Below, piece after piece: positions 1-64,000 of a DNA stretch of 64,000 nt. A program made the translations under genes and the position numbers. The notes below the pieces were generated by a model that ran no database searches, was not told where the DNA came from, and worked only from the letters and a program-made list of their open reading frames with translations. The stretch is from contig JBCCEA010000002.1 in the NCBI GenBank assembly GCA_039030515.1, positions 128,001-192,000 of the forward strand, given 5' to 3'. Numbering within the stretch: the first letter of the stretch is position 1; every line of letters starts with the position of its first letter. This DNA is from Myxococcota bacterium (GTDB lineage Bacteria; Myxococcota_A; Polyangia; Polyangiales; Houyiibacteriaceae).

Positions 1-538
1 TATTGACGCGTCCGTCAGAAGTATAGGTGCCGGTGCGTGAGTGACACGCGTTGTACAAGGTCAGGTTCGTATTGAGTGCAAGTTGACGCCCGTACAGGTT
101 TGCCAGATTTGCAGGATTGTAAAACAGGGCCATCGCATCATCGGCACGAGCCGCGAAAGCGCCTCCTCTGCCCAACGCACGTGTGCCCGCTGCACTGTGC
201 TCATAGCCACCCGCAAAAACCGGTGTCGGTGAACTTACCGATATGACGGTCACCAGGACGAGAAAAAACAAAGACTGGGTCGCTACAACTTGACGCATCC
301 TAAATATCCACTCCGACCGAACAAAGGGGGAGAGTTTAGCGGAATGGCTGTTATGCGCTTGGATAAACAGAACTCTTTCTGTGAGCACAGACATACCGCA
401 CGGGAATGCCAAACAACGCAATGCGTTATGACGCGCAGCGCAGTGCGTTGTTTGGCATTCTGCTATCTGAAGAGAGGGCACATCAAGAGAAAACGAGCCG
501 AGCAACTTTGGCGCGGTTAGGCATCTAGTTACAGTGCA

Positions 539-1900
539 CTAGCCAGATATAAACGCTTCTTCTCCGTAGTCTTCAGCTAGGTTGTCAAAGCGTGTGTGCT
601 CTCCTGAAAATCGGCACTTACAAATGCCCGTTGGGCCCGCTCTTTGTTTGCCAATGATGATTTCAGCAAGACCCTGAACGCTCGGATCATCTTTGTTATA
701 AACTTCTTCGCGATAGACAAAGAGAATCACATCGGCATCTTGCTCGATAGCTCCAGACTCACGAAGATCTGAAATCTGAGGTCGTCTATCACCACCCCGA
801 GACTCAACACTTCGATTGAGCTGCGAAAGCGCGACGACCGGTAGCCTAAGCTCTTTTGATAACCCCTTGAGTGACCGGCTAATCTCACTGATTTCTTGCT
901 CACGACTGTCGTGTCTTCCGCCAGAGCGCATGAGCTGTAGATAATCGATGATGACTAAAGCCAAACCCTGCTCCGAATTGAGCCTTCTGCATTTGGCTCT
1001 TACTTCCATCAAACTCAGACCAGGCGTATCGTCGACCCATATGGGCAGTTCGCTCAAAACGCCGGCTGCATTCGCTAGCTTGGGCCAATCATCTCTTCCG
1101 ATCTGACCTGTTCGCATCCGCGTTCCAGCAACGCGTGCTTCGCTAGCTAACATACGACGAACCAATTCTTCCTTGCTCATCTCAAGGGAAAAAATCGCGA
1201 CCGTCTTCCTGCGAGCAGAGGACGCATTGACCGCAAGGTTCAATGCAAATGCAGTCTTCCCCATACCGGGTCGACCTGCGATGACCATCAGTTCGCCTGG
1301 GTGAAGCCCGGCGGTCTTTTTGTCCAAGATCTGGAACCCCGTCGGCAGCCCGGTGATGTCATCCCCCCGCTCGGCAGCCTCATTGATGTTGCGGAACGTT
1401 TGTAGGATCACATCTTTGATGTGTTCGTAAGGATGTCGCAGGCGTTCCTTTGCTACGCTGAACACCGCTCGCTCCGCCATGTCGAGAAACTCCTCGACAT
1501 CTCCATACTCGGTGTAGCCTTTGGCAGTCACTTCATGACATGCAGTGAGCAAATTTCGAACGACGGACTTCTCGTGAACGATCCGCGCATGAGCTTCGAT
1601 ATTGCCCACAGTGGGTATTGTTTCGGTCAGAGCAAGTAGATGATCATCTCCGCCGATCGCCTGGAGCTTGCCGCGACCGACGAGCTCTTCACGAAGTGTC
1701 ACCGTATCGACGGGCTGACCTCTCTTGAAGAGACCACACATGCAGTCGAAAACAACCGCATTCGCTTCTGCATAAAACTCCTCCGGCGTGAGTTCTTGCA
1801 TCACGACATTCAGTGCTTCGTTCTCTAAGAGAATGCCGCCAAGAACAGCGCGCTCTGCATCCAGGGAATGCGGCGGTATGCGCCCCTTTATCTCCGTCAA
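539..1900 (-). CDS. dnaB: Replicative DNA helicase
   Basis: N-terminal PPHSLDAERAVLG, Walker A AGRPGMGKT, IIDYLQL, LSQLNR, DLRESGAIEQDAD; follows rplI. Confidence 0.97.
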   Translation of the reverse strand: MTEIKGRIPPHSLDAERAVLGGILLENEALNVVMQELTPEEFYAEANAVVFDCMCGLFKRGQPVDTVTLREELVGRGKLQAIGGDDHLLALTETIPTVGNIEAHARIVHEKSVVRNLLTACHEVTAKGYTEYGDVEEFLDMAERAVFSVAKERLRHPYEHIKDVILQTFRNINEAAERGDDITGLPTGFQILDKKTAGLHPGELMVIAGRPGMGKTAFALNLAVNASSARRKTVAIFSLEMSKEELVRRMLASEARVAGTRMRTGQIGRDDWPKLANAAGVLSELPIWVDDTPGLSLMEVRAKCRRLNSEQGLALVIIDYLQLMRSGGRHDSREQEISEISRSLKGLSKELRLPVVALSQLNRSVESRGGDRRPQISDLRESGAIEQDADVILFVYREEVYNKDDPSVQGLAEIIIGKQRAGPTGICKCRFSGEHTRFDNLAEDYGEEAFISG

Positions 1901-2042
1901 AGTTCGGGCCTCCTACACGTGCTTTGGCGGCGGTCAAACGGAGTCTGTGCGGCACCTTAGACGATGAGACACTACAACGAGGACTGCCTCGAAATCCTGG
2001 AGTTCGCGAACGGCAGTGTACCTAATGGCGTCAGCTAATCGG

Positions 2043-2513
2043 TCACGCGTCTGGGGCAGCACTCACCACAAGGGTACATGTGGCATGTATCCCGCCGGTA
2101 AGCTTCATCGCGATGGAATATTCACCGGCGCTTTTGATCGCTTCCGAGGGCATCTCGATCTTGCGCCGATCCACCTCATACCCCTTGGATTTGAGCAGGT
2201 CTGCTACTTCCTGGGCGGTTACCGACCCGTAGAGTTTCCCCTCTGCTCCGGCTCGCTTCTCGATCTGCAGAGAGAGTTTCGCTAACGCCGCGGCCACCTC
2301 CGAAGCCTCGTGGCGTAGTTTCTGAGCTCGAGCCTTTGCATTGCGCTTCTCATGCTCGAGTTGCTTGACGCTTCCGCTGGTCGCGATGGCAACCAAACCA
2401 CGAGGAAGAAGGTAATTCCTAAAGTAGCCGGGGCGAACTCGAACTACATCGCCAACCGTACCTAGGTTATCGACATCCTCTTTGAGGATGACATCTACAC
2501 TTGCTCGTCCCAT
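2043..2513 (-). CDS. rplI: 50S ribosomal protein L9
   Basis: VILKEDVDNLG..GDVVRVRPGYFRNYLLPRG, GKLYGSVT. Confidence 0.97.
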   Translation of the reverse strand: MGRASVDVILKEDVDNLGTVGDVVRVRPGYFRNYLLPRGLVAIATSGSVKQLEHEKRNAKARAQKLRHEASEVAAALAKLSLQIEKRAGAEGKLYGSVTAQEVADLLKSKGYEVDRRKIEMPSEAIKSAGEYSIAMKLTGGIHATCTLVVSAAPDA

Positions 2514-2533
2514 CTCTTATCTCCGCGTAATCG

Positions 2534-3007
2534 CTACTTCACCGCAGTAAACGGAAGGAGTGCAATCATTCGAGCTCTCTTGACTGCTACAGTGAGTTTT
2601 CTCTGCTGACTGGCGGTTAGGCCGGTAATTCTGCGCGGAACAATTTTTCCACGATCTGTGAGAAAAAACCGAAGTCTCTGAGGGTCTTTGTAGTCGAAGA
2701 GAAACTCATCATCCATGGCGAAGGACGGAGGCCGCTTTCGGTTTGCGCGTCGGCGTCGGATACCTAGAGGGTCCGTATCTGCGCGTCCCTCACGGATCAC
2801 GGTACCTTTGGGTGAATCTCCTCGGTCATCGTCGTGCATTTCGTCATCTGCACGTGCCTCGCGAATAACGGTTCCCCGAGGGACCGCTCTTTGCTCTCCG
2901 GTTCGTTGTTCGCTTGGCCGTGCGGCGACTTCAGCTGGAGCATCCACACGGGACGCAGTGGAAGTGGTGTCTCGTTCTTGATCATGCATTTCGTTGGACA
3001 TGTTCAC
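2534..3007 (-). CDS. rpsR: 30S ribosomal protein S18 with long N-terminal extension, Cys-less
   Basis: C-terminal [37 protein letters not shown]; start overlaps rpsF stop. Confidence 0.93.
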
Positions 3008-3648
3008 TCCGTCGCCGGCAGCTCATCTGCATCGGGCTTCTCTTCGCTAGAACCGGCGCTGTTCCCAGAGCCGCCCTCTTCACCGGTCGATCCGCTCGTG
3101 TCCTCGGCCTTCGCGGGTTCTTCTTCGACCACTGCCGCATCGGCTTCGACCACTGCCGCATCAGCCTCTTTTTCTTGTTCGGTCTCTGCTTCGTTTGAGC
3201 GGGCCGACGCAGTCGTACCGAAGAGCTGTTCTACAGTTGAATCTTCTTCTTCCTCTTCCACGTGCTCGATCGGCAGGAACTTTACCTCCTCGGGATCGAC
3301 TTCGATCTCTTTTGGATCGGTTGTGTAATCACGAAGCCGTACGGTTTGATGACGAATGACGTCGTCAAGCATTCGTAAGTTCCGCTCCAGCTCAGCCACT
3401 AGGTCAGAGAAACCGACATAGCGAGTGTAAATAAACACTCCACGGGTGTGCTTCTGAATGCTGTACGACAGGCGTCTTCGACCCCAGTTGTCCACTCGGG
3501 TCATCTTACCGCCGCCTCGATCGATGACTTCGCGGATTCGAGTAGCTACTTTTTCCGCATCATCTGGTTCGACGTTTGGTCGAAGGATGTAAATCGTTTC
3601 GTATTCGCGTGCCCACCGGCTTGGTGAGTTTGTCATTTGCTGAACCAC
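3004..3648 (-). CDS. rpsF: 30S ribosomal protein S6 with long acidic C-terminal tail
   Basis: [34 protein letters not shown]; start at GTG 3648 (GGAGG upstream) or ATG 3636 rather than ORF start 3750. Confidence 0.93.
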
Positions 3649-3821
3649 AGGTCCTCCCGAACGAAGCCCCAACGATATTCGGAGCGAGGAAGCCCGAGGG
3701 CTAGCGCAATATCGGCAACGGATCCAGCGGATTCCGAACCGCGGCCTCAAATGAAGGGGTCGAGGATCTCACAGGGTTCGGGCGCCGAAACGTCTCGCTC
3801 GGCACACAGCGACGGCCCCAG

Positions 3822-4388
3822 CTAGCTCTTGCCGTGGTGACGATTCATGGCTGCAGACATTCCCTCTTTGGCGACAGTCTCAAAAACCGCCGCAACCTTC
3901 GTCAGTATCTCGGGGAGCTCTGCCCGTTCGAGCGCTGAAAAATCCGACAGCAACCAGTCTCTCGGCCGCCTCGCACCGACGGGTCTCCCGACACCCACCC
4001 GGAGCCGATGAAATGCTCCGCTATCGAGATGGCTTCCAATGGACTTCAAACCGTTATGCCCTGCAAAACCTCCGCCGGTTTTGAGACGCAGTTCACCGAA
4101 GGGTAAGTCCAGCTCATCGTGAACAACGAGCACTCGATCCACCCTGAGCTTGAAGAAGCGTGACGCTGCCTGAACTGACTCTCCACTGAGGTTCATGAAG
4201 GTCATCGGCTTGAGAAGCGCGAAATCTCCCAAAGACTCGGAACTGACCTTGGCAAACAGCCCGCGAAATTTATCGCGAAACACGACTTGATGTTTCTCTG
4301 CGAGCCCGTCGAGAGCTTGGAATCCGATATTGTGTCGGTTCCGTACGTATTGCTCGCCGGGGTTACCTAATCCTACTACCAGGAGCAT
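3822..4388 (-). CDS. pth: Peptidyl-tRNA hydrolase
   Basis: LVVGLGNPG, RHNIGF, KPMTFMNLSG, HDELDL, GHNGLKSI. Confidence 0.97.
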   Translation of the reverse strand: MLLVVGLGNPGEQYVRNRHNIGFQALDGLAEKHQVVFRDKFRGLFAKVSSESLGDFALLKPMTFMNLSGESVQAASRFFKLRVDRVLVVHDELDLPFGELRLKTGGGFAGHNGLKSIGSHLDSGAFHRLRVGVGRPVGARRPRDWLLSDFSALERAELPEILTKVAAVFETVAKEGMSAAMNRHHGKS

Positions 4389-4499
4389 GCGTCAGAAGTC
4401 CTCAATCGTCTAAGTGCGCACTCCGAAACCCAAAGTGAAACCTGGAGAGTTCAAGGCCACACTTTAGAGCCTCAGATCAGGCTGTCTGCCAGGTGCGCC

Positions 4500-5105
4500 C
4501 TAACTTTTGGCTTCTTCACCCTCGGATGCCTTGCGTGCCTCCGCAGTTGCCCGCCGATCCTCTGTAACGAGTACGATGCGAAGCTCGGATTTCATTTCCA
4601 GGGAAACTCCATCCGGTAGAGATACTTCTCCAGCTTCAACCATCTCACCGATTTTTAGCGAGGTCACATCGATGGTGAGCGATGCGGGGATATCGCTTGG
4701 CTTTGCCCTAACCCGCATGGAGCGAATCGGGACATTAAGCTTTCCACCCATTTGGACACCCAAGGCGCGACCATGGGTACGAACTGGAACCTCCACAACC
4801 ATCTCCTGATCGATCTCCACTCGTAGGAAGTCTACGTGAACTGGAGCTTGCGTCACCGGATGCACGTCGAGGTCCTTGACGATCGCAAATTCCTGTCGAG
4901 TATCCAGTTTGAGCTGAATGACCGCGTTTCTACGGTACTCAGTCGACAAGATGCGAACGACATCCTCCGGAGTCACAGTGAGCGCTGTGGACTCGATCCC
5001 CGGGCCATAGAGAACGCCGGGCATTTGACCATTGGCTCGAAGCTTACGGGATGAGCCCTTGCCACGCGACGTGCGTACTGTGGCCGAAAGCGATTGCATT
5101 TCCAT
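4500..5105 (-). CDS. rplY: 50S ribosomal protein L25/Ctc
   Basis: GKGSSRKLR..G.MPGVLYG, HPVT..PVHVDF; prs-rplY-pth context. Confidence 0.95.
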   Translation of the reverse strand: MEMQSLSATVRTSRGKGSSRKLRANGQMPGVLYGPGIESTALTVTPEDVVRILSTEYRRNAVIQLKLDTRQEFAIVKDLDVHPVTQAPVHVDFLRVEIDQEMVVEVPVRTHGRALGVQMGGKLNVPIRSMRVRAKPSDIPASLTIDVTSLKIGEMVEAGEVSLPDGVSLEMKSELRIVLVTEDRRATAEARKASEGEEAKS

Positions 5106-5158
5106 TTCTAATACTCCTAATTATCGGCCGCGACCGCCTCTGTTCCTACGCGAGGGCA

Positions 5159-6103
5159 TCATACGAAAAGCGAACTTACCGAATCACCGTGATGGATGCG
5201 CTTGATGGTCTCTCCTAGGAGGCGCGCCACGGAAAGCACCCGAAACTTTCCTACGTGTTTTGTTTCCTCTCGCAGCGGAATCGTATCGGTCACGATGACT
5301 TCCTCGATCGGAGAGTCGACGAGTCTCTGCAGAGCTGGACCTGAGAGCACGGCGTGAGTCGCAGCCGCCATCACTCTTCTAGCGTTTCGGTCTAACAAAG
5401 CTTGAGCCGCGTTACATATTGTACCCGCGGTGTCGATCATGTCGTCGAGGAGCACGCAGTCTTTTCCTTCGACATCGCCAATGATGTGCATGACCTCGCT
5501 GACGTTGGCCGCAGAACGGCGCTTGTCGATGATCGCAAGGTCTGCGCTCATCCGTTTTGCATAAGCCCGGGTGCGTTCTACCCCTCCGGCGTCAGGAGAC
5601 ACGAACACTGGCGGCTCTGAAGGAAACTTCGTTCGCAAATACTCAAGAAAAACCGGCATGGCGTAGATGTGGTCAAAGGGCACGTCGAAAAAACCTTGGA
5701 TCTGACCCGCATGCAAATCCATGCCGACGACGCGACTGACGCCCGATCTTGAGAGCAAGTCCGCGACCAGTTTCGCGGTAATGGGTGTACGCGGAGCAAC
5801 TTTGCGATCCTGTCTTGCGTATCCGTAGTAAGGAAGCATCGCGGTGATCGAGGCAGCTGAGGCACGCTTGAGCGCGTCCGTAATCACCAGAAGCTCCATG
5901 AGATTGTCGTTCACTGGAGCGCAGGTGGGCTGGACGACGTATACGTCGACGCCGCGGACATTTTGCTGAACCTCAGCGAACACCTCACCGTCTGAAAAGC
6001 GAGAGACGCGACACCGACCTACCGGAATTTTTAGGTAGTCGGCGATATTCTCTGCGAGTGTGATGTTCGAGTTGCCAGAGAAGATACTTATGGACTTGGA
6101 CAT
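5159..6103 (-). CDS. prs: Ribose-phosphate pyrophosphokinase
   Basis: FSDGE, PYYGYARQDRK, DLHAGQIQGFF, VSPDAGG, DDMIDTAGT; start at ATG 6103 (MSKSI). Confidence 0.96.
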   Translation of the reverse strand: MSKSISIFSGNSNITLAENIADYLKIPVGRCRVSRFSDGEVFAEVQQNVRGVDVYVVQPTCAPVNDNLMELLVITDALKRASAASITAMLPYYGYARQDRKVAPRTPITAKLVADLLSRSGVSRVVGMDLHAGQIQGFFDVPFDHIYAMPVFLEYLRTKFPSEPPVFVSPDAGGVERTRAYAKRMSADLAIIDKRRSAANVSEVMHIIGDVEGKDCVLLDDMIDTAGTICNAAQALLDRNARRVMAAATHAVLSGPALQRLVDSPIEEVIVTDTIPLREETKHVGKFRVLSVARLLGETIKRIHHGDSVSSLFV

Positions 6104-6415
6104 GGGGTCGGTCGCAGCCGTGCCGTAAAGAGGGCATCGGGTAGCACTGCACCTAGTGGATGTCAAAGATGGCGCCAATACTGCACATCACGCATCCACT
6201 GAAAACGACACGACCGTCGCTGAAGATGCCCGGTGCGATGCAGCAATCGAGGTGCGGCGCGGCTCGTGCCGACTTTTTTTTTTGACGAAAACTCCAGAGT
6301 TCAAAGGCCTTCTGCCGGAAAGCTTTTTGGATCCAGGCAAGGATCCACAGACGAATCCTTGAGAGGCACACGCCAGCTGTTATAAGACCGTCCCTCGGAC
6401 GTCGGGAGGGAACCC

Positions 6416-7255
6416 TTGATGTCGGCTCTCATTAGTTTGATCACCGATCGCGTCAGTTTCGAATCGCTCTGGCGTGAGGCATTAGAACAACATGGCTTCG
6501 GGATTCAATCGAGCAAACCGGACCATCTGATATCCGCTGCGCGAGAAGGAGCGTTTCTCGTCGTTGACGCGGATTGCCACGCCTTTGACGAAAACGAGCT
6601 ACTGCTGTCTGTCGGATTTGCGCGGGCGGTGGGAGCCGTTCCAGTGGCGTCGATGGCGAGCACCCAGCGCATGCGGTCGGTAGACGACGTCATCGATGAA
6701 TTGTGCTTTGGGCTGGTAGCTCGGGGAGAGGCAGACGTTCCACGAATTGCTGCGGCGCTCGCGCGAAGGGCAAATGCGGTGCGCTCCGAGCGCTTCGAAT
6801 TCGTTACCGTTTCTCCGCGGGAGCGTGAACTCCTCGTCATCATGGGCGATGGACGTTCGGTATTGGTACCGCGTCCGATCGGCACCGAGGATAGCGGTGC
6901 AGAGATCGCCCAGATTTCGCTTGCAGACGATGCATACACGGCAACTTTGGAGCTGAGCGACGGCGCCACTCTGGAACTCAAAGCAGCTGAAATCGAGGGT
7001 CCTCAGCGTTCGCCAACTCGATCTGCCGATGCCGCGCCGCCAACACCGATCAACGGTGCAAAACTCGGCGCACGACTTCGAGAGTTACGTCTCAAGGCTC
7101 AGTTGACTCAGGCCGAACTCGCAAGAAGAACGGGAATCCACCGTCCGAACATCGCTCGAGTCGAAGCCGGTAGACATACTCCTTCACTGGAAACGCTATC
7201 GCGTTTGGCTACTGCGATCGGAGTTTCCACAACTCTTGTTTTGTCGGAGGACTGA
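6416..7255 (+). CDS. XRE-family HTH regulator (C-terminal HTH) with uncharacterised N-terminal domains
   Basis: C-terminal LGARLRELR...LTQAELARRTGIHRPNIARVEAGRHTPSLETLSRLA. Confidence 0.8.
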   Translation: MMSALISLITDRVSFESLWREALEQHGFGIQSSKPDHLISAAREGAFLVVDADCHAFDENELLLSVGFARAVGAVPVASMASTQRMRSVDDVIDELCFGLVARGEADVPRIAAALARRANAVRSERFEFVTVSPRERELLVIMGDGRSVLVPRPIGTEDSGAEIAQISLADDAYTATLELSDGATLELKAAEIEGPQRSPTRSADAAPPTPINGAKLGARLRELRLKAQLTQAELARRTGIHRPNIARVEAGRHTPSLETLSRLATAIGVSTTLVLSED

Positions 7256-7285
7256 ATCTCTAGCTCTTGGTTCTGTGGGTCGGCA

Positions 7286-7864
7286 ATGGGAAAGACAGGT
7301 AAGTCCAAGGCTCTATTCTCGGCAACCGAGGTAGCTCGTTTCTGCGAGGTAGACATAAAAACCATTCACAACTGGGCAGAACAAGGAGAGATTCCCCACT
7401 TTCGAACCCCTGGACGTCATCTTCGATTTCACCGAAATGATGTTTTGGAATTTCTTCAGAGGTACGGCTATCCGATGCCCACCGTACTTCACTCAGGAAA
7501 ACCTAAAGTAATCTCGATAGACCCGATCGCTCTTCCACACACGAGCATGGCAAATATCCTGGACGGTTTTGATACGACCGAATACGTCGACGCTATCGAC
7601 GCACTGATCGATATGGGAAACGATCCTCCAGACGCGGCGGTGGTAAGTGACGAGCTCACGGGCGTAGACTGCATACACTTCATCAAGCAGCTCAAAGGCC
7701 ATAAAATTACACGTCGTGTGCGCGTCGTTGTCTACTACAGCAAAGCTAGGATGTACCGAAAGAAAGACGCATTGGCAGCCGGAGCATCAGCGCGGGTAAT
7801 GCAAGGCGAGACAGAGGAACTGCGCCAAACACTTGAAGCGCTGACGAAACTGAAACCAGCTTAG
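7286..7864 (+). CDS. Excisionase-like/MerR-type HTH fused to a degenerate receiver domain
   Basis: FSATEVARFCEVDIKTIHNW...G.IPHFRTPGRHLRF; C-terminal REC-like PPDAAVVS...ALAAGA. Confidence 0.75.
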   Translation: MGKTGKSKALFSATEVARFCEVDIKTIHNWAEQGEIPHFRTPGRHLRFHRNDVLEFLQRYGYPMPTVLHSGKPKVISIDPIALPHTSMANILDGFDTTEYVDAIDALIDMGNDPPDAAVVSDELTGVDCIHFIKQLKGHKITRRVRVVVYYSKARMYRKKDALAAGASARVMQGETEELRQTLEALTKLKPA

Positions 7865-7878
7865 GCCCTAAACGCGGA

Positions 7879-7948
7879 GCCCTCGACGACTGGCCTCCGA
7901 CGACTGGCCCTCGACGACTGGCCTCCAACGATCAGCCTCCAACGATTT
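7879..7948. repeat. Five 14-bp tandem units (gccctcgacgactg / gcctccaacgatca type)
   Basis: Units start at 7879, 7893, 7907, 7921, 7935; the last two overlap the SDR gene 3' end. Confidence 0.85.
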
Positions 7949-8735
7949 CACCGCCGTCGATGTACAAGGTATTTCCGGTAAGCCAGTGCGTGCAGGGTTG
8001 TGCTAGGGCCAGCAGCGAATCGGCAACGTCCGCCGGTGTCGTCAGTCGATCGTGGGGGTTTTTGCGTAACGCTGTGGCGACCATGGCCTCTGCATCCGGA
8101 ATTTTTCGCAACGCAGGCGTGTCCGTGACCCCAGCGCAAATCGCATTGACCGTGATACTATTGGGCGCAAGCTCGACCGCCAATTGTCGGACGTGAGCCT
8201 CAAGAGCTGACTTGGCTGCCGAAACCGCTCCATAGCCACTCCAAACGCTGGTGCTCCCCGCAGAGGTCATCGCGTAAATGCGCCCATGGTGGGCAAACAA
8301 GTCGCGCCGATTCATATCCTGCGTCCAGTAAACCAGAGAGTTTGCCATCACATCCAGGGTCATATCGAGCTGGCGTTTCGTCAGCAGCGAGGCTCCTTCG
8401 GTGTCCGACCAGAGAGGCAATAGGGTGCCGAAGGCAAGTGAGTGCAAAAGAACGCGAACACTCTTGGGGCCCAACTGCTCTGCAACCGCGTCCAAAGTGG
8501 CCTGCCTCTTGGCCTCGTCAGCTGCATTGATGTTAAAAAACAGAGCGCTACGACCACGCCTCTCAATCTCAGATCGAACACGCTCCACATTCGGCATGGT
8601 GGAGCGACGGTCGAGATGAACGCCAATAATGTCCATCCCCGCAGATGCGAACGACAGACTGGCCGCCTCTCCAAAACCGCTACTCGCCCCGAGAACGAGC
8701 GCCCATCCCTCTAGCGAGTTGGCTGTGTGATCCAT
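7932..8735 (-). CDS. SDR oxidoreductase, enoyl-ACP reductase-like (FabI/FabL type)
   Basis: LVLGASSGFG Rossmann motif; YxxxxxxK (YGAVSAAK); VNAICAGVTDTPAL; TG..LYIDGG. Confidence 0.85.
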   Translation of the reverse strand: MDHTANSLEGWALVLGASSGFGEAASLSFASAGMDIIGVHLDRRSTMPNVERVRSEIERRGRSALFFNINAADEAKRQATLDAVAEQLGPKSVRVLLHSLAFGTLLPLWSDTEGASLLTKRQLDMTLDVMANSLVYWTQDMNRRDLFAHHGRIYAMTSAGSTSVWSGYGAVSAAKSALEAHVRQLAVELAPNSITVNAICAGVTDTPALRKIPDAEAMVATALRKNPHDRLTTPADVADSLLALAQPCTHWLTGNTLYIDGGEIVGG

Positions 8736-9762
8736 GGCAGAGCGAGGCTACCCGGGGAGGACCTGCGGTCAAGTAGAGAGGCAAGAAGTTGGGAGAAAGA
8801 AAGCGGTTGAGGCTAATCTCATCTGTCTCGCACCGGAAACCAGAGCCACATCGCCTTCGATGCATTCTCGCAATTTGAGTAAGAGTCCACATGTGATGGC
8901 AGCGCTCGCGTCTTCAATACTGCTGCTTGGAGGCCTTTTCTCTGGACTCATGCACTCGGAGATCCAGGAGGCAGAGGTGCCAGAGGTAGCCATTCCAACA
9001 CACCCTGCTTCCCCCCGTTCGATGGGCCTCCCGACAGCGCAGCGGCACCATTCATCGAGCTGTCGCGCACCTGACGTAGCGATTCCCCAGAGCAAAGGTT
9101 GCCGCATCGGACTTCTCTATCCTTCCTGTCGATTTCGCATGCCAGACCCAGAAGCCGCAGGATATCTCTACGATCGATGGAAAAGGACCACCCTGGACCA
9201 TTGGTGGGGTAGTCCCGGACTGGTCACCCTAATCCTCGCTGTGAGTGCGAAATACCAACAGGAGTACCCTGGTGAATCTCTAGTGGTGGGAGATCTAGAC
9301 GCCCCTGGACCACGTCACAGCACACATCGAAAAGGGCAGGACGTCGACCTCTACCTACCGGGCATGATGCGCACCGAAAACGTCAGGAGGTACGTGCGCC
9401 CCAGCAACTACGAGGGTCAACGAAGCTGGCAAGTGGCGGCAAAGCGGGCTCGGGTGGTGGAACTCGCAAAGAATCTTGCGATCTGTACGGATGGGCGCAT
9501 ACGGATTTACTACAACGACGAACCTGTCGAGCGACGCTTTTTGAAGTGGTTCACGATGCGCGGATACAAATCACCTTTCGGCAAACCTATGCGTCGTCAC
9601 AACTACCTGCATCGATTTCATTTTCACGTTTCGGTTCCCGAAAACATGTCGCCGCTGCCCTTTAACCCTCCGTCCTTCGCAGGGAATACAGATCTTGCAG
9701 CGGACACGCATGAAGCGCATGCGCTGGACACAAGCCAAGGCGGGCGAACTGCCGGTCGCTAA
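8734..9762 (+). CDS. Penicillin-insensitive murein endopeptidase (MepA-like); start uncertain
   Basis: WG...LV..I, VGDL, HSTHRKGQDVD, HRFHFHV; hydrophobic segment near N-terminus. Confidence 0.7.
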   Translation: MAERGYPGRTCGQVERQEVGRKKAVEANLICLAPETRATSPSMHSRNLSKSPHVMAALASSILLLGGLFSGLMHSEIQEAEVPEVAIPTHPASPRSMGLPTAQRHHSSSCRAPDVAIPQSKGCRIGLLYPSCRFRMPDPEAAGYLYDRWKRTTLDHWWGSPGLVTLILAVSAKYQQEYPGESLVVGDLDAPGPRHSTHRKGQDVDLYLPGMMRTENVRRYVRPSNYEGQRSWQVAAKRARVVELAKNLAICTDGRIRIYYNDEPVERRFLKWFTMRGYKSPFGKPMRRHNYLHRFHFHVSVPENMSPLPFNPPSFAGNTDLAADTHEAHALDTSQGGRTAGR

Positions 9763-10415
9763 GGCACTGCCTTCCGAGCCGCTTTTTCTTCGTAACCGGA
9801 AACTCCAAAACGCTCTGCGAGCGCCTGCTCCAAATCGCGGAGCGTGCAACCTCGCGACATCAAGCCAACTATCACGTGGTAAAGCACGTCAGCGGATTCG
9901 GAAACCACTCGATCGTCGGATTCCGAGTTGAGCGCGGTGGCGAGTTCTCCACCCTCTTCACGAATCTTCTGAGCGATCTTCGCATCGCCTTTCTCGAGCA
10001 AGGACTTCGTATAGCTTTTATCCGCGACAGATCTTCGGCGCGATTCCAGAACTTCCCCGAGCTTCGCTAATGTAGGCGCAGCATGGCCATAGTCGTCTGT
10101 ATCCAATCGCCGAAAAAAGCAGCTTCGCTCGCCGGTGTGACAGGTAGGCCCGTGAGGATCGACGAGGTAGATCAGGGCATCAGCATCGCAGTCGACCCAT
10201 ACTTCCGAGACAAGCAAGAAATTGCCGCTTGTTTCGCCCTTTCGCCAGAGCGCTTGACGCGATCGGCTGTAGAAGTGAGCCGATTTCGTCTCGAGGGTTC
10301 TGCGTACCGCTTCCTCATTTGCGTAGCCCACCATGCGGACCTCGCCTCCGTGCCGATCCTGAACAACCACGGCTACGAGCCCAGCAGCATCGGTTTTCAA
10401 TCCGCTTAGATCCAT
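9759..10415 (-). CDS. hisIE: Bifunctional phosphoribosyl-AMP cyclohydrolase/phosphoribosyl-ATP pyrophosphatase
   Basis: SRSRQALWRKGETSGN, DCDADAL, TCHTGERSCF, SYT..L, KI.EE..E, ESADVLYH. Confidence 0.95.
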   Translation of the reverse strand: MDLSGLKTDAAGLVAVVVQDRHGGEVRMVGYANEEAVRRTLETKSAHFYSRSRQALWRKGETSGNFLLVSEVWVDCDADALIYLVDPHGPTCHTGERSCFFRRLDTDDYGHAAPTLAKLGEVLESRRRSVADKSYTKSLLEKGDAKIAQKIREEGGELATALNSESDDRVVSESADVLYHVIVGLMSRGCTLRDLEQALAERFGVSGYEEKAARKAVP

Positions 10416-10669
10416 TAGAACGCAATCCCTTTGAGTGATCCGGCTAAGGTGGCATGAGCAGGCTACGTGGAGTGAGCAAGTGAGATGGCTCGAGGCACGC
10501 TACGTTACGTAAGGACGGTTGCTCCGACGATACACAACTGCAGCCCTAACCAGTTCAACGACCAGCCCTGACCAATTTAACAATCTGTAACCTGAAACTA
10601 GGATACATTCGCGGCAATCAGAATAGTGTGTGTCCGGAAGCGATCCCGACCGGACGCCACATCCCGCCG

Positions 10670-11812
10670 CTACGCTCGAGAACGTTTTTGCCTACCGTTT
10701 GCCTTCGAAGACGCTCCAGCTGCTTGATTCGATGATCCAGGGCTCGAGGGCGAAACCTCGGTGGAACTCGTCTTGTCTTGAGAGGAGCCACTGCCCTGAG
10801 AGGATGCACCACCTCGAGACAACCCGTGTTTCTCTAATATTCGATGCTCGATATCGTTATAGAGCTCAGGATGTTCCTCTAGAAATCGGCGTGCATTGTC
10901 GCGCCCTTGCCCAATGCGATCGCCTTTGTAGCTGTACCAAGAGCCGGACTTATCTACGATGTTGTCGGCTACCCCTAAATCGAGAACATCGCCGGAACGA
11001 CTGATTCCCTTACCAAACAAAATATCGAATTCACAAACTTGAAAGGGAGGCGCGAGTTTGTTTTTCACGACTTTGACCCGACATCGATTGCCCACCGCTT
11101 CATCTCCGGTCTTGATGGTGCCTACGCGTCTGATATCGAGTCGTTGTGACGCATAGAACTTGAGCGCGTTGCCACCGGTTGTCGTCTCCGGACTGCCAAA
11201 CATCACCCCTATTTTCATTCGAATCTGATTGATAAAGAACAAGGTCACGTCGCTTTTATGCACGGTTGCAGTAAGCTTTCGTAGCGCTTGGCTCATCAGT
11301 CTCGCTTGCAGACCTGGAAGAGAATCACCCATATCTCCTTCGATTTCTGCACGAGGCACGAGTGCAGCAACCGAGTCGATCACGATAATGTCTACCGCTC
11401 CGGAACGAACCAGGGTGTCGGCGATCTCGAGCGCCTGTTCACCGTGGTCAGGCTGGCTAACGAGCAGCTCGTCGACATTCACCCCAAGGCGTTTGGCGTA
11501 AGAAGGATCAAGAGCGTGCTCTGCATCGATGAATGCAGCGATTCCTCCAGATTTTTGGCATTCCGCAATCGCATGAAGCGTAAGCGTGGTTTTGCCGCTC
11601 GACTCCGGGCCGTACACTTCGACAATGCGTCCGCGAGCATATCCCCCGGTTCCCAAAGCCAGATCGAGCGAAATGGAACCAGTCGAAATTATGGGAATAT
11701 CTAGAGCCTGGGAATCCCCCAGACGCATGATAGCTCCCTTGCCATACGCCTTTTCAATCGCTCCTACGGCGAGCTCGAGCGCTTTCAACCGGTTCGAATC
11801 CGATGACATCAT
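10670..11812 (-). CDS. recA: Recombinase RecA with Ser-rich C-terminal tail
   Basis: [55 protein letters not shown] upstream (start could be 11809). Confidence 0.98.
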
Positions 11813-11817
11813 TGCCT

Positions 11818-11834
11818 CCTGAACAAATGTCTAG
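11818..11834 (-). promoter_or_regulatory. Myxococcus-type LexA (SOS) box overlapping the recA SD
   Basis: Minus strand CTAGACATTTGTTCAGG matches the M. xanthus consensus CTRHAMRYBYGTTCAGS at 16 of 17 positions. Confidence 0.75.
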
Positions 11835-11912
11835 ACCTTCTCTGCCTAGAACGCAACTTCCAACTCGGCGAACGGCTTCCGGTGAGGGGTGTTCTTGCCA
11901 AAAATCTGTGGT

Positions 11913-13154
11913 TTATCTCGGCAGCAGAAGCGTAGCGCGACGTACCAAGTCGAGAGCGATATGAGAGGCCATGCGACGAATACGAGAGCGATCTCCGGTT
12001 AAGGTTCTGCAGAAAACCTCGACCGGTTGGGTGCGCTGCGCCAGTCCGAACCATACGGTGCCCACCGGCTTGTCCTCGCTACCTCCCCCCGGGCCGGCGA
12101 TCCCAGTCACCGAAACCGCTAAGTCTGTAGCCGTGCGATCGAGCGTCCCCTCAGCCATCGCACCCGCTACCGGACCACTTACCGCACCGTACGTCGAAAG
12201 CATATCCTCCGGCACGCCCAAAAGCGCAGTCTTTGCCTTATTTTCGTAGGACACCAAATCAGCTGCAAAGTAGCTGGAGCTACCGGGGTTTTCGGTGAGC
12301 ATCATGCCGATCATCCCTCCAGTGCAGGACTCGGCAACTCCCAATCGAAGACCCCGTTGTCGAAGGTGTTGTCCGACAACGGACGCAAGCGTTTCTTCGC
12401 CCCTGCCAAAGACCACGTCGCCGAGCAGCTCCCGAATACGCTGAACCGCATCGTCGGCACGTCGATTGGCCACCTTTGGGGAAGACCCGTCGGCGTAGAC
12501 CTTGACTTCGATCACCGGATAGGAGGCTCGATATCCGAGTCGAATCCCTTCATCGGTGAGCGACTCCAACTTCGTCGCTACTCCGGATTCGGTCATGCCA
12601 AACGTGCGCAAACGACGACGGGTCTCGTTGAAACTACCTTGAGCGGCGATCGCGGGCAGCACCGAGTCTTCAAACATCGGCTTCATTTCGCGGGGAACCC
12701 CCGGGAGAAAAAAGACCTGAGCCGCGCCAAGCACCATTCGGAAACCGGGCGCTGTGCCCACTGCGTTGGGGAGGATTTCGGCTCCCTTAGGAAAGAGCGC
12801 CTGATTCCGATTCATCTCCGGCATCTCGATGCCTCGCTGCTGAAACATCTCACGGATTCGATCGAAAGACGCAGGATCGAATACCAAGTCCACCCCTGCC
12901 GCCTTGGAAGCCGCCTCCGTCGTTCGATCATCGACAGTGGGGCCTAGGCCTCCCGTCACGACCACTACCGATGCACCTGCAGCCAGGCGGGAAAGGCTGG
13001 CGACAATACGAGGCAAATCGTCATCTACCGTCGCGCGCTCCTGTACGCAAAATCCCGAGAGCGAGAGGCGTTCGGAGAGCCACGGGGCGTTGGTATCGAT
13101 GAGCTCCCCCAGGGTCAGTTCCGTGCCGATGGAGAGTACTGCAGCAACATTCAT
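11913..13154 (-). CDS. cinA: Competence/damage-inducible protein CinA (molybdopterin-binding domain + NMN deamidase)
   Basis: SIGTELTLGELIDTN, TGGLGPT.DD.T, GTAPG, LPGVPREM, AESCTGG, TGIAGPGG; directly upstream of recA; start set at MNVAAVL. Confidence 0.95.
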   Translation of the reverse strand: MNVAAVLSIGTELTLGELIDTNAPWLSERLSLSGFCVQERATVDDDLPRIVASLSRLAAGASVVVVTGGLGPTVDDRTTEAASKAAGVDLVFDPASFDRIREMFQQRGIEMPEMNRNQALFPKGAEILPNAVGTAPGFRMVLGAAQVFFLPGVPREMKPMFEDSVLPAIAAQGSFNETRRRLRTFGMTESGVATKLESLTDEGIRLGYRASYPVIEVKVYADGSSPKVANRRADDAVQRIRELLGDVVFGRGEETLASVVGQHLRQRGLRLGVAESCTGGMIGMMLTENPGSSSYFAADLVSYENKAKTALLGVPEDMLSTYGAVSGPVAGAMAEGTLDRTATDLAVSVTGIAGPGGGSEDKPVGTVWFGLAQRTQPVEVFCRTLTGDRSRIRRMASHIALDLVRRATLLLPR

Positions 13155-13508
13155 AATTGCGGGACAGTTTTTGCCACTCGCACGCGAGGTCAAGTACCGA
13201 ACTCGATCGATATTTGCCGCCGCAACCAAGCGGACGCACTGGTCCCGCTGCCGCGAGAAGAATATGGTGCCCACAGCGAAGGTACAGGGAGAGGAAAAAC
13301 AAGAAATCTTCAGCATTGGCGAAAAACCGAGGGCATGTTATCGGAATCTCGGCGGTACAATCGAGGGAGTACACATCATGCAGATGATCGCGAGAGACAG
13401 ATGATCGCGAGAGACGGGAGGGCTTGCGACGCGGGAATCATCCAAAAAAGAATTGTGTTTTTTCGCGTGAGTCGCGCGTGGAGCAGTCGTTCAGGGCGGG
13501 ATCATTCG

Positions 13509-15011
13509 ATGCAGGGTCATTCTAAAAAGCAAAGACGCGGCCTGCCCTACCAGATCGCCACTGCGATCTGGACGATGCTTCTACTCTGGTCAGCTCTCGC
13601 CGAAATGATCCCTGAGTCCGCCGCCGCGCAAGGCGTGAACCTCGAGAACCAGAGCTCCGCCGATGCTGAGGAGACGCCCCTGCCCTTGCCGCTTCCCATC
13701 GAGCGTCGAAGGCTCGCAAACGGTCTCCGCGTGGTTCTAAGCCCCGACCGCACGGTTCCCACGGTGGCGATCGCGATATATTACGACGTGGGATCGAGAG
13801 ACGAGGTTCCGGGCAGAGAGGGCTTCGCCCATTTATTTGAACACATGATGTTCAAAGGCTCCGCAAACGTCGCGGACGGGGAGCATTTTTCACTGATCAC
13901 GGCACGCGGTGGACGTGCGAACGCGACGACATCGAGAGATCGCACCAACTATTTCCAAACCCTTCCATCCAACGAACTGGCCCTTGGGCTGTGGCTGGAA
14001 GCGGATCGCATGCAGTCTCTCCGAGTCACGGCCGAGAATTTTGAAAACCAGCGACAGGCCGTGCTGGAAGAGCGGAGACAGCGCGTGGACAATCAACCCT
14101 ACGTACCCAGCTGGTTGAGGGTCGAAGCTCTAGCGTACGGCGACTACTTTCCCTACGCCCACTCGGTCATCGGCGCTCGCAGAGATCTTGAGACGATGCC
14201 TTTCGAGGCGGCGCTTGACTTCTACAACCGCTTCTACGGGCCCAACAACGCCGTTGTAGCGATCGCCGGAGACTTTGAGAGCCGCCAGGCCATGGATGTT
14301 CTCGGTACGTACTTCGAGGAGATCGAACCCCGTTCGAGACCTGAGCGGGTGGAGCCTACCTTCACACCACAAACCGAGCAGCGGCGTTCGACAAATATCG
14401 ATCGATTCGCTGAATTGCCCGCACTCCATCTCGCCTATTCGATACCGCCGATGAGAACGGAAACACACTACGCTCTCGAATTGCTGGCGCTCTTGCTTGG
14501 CGACGGCGAGTCGTCCCGCCTCTATCAGACCCTGGTGAAAGATCTCGAACTCTGCACTCAGATATCGGTGTACACCTACGATCGGCGAGGGCCCGACCTG
14601 TTTCACATCTTTGGGATCCTCTCCAAAACCGAACACGCCTCTGCCACCGAGGAGGCGATCTATCGTGAGATCAGGTCGATCGCGGAAGAAGGCGTTTCTC
14701 CCCGTGAATTGCAAAAAGCAAAGAATCGTGTGCGGTCGTATTTTGTCTTCGGTCTTCAATCCAATTTGAATCGCGCTCAGAGACTTGCGGAGTACGAGAT
14801 GTACTGGGGTAACGCCGAAGAGTTGAGAACAGAGCTGCAGCACTACCTACAGGTCAGTTCTGCTCAGATCCAGGATGCCGCGGGTCGCTACTTCGCTGCC
14901 ACCAATCGGACCGTCCTCAGCGTATTGCCTACATCGTCTCAAGCAGAAGCTCACGGCGCGAAAGCCCCTACGGCGACACCGGAAGCCGTCTCGATGAGAG
15001 GTGCACAATGA
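13509..15011 (+). CDS. M16 (pitrilysin-family) zinc peptidase, catalytic subunit
   Basis: GFAHLFEHMMFKGS inverted HxxEH motif, NATTS.DRTNY, LWLEADRM; signal-like segment; start uncertain. Confidence 0.9.
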   Translation: MQGHSKKQRRGLPYQIATAIWTMLLLWSALAEMIPESAAAQGVNLENQSSADAEETPLPLPLPIERRRLANGLRVVLSPDRTVPTVAIAIYYDVGSRDEVPGREGFAHLFEHMMFKGSANVADGEHFSLITARGGRANATTSRDRTNYFQTLPSNELALGLWLEADRMQSLRVTAENFENQRQAVLEERRQRVDNQPYVPSWLRVEALAYGDYFPYAHSVIGARRDLETMPFEAALDFYNRFYGPNNAVVAIAGDFESRQAMDVLGTYFEEIEPRSRPERVEPTFTPQTEQRRSTNIDRFAELPALHLAYSIPPMRTETHYALELLALLLGDGESSRLYQTLVKDLELCTQISVYTYDRRGPDLFHIFGILSKTEHASATEEAIYREIRSIAEEGVSPRELQKAKNRVRSYFVFGLQSNLNRAQRLAEYEMYWGNAEELRTELQHYLQVSSAQIQDAAGRYFAATNRTVLSVLPTSSQAEAHGAKAPTATPEAVSMRGAQ

Positions 15012-16591
15012 TCTTTCGGGCCACAGGTGTAGCTTCTGCCACCCCGATCGAAGCGCATGATGGACTGGGTCTTCATGGACTGGGTCTTCTTCTATTGGCG
15101 AGCTCGATCTTGACGGGCATGGTCGCGGTGGGAGGCGCCGGTTGTGGTGGCGCGACGGCGCCCGTCGCTGACGGCACTGAAGCCGAGAGCCAGCCCGTTG
15201 CCGAAACATCGAGACCTCGTGAGGAACCACCGGCTTCCGGACCTGCAAGGGACATCGCGTTCCCGCCGATCCAACGCTTTCAAATGGAGAGCGGATTGGA
15301 AGTGCGACTGGTAGAGCGCCGGCAGCTACCGGTTGTCTATGCCCGTCTTGTGTTTTTTAGCGGTAGCGAAACCGACCCGGAACACCTACCCGGCCTATCG
15401 AATCTGGTTGCTCAAATGCTCGAAGAGGGCACGCGATCGAAGAGCAGCGCGGAGTTGGCGGAAGAAATCGAGTATTTAGGGGCCGACATGCAGAGCGGCT
15501 CGGACGAGGAGTCGCTCTACGTCGGAGTCCAGGGCTTGAGTGAGCATTTTGAAACGATGATCGAGCTACTGGCCGAAATCGTGACCCAACCTGCGTTCGA
15601 AGAAGATGAGCTCGCGAAGCTGAAGCGCCGGGAACTAGACCGCCTCAAACTGATGAGCGCGCGCCCCAATTATTTGGCGCGACGTATTCTTTACCAGCGC
15701 CTCTACGGAACCCACCCTTACGGGCACGTCGATACCAATACCGAGGTATTGCGACGACTTGCCCGAGAGGATCTCGTCACCTGGCACGAGGCACATATCG
15801 CGCCGAACAATGCAACGCTCGTCGTTGTAGGCGATGTCGATCGGGCGCGGGTGGAGAGAAATGTCGGGCAAGTCTTCGAGCTTTGGCAACCGACCTCGGT
15901 TCCACAGACCCAGTACCCGCAGACGCCGCAGCGGACTGAGCGGGAGCTGGTCGTCGTCGACCGCCCTGGTTCCGTACAAACCACGATCATGATCGCAAAC
16001 CTTGCCGTAGAGCGAGGCCATGAGGACTGGGTGCCGTTGATGGTGTCCAATCAGGTACTGGGCGGTTCAGCAGCTTCAAGGCTGTTCATGGATCTCAGAG
16101 AGGAGCGAGGGCTCACCTACGGTGCCTACAGCAATATCGCGGAGCGGGTGAAGGTCGGGCCCTTTTTGGCCTATGCGCAAGTGGAAACCTCAAAGACCTT
16201 TGAGGCGGTCGGTGCGTTCTTCGAGCACCTAGAAAGAATCACCACGGAAGCAGTGCCCGAGGAAGAGCTCGAACGAGCGGCACAGTATCTGTCGAATTCA
16301 TTCCCTTTGGAGATCGACACCCCCGCAAAGATCGCTTCGATGGTAAGCGACCTAAGGGTGTTTGAACTTCCGGACGGCTATTGGGACGGCTTCCGATCGA
16401 GTATCGCGAGCGTCATGACTGAGGAAGCCCTCGCCGCTGCACAAGCCCATATTCATCCCAGGCAATCCTTAGTACTGCTCGTTGGAGACGCAGGTCGGAT
16501 CGCCGAGCCGCTGCGAAGATTTGGCGAAGTCCAAGTAGTGAACGCCGACGACGAAGTTCTGCAGACCCTGCCGCCGCTGGCGATACCCTAG
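15008..16591 (+). CDS. M16 peptidase family, probably non-catalytic partner subunit
   Basis: No HxxEH (NLVAQML); SRLFMDLREERGLTYGAYS; ATGA overlap with upstream gene. Confidence 0.88.
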   Translation: MIFRATGVASATPIEAHDGLGLHGLGLLLLASSILTGMVAVGGAGCGGATAPVADGTEAESQPVAETSRPREEPPASGPARDIAFPPIQRFQMESGLEVRLVERRQLPVVYARLVFFSGSETDPEHLPGLSNLVAQMLEEGTRSKSSAELAEEIEYLGADMQSGSDEESLYVGVQGLSEHFETMIELLAEIVTQPAFEEDELAKLKRRELDRLKLMSARPNYLARRILYQRLYGTHPYGHVDTNTEVLRRLAREDLVTWHEAHIAPNNATLVVVGDVDRARVERNVGQVFELWQPTSVPQTQYPQTPQRTERELVVVDRPGSVQTTIMIANLAVERGHEDWVPLMVSNQVLGGSAASRLFMDLREERGLTYGAYSNIAERVKVGPFLAYAQVETSKTFEAVGAFFEHLERITTEAVPEEELERAAQYLSNSFPLEIDTPAKIASMVSDLRVFELPDGYWDGFRSSIASVMTEEALAAAQAHIHPRQSLVLLVGDAGRIAEPLRRFGEVQVVNADDEVLQTLPPLAIP

Positions 16592-16647
16592 GCCGAGGGC
16601 CCGTCAGGACGTTCCCGAACAACTCGAGCTATGGAGGCAAAAGCAAT

Positions 16648-18477
16648 ATGTGCGGCATCGTAGGCTACGTAGGCCCGGAAACGGCAGCCCCCATCCTACT
16701 CGATGGACTTCGTCGTCTCGAGTACCGCGGCTATGACTCAGCTGGGCTTTCCACCTTCGACGGCACACAACTGCAGTGCCTCAGAACTGTAGGCAAATTG
16801 CGCAATTTAGAGTCTGCACTTCGCGAGCACAATTTAGCCGGATCCATAGGCATCGGACACACGCGCTGGGCCACCCACGGTCGACCGAGCGAGGCCAACG
16901 CCCATCCGCACATTTCAGGCGGTGTCGCGGTGGTTCACAATGGCATCATCGAAAACTTCTTAGTGCTCAAAAAAGAGCTGGTCGAAGCTGGACGCTCCAT
17001 TCTCAGCGACACCGACACCGAAATCGTCGCCCATCTGATCGACCAAGAAGTTCAGATTAGCGGCTCTATCGAAGAAGCAGTGCGCAAAGCGATAGCTCGA
17101 GTCGAGGGTGCGTACGCCATTGCGGTCGTTCACAGCAAAGAACCAGATCGCATCATCGTTGCCAAAACATCCTCGCCGCTGGTGGTCGGCCTCGGTGAGG
17201 ACGCCAACTACTGCGGTAGCGATATTCCGGCACTGCTGCCCTACACAAAAGCGATGCTTTTCTTGGAAGACGGCGAGATGGCCGTACTGACTCAGGATGC
17301 CGTCACCCTGACCACACTCGCGGGAGCGCCGGTCAAACGTGAACCAAAGCACATCGACTGGTCTCCGGTCATGGCCGAAAAGAACGGCTACAAACACTTC
17401 ATGATCAAAGAGATCTTCGAGCAGCCGAGGGCTATCGAAGATACGCTGAGAGGTCGCCTTAACCGAGACGAGGGCGTGATTCACGATCACGAAATCGACC
17501 TGAGTTTAGAGGATCTCAAGTCGATCGATCGCGTCATCTTGCTTGCCTGCGGCACGAGTCACCATGCGGCTATGGTGGGCCGCTATCTGATAGAAGAGCT
17601 CGCCCAACTTCCCGCCGTCGTGGAGCTGGCCAGCGAATTTCGTGGACGATCCTCAGTGATCACGGACAAGGACCTGGTCGTCGCAGTAAGTCAGTCCGGA
17701 GAGACCCTGGATACCCTGGTCGCCGCAAAGCAAGCGAAAGACCGAGGTGCTCGAGTTGTTGCCATTGCAAACGTGATCGGTAGCGCCTTGCCGCGCCTTG
17801 CAAACGCCGCGTTTTACACGCACGCAGGCCCGGAAATCGGGGTTGCATCGACAAAGTGCTTTACCACCCAACTCGCCAACTTGGTCATGCTCTCGATCCA
17901 CCTTGGAACCACTCGAGGCTCCCTTGACGCGGAGCGGGCACGAACATTGGTCGAAGGTCTGGTTCGGTTGCCCCAACAAATGCAGTACGTACTGCACGGA
18001 ACCCGCCAGCTAGTAGCGAATCTGGCCCGTCGCTACAGCGAAGCGAGAGACGTCCTATTTCTCGGTCGTGGACTCAGCTTCCCCATCGCACTAGAGGGCG
18101 CTCTGAAGCTCAAAGAGATTTCTTACGTCCACGCCGAAGGTTACGCGGCCGGCGAGATGAAACACGGACCGATCGCTCTCATCGACTCGAGAGTGCCGGT
18201 GATCGTACTCCTACCGAGGGACGATCACTATGAGCGCTCACTCTCGAACCTGCAGGAAGCCAAGGCGAGGGAGGCGATCGTTATCGCGATCATGAGCGAG
18301 GGAGAAGATACCCAGGCCGCCTGCAGCGATGTCATAGAAATCCCCACGGTCGATCCGATCCTGACTCCCTTTCTCACCGTGCTCCCACTGCAGCTTTACG
18401 CCTACTACGTCGCAGACTTCAAGGGCACGGACGTCGACCAGCCTCGCAATCTCGCAAAAACGGTTACCGTCGAGTAG
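16648..18477 (+). CDS. glmS: Glutamine--fructose-6-phosphate aminotransferase
   Basis: MCGIVG, LEYRGYDSAG, GHTRWATHG, SQSGET, EGALKLKE, QPRNLAKTVTVE. Confidence 0.98.
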   Translation: MCGIVGYVGPETAAPILLDGLRRLEYRGYDSAGLSTFDGTQLQCLRTVGKLRNLESALREHNLAGSIGIGHTRWATHGRPSEANAHPHISGGVAVVHNGIIENFLVLKKELVEAGRSILSDTDTEIVAHLIDQEVQISGSIEEAVRKAIARVEGAYAIAVVHSKEPDRIIVAKTSSPLVVGLGEDANYCGSDIPALLPYTKAMLFLEDGEMAVLTQDAVTLTTLAGAPVKREPKHIDWSPVMAEKNGYKHFMIKEIFEQPRAIEDTLRGRLNRDEGVIHDHEIDLSLEDLKSIDRVILLACGTSHHAAMVGRYLIEELAQLPAVVELASEFRGRSSVITDKDLVVAVSQSGETLDTLVAAKQAKDRGARVVAIANVIGSALPRLANAAFYTHAGPEIGVASTKCFTTQLANLVMLSIHLGTTRGSLDAERARTLVEGLVRLPQQMQYVLHGTRQLVANLARRYSEARDVLFLGRGLSFPIALEGALKLKEISYVHAEGYAAGEMKHGPIALIDSRVPVIVLLPRDDHYERSLSNLQEAKAREAIVIAIMSEGEDTQAACSDVIEIPTVDPILTPFLTVLPLQLYAYYVADFKGTDVDQPRNLAKTVTVE

Positions 18478-18586
18478 CCAGGCTTCGAAGCGGCCAACTT
18501 CGGTAGGGAACGTGAATCATTGCGGGCCACTAAAGCCTCTTTACCTTGTGCTGTTTCGTTCCAACTGGTAGCCCGCATCCCGTCAC

Positions 18587-19345
18587 GTGTTTGAGGAGCA
18601 CCGCATCTTCGTCGTCATGCCGGCCCACAACGAGGAGGAAATGCTCCGGGCCGCTGTCGCTCCCCTTCCAGCGTGGATCGACGGCGTCATTATCGTCGAC
18701 GATGCCAGCACCGATAAAACCTCCCAAGTCGCCGAGTCGCTTGCACATGGGGACCCTCGAATCCATCTAAGGCGTCACTCGACAAACCGGGGGGTCGGAG
18801 CTGCGGTGGCCACCGGATACAGAACTGCCTTTAGGCTGGGCGCTCAGATCGCGGTGGTGATGGCTGGCGATGCACAAATGGATCCAGATGATCTCCCCTC
18901 GCTGATTACGCCTATCACGAAGAACGAAGCAGACTACGTAAAAGGCAATCGCCTTGCTCATCCCCAAGCCCGAAAGCTCTTCCCGTCGGAGCGATGGCTC
19001 GCCAACCACGCGCTTTCGTGGCTCACGCGCAGGGCTACCGGGCTCCGGGTGAACGATTCTCAATGCGGTTACACGGCACTCTGTGAAAACGCCTATGGGA
19101 TGCTTCAGGCAGACACCCTTTGGCCTCGATACGGATATCCCAACGACATTCTTATCCGACTAGGGGCGGCCGAATGCCGTATTCGCGATGAAGTGGTGCG
19201 TCCCGTGTACGGCGAGGAACACAGCGAGATTAAGCTCACCGACGCCCTGATCGTGATCCCGATACTGCTGATGCGAGGCTGGATGCGACGGGTATTGCCC
19301 TTCTTGCCGAAGTCTGAACTTCCGACCCAGTCCGGTGCATCCTAG
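18587..19345 (+). CDS. Glycosyltransferase family 2
   Basis: VVMPAHNEE, IVDDASTD, NRGVGAA, GDAQMDP, DSQCGYTA. Confidence 0.9.
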   Translation: MFEEHRIFVVMPAHNEEEMLRAAVAPLPAWIDGVIIVDDASTDKTSQVAESLAHGDPRIHLRRHSTNRGVGAAVATGYRTAFRLGAQIAVVMAGDAQMDPDDLPSLITPITKNEADYVKGNRLAHPQARKLFPSERWLANHALSWLTRRATGLRVNDSQCGYTALCENAYGMLQADTLWPRYGYPNDILIRLGAAECRIRDEVVRPVYGEEHSEIKLTDALIVIPILLMRGWMRRVLPFLPKSELPTQSGAS

Positions 19346-19351
19346 GTCACG

Positions 19352-20557
19352 ATGCGCATCGGTATGCTGACCACGGGGTATCCCCGATTCGATGGCGACC
19401 ATTGCGGTTTCTTTGTGCGGACGATGGCCCGCGCTTTCACTACGCGAGGACACGAGGTGGACATACTGGCGCCCGCACCCGATCCTCGAGATGATAGACC
19501 AGAACAAAAGCCCGACGACCCTGGGATCTCGCTGCATCAAATCCCTTACATGCTGCCTCGATCGATGAGCCGCACCTTCTACCGAAATGGAGTACTCGAC
19601 AATTTAGCCGAAGACGCAAGGTCGTGGCCCGGTTTAACGACCTACCCCTGTGCACTGCTGAGACGCGCACATCGCTGCGTGCCTCAGTGGGACAGCATCG
19701 TGAGTCATTGGATGCTGCCGTCCGCGATCGTTGGAGGCCTGATAAGAGCGCAGCTTCCTCATCTCGCGATAGTTCATTCTGCGGATCTGCACCTTCTAAA
19801 ACACCTACCCTTGCGGCGACACCTCGCACGGTTTCTTGCGCACCGAGCGAGCTGCCTGAGTTTTGTCGCATCAAGTCAACACGACGAGTTTGCCGAACTG
19901 CTCGGTAGCCGCCGAAACGTCTTCAGAACGCTCGTTGCCCCCATGGGCATCGATCCTCGCCCGGACCCTGATTTGGTCGAACCTGAGCAGAGCTCAGATA
20001 GGTTCCGCATCGGGTTTCTCGGACGTCTGGTCGAAGTGAAAGGGGTGGATGTGCTCATCCGCGCAGTTGCGTTATTGAAGGCGGCGCATCCCGAACTGTC
20101 ACTCGAAGTCAAGATCGCTGGAGATGGCGATCAGTGCAAGGCTCTGCAAAGGCTCGCGCGTGCATTACATATTACTGCACGCTTTACAGGCCACCTGCAG
20201 GGCAAAGAAAAAGAAAGATTCTTCCAAAACTCAGATCTATTTTGTGCGCCATCACGAGTGCTTTCCTCAGGCCGTACTGAGGGAGTTCCCGTCGCCGTCC
20301 TAGAGGCGATGGCACACGGCCTCCCCATCGTTGCGAGCTCAGTCGGAGGAATCAGCGACGTAGTTCGATCTCCCTGGGGAACATGTATCCCTCCGGGAAA
20401 CCCGAGCAAGTTGGCCAGGGCGATCCGGCATATGATGCATCACCGCAACCAGCTACGGTCCTGGGGCCGTATGGCGTATGCGGCAGCCAAAGAGCATTTT
20501 TGGCCAAACCGGATTCAAACCTTCGAACAAGCCCTCCAACCCGAAGCTCAGACTTAG
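19352..20557 (+). CDS. Glycosyltransferase family 4
   Basis: FLGRLVEVKGVDVL, EGVPVAVLEAMAHGLPIVAS.VGG. Confidence 0.9.
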   Translation: MRIGMLTTGYPRFDGDHCGFFVRTMARAFTTRGHEVDILAPAPDPRDDRPEQKPDDPGISLHQIPYMLPRSMSRTFYRNGVLDNLAEDARSWPGLTTYPCALLRRAHRCVPQWDSIVSHWMLPSAIVGGLIRAQLPHLAIVHSADLHLLKHLPLRRHLARFLAHRASCLSFVASSQHDEFAELLGSRRNVFRTLVAPMGIDPRPDPDLVEPEQSSDRFRIGFLGRLVEVKGVDVLIRAVALLKAAHPELSLEVKIAGDGDQCKALQRLARALHITARFTGHLQGKEKERFFQNSDLFCAPSRVLSSGRTEGVPVAVLEAMAHGLPIVASSVGGISDVVRSPWGTCIPPGNPSKLARAIRHMMHHRNQLRSWGRMAYAAAKEHFWPNRIQTFEQALQPEAQT

Positions 20558-20588
20558 TTCGGCCACTTCAAGCTCCGAGCACCTCCGG

Positions 20589-21054
20589 AAAGCGGCTGTT
20601 TGGGCCGACTCAGCGACCACACTCCAGCGGGCCTAGGTTGGTTCAAACAGCCAGCGCCCACGAAGCGCAGGAGTGAAGGCGTACTTCGAGTACGTTGAGG
20701 GACGAGCATCGAAGGCGGATAAACAGGCCGGCTACCCCAGACCTCGGTCCTTCGTTCTGACACATCTCCGACATCGAAGGCGGCAAGCGGCTGTTTGGGC
20801 CGACTCAGCGACCACACTCCAGCGGGCCTAGGTTGGTTCAAACAGCCAGCGCCCCCGTGGCGAGGAGGAGGAGGGTACTCATTGGTACCTGACGACGACG
20901 AGCAACGTGGCAAGCGGCTGTTTGGGCCGACATACGCGTACCCAGCGGGTCTAGGTTGGTTCAAACAGCCAGCGCCCCCGCAGTGAGGAGGAGGAGGGTA
21001 CTCATTGGTACCTGACGACGACGAGCAACGTGGCAAGCGGCTGTTTGGGCCGAC
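20589..21054 (+). repeat. Array of three full and one half 16-bp inverted-repeat (hairpin) units
   Basis: Left arms GGCTGTTTGGGCCGAC at 20594, 20789, 20916, 21039; right arms GTTGGTTCAAACAGCC at 20637, 20832, 20955. Confidence 0.9.
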
Positions 21055-23970
21055 CTAGGCCCGCTGGAGCAGGAAGCGGCCCGTATGACTCCCTGCCACA
21101 CCAACAACCTCTTCAGGCGTGCCGCTCGCCACCAGCGTTCCGCCGCCTTTGCCCCCTTCTGGACCGAGATCGATCACCCAGTCGGTGGCCTGAATGACGT
21201 CGAGATTGTGTTCGACCACCAGCACGGTGTTGCCTAGGTCGACCAGGCGCTGAAGCACCGAGAGAAGCTTTCGGATGTCTTCGAAGTGCAGTCCGGTAGT
21301 CGGTTCGTCGAGCACGTAGAGTGTGCGACCTGTTTGCGCTTTGGCTAGCTCTCGACTCAGCTTGACTCGCTGCGCCTCTCCCCCGCTCATCGTGGGCGCA
21401 GGCTGTCCGATCTTCATGTAGCCGAGCCCCACATCCTGCAGCGTTTGAAGAATCCGGCTCAGCTTTGGATAGGAGGCGAAGAGCTCTCGGCATTCATCGA
21501 CCGAACGGTTCAGGATGTCTGCAATAGAATCGCCGCGGTACCGCACGTTGAGGGTTTGTGCGTTGTAGCGGAGTCCGCCGCAGACCTCGCACGGCACGTA
21601 GACATCGGCCAGAAAATGCATCTCAACGCGAACGGTGCCGTCACCCTGGCAGGCTTCGCAGCGCCCTCCTTTGACATTGAAACTAAAGCGCCCCGCCGAC
21701 CAGCCGAGCTCCCGTGACTCCGGAAGCTGGGCGAAGATCTGACGAATCTCGTCAAACGCTTTGGTGTAGGTGCCTGGATTGCTGCGGGGCGTTCGACCGA
21801 TCGGGCGCTGATCGATCGCGATGACTTTGTCGAGATGCTTGAGGCCGGTGAGTTTTTTGTGCGCGCCCACCGGGTCCGTACCGCCATGAAGCTTGCGGGC
21901 TAGGGCCGGCAAAAGGATCCCGTGCACGAGCGAGCTCTTCCCTGCGCCGCTGACCCCACTCACGCAGACAAATACGCCGAGGGGGATCTCGACATCGATG
22001 CCCTTGAGATTGTTGGCGCGAGCGCCGTGGATCTTTAGCTTTTTGGAAAACGTCCGACGCTGACGCGGGGTCTCGATGCGTCGCCGCCCGGATAAATATT
22101 GACCGGTCAGGCCTTTGGAGCGCAAAAGCGACTTTGGCGTGCCGCTGAACACGACCTGCCCCCCGAGACGGCCGGCACCGGGTCCAAAATCGACGACGTG
22201 ATCGGCCGCGCGAATCGTCTCTTCGTCATGCTCGACGACGATCACCGTATTGCCGAGGTCGCGAAGTCCGAAAAGCGTCTCGATGAGTCGCTGATTGTCC
22301 CGCTGATGTAGCCCGATACTCGGCTCGTCGAGAACGTACATCACTCCGGAAAGCTCACTGCCCAACTGACTGGCGAGTCGGATGCGTTGCGCTTCGCCCC
22401 CGCTCAAGGTGGGACCGGCTCGATCGAGGGTCAGATACTCAAGCCCCACGTCGAGCAAGAAGCGAAGGCGTCCGCTTATCTCGCGGAGCACTCCCTCCGC
22501 GATGCGCGCTTGATTTTCAGAGAGCTCAAGCTGCTGCACGTGCGCATAGGCTTCGGCAACCGTCATCGCGGTGACTTCAGCGATACTCCGCCCCTCGATA
22601 CGCACGCTCAAATGCTCGGGCCTGAGTCTTTTTCCGCCGCAGGCTTCGCACGGTGCATCGACCAAATAGCGGCGGTAGTGTTCACGCATCCGCGTCGAAG
22701 ACGTTTCTTGATAGCGGCGCATCAGGAGATTGAGCACGCCTTCAAACCGAACGCCGAAGGTGCCGTTGCTGCCGGTTTGGGAATCTCCCCAGGTCACCTG
22801 CAAACGCTCGCCGTCGATCCCGTAGAGCACCTGATTCTGGTGCTTCTTGGAGAGCTGGCCAAAAGGAGTGTCTAGATCGACACCAGTCGCTTCGCTCATC
22901 GCCTGGATGATCCGAAACTGCCAGCCTTCCCCCCGCTCCATCGCCGAAGCCCACGGCTTGATGGCACCGTCACGAATCGAGAGCGACCGATCTGGGATCA
23001 CGAGCTCCGGATCTACCGTGGTCACCCGACCAAGCCCGTTGCAGCTCAGGCACATCCCGAGTGGACTGTTGAAGGAAAAGCTCTGCGGGCTCAGCTCCGC
23101 AAAGGCATGACCGCAACACGTTCTCGATTCGCTAAAAGAGCGCGGAGGACCCGACTCCGGCACCACGGTGACCTCGCCCCCGGACTCTCGAAGGGCGAGC
23201 TCGACGCTCTCGGTTAGACGCCGGCGGTTTTCGGGCGAACACGTCACGCGATCGACGACGAGCTCGACGGTGTGTTTGCGTTTCTTGTCGAGGGCAGGAA
23301 CGTCTTCGAGTCGCAGGAGCGCTCCGTCGACGCGAACCCGCGTAAAACCTCGAGCCGCCAGATTCTGAAAGATTTCTCGAAACTCGCCTTTGCGATGCAC
23401 GATAAGAGGTGCCAACACCAAAACTGTCGTGCTTTGCTCAGATTGCTGGATATCAGAGACGATTTCGGGCGCGGTACGCCCTTGGACGAGACTTCCGCAG
23501 TGGTGGCAAAACTGCTGTCCAGCGCGCGCATAGAGCACCCGCAGGTAGTCGTAGATTTCGGTGATCGTGCCTACCGTCGAGCGGGGATTGCCGGAAGCCG
23601 CCTTTTGCTCGATGGCGATGGTGGGCGAAAGTCCTCGAATGTGTTCCACCTCCGGTCGGTCGAGGCGCCCCAAGAACTGCCGCGCATAGGCACTCAGGCT
23701 CTCGACGTAGCGCCGCTGTCCCTCGGCATACAGGGTATCGAAAGCGAGGCTCGATTTGCCGGAACCGCTGACCCCGGTAAACACGATCAAAGACTGCTTC
23801 GGCAGGGTTAGGGCGGGGACTTGGAGGTTGTGCTCCTGGGCGCCGATGATTTCGATCTGGCGGAGGTCTCGGGATCGGGATGAGTTTTGAACGTGGCGGT
23901 CTCGATGCGCCGCAGCCTTTGCGTTTTGACGGGCGTCACCATTAGCGCCCTTTGCTCGCTTGCTCGCCAT
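21055..23970 (-). CDS. uvrA: Excinuclease ABC subunit A
   Basis: Two ABC ATPase modules (TGVSGSGKSSLAFDT, LSGGEAQRIRLA, GVSGAGKSSL, LDEPTTGLH) and Zn fingers. Confidence 0.98.
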   Translation of the reverse strand: MASKRAKGANGDARQNAKAAAHRDRHVQNSSRSRDLRQIEIIGAQEHNLQVPALTLPKQSLIVFTGVSGSGKSSLAFDTLYAEGQRRYVESLSAYARQFLGRLDRPEVEHIRGLSPTIAIEQKAASGNPRSTVGTITEIYDYLRVLYARAGQQFCHHCGSLVQGRTAPEIVSDIQQSEQSTTVLVLAPLIVHRKGEFREIFQNLAARGFTRVRVDGALLRLEDVPALDKKRKHTVELVVDRVTCSPENRRRLTESVELALRESGGEVTVVPESGPPRSFSESRTCCGHAFAELSPQSFSFNSPLGMCLSCNGLGRVTTVDPELVIPDRSLSIRDGAIKPWASAMERGEGWQFRIIQAMSEATGVDLDTPFGQLSKKHQNQVLYGIDGERLQVTWGDSQTGSNGTFGVRFEGVLNLLMRRYQETSSTRMREHYRRYLVDAPCEACGGKRLRPEHLSVRIEGRSIAEVTAMTVAEAYAHVQQLELSENQARIAEGVLREISGRLRFLLDVGLEYLTLDRAGPTLSGGEAQRIRLASQLGSELSGVMYVLDEPSIGLHQRDNQRLIETLFGLRDLGNTVIVVEHDEETIRAADHVVDFGPGAGRLGGQVVFSGTPKSLLRSKGLTGQYLSGRRRIETPRQRRTFSKKLKIHGARANNLKGIDVEIPLGVFVCVSGVSGAGKSSLVHGILLPALARKLHGGTDPVGAHKKLTGLKHLDKVIAIDQRPIGRTPRSNPGTYTKAFDEIRQIFAQLPESRELGWSAGRFSFNVKGGRCEACQGDGTVRVEMHFLADVYVPCEVCGGLRYNAQTLNVRYRGDSIADILNRSVDECRELFASYPKLSRILQTLQDVGLGYMKIGQPAPTMSGGEAQRVKLSRELAKAQTGRTLYVLDEPTTGLHFEDIRKLLSVLQRLVDLGNTVLVVEHNLDVIQATDWVIDLGPEGGKGGGTLVASGTPEEVVGVAGSHTGRFLLQRA

Positions 23971-23979
23971 CTGAAGACG

Positions 23980-24462
23980 TTATTGAGCGTTGACCGCGGC
24001 ACAAAAACCACGCCCTTCAACCCGATTTTCGCGCATGACGGCGATGGGCACGCCGCCGTCCGCGGTGACCAGGGAACCATCGCCGGTGACTCCGAAGTAC
24101 ACGCCGCCCTCCTGCAGCAACAGGCGCGGTTCGTCTTGGTTGTCGGAATCCAAGCAGGCGTATCCGGCACCGCTGCGGCATCCTCCATTGTTGCGGCATG
24201 ACTTCATGCAGTAGGTTTGCGAAAGGCGTTCGGGCTCTGGACGCCACTCCACGCAAATGCTGCTTCCCGGACAGGTACCCGGATCGCATCCGATCACCGT
24301 GCAGTAACCTCCGGGCTGCGCCGTATCGCACACTCGGGTGCCCTCTACCGAGCAGTCCGTCGAATTCGAGCAGCTATCGCCGATCGATGGCGAGCAAGCG
24401 AGACAGAGTACGCCCATCAGAGGGGCCACGAATACGCACATGTACGCACGAGCTGGAGGCAT
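23980..24462 (-). CDS. Cys-rich putative lipoprotein
   Basis: LCLAC lipobox-like signal; IGDSC..STDC, PGGYCT, many Cys; start uncertain. Confidence 0.7.
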   Translation of the reverse strand: MPPARAYMCVFVAPLMGVLCLACSPSIGDSCSNSTDCSVEGTRVCDTAQPGGYCTVIGCDPGTCPGSSICVEWRPEPERLSQTYCMKSCRNNGGCRSGAGYACLDSDNQDEPRLLLQEGGVYFGVTGDGSLVTADGGVPIAVMRENRVEGRGFCAAVNAQ

Positions 24463-24536
24463 GGGGCGCGGAACATAGCAGGCCCATCAACCCGCCGCCG
24501 TGAAGAACGCAGCATCCAAGTTGAACCTCTCTCCCC

Positions 24537-24745
24537 CGGCAACGCCGTACCCGCGGCGAACCGTACCCGGTAGGGTGGGCGAACTCCCGCGACGAAACGT
24601 ACCCAGTACGGGTTGTCCTGGACTCGATCTGGACTCTGACTCGGCAACGCCGTACCCAGTACGGTTTGTCCTGGACTCGATCTGGACTTCGCCAGGACTG
24701 ACCGGCAACGCCGTACCCGATCTGGTCTTGGACTGGTCTTGGACT
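24537..24745. repeat. Cluster of CGGCAACGCCGTACCC and CGTACCCAGTACGG-TTGTCCTGGAC units (REP-like)
   Basis: cggcaacgccgtaccc x3; cgtacccagtacggNttgtcctggactcgatctggact x2; ctggtcttgga x2. Confidence 0.85.
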
Positions 24746-25821
24746 CAAGCGGGCCGGTTGGGCGGTGCATGGTCTCGGAGACGACGACATAGGGCAGATC
24801 CCGTTCGTCGCAGGCCGAAACTCCCTCCGACATCCCTAGTGCACTCGCCACTCTGAACCGCATGCCGAATCGCTTGCTGCAGCCTCAGCTCTTCTTCCGG
24901 GTAACCGAGATGCGCGAGCAGCATCCCCACCGCCAGGACCGTGGCGAAGGGGTTGGCTACATCTTGATTCGCCAGCGGAGGCGCACTCCCGTGGACCGGC
25001 TCGCACATCGCGATGCCGCCGGGCCGGATGTTGGCGCTGGCGGCCATGCCCAAGCCTCCCTGAAGGGCCGCTCCGAGGTCGGTGAGAATGTCACCGAATA
25101 GATTGCAGGTCACGACCACGTCAAACTGCGACGGGTCCTGTACCAGATGAAAGCACATCGCATCGACGAAAAGATGCTCCGCCTCGACTTCGGGGTAATC
25201 GAGCCGCACCTCGTGAAATACCCGCAACCAGAGTTCATGTGCGTGCTGCATGGCGTTGTGCTTGTCGACCATGTGCAAGCGGCGACCTCGATCATCGCGG
25301 GCGTACGTAAATGCTGCCCGCAGGATTCGCTCGACTCCCTTGCGGGTGTTGATGTCTTCGCTGATCGCGATCTCGTCCGGGGTCCCACGTTTGAACTGTC
25401 CACCCACCCCGACGTAGATCCCCTCCGTGTTCTCTCGAAAGACAACCAAATCACAGTCTGAGGCGGCCCGACCCCGAAGGGGCATCAGGGAATCATCCAA
25501 ACAGTGAACCGGTCGGATATTGCAGTACAGATCGAGCCCGAACCGCAATCCAAAGAGAATATCGCGGGCATGACGCATGTCGGGAACACGGGGATCGCCG
25601 AGCGCTCCCAGCAAGATACCGTCGCAGGTCTGGATCTCGGCAGCGATCTCCTCAGGAAAGGTGGTGCCATCGCGCAGATACCGCTCTGCACCCAAATCGA
25701 GCTCGATGAGCTCGAGCGGAATTGCCCGCTGCTCCGCCACCAGGCGCAAGACCTCGAGACCCACGGAGATCACCTCCGGACCGATGCCGTCTCCACCGAG
25801 CACTGCGATTCGCTTTGTCAC
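24745..25821 (-). CDS. leuB: 3-isopropylmalate dehydrogenase family (LeuB type 2-like)
   Basis: GDGIGPEV, LYCNIRP, RENTEG.Y, NLFGDILTD, EPVHGSAP; substrate not certain. Confidence 0.75.
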   Translation of the reverse strand: MTKRIAVLGGDGIGPEVISVGLEVLRLVAEQRAIPLELIELDLGAERYLRDGTTFPEEIAAEIQTCDGILLGALGDPRVPDMRHARDILFGLRFGLDLYCNIRPVHCLDDSLMPLRGRAASDCDLVVFRENTEGIYVGVGGQFKRGTPDEIAISEDINTRKGVERILRAAFTYARDDRGRRLHMVDKHNAMQHAHELWLRVFHEVRLDYPEVEAEHLFVDAMCFHLVQDPSQFDVVVTCNLFGDILTDLGAALQGGLGMAASANIRPGGIAMCEPVHGSAPPLANQDVANPFATVLAVGMLLAHLGYPEEELRLQQAIRHAVQSGECTRDVGGSFGLRRTGSALCRRLRDHAPPNRPA

Positions 25822-25955
25822 CGCAGGACGCTAACACCAGCTGGCGAAAGAGCCCGAATAAGCCAGCATTCTGACCGGATAGGCATGTCCATCCTTGACA
25901 CAGCCGCCGATGCAGGTGAGCTTCAAAGAATGGTCGTGAGGCGCCAGCCGGGCCC

Positions 25956-26861
25956 ATGAACTTCGTTGCCGCAGGTCTTTCGGACGTTGGACTCCAGCGC
26001 GAAGTCAACGAGGATAGCTTTTGCATCCTGCCCAACCACCGTTTGTTTATCGTGGCAGACGGGATGGGCGGTCATCGGGCGGGAGATGTCGCCAGCAAGA
26101 TGGCCACTCGGTCGATCTCGAGTTTCTTCCAGGAAACGACCGAACTTGATGATTCCACCTGGCCCTTTCATTTCGACCCGCATCTCACGATCGACGAAAA
26201 TCGCCTGGTCGCTGGCATAAAGCTCGCCAACCGGCAGATTTTCGACGCTTCCACCAAAGATCGCGAAGTTCACGGCATGGGAACTACCGTGGTGGGCGCG
26301 CTCTACTCGCGAGAGCAGCGGCGTTTGTACGTGGCGCATGTGGGCGACAGCCGGGCCTACCGGATTCGAAAGGGCGAGATCAAACTGCTCACCCGCGACC
26401 ATTCACTGATCAACGATTATTTGCTCGTCATGCCCGATATGACCGACGAGCAGATGGAGGAGCTGCCGAAAAACGTCATCACCCGTGCGCTCGGAATGCA
26501 AGATTCGGTAGCGGTCGACCTAGCACCCGATGAACCAGAGCAAGGCGACGTCTATGTCCTGTGTTCCGACGGCCTTAGCGGCATGGTCTCAGACGAAGAC
26601 ATCGCCAGAGTCGTAGGCTCCACCGGGGACGACCCAGAACAAACCGCCAAAGAGCTTGTACGTCAGGCGAACGAAAACGGCGGAGAGGACAACGTCACGG
26701 TGGTGGTGCTCCAGTTTCTAAGTAGCGGCCGAGAACAACCCCAGGAAGACGAGACAACCCAAGAGATTCCAGATCCCCGCTTTGCGGAAACCACCGCGAT
26801 GAAGGCGGTGCGCTTTGAAGACGAAGACCCGAGCGGCAGTTCGTCTGGTTTCAAGGGATGA
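25956..26861 (+). CDS. PP2C-family Ser/Thr phosphatase (Stp1-like)
   Basis: R..NED, VADGMGGH, GMGTT, HVGDSRAY, LCSDGL, GGEDNVT. Confidence 0.93.
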   Translation: MNFVAAGLSDVGLQREVNEDSFCILPNHRLFIVADGMGGHRAGDVASKMATRSISSFFQETTELDDSTWPFHFDPHLTIDENRLVAGIKLANRQIFDASTKDREVHGMGTTVVGALYSREQRRLYVAHVGDSRAYRIRKGEIKLLTRDHSLINDYLLVMPDMTDEQMEELPKNVITRALGMQDSVAVDLAPDEPEQGDVYVLCSDGLSGMVSDEDIARVVGSTGDDPEQTAKELVRQANENGGEDNVTVVVLQFLSSGREQPQEDETTQEIPDPRFAETTAMKAVRFEDEDPSGSSSGFKG

Positions 26862-26981
26862 ATCCGCGACTCTTTGAGGAAGACTCATCCCCCAAAAGCC
26901 AGCAGGGAAAAGTCAGCCGAAAAATTCACCCGCGCCTCTTGTAGCTTTGCTTGGGACGCGGTTACATCGCGGGCAGCAGCG

Positions 26982-27980
26982 ATGAACAAAACCAACGCCC
27001 ACCTGGGTCTTCTTCAGCCCATCGTTTCACTTCGAACTCGAGCACTTGAGCAGCTCACTCTGCTTCAACTTCGCCCGCAAGCACGCGATGCGATCACGGA
27101 GTACGCGACATCCTGTCTGGGCCTTCATCGAGGCGAGGATGCGATCGAAGCCGGCGATCCGAGCGAGGTCGAATTGTTTCGAGTAGGCGACGAGGTTCGA
27201 GCGCACGTCACCGCGTTCCGCCGAGACACTTCGATCACCGCGTTGACGGTCGATCATCGGCTCGGAGACGAAGAAGCCATCGCTTGGACCCAGGCGACCC
27301 TGTCCTGGTTAATTCCGGAACTCGATGAGCCTCTCGAGATCGAGTTGACTTCAGCCTATCGGCATCTGCTGCCAAGCTTTGCTCAGCAAGGCATCGTACC
27401 AAAGTCCGTCACGCAGATCGGCATACCGGATCGAGCGCTGCATCGACTTCTCAACCAGGGCAGCGAAGCAGACGTCGATAGATTCAGGCTGCCCGAAGGA
27501 TACGCGCTTCAGATCCAAAGCGAGACTCACCTCGGTGAGGTACTAAGGCTGCGCGACCGAGTCGGCTACGAGACCCGTCACGAAGTCGGGGAGTGTGCGC
27601 GTTCCAAGGCGATGTGCTGGGTAGTCCTGAATCAGGAGCAGGTCGTGGGGAACGTACAGGTACACGTACGGGACGATCCCTATTGGGGACGTACCGCCGA
27701 ACTCGACCTCGTTCTTGCTCCGGAGCATTGGAGACCGAGCCTTCTAGGCGCCGCTTATGAAAGAGCGCTGAGGGCTGCAGTGCAGACGGGAGCCGAATGC
27801 GTCCGAAACCGGACGTCGCAACCGGAGACATTCAAGCTGGGACATCTCTGCAGTCTCGTCGTTGAAGCCTACAACCTGCACAGAATCAGAGCGTTCGACT
27901 CCGAATACCGAGCAACACACCTGAAGACCGATCGGCTTGCGCCTCCGCAAGAGCGCTTTCGACCCTTTGCGCGCCCATAG
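26982..27980 (+). CDS. Hypothetical protein, possibly degenerate tandem GNAT-like fold
   Basis: Long ORF between same-strand genes; weak GNAT-like segment (ELDLVLAPEHWR...GAAYERAL..A...GA). Confidence 0.5.
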   Translation: MNKTNAHLGLLQPIVSLRTRALEQLTLLQLRPQARDAITEYATSCLGLHRGEDAIEAGDPSEVELFRVGDEVRAHVTAFRRDTSITALTVDHRLGDEEAIAWTQATLSWLIPELDEPLEIELTSAYRHLLPSFAQQGIVPKSVTQIGIPDRALHRLLNQGSEADVDRFRLPEGYALQIQSETHLGEVLRLRDRVGYETRHEVGECARSKAMCWVVLNQEQVVGNVQVHVRDDPYWGRTAELDLVLAPEHWRPSLLGAAYERALRAAVQTGAECVRNRTSQPETFKLGHLCSLVVEAYNLHRIRAFDSEYRATHLKTDRLAPPQERFRPFARP

Positions 27981-28023
27981 GCTTTTGCTACGCACACAAA
28001 CTGCATCTGAGGAGCAGCATACC

Positions 28024-28527
28024 GTGATCGAGTTTACCATTCATCATACGTTCGGCGTGGATGCCGGGACCTTCTGGGACAGGACCTTTATGGATCCCGA
28101 GTTCAACCGAAAACTCTATCTCGAGCATCTCGGTTTTGTGGACTACGAGGTCTTGGAGGATACCCGCGCAGAAAACGGCACCCTGAAGCGTCGCGTGCGG
28201 GGTACCCCGAAAGCGGAAGCACCCAAGGTCATTCAAAAACTGGTTGGCGACAACACAACCTATGTCGAAGAGGGAGACTACGACGGTTCCAGATACCGCT
28301 TTCGTATTCTCTCAGGACAACTTGGCGACAAGATCCAGATCTCTGGTGAAATGTGGGTCGATGCGAAGGGCGAAGACGCGTGCGAACGCTGCGTTCGGAT
28401 GTCGGTTCAGGTCAACATCTTTGGGGTAGGCAAGATGGTGGAGGGGTTCGTAGAAAAGAAGACGCGCGAGAGCTACGACAAGGGAGCGGAGTTCACGCGC
28501 AGTTACCTCGCCAACCCCCAAGCCTAA
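28024..28527 (+). CDS. DUF2505/SRPBCC (START-like) family protein
   Basis: GAGGAG SD then GTG; FW...F.D.EFN..LY, V.V.IFGVG..VE.F pattern. Confidence 0.7.
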   Translation: MIEFTIHHTFGVDAGTFWDRTFMDPEFNRKLYLEHLGFVDYEVLEDTRAENGTLKRRVRGTPKAEAPKVIQKLVGDNTTYVEEGDYDGSRYRFRILSGQLGDKIQISGEMWVDAKGEDACERCVRMSVQVNIFGVGKMVEGFVEKKTRESYDKGAEFTRSYLANPQA

Positions 28528-28617
28528 CCCGACTGAGCACCCCAAAGACCCCGCTGGGCCAAACCGCTGGGCCGAGCCTCGAATCGTTCGACACCGGCAC
28601 TCTGAGACATCGATAGC

Positions 28618-28674
28618 CGCATTCGTGCTGGCTGGTCGCATTCGTACTAGCTGGCCGCATTCGTGCTGGCTGGT
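28618..28674. repeat. Three 19-bp tandem units cgcattcgt(g/a)ct(g/a)gctgg(t/c)
   Basis: Read directly; lies at a convergent gene junction. Confidence 0.85.
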
Positions 28675-28679
28675 CGCGC

Positions 28680-30428
28680 CTAGTCTCCGGCCGGCGCGCC
28701 ACCCTTGCGCGGATCGCTCGCCGCGATCAGTCGGCCCCGCTCACGATCGATGTAGATGAGCTGGACGACCGCATTGTGATGTACCTCCTGCAGCGCATGT
28801 CCGCGGGCTTCGAGATCGGCGCTCCAAGCATCGGATAGCGGCGCAAACTCCTCAACCCTAAGCCGATTTGGATCGCCTTGATGATGTACGCGACCCGCGG
28901 CGATCGCCTCTCCGGGTTCCATGCCGAGCACGAGCAGGTTTAGCGCGACCTGCTCCGTTGCGGTAATGATCCGGCTCCCTCCTGCAGCGCCCACACAGAG
29001 CACCGGACCCCGAGCGTCGAAGACGATGGTGGGCGACATACTGGAAACGGGTCGCTTCCCCGGTGCGGGTAGATTGGGGGCACCACCGCGCAAACCAAAG
29101 GCGTTCGCCGCTCCGACGGCGCGAGCAAAGTCATCCATCTCGTCGTTCATCACCATCCCGGCCGCGGTGTAGCGGGCTCCAAAAGGGAGATTGATGGTGG
29201 TCGTTACCGAGGCCACGTTGCCGTCCGCATCGACCACGCAGAGATGCGACGTGCCTCCACCGTCCGGCACCGCGACCGATGGATCTTCCGGGTGGAGAGG
29301 AACGTCGAACCGGGAGGCCGGCATCGACAAGCTCGGGTGATAGGCTTGGGCGCGCTGGTCGAGCCGATCGGATGCGCCCATCGCAGCGAGGGGCACCCGC
29401 ACATGGTCGGGATCTCCAAAGTAGCGGGCACGGTCGAGGTAGGGGCCCTTCCACGACTCTGCAAGCGCATGCAAAAAACGCGGTCCGGCCCGACGAGCAG
29501 CAACCGGTACCCAAAGCTCCAAGAGAGCAAGACTCTGCAGCATGGTAAACCCTCCGGCGCTGGGCGGAGGCGCGGTGACAAACCGGAAGCCCAGGTAGTC
29601 GCCCGTGAGCGGCTCCCGTTCTGCAGTCCGGTAGGACGCGAGGTCTTCTAGGGTAAAGAGCCCACCGGCTCGCCGATTGGATGCCGCGATCGCCTCGGCG
29701 ATCGCACCTGTGTACACGGCGGCAGCCCCGCCATCAGCAAAGGCCTGCAGCGTACGTGCAAGTTCAGGCTGACGTAAGGTCTGACCTGCGCGGAGCCCTC
29801 CAGAGTCCGCTTCAAACCAGCGGGCCATCACCGGGTCCTGGCGCATTTGGTCGGCAAAATGCTGGCTCATCCGCGCGACGTAGGGGGTCACCTCCATACC
29901 CTCAGCAGCCAGCCGCAGAGCGGGCGCCACGACAAGGTTCCGGTCGATGCGACCAAACCGGCGCAACATCTCGTCGATTCCGGCAGGTTCACCGGGAACT
30001 CCCGAGGCAAGCCCTCCGATCTGTGAGGGTCGCGCAAGAGGACCTTCCGCAACGTGGTCCGGAGCCTCGACAAACATCGAAGGGGATGCAGCGCCCGGGG
30101 CTCGCTCTCGAAAATCGAGAAAAGTGGCTTTTTTTGCCTCGGCATCCCAATAGAGGAGAAATCCTCCCCCGCCCAAACCGCTCGACCCCGGACTGGTCAC
30201 GCCGAGCGCAAGCATGGCCGCAGCGGCGCCGTCTGCTGCGCTGCCTCCAGCAGACAGCACCTCACGAGCCGCTTCAGACGCCTGAGCACTGTCGGTCGCG
30301 ACCGCGTAGCGCTCGTACATTCTTGCGCCGAGGCCTTCTGATTGCTGCGCTTCCGGCTGCTGCGCTTCTGCTGAACCGTGGCCGAGCCAGATCAGGACTG
30401 CTGCCAGAACACGTGTCGGCGTCTTCAC
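28680..30428 (-). CDS. ggt: Gamma-glutamyltransferase
   Basis: SGLGGGGF, LDFRERAP, GVPG, autocleavage site GTSHLCVVD..GN..S.TTTIN, NDEMDDF, RPVSSMSPT, SDPRKGG; start set at GTG 30428. Confidence 0.93.
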   Translation of the reverse strand: MKTPTRVLAAVLIWLGHGSAEAQQPEAQQSEGLGARMYERYAVATDSAQASEAAREVLSAGGSAADGAAAAMLALGVTSPGSSGLGGGGFLLYWDAEAKKATFLDFRERAPGAASPSMFVEAPDHVAEGPLARPSQIGGLASGVPGEPAGIDEMLRRFGRIDRNLVVAPALRLAAEGMEVTPYVARMSQHFADQMRQDPVMARWFEADSGGLRAGQTLRQPELARTLQAFADGGAAAVYTGAIAEAIAASNRRAGGLFTLEDLASYRTAEREPLTGDYLGFRFVTAPPPSAGGFTMLQSLALLELWVPVAARRAGPRFLHALAESWKGPYLDRARYFGDPDHVRVPLAAMGASDRLDQRAQAYHPSLSMPASRFDVPLHPEDPSVAVPDGGGTSHLCVVDADGNVASVTTTINLPFGARYTAAGMVMNDEMDDFARAVGAANAFGLRGGAPNLPAPGKRPVSSMSPTIVFDARGPVLCVGAAGGSRIITATEQVALNLLVLGMEPGEAIAAGRVHHQGDPNRLRVEEFAPLSDAWSADLEARGHALQEVHHNAVVQLIYIDRERGRLIAASDPRKGGAPAGD

Positions 30429-30575
30429 CGAGCGACTGCGTAAATTCAAAGAGGAACCGTGTATATTCACAGGGCCACCATGCACCGAGTGCGCTGAGCG
30501 CTCCAGTCAACGCTCGGAAAAGCCGCTCGAGAAAACACCTGCTCTTGGCGCGGTTGCTTCCGGATGATACGGCTC

Positions 30576-31529
30576 ATGACGATGCATTTGGTATTCATCA
30601 TGGATCCGGTTTCAACGGTGGTGGTCGATGAAGACACTTCCTTTGCACTGATGGCGCAGGCGGAGCGACGCGGGCATCGCGTGAGCCACGCTTTGGCGCG
30701 AGACATCTCGCTACACCATGGCCGACCCAGGGCGCGGATCGCTCAAGCCAAAATGTCCCGTGAATCAACGCAGCCCGTCACGCTCTCTTCGCACGAAGAC
30801 ATCGCCCTCGACGAGGTGGACGCGATCTTCATTCGGAAAGACCCTCCTTTTGACGCGGACTACCTTTGGCTGACCCTGATGCTCGAGCCCTTGCGTGGCC
30901 ACACCCTCGTCATGAACGATCCGCGTGGACTTCGGGACGCCAACGAAAAACTCTACGCCTGCCATTTTCCGGAGTGCATGCCCAAAACCCTCGTGTCGAG
31001 CGATGCGGACGCGATCAAAAACTTCACTCAAAGCGTGGGCGGACGCGCCGTCATCAAACCGATCGACGGACATGGGGGCAAGGGGATTTTCGTCCTTTCA
31101 GAGGGCGATCTCAATCTGAACGCACACATCGAATCGGTCACCGAAGGAGGAAGCCGGGTCGCGATGATCCAGGCCTACCTCCCCGAGGTTCGCGTTGGGG
31201 ACAAGCGGATCTTACTGCTCGACGGTGAGGCGCTGGGCGCGATTCTAAGGGTTCCCGCGGCAGGCGATGCGCGCAGCAACATTCACGTAGGCGGGTCGGT
31301 GGTCGCTGCGAAACTCGATGCTGCCGACCACCGCATCGTCGAGCAGCTCCGCCCCAAGCTGCATCAAGACGGGCTGTATTTCGTCGGGCTAGACGTCATC
31401 GGAGGCTACCTGACCGAAGTCAACGTCACGAGTCCGACCGGAATACAGCAAATGAGCCGACTTGATGGGGTATCGCACGAAGACCGAGTGATCGAGTGGA
31501 TCGAGCGTCGCGTGCTCGAGCGCACCTGA
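30576..31529 (+). CDS. gshB: Glutathione synthetase
   Basis: FIMDP, DTSFALM, RKDPPFD, NEKL, GDKRILL, RSNIHVGG, EVNVTSPTG. Confidence 0.96.
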   Translation: MTMHLVFIMDPVSTVVVDEDTSFALMAQAERRGHRVSHALARDISLHHGRPRARIAQAKMSRESTQPVTLSSHEDIALDEVDAIFIRKDPPFDADYLWLTLMLEPLRGHTLVMNDPRGLRDANEKLYACHFPECMPKTLVSSDADAIKNFTQSVGGRAVIKPIDGHGGKGIFVLSEGDLNLNAHIESVTEGGSRVAMIQAYLPEVRVGDKRILLLDGEALGAILRVPAAGDARSNIHVGGSVVAAKLDAADHRIVEQLRPKLHQDGLYFVGLDVIGGYLTEVNVTSPTGIQQMSRLDGVSHEDRVIEWIERRVLERT

Positions 31530-31553
31530 TCGCTGAGATGCTCTCAAGGGTGT

Positions 31554-31847
31554 CTATCGCTGCGGACCGTCAAACCATCTCGAGAGACGCTGCAGGGCGA
31601 TCGAGCCCAACCCAGCGGACAAAAAACTCGCACCAAACACGGCGAGGCCGGAAAGCATGCGTTCCGAGGCTATCCCTGAAGCGTGAAGGGACATGCCGAT
31701 GAGTCCGAATAAAGGCAAAAAATAAAGCCAAACGCCGCCTCCGGGCACCCGAAAGGCGCTTGTCTGGATTGGCGATCGGAGCACCACAGAACCGAGTAGC
31801 GCTCCGGTTCCCAACACCAGGGAAGCAAAATAGAGAACGTTCCACAC
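31554..31847 (-). CDS. Small hypothetical membrane protein
   Basis: Three hydrophobic segments; directly downstream of the acyl-CoA ligase gene. Confidence 0.45.
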   Translation of the reverse strand: MWNVLYFASLVLGTGALLGSVVLRSPIQTSAFRVPGGGVWLYFLPLFGLIGMSLHASGIASERMLSGLAVFGASFLSAGLGSIALQRLSRWFDGPQR

Positions 31848-31868
31848 CGATAAAGGGTCTAGGCGTGC

Positions 31869-33698
31869 CTAAGAGGCATAGGCCATCTTTGAGGGCTGCA
31901 GATAGAGCGCCTCGATCTCGTTTGCGTGGTTCTGAACAATGGAGTGACGACGGGGTTTCATCGTCGGGGTTAGGTCTCCTTTTTCTACGGTAAGGGGCTC
32001 AGAGAGCACGTAGAACTTCCGGATCTTTTGATAGCGAGCTAGGTGGACATTGCACGCGGTCTCGATCTCGCGTTCCAAATATCGCTGAAGCTCGGGCTGA
32101 CGCACCAGGTCTTGGTACGCTAAGTCTGAGGGCAAGCCGAGACGCGCGTTCAGCATCGCAATCGCCTCAGAATCGAGCGCGATAAGCGCAGAAAGATAAG
32201 GCTTTCGATCGCCGACCACCACCGCATGCCCGACCCCGGCAATGGCCCCAAGCAGCTGCTCTATCTCCGTGGGCGCCACGTTTTTTCCGTTTGCGGTGAT
32301 CAGCAGTTCTTTTTTTCGCCCGGTAATGCGGAGGTTTCCGTCCTCTTGCAGCGTGCCGAGGTCCCCGGTTCGAAGCCAGCCGTCGTCGGTAAACAAAGCT
32401 TGGTTTTCGGCATCAAGCCGTAGATAGCCCTCAGAGACGTTTCGGCCTCGAACGAGGACCTCGCCATCTTCCGCGATACGCACGGAAACACCTCGAAACG
32501 GTTTGCCGACCGTGCCGAAACGGGGCTGCAGCGGATCGGTCACACTCACCCCGCCGCTGGTCTCGCTGAGGCCGTACGCTTCGTAGACGCACACTCCGAG
32601 AGAGGCAAAGAAGGTTTGCACGCTGGGAGCTATCGGAGCTGCTCCGGTAAGGGCAACCTCGATCCGATCGAGCCCCATCGCCCTTCGAATCCGCTTGATC
32701 ACCACCGCTCGCGCAAGCCAGCGCGCTGGGCCCATCGTACGCCGACCTCGCTCCACATCAGACTGGAACGCAGAGAGCTCGGTGCACCGTGCCCAGTGCA
32801 GCAGACGTGCCCGAATGCCGGTAGCCTCTGAGAAACGCTTGGTGAGCGCCGCTTCGAACTTCTCCCATATCCGGGGGACCCCGAGAAAGACGGTGGGTCG
32901 CACCTGAGGCAGCAGCTTCGGCAGCTCTGCGATATCTGGACAGAACGTGACTTCCCCGCCGAAATAGAGGGCGAATACATTTGTGAATAGCTGCTCAGCC
33001 TGATGGGAAAGCGGGAGATAGCTGATCACCTTGTATTGACCTGGCTCTCGGAACAGCGGAAACGCCTGGGCGCCACCCTCGGCGATGAAGAGCTGACCGC
33101 CGTGATCGAGCTGAACCCCCTTTGCCGTTCCGGTAGTTCCGCTCGTGTAGATCAGGCTGCACAGGTCGGTGGCTTCGATCGACTCGAGCCGCGCGCGCAG
33201 CTTCTGGTTTTCAAGGCGTTCTCCTCGAGAGAGCAGCGCTGTAAAGCTCGACACGCGCGTGTCTTCGTGGTCGAGCGAATCAAAGGTCGCGAGGAGTTGA
33301 AGCTTGGGGCAAAGCCCTGCGGCTTCCGCGCGAAGGTAGCGCTCTAGCTGTGGAGCGCCGTCGGCGACCGCGAACTTCGCATCTGAATCGCGAATGATAT
33401 GCGCCATCTGGTCCAGCGTGCTGGTGGGATAGATCGAAGCGATCACCCCTCGAGCAGCTTGCACCCCAAATTGAAACTGGACCCACTCTGGACGGTTGGC
33501 CCCGACGATCGCCACCCGATCCCCTGGGCGCAGACCCAAGTCGATCAGCGCCTTGGCGAGACGGCATACGTTGCCCCAGTAGTTAGACCAGGAAACGGTG
33601 CACCACTGCCCGTTTCGATACTCACGCAGTGCGGGTCGATTGGGGATCTCTTCGGCCCATCGCTGAATGCAGTGAACTAGGTCTTTGGGATGTTCCAT
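31869..33698 (-). CDS. Long-chain fatty acid--CoA ligase
   Basis: IYTSGTTGTAKGV, YLPLSH, YGLSET, WLRTGDLG, ITGRKKELLIT.NGKNVAP, LTPTMK; start set at MEHPKD. Confidence 0.92.
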   Translation of the reverse strand: MEHPKDLVHCIQRWAEEIPNRPALREYRNGQWCTVSWSNYWGNVCRLAKALIDLGLRPGDRVAIVGANRPEWVQFQFGVQAARGVIASIYPTSTLDQMAHIIRDSDAKFAVADGAPQLERYLRAEAAGLCPKLQLLATFDSLDHEDTRVSSFTALLSRGERLENQKLRARLESIEATDLCSLIYTSGTTGTAKGVQLDHGGQLFIAEGGAQAFPLFREPGQYKVISYLPLSHQAEQLFTNVFALYFGGEVTFCPDIAELPKLLPQVRPTVFLGVPRIWEKFEAALTKRFSEATGIRARLLHWARCTELSAFQSDVERGRRTMGPARWLARAVVIKRIRRAMGLDRIEVALTGAAPIAPSVQTFFASLGVCVYEAYGLSETSGGVSVTDPLQPRFGTVGKPFRGVSVRIAEDGEVLVRGRNVSEGYLRLDAENQALFTDDGWLRTGDLGTLQEDGNLRITGRKKELLITANGKNVAPTEIEQLLGAIAGVGHAVVVGDRKPYLSALIALDSEAIAMLNARLGLPSDLAYQDLVRQPELQRYLEREIETACNVHLARYQKIRKFYVLSEPLTVEKGDLTPTMKPRRHSIVQNHANEIEALYLQPSKMAYAS

Positions 33699-33852
33699 GG
33701 GGGCCACCCTGCCACAAAGCTCCCCCATTCGACCAGCAGAGCACATGTCCCACTCGACCAGCAGAGCACCTGCGCTGCGCCGAACTGCAAGCCTCGGCAC
33801 CGGAGTCGGCGAAAAAGAGGTCGACTCCAAGCGGCAGTCACGGACGGGCCGA

Positions 33853-34857
33853 TCAGGTAGAGGCGCAAGGGCTCAGCACCCCCGGTGCGCCCAGGGTCGT
33901 CCGCAATATCTCTAAGCCCTCGCCGGAGGGTCGATCCTCTTGTTCGCACGACGGCCGGCATCGCGCCTCGAAGGCGGCCGCAGCATCGGCATTGTCGAAT
34001 AGGGCCAGCGCGATATCCCCTCCGCCTGCGCCGCTCGGTTTGGCGGCACCTCCGCAGGATGCAGCCAGTTCGGCTACCTGAGCCAACCTGCGTTCTACGA
34101 TCGGAATCGATGCGGCCTCTCCCAGGTTTTGCATCGCTCGATGATGCGCTCGGGTGGCTGCGAGTACTTCACTCGGTGCAGCCCGGGAAAAAGCGTCGAT
34201 AAAAGAACGTGCAGCCGCTCGCAGAGCACCAAACAGCCGATCAAAAGCGGCAGGCTCCTGCCGAGAGCATTCGAATATCCGCTGGACCATGCCGCTGGTT
34301 CGAACGGGGGTACCGGTCCAGATCACCCGATAGTGCAAACCGCTCGGCCAGTGCTCGGAGCATAGCTCGACGGCTTCGCCCTGACGGGCGTAGCGCAACA
34401 CGCCGCCGTGAACCGCCGCAGCAACGTCCGCACCGCTGCCCCGAGGTGCGACTTCCCGGTGACCTTCAAGGGCGTGCGTCAAGATGTCTCGCCGTACCGC
34501 CGGCAGCTGGACCTCAAAACCGTGCTGGGCGTGCACCGCGGCCGCTGCAGCCGCTGCGCAGGCGGAAGAAGAACCCAATCCGAGTTTTTGATCTCCCCGG
34601 TAGAGCGGAGTGGTGCAGGCGAACCACTCCAAATCGAGCGAACCGAGCTCCGCCTCAGCCCTGCGGCGCGCGGCCTGGGCCTCCTCGGGCAGAGGATGGA
34701 AGGGCAACCTGTTTGGGCTCGCGCTCTTGCCCGCATCCACCGTTCGAGTGCCGGCGATCGAGACTCTTCTGTCGCAAGCGGCGACCAGACACGGCTCGCC
34801 ATGCAAAACGACGTATTCACCTGCCAGCATCACCTTTCCCGGAGCGCTCGCCAGCAT
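33853..34857 (-). CDS. GHMP kinase, probable phosphomevalonate kinase
   Basis: SAPGKVMLAGEY.VL, KLGLGSS, GSGADVAA, KPSGAGGGD; in mevalonate cluster. Confidence 0.85.
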   Translation of the reverse strand: MLASAPGKVMLAGEYVVLHGEPCLVAACDRRVSIAGTRTVDAGKSASPNRLPFHPLPEEAQAARRRAEAELGSLDLEWFACTTPLYRGDQKLGLGSSSACAAAAAAAVHAQHGFEVQLPAVRRDILTHALEGHREVAPRGSGADVAAAVHGGVLRYARQGEAVELCSEHWPSGLHYRVIWTGTPVRTSGMVQRIFECSRQEPAAFDRLFGALRAAARSFIDAFSRAAPSEVLAATRAHHRAMQNLGEAASIPIVERRLAQVAELAASCGGAAKPSGAGGGDIALALFDNADAAAAFEARCRPSCEQEDRPSGEGLEILRTTLGAPGVLSPCAST

Positions 34858-34921
34858 CAGAATCTCCGTTTCACTGGGCTCCGACTCGTGTGCCTTGTAC
34901 CCCGACTCGTGTGCCCGGTGA

Positions 34922-35962
34922 CTATTCAACTCTTTTGCGCCTCGCTCTCGGCAGCTTTGGGGCCGCGGTCTGCACCTTAGACACCACCCCGTCTCCCGGC
35001 CGAGTTGTCTTTGTGTCGAGCACTCCGGGACATGCCGCAAGCGCCCGACGCACCCTGGGAGCGTCTTTGGCTTGGCACAGAACCTTGACGTGCGGGCCGG
35101 CGTCCATGGTGAACCAAGCGGAAATACCGCTGCGTTCGCGCAGTTCACGAACCACAGACATCACCCCCAACGTGGCCGGCAGCCAGTAGTAAATCGGGGG
35201 CACGGACGTGATCGCGCAGGTATGAAAGAGCAGCGTGCTCCGTTCCATGGTGGCGCCGAGTTCTTCGAGGTCGCGCGCTCGAACCGCATTCCGGATGCGC
35301 CTGGTCCACATCGGCGCCTGCTCGAGCCACGCTGCATAAACCGGGGAGGTCTTGCGAGAGCGTTCCATGCCTTCAGTCGAGCCGACGGCTTTCGGGCCCA
35401 GCGCAGTGCTCGCGACGACAAAACGTACGTCCCAATGATCGGCGGGAGCCAAAGGACGCGCCGCAATCCGATCGTCCTCACCGGTCGGCAACTCGACAAA
35501 ACCGCCAAAAAGGGAACGTGCCGCCGAGGCGCTCGAGCGGCGCGCAAGCCGGCTGAGTCGCGTGGGGGACCAGTTGAGCCCAAGCGCTTGAACCGACGCC
35601 GAAGCCAAAGCCGCAAACCCAGAGGCGCTCGAAGCGAGCCCTGCCGCGGTAGGAAATCGATTTTCGCTCCGCACCTCCGCAGAGAGGTCGCATCCCACCT
35701 CGCTTCGAACGCGATCGAGCATGTCCACCACCCGCTGACGCTCCTTTGGGGAAGCCTCCCGGCGATCCAGGAACACGAGATCAGGCTGCCGATCGGCAAA
35801 AAAGCGAACGCGGGTTTTGGTGGTCAAACCTTGTAGGGTGAGGGAGATGCTGGGCACCGCCGGGATATTCTGCTGCAGGTCGGCTTTTCCCCAGTACTTC
35901 GCAAGGGCGATATTGGCCTGAGCCGTGGCGGTCGCTGCGCCCATGAGCACACGTCGCGTCAT
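34922..35962 (-). CDS. mvaD: Diphosphomevalonate decarboxylase
   Basis: NIALAKYWGK, FPTAAGLASSASGFAAL, STEGM, FTMDAGPHVKV; ATGA overlap with mvk stop. Confidence 0.94.
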   Translation of the reverse strand: MTRRVLMGAATATAQANIALAKYWGKADLQQNIPAVPSISLTLQGLTTKTRVRFFADRQPDLVFLDRREASPKERQRVVDMLDRVRSEVGCDLSAEVRSENRFPTAAGLASSASGFAALASASVQALGLNWSPTRLSRLARRSSASAARSLFGGFVELPTGEDDRIAARPLAPADHWDVRFVVASTALGPKAVGSTEGMERSRKTSPVYAAWLEQAPMWTRRIRNAVRARDLEELGATMERSTLLFHTCAITSVPPIYYWLPATLGVMSVVRELRERSGISAWFTMDAGPHVKVLCQAKDAPRVRRALAACPGVLDTKTTRPGDGVVSKVQTAAPKLPRARRKRVE

Positions 35963-37017
35963 CCGTTCGTCTCCGAATCCGAAGGCCGGCTCCGGAACGC
36001 GGGTTCGTCTTCGTCGCTTGAGGAAGCGACACGACTTGAGGAAACGATAAAAGCAGGCGCTGGCTCTAGCGCGGCCAAAACGCGCGGGGCATCGTTTGGT
36101 TCGACGAGCGCCACCATGCATCCGCCTCCGCCGGCCCCGGTCAACTTGGCGCCGTACGCGCCGGAGTCTCGAGCGGCCAAACACATCTCCTCGAGACGGC
36201 TGGTCGAAAGCATCAGCGAATTGAGCAGGGCCTGATTGAGATCCATCAAGGTACCGAGCGTCGACCAGTCGTTCGATTCGATGGCCAACCTACCGTTTCG
36301 TACGAGCGCGGCGATCGCCTCGAACGTCTTGTCGACGGACTGAGGTTCGCGCGTTCGCAACCGAGCCACGTGCGCGACCATGGCCTTGGTGCTCGATGTT
36401 TCTTCGCTGTGGGCAACGACTAGCGTGATCGGACGTCGAGAAGAGACCTCCTCAAACCCCTGAGCCCGCTGAAACACGCCAATCCCTCCCCGCGCAGACA
36501 TTTGATGATCGATACCGGACGGATTGCCGTGAAACACCTTCTCCCAGACCAGAGCAGCCTGAGCCACCTGAACGTCGGAGCGCGCTACTCCAATGCATGC
36601 ATCGATGGCGCGGATGATGGCCACGCCCAGAGCCGCAGAGCAGCCTAGTCCCGCACCGGCCGGCAACGAGACCTCCGCATGTAAGTGAACGCTGGGTCGA
36701 TCTTCGGGATAGCTCGCCAGTACGTGCGCCAATGCGCTCGCGAGCAGCGACTGGGGTTCGGTCTGGGCAGCGTCTTCTGCGCTGGTGGAATCCGTAGAGC
36801 CCTCATCCAACAAACGCGGAGTGATCGCGACCTGCCAAGGCTCCACCGTCAGCAGGTCTTGGGTCGCCAGCGCGGCGGTTGCCCGAACGCCGCGATCGAT
36901 CGACATCGCAATCGCAGGGTGCCCGTAAACCACCCCGTGCTCCCCGAGGAGGATCACCTTGCCGCGCCCTTCTACCGCGTTGTCTGATCGATCCATCGAC
37001 ATGGCCTGGGGAACCAT
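35959..37017 (-). CDS. mvk: Mevalonate kinase
   Basis: GKVILLGEH.VVYG.PAIA, P.GAGLG.SAA, HGNPSGID, GAKLTGAGGGG. Confidence 0.93.
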   Translation of the reverse strand: MVPQAMSMDRSDNAVEGRGKVILLGEHGVVYGHPAIAMSIDRGVRATAALATQDLLTVEPWQVAITPRLLDEGSTDSTSAEDAAQTEPQSLLASALAHVLASYPEDRPSVHLHAEVSLPAGAGLGCSAALGVAIIRAIDACIGVARSDVQVAQAALVWEKVFHGNPSGIDHQMSARGGIGVFQRAQGFEEVSSRRPITLVVAHSEETSSTKAMVAHVARLRTREPQSVDKTFEAIAALVRNGRLAIESNDWSTLGTLMDLNQALLNSLMLSTSRLEEMCLAARDSGAYGAKLTGAGGGGCMVALVEPNDAPRVLAALEPAPAFIVSSSRVASSSDEDEPAFRSRPSDSETNG

Positions 37018-37139
37018 AGTTCACTTTCGGGGATATCTGCCGGGATTCGCTCTTGGTTTTCTGTGCGAAGGACGGCTGCGCGAAGGACGGCTGCGCAAGA
37101 GGTGGTTGCACGCGGGCGATCGCACGGCGCGCGCGCAGG

Positions 37140-38189
37140 TCAATGCGCTCGGTTGCCGACCTGACGGGTGATTTCCTGCATCGCCTCGATTCCTGCGAGC
37201 CTTAGATCGGCGCCCTCGAGTAGGGCGTAGGCTTCCTCAAGACACCGTTCGAGCTCCGCGGTGACTCGATCTTTTGCGCCACTCGATTCGAGTAGGGCGC
37301 GCACCTCATGCAGGGCGTCGTCGTTCGTGACCTCGCTCTCGAGAACCTGTCGCACTCGGCGCAGGTCGCCAGGGGACGCAGCGGCTTCAAACGCGGCGAT
37401 GAGCGAGGTCCGCTTGCCCTGCCTCAAGTCGTTGCCCACCGGTTTTCCCATCGCACGGGAATCGCCAAAAGTTCCCAACAGGTCGTCTTTGAGCTGAAAA
37501 GCAAGACCCACCGGCGCTGCCCATCGCTCCAGCGCGTTTAGTTGATTCTCGTTGGCGTTCCCCAACAAAGCACCCAAGCGCAAAGGCCCGCGCACCGTGT
37601 AGCTACCGGTTTTCAACTGCTGCATCAGCCGCACATCTTGGTAGCAAACGAGATCCAAATGCTGGCCCATGTAGACCTGCTTTTGCATTTGTAGAAAGGT
37701 TTGGTCCGCTTGTGGACGCGCAGACGCAGAAAAAGGGGCGCCTAAATGCAGCTCCCAGGCGAGGGTCGCGCCGAGATCACCGCATAAGATCGCCAACGCC
37801 GCACCCAGGTGGGTTCCGTAGCGCGACCCGAGAGACGCATGCGCTGCCGGACCACCTCGACGCTCAAGATCGCAATCCATCCAGTCGTCGTGAATCAAGA
37901 GGTAGCTCTGCAGGAGCTCGACCGAGGCAGCCTCCTGCGCGATGACGGAGAGCGCGCCCTCGCTCACCGCTTGAAATCCCGCAGCCATGATCACGGCCCG
38001 GATGCGTTTGCCGCCTCGAAGCGTGATCGCCGCAAGCTCATCGACCAGCTCGGCGGAGGCAGGAGCCGTCTGAAGTACTTCGCAGCGTTTTTCTTCCAGA
38101 AAGGACTCGAGCCGGGACGTCACCGTCTTGCGGACCGTTTCGATGAGGTTCGAGCTGCTCACGTGTACACCCCAAAAGGGGCGCAGCAT
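37140..38189 (-). CDS. Polyprenyl diphosphate synthase (GGPP/FPP synthase family); start probably ~38162
   Basis: GGKRIR, LIHDDWMD...RRG, KTGSYT, AFQLKDDLLG.FGD....GK..G.DLR.GK. Confidence 0.92.
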   Translation of the reverse strand: MLRPFWGVHVSSSNLIETVRKTVTSRLESFLEEKRCEVLQTAPASAELVDELAAITLRGGKRIRAVIMAAGFQAVSEGALSVIAQEAASVELLQSYLLIHDDWMDCDLERRGGPAAHASLGSRYGTHLGAALAILCGDLGATLAWELHLGAPFSASARPQADQTFLQMQKQVYMGQHLDLVCYQDVRLMQQLKTGSYTVRGPLRLGALLGNANENQLNALERWAAPVGLAFQLKDDLLGTFGDSRAMGKPVGNDLRQGKRTSLIAAFEAAASPGDLRRVRQVLESEVTNDDALHEVRALLESSGAKDRVTAELERCLEEAYALLEGADLRLAGIEAMQEITRQVGNRAH

Positions 38190-38453
38190 TCATGAAACAA
38201 TGTATTGTAAGTCATCGAGATTACTTGCAGAAAGGGCAACGCTTTTCAAAAATAGCGTCCGGAGAGATGACGGCTACAGACGCGTCGTGCTCCGCAGGCT
38301 GTCGCTGCCGTAAAGAGGGCTGTCGCTCTTGTAAAGAGATACGCGGAGCTCGATATTCCTGGGACCGAGAATTTTTGTATCGGCGTCATGATGGTGGGTG
38401 GTGCGTTCCACGGAATCTTGCAGCGTACCGTTCTGCTCCAATAGCATCCTTTC

Positions 38454-39893
38454 ATGACGCGTCAGATCCTTTTGGTGTGGACCCTCCTGCTCGGATCGCA
38501 AGGCACGGCCGCCCTCGCTCAGGACCTCGAGATACCCCTCGGGCAGTTCTCGGCAAACGCGTTTAATCCGGCCCCCGGCCCGAGCAACTACCTCGGCGTC
38601 GACGGGATCCAAATCGGTGAACACCTTGCATGGAGCCTTGGAACCTGGGCGGACTACCAATCCCGCTCGATGGTTGTGGACACCTTTTGCGAGCGGCTCT
38701 CGGGGATTCCCTGCGCGCTCAACGGCACAGAGGCGACCGTAGTCGAACACCTTTTTGTAGTGCATGTGGTGCCCACGCTGGCGCTTGCCGGTCGCATTCA
38801 ACTCGCGGTCGACCTCCCGATGGCTACGGTGGACAACAATGCGCTCGAATTTCGGGAGGGAACATCCCTCGTCCGGACCTCAGGAGGAACGACCACCGGA
38901 CTCGGCGACATTCGATTTCACGTCAAGGGCGAAATCTGGAGCTTGCTGGAAGACCAATTGAGCTTCGGCTTTGCCGGCTACTTCTTTGCGCCCACAGGTC
39001 GCGCCACGCTAGACGAGCGATTTGTGGGCGAAGACGGGGTATCCACCGGAGGTCACCTGATCGCAGAGTACTTGAGCCCGGTGCTTCGAGCGGCGGTCAA
39101 CGTGGGTGGAATCTACCGGCCTAGTGAAACCTTCATCGGCAACGATACCGGTCCTCAACTCACCTATGCCGGAGCTCTCGGGTTTCGGCCAATCCGGCCG
39201 ATCGAACTTCTCGCGGAATTGGCGGGACAGAGTAGCTTTGGTGGCTCCGACGAGAAGCTCGAGGCGCGCGCGGGAGCACGGGGTCATCTTGGGCCGATGG
39301 AGGTGAGCGTTGCTTCGGGCGCCGGCATCGTGAGAGGGCCAGGCACACCCTACTACCGGATTCTATTCGGGGTCAGCTACTCGCCGGAGCCCTTCGTCGA
39401 CTCTGACCTGGACGGCATTGGAGACCACATCGACAGCTGCCCCTCCCTTGCCGAGGACGTCGACGACTTCATGGATGAAGACGGATGCCCCGATGAGGAC
39501 AACGACGACGATCGCTTCCCCGACCAACTCGATGAATGCCCGAACGAAGCCGAGGATCTAGATTCTTTTGAAGACGAGGACGGATGTCCCGAGGAAGACA
39601 ACGATCTCGACGGGATTCGAGATGGATACGACTCCTGCCCGAACACGCCGGAAGACCTGGACGGAGATCGAGATCACGACGGCTGCCCTGATAACGACCG
39701 TGACCGCGACGGGGTACCAGACGACGTCGATCAATGTCCAAGCGAAGCTGAAGATACCGACGGACTGGCCGATTTAGACGGGTGCCCTGAGTCCGACTTT
39801 GACGAGGACGGGATTTTGGACATTCGGGATGAATGCCCCGAGGAGCCCGAAGACATCGACCAGCGTGACGACCAAGATGGATGTCCCGATTGA
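38454..39893 (+). CDS. Outer-membrane beta-barrel protein with C-terminal thrombospondin type-3 (DxDxDG..D.CP) repeats
   Basis: Signal peptide, GLGDIRF motif, amphipathic strands, many D-rich CP repeats; no OmpA C-terminal domain before the stop. Confidence 0.8.
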   Translation: MTRQILLVWTLLLGSQGTAALAQDLEIPLGQFSANAFNPAPGPSNYLGVDGIQIGEHLAWSLGTWADYQSRSMVVDTFCERLSGIPCALNGTEATVVEHLFVVHVVPTLALAGRIQLAVDLPMATVDNNALEFREGTSLVRTSGGTTTGLGDIRFHVKGEIWSLLEDQLSFGFAGYFFAPTGRATLDERFVGEDGVSTGGHLIAEYLSPVLRAAVNVGGIYRPSETFIGNDTGPQLTYAGALGFRPIRPIELLAELAGQSSFGGSDEKLEARAGARGHLGPMEVSVASGAGIVRGPGTPYYRILFGVSYSPEPFVDSDLDGIGDHIDSCPSLAEDVDDFMDEDGCPDEDNDDDRFPDQLDECPNEAEDLDSFEDEDGCPEEDNDLDGIRDGYDSCPNTPEDLDGDRDHDGCPDNDRDRDGVPDDVDQCPSEAEDTDGLADLDGCPESDFDEDGILDIRDECPEEPEDIDQRDDQDGCPD

Positions 39894-39986
39894 CCACATA
39901 GACGCCCGGACCCGCGACATGACCTGAGCCTGTACGCAGGCATCTTACAGCTTGCCAATCCGAGAGGAGGCCCCTATCAGCCTGAG

Positions 39987-41030
<1,044 letters not shown>

Positions 41031-41250
41031 TCGCTCAGCAAGCTGCGGTGCGCTCCAGGAACGCGGTTCTGCGTGAGAGATTTTAAGTCGGTGAATCCCT
41101 TCGTGTGGCCAGATTTGACCAGAGCGCCCGGTGATTCATTAGGTCAATGATTGTAGCGACTTGTACCGGCCCCGCATGTGACCAGCAAGTCCCTTCAAGC
41201 ACCCCGGTTGACCTCACGTTGGACACATTTTGGGCACACTCGCGATGACC

Positions 41251-42150
41251 TCATGGGGTCCATGACCACGACTCCGCGTCCCAGGTGCCCACCGTCTCGC
41301 CTCCGAGGATCTGATCGAGAAAGGCGGATGCCGCTTCGCTGACCTCCGCCAGCGTTGTCCATGGCAGGCTGTCCCGCTCGGCCATCGCTGCGTATGGCCG
41401 CTCCCAGTCTGGTGATGGCTTGGGCAGCGACGTCGGAAGTTCGTGAGTGTCGCGTCGCTGGAAGGTCTGCTTCAAGGCCTCGCGGAGTTTGGCCGGATCG
41501 ATGTCCCCGGCACCGGCGAGAAGCGCAATGTCTGGAAGATCTTTGACCCGTGAGTTTGGGCGGTCGCGGGGCATCGTGTACGCATGCAACTTCTCAGCGA
41601 TGTGCGATGCGAGTGGATAGAGCTTGAGGGTGGGCGGAGAGATCCCGGCAAAAGCGAGCTTGTCTTCGACCTGGATGGTGTCGGGCTCTCCCACGAGCGG
41701 ATCGCCGAAGGCTGCGTCCACCCCGAACGCCTGCCCATACACCTTGCCTCCTAGGCGACACTCAGCCTTGAACCGATATCCTTCGTAGATGATGCCATCG
41801 CCGGTGATCTCTGGAAGGTATGCGTCGGGCTGCACGAGAAAGGTCATGTAGTCGCCGAGGTCCAATTGCCCAGCCTGTTGCAACGCCTCAAGGATCTCAT
41901 CGGACGACCCGCTCATGCGTAAATCAATGTCCTTGGTCGTGCGTGCGCGTTCGAGCCGGAGTTCTAGTACCAACCCACCCTTCAAGATGACTGCATCCCC
42001 CATGGCCTGAGTCACTCTTGCGAGGAAGCGGTCGAAGACCAGCAGCTGACGACGACGGTTGAGGTCAGCTCCACCGTCGGGCGCTTGCTTGAGCCGTTGT
42101 TCGAGCGCGGTCTTGAACGCGATGGGAGTCTGGTAGCTGCGCACCGTCAT
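41251..42150 (-). CDS. AbiEii/AbiGii-family nucleotidyltransferase toxin (type IV TA)
   Basis: RFLAR, LKGG..L, RTTKDID, AEKLHA, NSRVKDLPDI. Confidence 0.9.
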   Translation of the reverse strand: MTVRSYQTPIAFKTALEQRLKQAPDGGADLNRRRQLLVFDRFLARVTQAMGDAVILKGGLVLELRLERARTTKDIDLRMSGSSDEILEALQQAGQLDLGDYMTFLVQPDAYLPEITGDGIIYEGYRFKAECRLGGKVYGQAFGVDAAFGDPLVGEPDTIQVEDKLAFAGISPPTLKLYPLASHIAEKLHAYTMPRDRPNSRVKDLPDIALLAGAGDIDPAKLREALKQTFQRRDTHELPTSLPKPSPDWERPYAAMAERDSLPWTTLAEVSEAASAFLDQILGGETVGTWDAESWSWTP

Positions 42151-42725
42151 GCTTTGCCACTCGCCATCTTCGACAGTTTGGTCGCAGTTGCTCTTGTGAC
42201 CAGACCACGGTCCTTCGCTTGGGCGATGGCCTGCTCCACGAGATCAGGCTGAACATGCAGCTCGATGCAGTCTTCGACGGTGCGCTTCGGTTTGGTCACC
42301 GGCACAGGCCCAACCCACGAACGATCAGTGTCTAGAATGTCGGCGAAGTGGAGAACGATTCCCGTCGGGGCGCGTAGACGGCGCGATGCCCAAGACTCTG
42401 GAAGGGTGAGGTGTTGCTGAGCGGGGAGCGCATCAGACAGCTCATGCAGATTGAGTGCGGTCTCCCCGGAGTAGACCCCCGCGCATTCCGTCCAGAGCCA
42501 GTAGACGACCAGCTCTTCGTGCTCGCTGGGTGGGAAATGGGTCAGTCGGTAGATCCCGCGCCGCACCCGCTCGATGCGTTTGGAGAGCAGATACTTCTGC
42601 AGCCGTTGGGGGTAGAAGCCGATCTCGTCAGCTTGTTGGGCGCTAAAGTGGCCAGATTGCCCCTCTGCAAGCTCGTAGAGGTCATCCCAGCCGGTTTCTG
42701 GGGCTGATTTGGGGCTCGTTGCCAT
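42147..42725 (-). CDS. AbiEi-family antitoxin/transcriptional regulator
   Basis: LA..Q.G.F...QA, IERVRRGIYRL, S.ETAL.LH.LSD, VPVT...RT..DC; overlaps toxin start. Confidence 0.88.
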   Translation of the reverse strand: MATSPKSAPETGWDDLYELAEGQSGHFSAQQADEIGFYPQRLQKYLLSKRIERVRRGIYRLTHFPPSEHEELVVYWLWTECAGVYSGETALNLHELSDALPAQQHLTLPESWASRRLRAPTGIVLHFADILDTDRSWVGPVPVTKPKRTVEDCIELHVQPDLVEQAIAQAKDRGLVTRATATKLSKMASGKA

Positions 42726-42728
42726 CCT

Positions 42729-42759
42729 CACGAATATAAACCATTGGTTTATGTTCGTG
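42729..42759. promoter_or_regulatory. 15-bp inverted repeat, probable AbiEi autoregulatory operator
   Basis: CACGAATATAAACCA-T-TGGTTTATGTTCGTG (one mismatch) immediately upstream of the antitoxin start. Confidence 0.6.
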
Positions 42760-43350
42760 CAACGTGCTCAGCCTGCTTTGCTTCGGCTAACTCCCGTCGG
42801 ATCTCCGCTCGGCGCAACCGGATCACCACCTTTACGGCTGCTCTGGCCTCTTCCCGCGAAAGCACGGGTGAACCACGGGCTTCGTCGGTATCGGCGGGGC
42901 GGGAAGCTTGCTCTCGTTCTCCCGCCGGAGTCCCTCGACCACCTGAGTCAGTCAAACGATTCCAGAGATGGCGCTATCGAAAGTCTTTGGTTCAAAATCA
43001 CCCGCACGAAGTCGATGCACGATGGTGTCACGAACCTCTTCGAGCGCGCTGATCTCCTCCACCCGCTTGGCAGCATGCCGCGCGCTTAACTCCGCCAGAG
43101 CCTTCTTGGCCACCGCTTCGCGATATTCGCTCCGCTTCTCGGCCCATCTTCCTTCAACGCTGCTCCGTTCCAGCGTTCTGAGCGAGACCGTCCCAATCTC
43201 TGGATGCAACTCATGGAGTGCAGCGAGACTTCGCGTTCCCGTGACATACAGCGTCTCGGCGGCAAGTTTCGCTGTCACCGAGTCGATCACGACGGGCTGT
43301 CGCTTGCTACGTCGAGCCTTGGACTCGGCTGGGGTGAGCTTCTTCCTCAT
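42749..43350 (-). pseudogene. Disrupted HTH protein resembling phage terminase small subunit/DUF1804-like proteins
   Basis: LYVTG.RSL..L....VSLRTLER.S.EG.W.EKR then helical region; TGA at 42952-42954 with protein-like continuation (LTQVVEGLRRE). Confidence 0.4.
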
Positions 43351-43368
43351 TGCAACCGCATCTTACCG

Positions 43369-44412
43369 TCAGGAAACCGGCAGATCACCGTCAGACGCGC
43401 TCTTGGGCCAGTGGATTGGCTCGTCGCTCCCCTCGCAAGGAGTGTATTTTGGTTCCGCATCCTTGTGAACCAGCGGCGAGAAGCGGCTACGTTCGTGCTC
43501 CTCGTGAATCAATCCGACCATCAACGACGGGCCCGAATCAGAGAAGTGCCAATTCACTGCCTTGCATCCAGATTCGTCCCGCCTGAAGTACGAATCAGAT
43601 CCGTTTGGCCAGTGAACCTTCCAGCCACAAAGCAGCCCTGCGTCGTCGACGAGAAACTCCAAAAGCCCCTTCAGGCCCGGATCATAGGGAAGCACCTGCC
43701 CCCTCGATTGCGCCAAACTCCCGCGAATGTGCTCCTCGACAGAAAAGAACCTGTCGTAGAAGGTCTCGGCCTCGGTAAGAATCTCATCTATGCGCTCCAG
43801 CGGCACATAGGGGACCATAACATTCCCACCGGCCTTCTCGGGTATGCACCCTGACCGCATGCAGAAACGCTTTCCGTCTAGAGCGTAGTCGGCGTGTTGA
43901 ATCGCGTTGCGAAGTTCGCGGAAGTAGAAGCGGCCGAAGATCTCGGAAGCTGGCGTCACACCTGCCTTTGCCGCAAGGCTATCCATCTTCTGGAGCTTGC
44001 TACTAAGGGGGACACTGGGAATTCCGAACGGGAGCTGCCTTCCCTCTCTCTCTGCCTTCTCCATCCGCTTCCTCAGGTCTACAAACGGCGAAAGCGAGTA
44101 CGAGAGTCCGCATTTCAGTCGCAGCAAGTTCGCCATCACGAACAACGGCCCATCCATCTCCACAAGCTGCGCATAGCCGACCAAGCGCAGCCTCCAGCGC
44201 GTCAACTCAGGTTCGTCAAAGCCATGCTGCTCAAGTGGCAAGCTCCGAAGCATGCGTAGATCCCGAGTTAAGTCTCGGGATTCCATAAGCGGATCCGTTC
44301 GTGGTCCGTCCATGCCCGCAGAGCGAGTCAACACGCAAGCTAGGTGCAGCGGGTCGACCGCCTCCATCTCCGCCAGCGATGCTAGCCAATCATGGTAAGG
44401 GGCTTCGGCCAC
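43369..44412 (-). CDS. Hypothetical protein with RxxxxH motif (HEPN-like)
   Basis: 347-aa ORF; helical N-half ending in ELRNAIQHADY. Confidence 0.6.
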   Translation of the reverse strand: MAEAPYHDWLASLAEMEAVDPLHLACVLTRSAGMDGPRTDPLMESRDLTRDLRMLRSLPLEQHGFDEPELTRWRLRLVGYAQLVEMDGPLFVMANLLRLKCGLSYSLSPFVDLRKRMEKAEREGRQLPFGIPSVPLSSKLQKMDSLAAKAGVTPASEIFGRFYFRELRNAIQHADYALDGKRFCMRSGCIPEKAGGNVMVPYVPLERIDEILTEAETFYDRFFSVEEHIRGSLAQSRGQVLPYDPGLKGLLEFLVDDAGLLCGWKVHWPNGSDSYFRRDESGCKAVNWHFSDSGPSLMVGLIHEEHERSRFSPLVHKDAEPKYTPCEGSDEPIHWPKSASDGDLPVS

Positions 44413-44420
44413 GGCGTTGG

Positions 44421-44628
44421 CTACTCCGCATCCTCTGAGTATTCATCGAGTACTGTGTCGGACAGATGCCCCAGGTGAGGTAGCTCGGCGACCTCACGGA
44501 TTGCATCGTACGACAGAAAGGTGCAGAGCTTGGCCAAGGGTCGTCGCTCTAGCAGTGAGAAAACAGGGCGCTGAATCTCGTCGAACACCTTCTGCTTGCG
44601 CGCCTCTGGAGCAACGATATGCGCGACA
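44421..44628 (-). pseudogene. 3' remnant of a conserved gene, recalled as the C-terminus of EVE-domain/nuclease-type proteins
   Basis: HIVAP..RK.KVF.EI.RPVFSLLE..PL...CTFLSYD.I.E...L.HL.HLSD.VL.EY; 5' part replaced by a palindromic repeat. Confidence 0.5.
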
Positions 44629-44712
44629 CACCGTACTGGGTACGGTCGTCTGAGCCTGCTGGCGGGCGCTGTGACCTGGACGCGTCCTGGACAACTCGTA
44701 CCAGGTACGGTG
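44629..44712. repeat. Palindromic element with CACCGTAC/GTACGGTG ends, related to the 24.6-kb repeats
   Basis: 44631-44645 is the exact reverse complement of 24650-24664. Confidence 0.75.
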
Positions 44713-44746
44713 ACGTTAGAGGCCGCGACGTGGATAGGAGGCGTCT

Positions 44747-45352
44747 TCAAACCATCGCCTCCATGTAGGGCTTCATGAGCCGATACACTCGGTCGGCCTT
44801 TGCAGCCTCAAGCAGTTCATCCACGGTACCCACGCGTTTTCCGAGGTAGTCGCGAAGCGCCTGAAGCGCGACCTCAAGACCCACATGACGACGGTACCGA
44901 AAACAGTCAGCCACCGTCTTCGTAGGTGTCGTAAGCTTCACGGTCACGCCGTCGATCTCTCGCTCGACCACACCGTAAGTCCAAGCAGCACCACTGGCGC
45001 GAACTATCTCAAGCTTTGGAGAGTTGACTTTAGGCGTCCACGACGACTTCGCGATCATAACCCACACAGCATGCGGAAGCTCCGTGGTCAGCTCATGGGC
45101 CTGGAGCGCACTCAGCAGACAGATCACACCATGCGGAACGCGAACCGCGACCTGGGCAAGGGTGTGCAGCTCTGACACGTCCTGACCAGCCAGCTGATAG
45201 AGCCCACGGTCGACTTGCTCAAGCTCCCCGCGATCACACAGTCGCTTCAGGTATACGCGAGGGATTCCCGCAACAGCGAGATCACGAGGGCGAATGGGCC
45301 GAGCTGATGCCAACCTGAGAAGTCGGACTCTATGGGTCTCTTCGCTGCTCAT
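44747..45352 (-). CDS. AbiEi-family antitoxin (orphan; cognate toxin deleted)
   Basis: RGLY.L, VP.GVICLLSAL..HELTT..P..VW..I, KTVADCFRYR..VGLEVA..AL, MKPYMEA. Confidence 0.9.
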   Translation of the reverse strand: MSSEETHRVRLLRLASARPIRPRDLAVAGIPRVYLKRLCDRGELEQVDRGLYQLAGQDVSELHTLAQVAVRVPHGVICLLSALQAHELTTELPHAVWVMIAKSSWTPKVNSPKLEIVRASGAAWTYGVVEREIDGVTVKLTTPTKTVADCFRYRRHVGLEVALQALRDYLGKRVGTVDELLEAAKADRVYRLMKPYMEAMV

Positions 45353-45363
45353 GATACATATCC

Positions 45364-45380
45364 TTATTCGTCACGAATAA
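45364..45380. promoter_or_regulatory. Perfect palindrome TTATTCGT-C-ACGAATAA, probable operator
   Basis: AT-rich, 12 bp upstream of the AbiEi start; weaker outer arms tacatatcc/ggattttgta. Confidence 0.55.
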
Positions 45381-45810
45381 TAGTATGGATTTTGTAACAC
45401 ACTGCGAGTATTTGTACTTCCCCACAGACAGCTTAGGGTGCCTAACGATTCCAGACATCGCTGGAGCCGCCGAGAGCGAGGACGATGGTAGGGCGACATT
45501 CTTCGCCTATCCGAAGTGGTTTGATAGCCATATCCAGCCGCAGTTCGGAAAGCGTCACTACACGCTCACTGGACAAGGACGAACCCGCACGACGATTTCG
45601 GTCCTTTCGCTACCGAACCTTGAACTCGTGGTCCCGTTCACGTCGCGTGGTGGGCAAGGCGGAACACCTCGACAAGGGAAGCAATCCTCGCTTTGTTGTC
45701 ACCTCGCTCCGCTCCCCTCCCTTAGGCCGCACGACTCCATCTCGACGTAGATGCAGGGACCGCTTGGCCCGCTTCCGTACCATCAACCCTGACGTCGTGA
45801 CGGATCCGGG

Positions 45811-46194
45811 CTAAGGAGCGTCTACGAAGAGGGGGAACTCGACCCTGAAGCAACTGTTCGGAAATACCGAATAGTTCGAACCGAATGAAATCGTTTGGTT
45901 TCTCGCCTTATCGACCACTACAGCCTGCCTGCGATTCTAGCCGTGGGGTACCGGTTGCGCTCAGACCAAGGCACCCGTTTTCGGCAGTGGGCGACAGCAC
46001 GCCTAGACGAGTTCTTGGTCAAAGGCTTTTTGCTCGACGACAAACGTCTCAAGTCCGGCGAGAACCTTGGCGAGGACTACTTCGACGAACTTCTTGAACG
46101 CATCCGTGACATCCGCAAAGCAGACATCGCGGTGGCGAAGAACTACCTGAGCAAAGAAGAACTCAGTGAGTTGACTCGAAGGCGCACTCATTGA
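45811..46194 (+). pseudogene. RhuM-family (virulence RhuM) pseudogene
   Basis: VYEEGEL..EATVRKYRIVRTE, in-frame TGA at 45886, YSL.AILAVGYR..S..GT.FRQWAT..L.EFLVKGF..DD.RLK, DYFDELLERIRDIR joined directly to KAD..VAKNYL. Confidence 0.85.
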
Positions 46195-47723
46195 CGCCTC
46201 CAAAAACCAGGCATAAACAGGGCCGTAAGCGTGAAGAACTCAAGACGACCGAGGATCATGACAAAAGAGAAAAAGAGCTTCGATAGCTTGGAATAGCCGG
46301 CAAAATTATCTTCCATACCGGCGAGCTCGTGAAACGGAGCCGGTCCCATATTCGACAAACAGCTGAGCAGAGCGCCAAACGCTGCCGGCAGTGGAACGGT
46401 GTTTCCTTCAAAAGCCGGCACGAGAAACAGACCGAGGACGAGAGAAGAGACGAAGAGCACGCCAAAGGCACTGACGTCCGCGACCACCTCGGGATCGATC
46501 ACCTGTTTGCCGAGCCGAATCAAGCGGACCACCGTCGGCCGATAGGTCTTACTTATCTGAGCGCCAGCCTGTTTGGCCAAAATGATCGTTCTTTCGATCT
46601 TAAATCCACCCGCAGTGGACCCCGAGCAGCCGCCGACGATCATCAGTAAAATCACGCAGGCAAGCCCAAAAGCCGGATACTGCGCATAGTCGTCCGTAGC
46701 GAATCCCGTTGAAGAAACCGTCGTCGCCACCATGAAGAATGCGTGTCGAAAACTGGTTTCGAGCGATCGATCTCCGGCGGAGATGACGACTACAAAGAGC
46801 GCCAGAGTAAAAATCAACACACCAGAAGCAAATACGCGAAACTCCAAAGACCGAGCGAAGTGGCGCAGTGTCCGCTGCCGCAATGCTAGGTAGTAGAGAT
46901 TGTAGTTAACCGTGCCGATGAGCATGAAGAGCGCAATCGCATATTGCACGGAAGCATCAAAATGACCGATCGACTCCGAATGGGTGGAAAACCCGCCTGT
47001 CGACATCGTCGTCAACGCATGGCAGACGGCGTCGAAAAGCGAGACGCCAAGCAGACAGAGCAGCAGCACCTCTAGCGAGGTCAGCAACAAGTAAATGCGC
47101 CAGAGCGCCCCTGCGGTTTCAGCGATCCGCGGACGCAACCCCTCGGAAACCGCTCCGGGAACTTCTCCCTTGAACATCTGTTTTGCCGAAACACCCATAT
47201 TGGGAAAGATCGCGACAAAGAGGACGACGATACCCATGCCGCCGAGCCACTGCAGAAACGAGCGCCATAGGAGGATCGGTCGACTGAGGCCTTCAAGGTC
47301 GACAATGACGGTGGCGCCCGTGGTCGTTAGCCCGCTCACCGATTCAAAAACCGCGTCGACAAGCGACATCTCGGCCCCAAACACAAACGGTAGCGAACCG
47401 CAAAAACCCGTCATCGTCCAAACGAGACCGACCGAAAGGATGGCCTCACGACGCGTCAACTTCAGGCGGGCATGGCGCCGTCCAAAAGCCACCCCGAACA
47501 GACCCAGGCCGAGCGTCAGAGCCGAGGCGAAAAACAGGCCGCCGGCGCCGCCAAGTCCGGGTCTCAGATAGGCTCCTTCAAAAGCGGCTCCGAACAAGCC
47601 GCACAGTCCGATAGAGGCACCGAACCCGACGAGAACCACCCCGACGGGTCGCAATACAGCCCGAAAGTCGCGCACGGCTCCTTTGTGTCGGACAGCCCGC
47701 GAACGCGACGCACGCGCAGTCAT
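46188..47723 (-). CDS. trkH: Trk potassium uptake membrane protein
   Basis: FESVSGLTTTGAT, QWLGGMGI, STGGF, GGCSGSTAGG.K, GRLE; start at ATG 47723 (MTARAS). Confidence 0.95.
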   Translation of the reverse strand: MTARASRSRAVRHKGAVRDFRAVLRPVGVVLVGFGASIGLCGLFGAAFEGAYLRPGLGGAGGLFFASALTLGLGLFGVAFGRRHARLKLTRREAILSVGLVWTMTGFCGSLPFVFGAEMSLVDAVFESVSGLTTTGATVIVDLEGLSRPILLWRSFLQWLGGMGIVVLFVAIFPNMGVSAKQMFKGEVPGAVSEGLRPRIAETAGALWRIYLLLTSLEVLLLCLLGVSLFDAVCHALTTMSTGGFSTHSESIGHFDASVQYAIALFMLIGTVNYNLYYLALRQRTLRHFARSLEFRVFASGVLIFTLALFVVVISAGDRSLETSFRHAFFMVATTVSSTGFATDDYAQYPAFGLACVILLMIVGGCSGSTAGGFKIERTIILAKQAGAQISKTYRPTVVRLIRLGKQVIDPEVVADVSAFGVLFVSSLVLGLFLVPAFEGNTVPLPAAFGALLSCLSNMGPAPFHELAGMEDNFAGYSKLSKLFFSFVMILGRLEFFTLTALFMPGFWRRQ

Positions 47724-47883
47724 CTGCCACCGCGCGAGGGCATCCGAAACAAACGCTGCACCGCAGGACGCCCAGTCATCTGCCACCGCGCGAGGGCACC
47801 CGAAACAAACGCTGCACCGCAGGACGCCCAGTCATCTGCCACCGCGCGAGGGCACCCGAAATAAACGCTGCACCGCAGGACGC
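47717..47883. repeat. Three 56-bp tandem copies of the trkA 3' end / trkH start junction
   Basis: Units start at 47717, 47773, 47829 and differ at only a few bases. Confidence 0.95.
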
Positions 47884-49208
47884 GCCTGCCGGGTCGTCAT
47901 GACGATCACGTGATCACCGGCCCGCACTTCGTCCTCACCCCGGGGGATCACCACCTCGTCGCCGCGTACGATGGCCGCCACCAGCGCACCACGCGGCACA
48001 TCGAGACGACGCAGGGGCATCCCGGTCGCGGCGCAATCTGGAGGCACGTGCAGCTCCACCACCTCGGCCTGCCCGTCTTCGAGCACGTGTAAACTGTGGA
48101 GCGAGTCGATTCGCGCGTAGCGCAGCACATGGTCGGAAGCCACGGTCCGCGGCGACAAAACGATGTCGACACCGAGCTGGCGGTAGATCGGCAGATAGTT
48201 GGCGCGCTGAACCACGGCGGCCGTCCGCTGAACCCCAAGGCGCTTTGCCAAAAGTGCGGCCATCAAATTGACCTCGTCAGCCGCCGTGACCGCAGCAAAG
48301 AGATCAAATGTCTCCACCTCTTCTTCTTCGAGAAGCGCGCCATCCGTTCCATCGCCGTGTACGACCGTGACCGGGCGGAGGTCGGCAGATAGATGTTCCG
48401 CCACCTCGCGATTTTGTTCGAATACGGTCACCTGCACCCCTTGATCCACGAGGCTTGCTGCCATCGCCCGACCGATCACCCCTCCGCCAACAATGCAAAC
48501 GCGCCCAGCTTCTCTCCTCGAAGAAAAGAGGTCCTCCGCCTCGACCACGTCATCGGAGTGGCCGATGAGGTAGATGCGGTCACCCTGAGCGAGGACATCC
48601 GCCCCTCCCGGCACGAACACTTCCGAGGCGCGCACGATCGCCGCAATGAGTGTTTTGCGGGGCAGATCGAGCGTCGACAGCGGTTTCCCGAGGCCTCGAG
48701 TGCGCTCGTGGAGGTCCATTTGGACGAGCTCGACCCGGCTTTGCGCCAGATCCACGACCTCGCAAGCGCCGTGGGAACGCGCGACTCGGGCAAGCTCTTG
48801 GGCGACGAGCACCCTGGGATTGATCACCACATCGACGCCCAGGAGCCCGTATCGAACTCCGGCCGCCCGCTCGGCCCAGTGGGCTCCCTGAGCCCGCGCG
48901 ATCACCCGGCGTGCGCCCAACTGCTTGGCCGCCAGCGCAGCGATCAGATTGACCTCATCGTTGTCGGTCACCGCAACCACGAGTTCCGCCCGATCCACGC
49001 CCGCCTTTGAGAGCAGGTCGTGACTGGCGCCGTAGCCGTGAAGCGTCATCACGTCGAAGTGGTCTTCCGCGTATTGAACCGCGGCGGAGGACGCATCGAT
49101 CGCGACGACATCGTGACCTTCCCGGTCGAATTCTGCGAGGAGATGCTTGCCCACTTCCCCGAGCCCGATCACGACGATGTACATCAGGCGCTCTGCTCCT
49201 CCCGCCAC
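47832..49208 (-). CDS. trkA: Trk potassium uptake NAD-binding subunit; start probably MYIVVIG (~49184)
   Basis: Two RCK_N/RCK_C pairs (IGLGEVG; IVGGGVIG; GDGTD; VT..DEVN). Confidence 0.95.
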   Translation of the reverse strand: MAGGAERLMYIVVIGLGEVGKHLLAEFDREGHDVVAIDASSAAVQYAEDHFDVMTLHGYGASHDLLSKAGVDRAELVVAVTDNDEVNLIAALAAKQLGARRVIARAQGAHWAERAAGVRYGLLGVDVVINPRVLVAQELARVARSHGACEVVDLAQSRVELVQMDLHERTRGLGKPLSTLDLPRKTLIAAIVRASEVFVPGGADVLAQGDRIYLIGHSDDVVEAEDLFSSRREAGRVCIVGGGVIGRAMAASLVDQGVQVTVFEQNREVAEHLSADLRPVTVVHGDGTDGALLEEEEVETFDLFAAVTAADEVNLMAALLAKRLGVQRTAAVVQRANYLPIYRQLGVDIVLSPRTVASDHVLRYARIDSLHSLHVLEDGQAEVVELHVPPDCAATGMPLRRLDVPRGALVAAIVRGDEVVIPRGEDEVRAGDHVIVMTTRQARPAVQRLFRVPSRGGR

Positions 49209-49585
49209 ACTTCACCCACGTCGACGAGATACGCGCGAGGCAGGTAAGGAGCGAATACCCGGTCAAACACGACCGAGAAACACCGACCGGCCAGACCGAG
49301 AAACACCGACCGGCAAGGTGATAGGGGTGGCTCGATCGCAGCAGCAACTTCGATTGCAGCAGCCACGGAGTATTTCACGGCACTGCAGGTTATCGGTGTG
49401 TGCGGGCCACGCATGATATCGAGCGGATAGGCTCTATAGCATTGGGCAGTATCGCTTCTGTAAAGGAGTTTACTTTTTGCAGAGATCGCTGACGAACCAT
49501 GTTGCCTAGCGCGGTGATCGTCCGGGTCCTCATCGATTCTCTACACTTGACGCATTGCGTTGCTCAGGGACCGATCGCGGGTGGG

Positions 49586-49614
49586 TTGACACCCCAGACC
49601 CCCCCCTCTACGTT
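49586..49614 (+). promoter_or_regulatory. Sigma70-type promoter upstream of lipA
   Basis: TTGACA-17 nt-TACGTT, ~40 nt before the lipA start. Confidence 0.55.
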
Positions 49615-49652
49615 GGTCAATACCCCCTGTTTTCACACGGACTTCATCGATT

Positions 49653-50609
49653 ATGACGTTGCCCAACCGCAAGCCGGAATGGCTCCGAATCCGGCTGCCT
49701 GGCGGAACAAGCCAGCAGCGCATTCGTGAACTCGAGCAGCTGCTCAGCGACAGTGACTTGCAAACCGTGTGCAAAGAGGCTCGCTGTCCGAATATTTTTG
49801 AATGCTGGAGTGCGGGCACGGCCACGATCATGATTCTGGGAGAAACCTGCACTCGAGCGTGTCGGTTCTGCGCGGTTCGGACAGGTCAACCCGGCGGAAT
49901 CGTGGATCCACGAGAACCGGAACACACCGCCCGAGCGCTTGCAAAGATGGATCTGGCCTACGTCGTGATCACGATGGTCGACCGGGACGACATCCCCGAT
50001 GGTGGCGCAGCCCACGTCGCTCAGACGGTTCGCAGGGTTAAGGAGCACAGCCCAAACCTCTTGCTGGAAACCCTGGTAGGCGACTTTCAAGGCATGCGGC
50101 AAGACGTCGATACGGTGGTGATCGACGGGAGACCGGATGTGTTCGCCCATAACGTGGAGGTCGTACCGAGTCTGCAACGCTCCATTCGAGATGCCCGATG
50201 CAGCTGGCAGAGGTCGATCGATGTGCTTCGCTGGGCGAAAGAGGCGGGTGACGGCGAGCGCATCGTCACGAAGTCTTCCCTCATGGTGGGCATTGGCGAG
50301 GAAGAGCCGGAAATCCTAGCGGCGATGGAAGGTTTGCGCGAGGTCGGGGTTGATGTCTTGACGATCGGGCAATATCTGCAGCCGACAAAGAAGCACGCGC
50401 CGGTCGTACGCTACGTCACTCCCGCAGAATTTGAACACTATCGCGAAAAGGGTCTTGCCATGGGATTTCAGTACGTCGCCTCGGGCCCTCTTGTCCGCTC
50501 CAGCTACAAGGCTGCTGAAGCATTCTTGAGCGGTGTTCTTCGAGAGTCTGGGGAGATGAAACGCAGCGATTCTTACGGTCGCAAAAAACACTTGAGGGTG
50601 GTGGAGTGA
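49653..50609 (+). CDS. lipA: Lipoyl synthase
   Basis: KPEWL, TVCKEARCPNIFECW, CTRACRFC, GQYLQP, GPLVRSSY. Confidence 0.97.
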   Translation: MTLPNRKPEWLRIRLPGGTSQQRIRELEQLLSDSDLQTVCKEARCPNIFECWSAGTATIMILGETCTRACRFCAVRTGQPGGIVDPREPEHTARALAKMDLAYVVITMVDRDDIPDGGAAHVAQTVRRVKEHSPNLLLETLVGDFQGMRQDVDTVVIDGRPDVFAHNVEVVPSLQRSIRDARCSWQRSIDVLRWAKEAGDGERIVTKSSLMVGIGEEEPEILAAMEGLREVGVDVLTIGQYLQPTKKHAPVVRYVTPAEFEHYREKGLAMGFQYVASGPLVRSSYKAAEAFLSGVLRESGEMKRSDSYGRKKHLRVVE

Positions 50610-51748
50610 TGCAGGCAGAGAAGCAAGTCGTCCCGATATGCACCCCTGACTCAGCCTACGCGGAGGACGTCTTTACGGTCATTCAAGAAGACGGATCGAC
50701 CGACGCCGCAAAGGATCCCAAGCTCACGGACGAGACGGTCGTCGAGCTCTATCAAGCGATGGTACGAACCCGCGCCATCGACCTAAGACTTGAAAAACTT
50801 CAGCGTCAGGGGCGGGTTGGATTTCACGTAGGCTCCCTCGGCGAAGAAGCCTGCATCCTCGCATCCGCGGCCGCCCTCAGGCCAACCGACTGGATATTTC
50901 CCTGCTACCGGGAGTTTGGTGCGCTCCTCTATCGGGGTTTTCCGCTTCAGGCCTACCTGGACAACATGTACGGCAACGCGGTCGATCAGGTGCAGGGTCG
51001 CCAAATGCCCGACCACTATACCGGCAAGGCGTACCACTTCGGTTCGGTCAGCTCTCCCATAGGCACCCAGCTCACCCAGGCGGTGGGCTTTGCCTGGGCA
51101 GCCAAACTGAAAGCTCAAGACGTGGTCACCGGGGTCTACTTTGGAGACGGCGCCACGAGCTCGAGCGAGTTCCACTGCGCGATGAATTTCGCGGGCGTGT
51201 TCAAGATTCCCACCGTCTTTCTGTGCCGAAACAACCGATGGGCGATCAGCGTGCCCGCGGAGCGGCAAACGGCTTCCAAAGACTTCGCGTCGAAGGCGGA
51301 AGCCTACGGGATGCCGGGCGTTCGCTGCGACGGCAACGATGCGCTTGCGACCTACCGCACGGTGCGAGAAGCGGTAGAGCGGGCAGCGAGGGGAGAAGGC
51401 CCGACGCTGATCGAGCTTGTCACCTATCGCATGGGGGGACATTCCACCTCCGACGATCCCCGGGCCTACCGCGTCGATCAAGAAGTAGAGGGCTGGCAGC
51501 AGAGCGATCCGATCCTCCGACTTCGAACGCATCTGGTCCATAGGGGGCTCTGGGACGATGCGCAGGAGGAGACATGGCAAAGCCAGATCGAAACAGAACT
51601 CAAGTCCTGCATCGAACAAGCAGAAGCGCGCCCCAAGCCCCCCATCGCTTCATTGTTTCACGACGTTCTTGAACGACAGCCGTGGCACTTGAAAGAACAG
51701 CAAGAAGCGTGTGAGGCCGGACCTCGCCCAGAAGCCAATCACGGTTGA
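50606..51748 (+). CDS. 2-oxoacid dehydrogenase E1 alpha (pyruvate or branched-chain)
   Basis: LQRQGR, GRQMP.H, FGDGATS..., NN.WAIS, TYR.GGHSTSDDP..YR. Confidence 0.93.
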   Translation: MMQAEKQVVPICTPDSAYAEDVFTVIQEDGSTDAAKDPKLTDETVVELYQAMVRTRAIDLRLEKLQRQGRVGFHVGSLGEEACILASAAALRPTDWIFPCYREFGALLYRGFPLQAYLDNMYGNAVDQVQGRQMPDHYTGKAYHFGSVSSPIGTQLTQAVGFAWAAKLKAQDVVTGVYFGDGATSSSEFHCAMNFAGVFKIPTVFLCRNNRWAISVPAERQTASKDFASKAEAYGMPGVRCDGNDALATYRTVREAVERAARGEGPTLIELVTYRMGGHSTSDDPRAYRVDQEVEGWQQSDPILRLRTHLVHRGLWDDAQEETWQSQIETELKSCIEQAEARPKPPIASLFHDVLERQPWHLKEQQEACEAGPRPEANHG

Positions 51749-51826
51749 TCGAGACCGCACGGTGGGCAGCAACCAATCACGGTGGACCGAGACAGGGGTC
51801 CCAACCCAAACATTCAGGAGATGACC

Positions 51827-52804
51827 ATGGGCCAAATGAATATGGTGCAGGCCATAAACAGCTGCCTACGTTCCGAAATGACGCGTAATGAAGACGTAAT
51901 CGTACTCGGCGAAGACGTCGGCAAGGTCGGGGGAGTCTTTCGGGTGACCCAGGGCCTCTACGAGGAGTTTGGTGAAGATCGGGTGATCGACACGCCTCTT
52001 GCAGAGGGCGGCATCGTGGGAGCCGCGATCGGGATGGCGCTTTATGGGCTTCGTCCGGTTCCAGAAATTCAGTTTGCGGACTTCATCTATCCGGCCTTCG
52101 ACCAGCTGGTGAGCGAAGCGGCCAAGTACCGATATCGCTCCGGCGGGGAATACACCGTTCCCATGGTCGTCCGAACCCCAGTCGGCGGAGGCATCCGCGG
52201 GGGCCACTACCACAGTCAGTCACCGGAATCGCTCTTCATACATACAGCAGGCCTCAAGGTCGTCTGCCCGAGCAATCCATTCGATGCCAAGGGACTGCTA
52301 GCGGCCGCGATACGAGATGACGATCCCGTCCTGTTCTTCGAGCCAAAGCGAGTCTATCGAGCCGTGAAGATGGAGGTACCGTCCTCCGACTACACCGTCC
52401 CTATCGGCCAGGCCAAGGTCGTGCGCGCGGGCACCGATGTCACGGTGGTCGCGTGGGGAGCGATGCTATTTGAGGCGCTGGCTGCCGCAGACGAAGCGCA
52501 AGCACAGGGAGAGGTCTCCTCGGAGGTCATCGATCTGCGAACGCTCTGGCCCATCGACATCGACACCATCGTGGAAAGCGTGAAAAAGACCGGGCGACTG
52601 GTCGTCGTGCACGAAGCGCCAAAAGCCTGCGGATTTGGGGCGGAGATCATTCAGCTGGTCACAGAAAAGGCATTTCTGCACTTTGAGGCGCCACCCGTGC
52701 GCGTGACGGGATGGGATACGCCCTTCCCCTACACTCTCGAAAACGAGTACCTACCTCTCAAACACCGCATCGTCCCGGCCCTAATTGAAACGGCGAGGTT
52801 TTGA
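51827..52804 (+). CDS. 2-oxoacid dehydrogenase E1 beta
   Basis: GEDVG..GGVFR.T, DTPLAE, EIQFADF, HSQSPE; AGGAG SD before ATG 51827. Confidence 0.93.
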   Translation: MGQMNMVQAINSCLRSEMTRNEDVIVLGEDVGKVGGVFRVTQGLYEEFGEDRVIDTPLAEGGIVGAAIGMALYGLRPVPEIQFADFIYPAFDQLVSEAAKYRYRSGGEYTVPMVVRTPVGGGIRGGHYHSQSPESLFIHTAGLKVVCPSNPFDAKGLLAAAIRDDDPVLFFEPKRVYRAVKMEVPSSDYTVPIGQAKVVRAGTDVTVVAWGAMLFEALAAADEAQAQGEVSSEVIDLRTLWPIDIDTIVESVKKTGRLVVVHEAPKACGFGAEIIQLVTEKAFLHFEAPPVRVTGWDTPFPYTLENEYLPLKHRIVPALIETARF

Positions 52805-52807
52805 ATC

Positions 52808-54265
52808 ATGCCCATCTTTGAATTCCGTCTTCCGGATATCGGCGAAGGAGTCGCTGAGGGGGAAATCGTTCAATGGAACGTCTCGGTGGGAGACGTCGTA
52901 AACGAAGACGACCCGATGGTCGAAGTGATGACCGATAAGGCCACCGTGAACATCGGAGCCCCAAAGGCGGGTAGAATCCAAGAGCTTCGCTTCGGCGTAG
53001 GTGAAGTCGCCCAAGTTGGACAGGTGATCGTAGTCATCGCGCTTGAGGCCTCGACTGCTGAGGGAGCATCTGCCGCGCAGAATCCGCCCACCAAAGCCGA
53101 AGAGCCGAGGGCGCAAGAATCTGCGGATGACGAGGGACCCGCGGCGACCGCAGTCGGCGACATCCGCGAAGGGCTGCCCGGTTCTCAGTATTTTTCCGGA
53201 GCGCAGGACGCTTTGGGTGCGTCAGGCGGGGCACTAGCCTCGGCACCAAGCCATCCCGTGTACGTACAAAGCGTTCCTCTAGCGACTCCAGCCACCCGAA
53301 GATTGGCTCGCAACCTCGGGATCGAGCTCCGATGCGTGACCCCCAGCGGTCCGGGTGGTCGCACCACCAAGAGCGACGTCTATCGATACCGAGAAGCATT
53401 TCTGGAATCTACTGCAGGCGAGTCCGCTACCGCAGAAACAAGAGCCGTTTTCGCCAGTGGAACCGAACGCACCCGCGAAACAGACGGTCATGTTTCAGGC
53501 TCATACCCTGCTGCACCATCGCGTGACGCTGCATCGGGTCAGTTCCCGCATGCAGCGGGCAGCGCTCGGGAAGTGCGCAAGCCGTTCGTGGGACTCCGCA
53601 GAAAAATCGCCGATCGAATGCAACATTCGAAGAACACGGCTGCACACTTCACCTTCGTCGAGGAGTGCCACGTAGACCGATTGGTTGAACTACGCCAAAG
53701 GCTCCGGCCCGCGGCGGAAAAAGAGGGAGTTCGGCTCAACTACCTGCCCTTCATCGCCAAAGCGGTCTGCATTTCCCTCAAGCGGCATCCGATCCTCAAT
53801 GCGCGTCTCGATGAGACTTTAGGCGAGTTGGTGCTGCCCGACTACGTGCACCTCGGAATCGCCACCGCAACCCAAAACGGCCTCATCGTGCCGGTGATTC
53901 GTGAAGCGCAGTCGATGAGCATTATCGAACTGGCTAAGGAGATCGAGCAGCGTTCCGAACGAGCGCGTTCTGGGGGTCTTCGTCCTGAGGAGCTCACTGG
54001 ATCGACCTTCACGCTCACCAGCCTTGGGAAACAAGGTGGACTTTTCGCCACTCCCGTACTGAACTTTCCGGAAGTTGGTATTCTCGGAATCCATCAGTTG
54101 AAGCAACGGCCGGTCGTGCGTGATGGCGAAATCGTCGTCGGGCAGGTGATGCTGCTCTCGCTCTCTTTAGACCACCGCATTGTCGACGGACACGTCGGTG
54201 CCGCGTTCGCTTATGACCTGATCAAACTGCTCGAAGAACCCGAGCGCATGTACTTGGCCCTGTAG
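52808..54265 (+). CDS. 2-oxoacid dehydrogenase E2 dihydrolipoamide acyltransferase (called pdhC below for brevity)
   Basis: Lipoyl domain (LPDIGEGV.EGEI, VMTDKAT), E3-binding ATPATRRLA, catalytic DHRIVDG. Confidence 0.95.
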   Translation: MPIFEFRLPDIGEGVAEGEIVQWNVSVGDVVNEDDPMVEVMTDKATVNIGAPKAGRIQELRFGVGEVAQVGQVIVVIALEASTAEGASAAQNPPTKAEEPRAQESADDEGPAATAVGDIREGLPGSQYFSGAQDALGASGGALASAPSHPVYVQSVPLATPATRRLARNLGIELRCVTPSGPGGRTTKSDVYRYREAFLESTAGESATAETRAVFASGTERTRETDGHVSGSYPAAPSRDAASGQFPHAAGSAREVRKPFVGLRRKIADRMQHSKNTAAHFTFVEECHVDRLVELRQRLRPAAEKEGVRLNYLPFIAKAVCISLKRHPILNARLDETLGELVLPDYVHLGIATATQNGLIVPVIREAQSMSIIELAKEIEQRSERARSGGLRPEELTGSTFTLTSLGKQGGLFATPVLNFPEVGILGIHQLKQRPVVRDGEIVVGQVMLLSLSLDHRIVDGHVGAAFAYDLIKLLEEPERMYLAL

Positions 54266-54393
54266 CGATTTAGTATAGCGACTAAAGATGCGCGAAACCG
54301 GCAGCTATCGAGCGACGCAAACAAAACAGAGGTCCGTAAGAGATAGCGCTTACTCCAGTCAAAGAGCGCGGACGTGGGCTCGGTCGCGAAGTT

Positions 54394-56103
54394 TCACTTT
54401 AGAGTTAACCGGCAGCGCGTCATCTTCAGTCCGCCCCTCATCCAAAAGTCTACTTGGTAGGTGGCCGAGTGACGTGTCTTGTGATGACCCATCCCAAAGA
54501 CGACCAGTTTCCGGACGGACAGCCCTCCACGAAACTCGGTCGTTTGATAAAAAAACAGGGTGAAGCGACCGGGTGTCGTTCGATGATAGACAGCGGCGGA
54601 TGCAGGAATTTCTTTTTGTACCTCCGGCGGTAGTGTTGAGCGGTCCGTACGTCTGGCCTTCTCTACTCGGCTGACATGGTGATTCATCGCGTCTTTGGTC
54701 TTCAACGCAGCATAAATCCTTGCGCAGACTTGCCAGAAACCATCTAATTCATTACCCCAAGAGACCTCGCACTGCATGGCTGCGGCAGTCCGTGACGCAG
54801 AGCTGCCGGATTCTGGCAAGGGTACGACACGCCGCCGAGGTGGTGGTGCTTGCTTCGGCCTTAAGTCGTTCTTCTTAGCTCGAGTCGTCGGTGCACGCGC
54901 TGGACTGATTGAGTTGAGGAACTTCGGGTCAGAGATGTGTGTGGTTGCTGCCTCCACCATCTTTGGATCGTAGTCGCCGCGTCGGACCGCAGAAAACGCA
55001 TTTGCGCTGCATGACCACGCCACAATGCCTGAATTCTAGTCGCTGCGTTGGGTCGGTAGTTTTGTTTTGCTTCTTGCGAAAGACGCGCTCGATGTTTGTC
55101 GAGCTCAGGCAGCACTGTCGCCCGGGCTGTGCGACCACGATACCGGGTCTGAATTGCGGTGACGGCCTCGATACGCCCTTTTAATTTGGACTCCAAAAGC
55201 GTTAGGTCACTCGATACTTGGTAGAGATCATTATTGCATGTCTCTAAATCTTTGATCAGAACTTGAACCGATTCATATCTTTTATCGAAGTGTCCGGCTA
55301 CTGCATCTATGGGTTGATGTGAAATATCATTTTTGCACTCGCAACGGTCTAGCACAGTGTTCCACACCTTCACCAAGGCACAGAAAAGATTTTCGATAAT
55401 GAACAATTCTTGGTTCAGGGTATTCTTCCATTGCATCGCCATCTCAGAGATACTTTCAATAACATCCTTGGCATCAGAATCTAAATCGAAATTAATTCGT
55501 GATCGCAACAAACCAACTCTAGTTTCTATTAATTCTATAAACTCCAAGTTCGAAAAGTCTGCCAAAAGAAGCTCTTCAAGAGCTATTTGACATCGACGAA
55601 AGGAAACCTCGATCGCGAGAATTTTATTTTTTAAGGAGTCAGTGATTTTGCTGCTTTCATAATTACACATATATAGCCAGAGCCTAAAGCAACAACCTTG
55701 AGCCGATATCAACTCCTCGATATCTACTTCCCAACCATCATTCCATTGTTTGACTGCAAAATTAAATCGTTTGATAGCCTCTACAATCTGATTGTGCAGA
55801 GAACCCGCGCTCCCAGCGGGCGGTCCTTTGTCTAGGATCTTGGATATCGAATCACTAACGCATCTCAAGTAATAGTCACACGTGGCAAGAACCAGCCCAC
55901 TCCAATTTCGTCTAGCCAAGCAATACGCTTGAAATAAATGGAATTCTTGAAAAGAGCAGCATTTATCCTGGGGGGTATCGGGTAGATCTATCGGTCGCGC
56001 TCGGGAAGCGATCTGGGCTTGAGCCTTGAGCAAAGACTGGCCAAGTGGTGTCTTCCGGAACTTGACTGGACGCTGGCCTCGAGGTTCCTTTTTTTTTAGG
56101 CAA
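54394..56103 (-). pseudogene. IQ-motif protein paralogue 1, frameshifted (split across ORFs 54861-56180 and 54394-55023)
   Basis: Colinear with paralogues 2 and 3; IQTRYRGRTAR, IQALWRGHAAQ, IQRWWR; 1-nt deletion ~54929; homologous TTG start at 56103 out of frame across an A9 tract. Confidence 0.75.
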
Positions 56104-56321
56104 GACTTAAGGCTAGCACGCCCAAACACGGGGCGCTGTCTGATGAAGTCTCTCCGTGTGATGGAACCTCGGGCAACCAAAAATCGGATTCACGAATAAC
56201 ACGCTCACCATATGATTTTGTATACACTTAGATGTGCTGCGAAACAAAATAGGAGGCTATAAAAACAGTGCCTACGCCAGCCAAAGAGCATTGGTGTTGA
56301 TATAGGCATGGTAGCGAGATT

Positions 56322-58058
56322 TTAGTTCAGAGTTACCCTGCACCTTGTCCACTTACAACTGCACTTAATCCAAAAGTCTACTCGATAGGTGGCAGAATCC
56401 CCTGTCTTGTGACGACCTAGCCCAAAGACAACTGATTTCTTGACAGGTCGGCCTTCGCGGGATTCGTTCGTTTGATAGAAAAACAGGGTAAAGCGACCGG
56501 ATATGGTTCGATGGTACACGGTGGCCGCTACAGGAATCTCAGCTCGTACATCGTTTGGTAGTATGGAGCGATCCGTATATTTGACCTGTTGTGGTCTAGT
56601 GACAAGGTCACTCATCCCATCTTTGGTTCTCCTACCAACATGGAATTGTACGTGGTCCTTCCAGAACCTATCCGATGCATCACCCCAACGAACCTCATAT
56701 TGCATGGCTGAGGCAGGCAATGGCGCGGAGCTGCGGGATGCTGACGAGAGCACGGCAGGCCGTCGAGGTGGTGATTTACTCTTCCGCTTTGAAGATAGTG
56801 TCTTAGGGCGAGTCGTCGGTGCATGAGCGGGCTCGATTGGCTTGGGTAACGTCGGGCGGATAGAGGTGCCTGGTTTCTGCATCCAACATCTTTGGATCGT
56901 AGTCGCCGCCGCGACGGACCGCAGAAGATGCTTTTGCGCTGCATGGCCACGCCATAACGTCTGAATTCTAGTCGCCCCGTTGGACTGTATTGCTTCTCGC
57001 TGAAGACGCGCTCGAAGTTCGTCGAGCTCGGGCTTCACTGTCGCCCGGGCTACGCAACCACGCCGCCGGGTCTGAATTGCAGTAGCGGCTTCGATACGCT
57101 TATTTGAATCGATAAGCGCTAACGTTCCGTTCGTAGAGATGACAGATAGCCTTTCATTGCGACGCCAGTTACCGTCAATCGCAAAAACAATTCTTTCTTT
57201 TTTCTCTTTATAATACTGAACATATCGCTCTTTTTGCTCATCATAGATGAGCCTTGTTTTCTCGCAAGAAGCCAACATAAAGTTCCATATTTTTATGGAT
57301 GAAATAAAATCTTCTTTGATAGTAAAAAAATCATCGCTAAGTACTTTTTCCCAACCCTCCAATAAATGATGTCCGCTTTCTACTTCAGACATGCAACCAC
57401 GGCCAAGATAGCTATTATTCTGATCAACATACAAGCGTGCCTTATCTATTGTCGATTTCATACACGCACATAGCGAACAGTTCGATAAAAGAAGTTCTTC
57501 AGAAGCCACCTGACATTGCCTAAAGAAATTCTCCATCGTTTGAAGTTTCTCCAGTGTGAGGGCCGCGTTCTCATTGCGCTGGAGCGCATGCATAAAAAAA
57601 TTGAGGCTGAAGCAATGGTGTTGGGCCGATATTAATTCACCAATATCAGGGTCCCACTCATCATTCAGTTGTTTGACTACGAGATTAAATTGCGCAAGCG
57701 CCTTATTGATTCGGTCAATTAGAGACTGCATTCTTTGAACGATAACAGAGCCTAACTCACTCTCGACATGCGGTTTTTTGTGTAACATCTGGCCTATCCA
57801 TGTAGCAGCACCTTCCAGATAGCGGTCGCATATTGAGATAACCCGCCGGCTCCAATCCATTCTCGCCGAGTGATATTCCGGAAATGTAGAGAAATCCTCA
57901 AAGTCGCAGTTCATCGCCTCAGATATACTGCTTGAATCTTTTGGTCGAACTCTTTGACCTATACGGTCTTGAGCTACGGACAAAGCTTTGCCGTATTGTG
58001 TCTTCTTGAGTGGTGGAGAGACTGGTCGTCTGCCGGTTTTACCCGTTCCTTTAGGCAA
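56322..58058 (-). CDS. IQ-motif protein paralogue 2 (helical domain + IQ repeats + conserved C-terminal domain)
   Basis: IQTRRRGCVAR, IQTLWRGHAAQ, IQRCW; TTG-CCT-AAA at 58058 aligns with ATG-CCT-AAA of paralogue 3 (ORF open to 58169). Confidence 0.8.
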   Translation of the reverse strand: MPKGTGKTGRRPVSPPLKKTQYGKALSVAQDRIGQRVRPKDSSSISEAMNCDFEDFSTFPEYHSARMDWSRRVISICDRYLEGAATWIGQMLHKKPHVESELGSVIVQRMQSLIDRINKALAQFNLVVKQLNDEWDPDIGELISAQHHCFSLNFFMHALQRNENAALTLEKLQTMENFFRQCQVASEELLLSNCSLCACMKSTIDKARLYVDQNNSYLGRGCMSEVESGHHLLEGWEKVLSDDFFTIKEDFISSIKIWNFMLASCEKTRLIYDEQKERYVQYYKEKKERIVFAIDGNWRRNERLSVISTNGTLALIDSNKRIEAATAIQTRRRGCVARATVKPELDELRARLQREAIQSNGATRIQTLWRGHAAQKHLLRSVAAATTIQRCWMQKPGTSIRPTLPKPIEPAHAPTTRPKTLSSKRKSKSPPRRPAVLSSASRSSAPLPASAMQYEVRWGDASDRFWKDHVQFHVGRRTKDGMSDLVTRPQQVKYTDRSILPNDVRAEIPVAATVYHRTISGRFTLFFYQTNESREGRPVKKSVVFGLGRHKTGDSATYRVDFWIKCSCKWTRCRVTLN

Positions 58059-58239
58059 GACGTAAAACTCCCTTACAGCAACACTTAAAGCTAGCACGTC
58101 CAAGCGCGGGGCGCGGTTTGGTGAAATCCCTCGATATGGTGGATGCTCAAGCGACCAAAACTTGCGCAAATTCCCAAGTGCCCGTATCGACGGCTACGCG
58201 GTTCTGCCGTAGCCGCTTCCTAAGCCATGCAGGTGTTCC

Positions 58240-58420
58240 ATGCCTTTAAGATTAGACGCCATCGGCGCGACTACCGAACCTCTGGTTCACGAATACAGGG
58301 CTCGCGATACAATTTTGTATGCGCTTGGATGCGGCGCGAAGCAGACACGTCGGTGCTGCGTTCGCCTATGACCTGATCAAACTGCTCGAAGAACCCGAGC
58401 GCACATACTTGGCCCTCTAG
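58240..58420 (+). pseudogene. Chimeric fragment: maoC 5' end (58240-58345) fused to E2/pdhC 3' end (58346-58420)
   Basis: Near-identical to 60359-60464 and 54191-54265 respectively. Confidence 0.95.
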
Positions 58421-58541
58421 CGATTCACCGTGCTCAAAACGGGCAACCGTAGAGCAAGGCAAACAAAACGCAGTTTTCTAGAAGTGAGTGCCTACGCCAG
58501 CCAAAGAGCATCGACGTCGATGTAGGCGTGGTCGAAAAGTT

Positions 58542-60197
58542 TCAAATTAGGGAAACGTTATTCCGACGTATCCTAAGTCCGCCATTGCTCCAGAAGTTCA
58601 TTCGATAGCTCTTCGAACTACGTGTCTTGTGGCGACCTATCCCGAAGACAACCAGTCTCTGGACTGACCCCGCCGTCTGACGCCCATTCGGATAAAAAAA
58701 TACGGTGAAGCTATGGGGTATGGTTCGATGGTACACGGTGGCCGCTTTAGGAATCTCTCCTCGTACCACTTCCGGTAGGATCGAACGATTTGTTACTTTG
58801 GCTGCGGATAGGCGCCGGATAGAGTCATTGATCGCCTCTTTTGTTTGTTTCCCGCCAACATACCGACGGGCGCTAATCTCCCAGAAAACGTCAAACTCGT
58901 CACCCCAATGAACCTCAGGTAGATTTTTTGATTCGTGCGTTGATATCGGTTGCTTGGGGAATACATCATAAGGGATTGCCCGTTTGCCGGTCGTTTTCTG
59001 CCTAGGTGGTTTAGTTGCCCTCGGATTTGGTCGCGTCAACCGAACAGGACCTGCTCGAAGGCGAGGTACTCTCAAAAGATTTGTCCTCGCTAGGCGACCA
59101 CGCCACCGTGCCTGAATCCTAGTCGCTGCTGCGTTCAGTGATGCAAGTTTTGCCTCGACCTTCAGCTCCTCTGCCCGAGCTGCGTAATCACGCCACTGGG
59201 TCTGAACGGTAGTAGCAGCAGCTTCGAGACGTCTTTTAACCATGATTTCGAGAGAGTGTATGTCACTAGAGACTTGATAAAATCCATCATTGCGTTCCAA
59301 TAGTTCGTCGACTCTACTCTGAATGGAATTATATTCACTAGTAAATTGTGGAATAACTGCTTCATCTAAGATTTTACCTAAACCATCAATTTTGCCGTCG
59401 CAAGCATTGAATATCTCTGACCAAGTTTCACTTAATAGAACACAAATTCCTTCGTAAAGCCTCAATCTTTCGAGACTACTACTCTCCCATCCCTCGGCAT
59501 GCGCTGACAACGCGTCTAACTGGTTTATGTAATGACCAGAAAAAAACGAACCAGTCTGTGAAAGCAACTCATGTAGTTTATTTTTTGTCCGCGCTACAAA
59601 CGCAATTTGCGAGAATTCCCACAAAAAAAGATCGTCAAGCGCTACTTGACACTGGCTAAAATAGGATTCGGCGGTTTCGATTTTCTCCAGAAAAGGGTCA
59701 ATTTTTTGACTGTTCTCATAATTTTTCGATATAAAACAAAGACTGAAGCAGTGCACTTGAGTCGATATCAAATCCTCGATACAGACTTCTTGATATAGGT
59801 TCCAGTGTTTAACCACTTGATTAAATTGTTTGATATCATCTTTGATTCTATTACTTACAAGCACCGTTAATCGGTTGAAGGAAGAGATTGATTCTTCATT
59901 AGAAGTCGAAACTGTAGTCCTTAAAATCTCACTTAAGGATTTATTAGCGAGTTCAAAGTAATCGTTGCACTTACAGATAACCTTCCAGCTCCACCTCTGC
60001 CTGTCCGAGCGATAGTCCTCAAATGAAACGAGGTTATCAAAAAGATCGCGTTGGTGCGGGAGAGTATTAGGTAGATCTATCGGTCGCGCTCGGAAAGCGA
60101 TCTGGGCTTGAGCACGGCTCAAAGACTTGCCGTGGTCTGTCTTCCGGAACTCGATTTGATGCCGGCTTGATCGGCCTTTTTTTCCTCCTTTAGGCAT
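58542..60197 (-). CDS. IQ-motif protein paralogue 3
   Basis: MPKGGKKGR start; VQTQWRDYAAR, IQARWRGRLAR; shares ELISxQxxCF, CQVA and VYHRT/VVFGxGxHKT motifs with the other two. Confidence 0.8.
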   Translation of the reverse strand: MPKGGKKGRSSRHQIEFRKTDHGKSLSRAQAQIAFRARPIDLPNTLPHQRDLFDNLVSFEDYRSDRQRWSWKVICKCNDYFELANKSLSEILRTTVSTSNEESISSFNRLTVLVSNRIKDDIKQFNQVVKHWNLYQEVCIEDLISTQVHCFSLCFISKNYENSQKIDPFLEKIETAESYFSQCQVALDDLFLWEFSQIAFVARTKNKLHELLSQTGSFFSGHYINQLDALSAHAEGWESSSLERLRLYEGICVLLSETWSEIFNACDGKIDGLGKILDEAVIPQFTSEYNSIQSRVDELLERNDGFYQVSSDIHSLEIMVKRRLEAAATTVQTQWRDYAARAEELKVEAKLASLNAAATRIQARWRGRLARTNLLRVPRLRAGPVRLTRPNPRATKPPRQKTTGKRAIPYDVFPKQPISTHESKNLPEVHWGDEFDVFWEISARRYVGGKQTKEAINDSIRRLSAAKVTNRSILPEVVRGEIPKAATVYHRTIPHSFTVFFYPNGRQTAGSVQRLVVFGIGRHKTRSSKSYRMNFWSNGGLRIRRNNVSLI

Positions 60198-60306
60198 CAC
60201 GTAAAACTAGCACGTCCAAGCGCGGGGCGCGGTTTAGTGAAATCCCTCGATATTCTCAAGCGCCGAGCGACCAAAACTTGCGCGAATGTACAAGTGCCCG
60301 TATCGA

Positions 60307-60338
60307 CGGCTACGCGGTTCTGCCGTAGCCGCTTTTTC
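60307..60338 (+). terminator. Terminator-like hairpin upstream of maoC (duplicated at ~58191-58215)
   Basis: CGGCTACG-loop-CGTAGCCG followed by a T-tract. Confidence 0.35.
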
Positions 60339-60358
60339 CTAAGCCATGCAGGTGTTCC

Positions 60359-61195
60359 ATGCCTTTAAGATTAGACGCCATCGGCGCGACTACCGAACCT
60401 CTGGTTCACGAATACAGGGCTCGCGATACAATTTTGTATGCGCTTGGATGCGGTGCGAAACAGAGCGAGCTCGGCTATCTCTACGAGGGTATGGGGCCTC
60501 AGGTGCTGCCGACCTACGCCGTCGTGCCGGGTTTTGACGCTTGTTTCCGCTTGATGGATACACTTGGCGGGGATTTGACCGGGGTAGTGCACGGTGGACA
60601 GCGGGTAGAGTGGCATCATCCGGTTCCGCCCCAAGGTCGACTCTCGACCGTTGGGACCGTGGAAGGCCTATTCGACCTAAAGAGACTAGCCACCGCGGAC
60701 ATCAAGACCGAAACTCGTGATGATGCAGGAGTGCTTGTCGCTGAGACGCGCTGGCAGATTATTTTTCGACTCGACGGGGGCTTTGGCGGACCAAAACCAC
60801 CAAGGAAGCCGCGCATTCAATTGCCGGAGCGCAGTCCAGATTTTCGAGTTGAGGAAACAACCGCTCCAGAGCAAGCGCTTCTCTATCGCTTAAGTGGTGA
60901 CCACAACCCGCTGCACGCCGATCCAGAAGTGGCGCGCCTGGCCGGATTTGAAAAACCCATTCTGCATGGGCTTTGCACATATGGGTTTGTAGGGCGTGCC
61001 TTGATTCGAGAGGCCTGTAGCGGTGATCCCAGAAAGCTGCGCGCACTGGAGGGGCAATTTCGCGCACCGGTGTTTCCTGGCGACACTTTGGTGACAGAAG
61101 GCTGGGAAGTAGATAACCGATGGCTCATTCGCAGCACGACCAAAGAGCGACCTAATGAACACGCTTTTACCAATGCGTTCGCAGAATTGAGTTAG
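60359..61195 (+). CDS. MaoC-family (MFE-2 hydratase-2-like) enoyl-CoA hydratase
   Basis: ILYALG.G, VHG.Q, YRLSGD.NPLH.DP..A..AGF.KPILHGLCT. Confidence 0.92.
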   Translation: MPLRLDAIGATTEPLVHEYRARDTILYALGCGAKQSELGYLYEGMGPQVLPTYAVVPGFDACFRLMDTLGGDLTGVVHGGQRVEWHHPVPPQGRLSTVGTVEGLFDLKRLATADIKTETRDDAGVLVAETRWQIIFRLDGGFGGPKPPRKPRIQLPERSPDFRVEETTAPEQALLYRLSGDHNPLHADPEVARLAGFEKPILHGLCTYGFVGRALIREACSGDPRKLRALEGQFRAPVFPGDTLVTEGWEVDNRWLIRSTTKERPNEHAFTNAFAELS

Positions 61196-61409
61196 AGGTT
61201 CCAGCCTCTTAGGAAAACTAGTCTACAGCCTTAAAAGAGACTGAGTATCACAAGATCGTCTGAGTGAAAAAAATCTGCATCAGAGCGATGTGAACCCTGC
61301 ATCTTTATTTGGCCACAATGCCCGGCCCACTTGTTTTGCTGGGTTTTTCCGCTAGGACGTCGAGCGATCCTACACAGACACGGCCTAAGCCGTCCTCTTC
61401 GCAAGAAAC

Positions 61410-62609
61410 ATGTCTACCAATAAGGTCAACAAAGAAGTTTGGATCATAGGCGCGAAAAGAACCCCTTTTGGCGCCTTAGGTGGTTGTCTGAAAAGCATCA
61501 GCGCAATCGACCTGGGTGTCGCTGCCTCCAAGGCATCAATCGCTCAAGCGGAAATTCGTGCAGAAGACGTAGACCAAACAGTGCTTGGGAACGTACAGCA
61601 AACCAGTCCCGACGCGATTTACGGCGGAAGACACGTGGCACTCAAAGCGGGAGTTCCTATCGACCGAACTGCGATCACGGTCAACCGCCTATGTGGTTCC
61701 GGTTTTCAAGCATTGATTACAGCTGCAGAGCAAATTTTACTTGGCGAGTCCAACTGCGTACTAGCGGCGGGCGCAGAAAACATGAGTCAGGCCCCACACG
61801 CCGTTTGGGGCCTCCGCGATGCGTCTAAACTCGGCAGACCTCCCCAGTTGGTGGATACGCTGTGGGAGTCGCTGACAGATAGCTATTGCAACACCTCGAT
61901 GGCGGTCACCGCGGAAAACGTGGCTGAGTACTATGAGATCACGCGGGAAGAATCCGACGCGTTCGCGCTGGAGTCTCAGCGACGCTGGGCCCGGGCCGAC
62001 CAAGCTGGCCAGTTCGACGAGCAAATCGTTCCTCTCGAAGTGAGGATGGGACGAAACACCGTAACCTTCGATAGGGACGAACACCCTCGACCGGAAACCA
62101 CCGGCGAAGCCCTAGCCCGTCTACCTGCACTCTTCAAAGAGGGGGGGATTGTTACCGCAGGAAACGCCTCCGGAATCAGCGACGGCGCGGCAGCTCTTGT
62201 CGTTGCAGACAGAGATTGGGCTGTGAAGCGGGGGCTTCGACCTTTGGCCAAGGTCGTGCAGTGGGGTGTCGTCGGCGTAGAACCCAAATTGATGGGAATT
62301 GGACCTGTGCCCGCAATTAGGAAAGTGTTGGACCGAGCGGGCAGGAAGCTTGCCGACGTGGATCTCTTCGACATCAACGAAGCATTCGCTTCTCAGTTTC
62401 TTGCAGTGCAAAAAGAGCTGGGTCTTTCGCGGGACAAAACCAACATTCGGGGAGGCGCTATTGCGCTCGGTCATCCCCTGGGCGCCACGGGAACCCGAAT
62501 CATCGCGGATCTCATCTACGCCTTGCGACAGACCGACAAGAGGATCGGAGTTGGCGCCGCGTGCATCGGCGGAGGCCAAGGGATCGCGGTGCTCATCGAG
62601 GGGTGCTGA
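61410..62609 (+). CDS. Acetyl-CoA C-acyltransferase (thiolase)
   Basis: RTPFG, NRLCGSG, TAGNASGISDGAA, NEAFA, GHPLGATG, CIGGGQG. Confidence 0.96.
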   Translation: MSTNKVNKEVWIIGAKRTPFGALGGCLKSISAIDLGVAASKASIAQAEIRAEDVDQTVLGNVQQTSPDAIYGGRHVALKAGVPIDRTAITVNRLCGSGFQALITAAEQILLGESNCVLAAGAENMSQAPHAVWGLRDASKLGRPPQLVDTLWESLTDSYCNTSMAVTAENVAEYYEITREESDAFALESQRRWARADQAGQFDEQIVPLEVRMGRNTVTFDRDEHPRPETTGEALARLPALFKEGGIVTAGNASGISDGAAALVVADRDWAVKRGLRPLAKVVQWGVVGVEPKLMGIGPVPAIRKVLDRAGRKLADVDLFDINEAFASQFLAVQKELGLSRDKTNIRGGAIALGHPLGATGTRIIADLIYALRQTDKRIGVGAACIGGGQGIAVLIEGC

Positions 62610-62657
62610 ACATTGAACCATGAAATCTCAGGCAGTGAGAGCACACGAAGCTGACCA

Positions 62658-64000
62658 ATGGACCCCTTCGATTCACCCTACAGAAACCGGCGTAGCTCCC
62701 GGAGAGAAAAAGTGAGCTTGCTCTTGGATTTCCTGGACGACTCTGCTTCCGGACTGAAGCGGTCCAGTCGATCGGAACGGCCTGATGACGTCGAGCGACC
62801 GGCTAGATCGAGCGAGTCGGATCGACCTGCGCGTTCGGATCGATCGGATGAGGTCGACAGAAACCAGCCGCTCACTCGCAGTCCACTTCGGAGTAGGACG
62901 CCGCGGCTGAGTCGATCGGCAGGTCCGTATCGGTCGACAGTGCTGGAAAGCCTTGAGCGTATTGGTGCAAAGAAATCTAGCGCAAGCAGTGCATCGTCCC
63001 CACCTGCGGAAGACCTCATATACGACTGGAACAACACCGAGCGACGGGGCTCTATCGTTCGACAGCGCACTTTTGAATTGCATGACGAAACCTTGCGAGA
63101 CGGGATTCAGAACCCCTCCGTGGTCGACCCGAGGATCGGCGACAAGATAGAGATTCTTCATCTTCTCGATGCGATGGGCGTATACAGCTCGGATGTAGGC
63201 CTACCGGGCGCTGGCGATCGGGCCTTCGAAGACGTGCTTAGACTTTGTCACGAAGTATCTCGTGAGCATTTGAAGATTAAGCCGACCTGTGCCGCGCGTA
63301 CGGTGATCAGCGATATTCGGCCTATCGTAGAAGTGAGCCAGCGAGCAGGTCTACCCGTAGAAGTGATGACCTTCATCGGCAGCTCGCCAATTCGACAGCT
63401 CGCCGAAAGCTGGTCACCCAAAAGCGTCGTCAAGCGCTCGATCGACGCCATCGACTTTGCGGTTCGAGAGGGCCTTCCCGTCACCTTTGTTACGGAGGAC
63501 ACCACTCGGAGCAAACCCGAACTTTTAGATCAGTTGTTTCGTGCCGCCATCGAACACGGAGCGACCCGTCTCTGCCTTTGTGACACGGTCGGTCACGCAA
63601 CCCCAGACGGGGTAAAAAACCTGCTGAGATTCGCCCGGCATATCGTCGAGGCTTCGGGTGAACAGGTGAAAATCGACTGGCACGGGCACAACGATCGTGG
63701 TCTCGGCCTCGCCAATTCGATCTTTGCCCTCGAAAGCGGTGCAGATCGCGTCCACGGAACGATTCTCGGGATCGGAGAGCGGGTGGGAAATGCTCCACTC
63801 GATTTGATCCTCATCAATCTCAAGTTGCTTGGTGAGATGCCAGACTGCGATCTTTCCGGACTTGCAGCCCTATGCCAACGGGTAAGCCGAGCGACCGCGT
63901 TTCCCATCGCGATCAACTATCCGGTAGTCGGCGAAGACGCATTCCGTACTGCAACTGGAGTGCATGCCGCGGCGATCGTCAAAGCGCGAGGCAAGGGAAA
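62658..64000 (+). CDS. LeuA-family (2-isopropylmalate synthase-like, DRE-TIM) protein, partial; runs off the window; start uncertain
   Basis: Absent from the ORF track because it has no stop in the window. My translation shows LIYDWN, DETLRDGIQ, EDTTR, CDTVGHATP, WHGHNDRGL, GIGERVGN, GVHAAAI; frame open from ATG 62658. Confidence 0.88.
   Translation, partial: MDPFDSPYRNRRSSRREKVSLLLDFLDDSASGLKRSSRSERPDDVERPARSSESDRPARSDRSDEVDRNQPLTRSPLRSRTPRLSRSAGPYRSTVLESLERIGAKKSSASSASSPPAEDLIYDWNNTERRGSIVRQRTFELHDETLRDGIQNPSVVDPRIGDKIEILHLLDAMGVYSSDVGLPGAGDRAFEDVLRLCHEVSREHLKIKPTCAARTVISDIRPIVEVSQRAGLPVEVMTFIGSSPIRQLAESWSPKSVVKRSIDAIDFAVREGLPVTFVTEDTTRSKPELLDQLFRAAIEHGATRLCLCDTVGHATPDGVKNLLRFARHIVEASGEQVKIDWHGHNDRGLGLANSIFALESGADRVHGTILGIGERVGNAPLDLILINLKLLGEMPDCDLSGLAALCQRVSRATAFPIAINYPVVGEDAFRTATGVHAAAIVKARGKG

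Follow-up and report, generated by a model that had tools for sequence, protein, structure and literature searches.

Proteins of the RelE fold are known almost solely as small intracellular toxins with paired antitoxins, and in one account (10.64898/2026.08.28.747851, section 14) RelE-like proteins are mostly intracellular toxins of toxin-antitoxin (TA) systems. Two such toxins, HigB and YafQ, have His/His-Tyr sites (PMC5027501). RelE also poisons yeast and human cells (PMC4773802), and another protein, Ribocin of P. aeruginosa, cleaves eukaryotic rRNA (PMC13189344).

A second group of bacterial proteins depends on calmodulin. An IQ helix mediates the activation of Legionella SidJ (PMC6858067), and calmodulin also activates Bordetella CyaA, anthrax edema factor and Chromobacterium CopC (PMC9239266). 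In the cited literature, calmodulin-dependent effectors are enzymes other than those of the RelE fold. An IQ-bearing, antitoxin-free RelE-fold family would unite both kinds and explain a translation toxin without immunity. The literature searched contains no description of the family reported here, nor one that joins an IQ motif, a bacterial ribonuclease toxin and calmodulin activation; calmodulin, ankyrin and Myxo are absent from the main text of the BECR preprint.

The window is a 64,000-nucleotide stretch of DNA from a Myxococcota bacterium. An array of three colinear paralogues lies on its minus strand (54,290-60,300), flanked by ORFs that a preliminary description labelled E2 and maoC. 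That description gave the genes a size of 550-580 aa, which holds for copies 1 and 2 and not for copy 3. Two breaks disrupt the frame of copy 3, one at an A9 run (56089-56097) and one near 54930, and its C-terminal domain lies in a separate frame because of these interruptions. The genes and their parts are as follows.

58542..60197, minus strand: copy 1 (P0001), intact, 551 aa; basic N-terminus, all-helical domain, IQ helix, Pro/basic linker, predicted RelE-fold domain
59250..60049, strand-neutral: AT-rich core of copy 1, GC 0.385 (800-nt window)
59175-59207, minus strand: IQ-like turn of copy 1
59085..59117, minus strand: canonical IQ motif of copy 1, residues 361-371 (Pfam IQ, 29.8 bits for the protein)
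58542..58916, minus strand: C-terminal domain of copy 1, predicted RelE/ParE-type (BECR), with conserved H490, T492, H523 and Y531 (model pLDDT 90, VIA matches, conservation)
56322..58058, minus strand: copy 2 (P0002), intact, about 579 aa, start probably TTG
57100-57899 and 55200-55999: AT-rich cores of copies 2 and 3, GC 0.41 each (800-nt windows)
56934..57077, minus strand: IQ motifs of copy 2, at 57045-57077 and 56934-56966 (Pfam IQ, 19.5 bits, just below the cut-off)
56322..56696, minus strand: C-terminal domain of copy 2, predicted RelE fold
54861..56103, minus strand: N-terminal part of copy 3, a helical domain and IQ motifs at 55122-55154, 55002-55034 and 54936-54968 (Pfam IQ, 28.1 bits)
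54394..54930, minus strand: linker and C-terminal domain of copy 3 (54394-54768, predicted RelE fold), in a separate frame

The ORFs are free of introns, and the N-terminal parts of the three copies share 34-35% identity. The AT-rich cores noticed earlier are borne out: their GC is 0.41, 0.41 and 0.385, whereas the genome averages 0.575; windows of 800 nt equally low number 3, 5 and 1 out of 10,072. Counts of promoters and terminators were at chance level only, and no RNA data set containing the sequence was found.

The array expanded through tandem duplication or unequal recombination at the slot between E2 and maoC, and strain alleles differ. The spacer between copies 1 and 2 contains a duplicate of the maoC 5' end fused to one of the E2 3' end. 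The traces of this history are listed here.

58344..58425, plus strand: duplicated E2 3' end, 94% identical to 54189-54270; one half of the junction (sequence comparison)
58217..58345, plus strand: duplicated upstream DNA and maoC 5' end, 98% identical to 60336-60464; other half of the junction (collapsed double depth)
56176..56246, plus strand: remnant of the maoC 5' end (72-75%), older and decayed, lying between copy 2 and copy 3
60207..60219, plus strand, also at 58091 and 56113: upstream flank motif
58497, 56277 and 54355: downstream flank motif

Conserved flanks had been proposed for each copy, and both motifs are indeed found at three of three copies. They are pieces of duplicated DNA rather than a signature of the family: genome-wide the upstream motif occurs at these three copies only, and the downstream motif at these and one unrelated site. 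The flank motifs are thus relics of tandem duplication confined to the array. E2 and maoC were adjacent in none of 29 relatives (flanks of 1.5 kb, some shorter).

A contaminant or misassembled insert had been considered at the outset. Low-GC cores, a duplicated junction and a somewhat lower depth over the array in run X1 (15.6-17.3, against 22-24 in the flanks) could be taken as signs of an assembly artefact or of eukaryotic contamination. Contigs of this run, a possible source of the assembly, cover the array with 0 differences, except for 60321-60423, where no piece is listed. In run X2, made from a different sample of that study, identical pieces span all three copies, the A9 run included, and the junction shows the expected collapsed double depth. 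In addition, the ORFs lack introns, paralogues lie on 9 contigs among bacterial genes, and genome contamination is 0.11% (completeness 85%). An artefact is therefore largely refuted and has only a very small probability. The array is real.

A search of the genome for further paralogues, as had been suggested, found 18 copies of about 600 aa, 12 uninterrupted and 6 interrupted. Copies have been both gained and decayed, and the alleles of the array differ between samples. No members were found in the 87 other genomes of the taxonomic family or in 400 genomes of the phylum. A word-based search with copy 1 returned copies 1 and 2 only (2/8000 scored), a search with alignment A6 returned 3/7994, every one from the array's own genome, and a scan of JGI metagenomes gave 0/275 candidates. 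One full-length relative with the same layout is kept in another Myxococcota MAG. The C-terminal domain is also part of P0018 and P0028, giant proteins that combine ankyrin repeats with poly-Lys tracts, and is found as small stand-alone relatives in free-living marine bacteria. P0025 and P0033, candidate domain relatives, were discarded as repeat artefacts.

The C-terminal domain, present in each of the 18 members, is the conserved part of these proteins, and it is confidently predicted to have a RelE/ParE-type (BECR) RNase fold. Its AF2 model has a pLDDT of 90.2 and a pTM of 0.86. The DSSP order is E-H-H-(H)-E-E-E plus two extra strands, and it agrees with the BECR order (pre-beta, pre-alpha, alpha, antiparallel beta core). 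The best 16 of 48,161 chains in the VIA search are all RelE/ParE/HigB/YoeB/YafQ-type toxins (Z 6.5-4.8, rmsd 2.7-3.7, 72-91 residues aligned), the best being HigB2 (rmsd 3.7 over 88 residues); every fold Z lies below 8, in the range that the tool grades as "possibly a common arrangement". The top Foldseek match is YoeB/ParE (E 0.21), and the ESM Atlas result likewise points toward RelE/ParE-type toxins. The VIA matches also include Cami1 (Z 4.8), AVRA22 (Z 3.9) and restrictocin (Z 3.2). Sequence profiles gave less: Pfam and NCBIfam toxin models had 0 matches over cut-off in 25 domains (best ParE_toxin, E 0.13, in 1/25), PADLOC toxin models likewise had none, and the YafQ_toxin model had no match anywhere in the genome. 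The sole match in a PDB sequence search, a composite epimerase, was judged a chance one.

Four residues stand out among the 18 copies, namely H490 (17/18), T492 (17/18), H523 (16/18) and Y531 (17/18), although identity to copy 1 is only 15-46%. The single copy that lacks both His residues and the Tyr is itself a split gene. The His-x-Thr, His and Tyr may correspond to the sites of HigB and YafQ, an equivalence drawn from topology and not from superposition.

The family need not be toxic. Its members might bind RNA or have a regulatory role while having a RelE-like fold, or they might be accessory proteins that drift under weak selection; the IQ motif would then be a by-product of a long charged helix. 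This reading would suit the interruption of 6 of the 18 copies, dN/dS near 1 in the variable parts, a pN/pS of 0.8 in a natural allele, the small solo relatives without antitoxin and the modest fold scores. However, the His/Thr/His/Tyr set is kept at such low identity and is retained in distant relatives too, the C-terminal domain is under purifying selection (dN/dS 0.38-0.46), and an orthologue of the same layout persists in another MAG. A non-toxic family is accordingly improbable.

Evidence for a calmodulin-binding signature is provided by the middle of the proteins. The IQ strings of the preliminary description are present in the array copies, where two to three tandem IQs are carried by one long helix. 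Against a Pfam IQ (PF00612) gathering cut-off of 20.3, the profile recognizes copy 1 (29.8) and copy 3 (28.1), as had been expected, and falls short for copy 2 (19.5). Only 1/88 genomes of the taxonomic family has an IQ match over cut-off, namely the array's genome. In copy 1 the motif lies on a model helix of residues 273-372, and pLDDT drops to about 53-64 at the canonical motif. The IQ consensus of the literature occurs in 4/14 long family ORFs versus 14/1927 background ORFs, with a distant paralogue on contig C6 among the positives. An IQ core stands at the expected place in 7/13 long members, by a looser pattern picked after the family was seen. None is found in the C22/C6a clade or in the outside relative P0021; the IQ is absent from about half of the family. 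The genome (85% complete) has no EF-hand pair over cut-off. Strong EF-hand-pair matches occur in 11/151 genomes of the phylum, one of them a 147-aa protein with four EF-hands.

The N-terminal domain is all-helical, highly variable and barely alignable. It terminates in the long IQ-bearing helix, which is followed by a Pro-rich basic linker. A fold search with this domain, taken from the model of the longer protein, led to no fold assignment, with helical-bundle matches at Z of at most 9.9, where the bar of the tool is about 13, and scores in the Atlas search were 0.77 or lower. The array copies have neither a hydrophobic signal nor a clear transmembrane stretch. The family had been called diversifying, a term that gains no support from a dN/dS of 0.57-0.69 over long alignments. 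The sole window that would suggest positive selection (1.53) is unreliable, since identity there is only 15%. Nor did the idea of a polymorphic toxin system survive in its classic form: here the toxin-like end is the constant part and variation lies in the N-terminus, the reverse of the usual layout.

Such an architecture could also belong to a defence switch, for which the fused toxin-antitoxin CapRel is a model. The variable helical domain would restrain the RNase and free it on meeting a phage protein or stress, with the IQ either an amphipathic helix that arose by chance or a binder of bacterial EF-hands. A variable N-terminus, a conserved effector end and the lack of a partner gene suit a fused switch; the genome carries a prophage, RelE folds are used in defence (compare Cami1 above), and RelE-like folds are mainly intracellular (10.64898/2026.08.28.747851). 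Yet the neighbours of family members are housekeeping genes, not defence genes. PADLOC gave only four single weak ZorA/LeoA matches for 16 members, and PHROG no match for copies 1 and 2. The canonical IQ lies far above background, and the family is confined to one lineage. A sensor for defence is, on this balance, unlikely.

No recurring small partner, antitoxin or immunity ORF was found among the 156 ORFs flanking the 18 members, and the spacers of the array hold just short frames and gene relics. The earlier remark that no immunity or secretion gene adjoins the array thus stands. However, a solo relative in Thalassolituus maritimus, the only solo relative whose context was examined, has no antitoxin neighbour either, so an absent immunity gene alone is no sign of activation in a host.

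A type VI secretion system (T6SS) is encoded by tssA (weak), C, F, K, L and M on contig C32, tssE, F, G and hcp on C44 and vgrG on C47; tssB and clpV were not identified in the genome (85% complete). Such a system is found in only 9/88 genomes of the taxonomic family. Of the secretion systems proposed for a search, a T6SS was found and T3/T4 systems were not: the one FlhA/SctV in the genome is flagellar, and VirB4 was not found. No vgrG, PAAR, hcp or adaptor genes lie near the array or 15 other members, none of the members adjoins the T6SS genes, and the proteins have no identified secretion signal. The basic N-termini suggested cargo of an eCIS/PVC system, whose signals may be positively charged, a property not found in the PVC literature searched. 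This candidate was rejected: the tail cluster on contig C1 has head, portal and protease genes and is therefore a prophage and not a headless eCIS, and Pvc16_N was not found (genome 85% complete).

The T6SS, or contact, might instead serve to deliver antibacterial toxins in predation or kin discrimination, with autoinhibition or unlinked immunity protecting the producer. The presence of a T6SS in so few relatives favours this, as do the CdiA-CT, colicin D and YxiD tRNases further down the VIA list (Z 3.2-4.3) and the differences between alleles from sample to sample. Against it, there is no recurring immunity gene; Rhs, PAAR, VgrG and other trafficking domains are absent within the family proteins; the toxin end is conserved and not swapped; and an IQ has no obvious use in bacteria. 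Bacteria are thus doubtful targets.

Other markers concern eukaryotes. The genome has 52 matches to WD40 repeats, while none of 30 relatives exceeds 19. It has a single ankyrin ORF and a single F-box match, the latter below cut-off. DotH/IcmK, TLC nucleotide translocase and RING_2 have no match in the genome, though the same profiles have none in the controls.

Since about half of the full-length copies carry a eukaryote-type calmodulin-binding signature and no antidote gene is adjacent, the proteins are probably weapons aimed at a eukaryotic cell. The original proposal of effectors or toxins directed at eukaryotes gains from the toxin-type RNase fold, an IQ unique in 88 genomes, the T6SS and the many WD40 repeats; it loses from the absence of the IQ in about half of the family. 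More exactly, we would put at even chances that the array genes are lineage-specific RNase effectors delivered into a eukaryote, with the IQ binding host calmodulin.

The steps of this preferred model differ in strength. The C-terminal domain would quite likely cut RNA, probably ribosome-bound mRNA, rRNA or tRNA, and so block translation. The IQ helix of the three array copies is likely to bind apo-calmodulin or an EF-hand protein of the myosin-light-chain type. Delivery into a eukaryotic host or prey is somewhat favoured, and of injection systems the T6SS alone was found. More tentatively, calmodulin binding might act as a switch that frees the nuclease or brings it into position, in place of an immunity gene. 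A bolder form of this model is rather speculative: a marine myxobacterial lineage would have turned a RelE-type translation toxin into an injected anti-eukaryote arsenal of 18 paralogues, self-inhibited by the helical domain in the bacterium, activated in the target cell by calmodulin or a related EF-hand protein that clamps the IQ helix, and cutting host RNA.

If this bolder form is correct, it would be the first calmodulin-gated ribonuclease effector. Together with WD40, kinase and RING-like orphan families, it would identify its bearer as a marine myxobacterium living as a parasite or predator of eukaryotic cells. The family would also hint at a way of life involving eukaryotes that has gone unstudied in a marine myxobacterium with a small genome. 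Should the calmodulin part be wrong, the His-x-Thr/His/Tyr domain would still be a BECR-type family without a curated Pfam or NCBIfam model, known in three settings: solo, fused to ankyrin repeats and as an 18-copy expansion.

The array domain resembles the type II TA toxins HigB2, RelE, YoeB and YafQ in predicted fold and strand order. Its modelled arrangement of an inner-strand His, a second His beyond the final core strand and then a Tyr recalls HigB and YafQ. Unlike those toxins, it stands behind about 430 residues, has two extra C-terminal strands and 18 paralogues, and belongs to a family without an antitoxin gene or a family HMM match. As in SidJ, CyaA, edema factor and CopC, a bacterial IQ helix lies beside an enzyme domain with no EF-hand-pair partner found in the genome. 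Here, however, the enzyme is predicted to be of the RelE fold, neither a pseudokinase nor a cyclase nor an ADP-riboxanase; one helix carries two to three IQs in tandem, and no Dot/Icm or injectisome was found.

Like CdiA-CT, colicin D and YxiD, the proteins join a long N-terminal region to a C-terminal BECR domain, with strain-variable alleles at one locus. In contrast to those systems, the toxin end is constant and the N-terminus varied, and neither an immunity gene nor a recognisable trafficking domain is present. Ribocin differs in being small and RNase A-like, with a signal peptide, and in acting without an extra bacterial factor; the cited account describes no IQ module (PMC13189344). What the array shares with Ribocin, the fungal ribotoxins and the AVRA22-type effectors of powdery mildew is an RNase fold whose proposed place of action is a eukaryotic cell, carried by an expanded and fast-changing family.

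The interval between E2 and maoC (both named by inspection of the sequence) contains three colinear minus-strand paralogues, as the preliminary description stated. The features are as follows.

52808-54265: E2 ORF, one border of the array
60359-61195: maoC ORF, the other border
60197-58542, minus strand: copy 1 (protein P0001), intact, 551 aa
58058-56322, minus strand: copy 2 (P0002), intact, about 579 aa
Minus strand: copy 3, with two breaks, one at the A9 run 56089-56097 and one near 54930

The length of 550-580 aa assigned to all three thus holds for copies 1 and 2 but not for copy 3, whose two breaks place its last domain in another frame. The N-terminal parts are 34-35% identical. The cores, rightly described as AT-rich, are among the lowest-GC DNA of the genome (0.385-0.41 compared with 0.575; at most 5 of 10,072 windows are equally low). 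A further AT-shifted stretch at 44747-46200 carries short ORFs with a putative likeness to an AbiEi-type antitoxin, the remnant of a transposase and a RhuM-like virulence fragment.

The spacer between copies 1 and 2 contains the maoC 5' region again (98%), fused to a duplicate of the E2 3' end (94%), and between copies 2 and 3 lies a decayed maoC relic (72-75%). These pieces are duplication junctions. Despite them, the coding regions have a dS of about 0.8-1.2. This pattern could have arisen by unequal recombination among long-diverged alleles of the same slot from different strains, or by gene conversion of the flanks. The homologous flanks reported at each copy do exist at the array, and their motifs recur at only one unrelated site. 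They are not a family trait, since unlinked paralogues have no common upstream DNA.

The array is genuine. It is present in four marine metagenome runs (X1, X2 and X4 among them), all of one study. Contigs of X1, a possible source run, show no differences from it and have twice the depth over the duplicated piece of maoC; X2 has pieces identical to all three copies, the A9 run included. These matches argue against a contaminant or misassembled insert, and an artefact is very improbable.

X2 and X4 also carry diverged alleles: copy 2 has 54 differences in about 470 nt, copy 1 has 51 in about 465 nt, and 340 nt of the linker of copy 1 have 39 differences and 9 gap letters. For housekeeping pieces the counts in X4 are 26/409, 22/504 and 25/607. 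If all come from one strain, which the contigs cannot prove, the pieces of the array have diverged at about double the rate. Joints omitting 1956-2219 nt, or one repeat unit, occur in X2 and once in X4 (85% likeness); they may reflect variation in copy number, hybrid alleles or the presence of related organisms. Among 33 sites listed for an X4 allele (92 codons; the whole piece has 54 differences), 25 are non-synonymous and 8 synonymous, giving a pN/pS of 0.8. This indicates weak constraint and falls short of proven positive selection or of support for a "diversifying family".

Iterated HMM searches of the genome converged on a set of 18 ORFs, spread over 9 contigs, with the last 125 residues in common. 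Twelve are uninterrupted and at least 550 aa long; six are interrupted. They occur singly or in small clusters amid housekeeping genes and are prominent within the genome's lowest-GC long ORFs. In their common layout, a basic start (often MP-K/R) leads into a helical domain, which an IQ-like turn often follows; the shared domain comes last, after a Pro-rich basic linker. At one locus (L017, contig C19:69226-76333), two members alternate with two opposite-strand DUF7790 genes, a pairing absent at other members.

The shared domain was found in none of the 87 other genomes of the taxonomic family, nor in 400 phylum genomes (11 candidates scored per genome). With HMMER, a search of 1.84 billion representatives yielded 31 matches, of which 17 belong to this genome (P0001 and P0004, plus 15 that were confirmed), two were discarded as repeats and 12 remain. 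Among these 12, P0021, a protein of 660 aa encoded in a MAG labelled "Myxococcota bacterium", shares 31% identity with the C6a paralogue from end to end and clusters with it (support 99/99); the expansion is therefore older than that split. The remaining matches comprise nine proteins of 110-154 aa and a pair of giant ankyrin-repeat proteins from ENA, P0018 (2456 aa) and P0028 (1682 aa), with four and two copies of a related RNase-like domain; Lys-rich tracts come after the internal copies. The giants are an independent pairing of this domain with eukaryote-like repeats. The small stand-alone relatives (P0022-P0032; L072:4001-4450) come from Thalassolituus, Sinobacterium and metagenomes, and some bear an N-terminal CxxC zinc ribbon.

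An AlphaFold2 model of the shared domain from the 18-sequence alignment (pLDDT 90.2, pTM 0.86) was compared with 48,161 PDB representatives. The top 16 matches are all RelE, ParE, HigB, YoeB or YafQ-type toxins (Z 6.5-4.8), a homogeneous list even though every Z-score is below 8. The rmsd is 3.7 over 88 residues for HigB2 and 3.0 over 82 for RelE. Lower matches include Cami1, BrnT, CdiA-CT, colicin D and fungal RNases. Foldseek gave YoeB/ParE as its best match (E 0.21), and an Atlas search agrees with a RelE-type fold. Curated toxin HMMs did not match the family. Conserved residues are H490 (17/18), T492 (17/18), H523 (16/18) and Y531 (17/18), and none of the four varies in an alignment of 20 rows with the small relatives among them. 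PMC5027501 gives His54, Tyr91 and His92 as the HigB active site, and His50 and His87 for YafQ; the family's His/His/Tyr set would correspond to these. Weighed between this conservation and the weak constraint of the X4 allele, a non-toxic or drifting family is improbable.

IQ motifs had been claimed in all three copies. With Pfam IQ (cut-off 20.3), copies 1 (29.8) and 3 (28.1) score above the threshold and copy 2 (19.5) just under it; among the 88 family genomes, only this one has matches above it. A strict consensus, taken from PMC9239266, occurs in 4/14 long family ORFs compared with 14/1927 others. A looser core, picked after the family had been inspected, lies at the expected place in 7/13 compared with 35/877. 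About half of the family, and P0021, have no visible IQ, so calmodulin cannot be a universal switch. Outside the shared domain, the protein model (mean pLDDT 70.7, pTM 0.46) has helices, the last of them a 100-residue helix (273-372) bearing the IQs, and after it a disordered linker. Fold searches of the region before the shared domain returned no nameable fold. A fused sensor-toxin serving defence is rather unlikely.

The absence of a nearby immunity gene is borne out: no small partner recurs among the 156 ORFs flanking the 18 members. The genome encodes a T6SS, its genes spread over three contigs (L013-L014 on C32, L116 on C44, L123 on C47). They are accompanied by an IglE_N-domain gene, tssF is present twice, and the VgrG has an N-terminal extension that is long and repetitive; TssC is present in 9/88 family genomes. 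There is one flagellar export apparatus, with no second SctV and no VirB4 in the genome. A contractile-tail cluster considered as an eCIS is a myovirus-like prophage (C1:184500-212000; L124, L128; portal, head, sheath, tube and baseplate genes). With a T6SS on one side and no recurring partner on the other, an antibacterial toxin is an unlikely reading.

Other features touch on eukaryotic cells. WD40 repeats have 52 matches in this 4.1 Mb genome compared with 0-19 in 30 relatives (C6:112600-116200, C14, C52, C54, C55 and a tandem array at C46:17500-26200, L117), and a C25 ORF (L114) has a weak F-box-like match ahead of its WD40 repeats. There are several further orphan low-GC paralogue families. 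One has five ORFs (L115, C24:47076-55507, and C28:9221-10339) with Arg/Lys-rich, Pro-rich N-termini and no Pfam match in the four ORFs scanned; more orphan pairs lie on C25, C26, C33, C19 and C2 (tandem kinases). Bacteria that manipulate eukaryotic cells typically show such a pattern. The finding of a single ankyrin ORF counts against it, as does that of no nucleotide translocase in a search without a working control. No EF-hand pair scores above the cut-off in this genome, which is 85% complete, and 11/151 phylum genomes have strong matches. One of that phylum, G151, encodes a calmodulin-sized four-EF-hand protein (L102:1492-1932).

The most likely reading, held at about even confidence, is that the family consists of RNase effectors for a eukaryotic cell. 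Computation supports the fold, residues, motif, missing partners and expansion, whereas activity, binding, export and gating are predictions. The protein would probably be exported by the T6SS, its IQ helix would bind calmodulin, and its His/His/Tyr site would cut RNA. No antitoxin would be needed if the long N-terminal part, or a missing host factor, keeps the protein quiet. The weak points are the IQ motif missing in about half of the family, the lack of secretion genes linked to any member, and the solo relative of Thalassolituus maritimus, which has no antitoxin neighbour at its locus.

As precedents, SidJ binds calmodulin via an IQ helix and is thereby activated (PMC6858067), RelE is toxic to yeast and human cells (PMC4773802), and Ribocin is a bacterial RNase that cuts eukaryotic rRNA (PMC13189344). 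The topology of the modelled domain agrees with that of the RelE-like class described in a BECR preprint (10.64898/2026.08.28.747851), with two added strands; the supplements of that preprint may contain the domain. A literature search, with subscription journals mostly outside it, turned up neither this family nor any IQ-bearing RelE-fold protein. The family falls outside the type II TA systems and also outside the classic polymorphic toxin systems, contrary to the proposal of a polymorphic effector system. It would instead work like a cross between a calmodulin-dependent effector and a BECR RNase.
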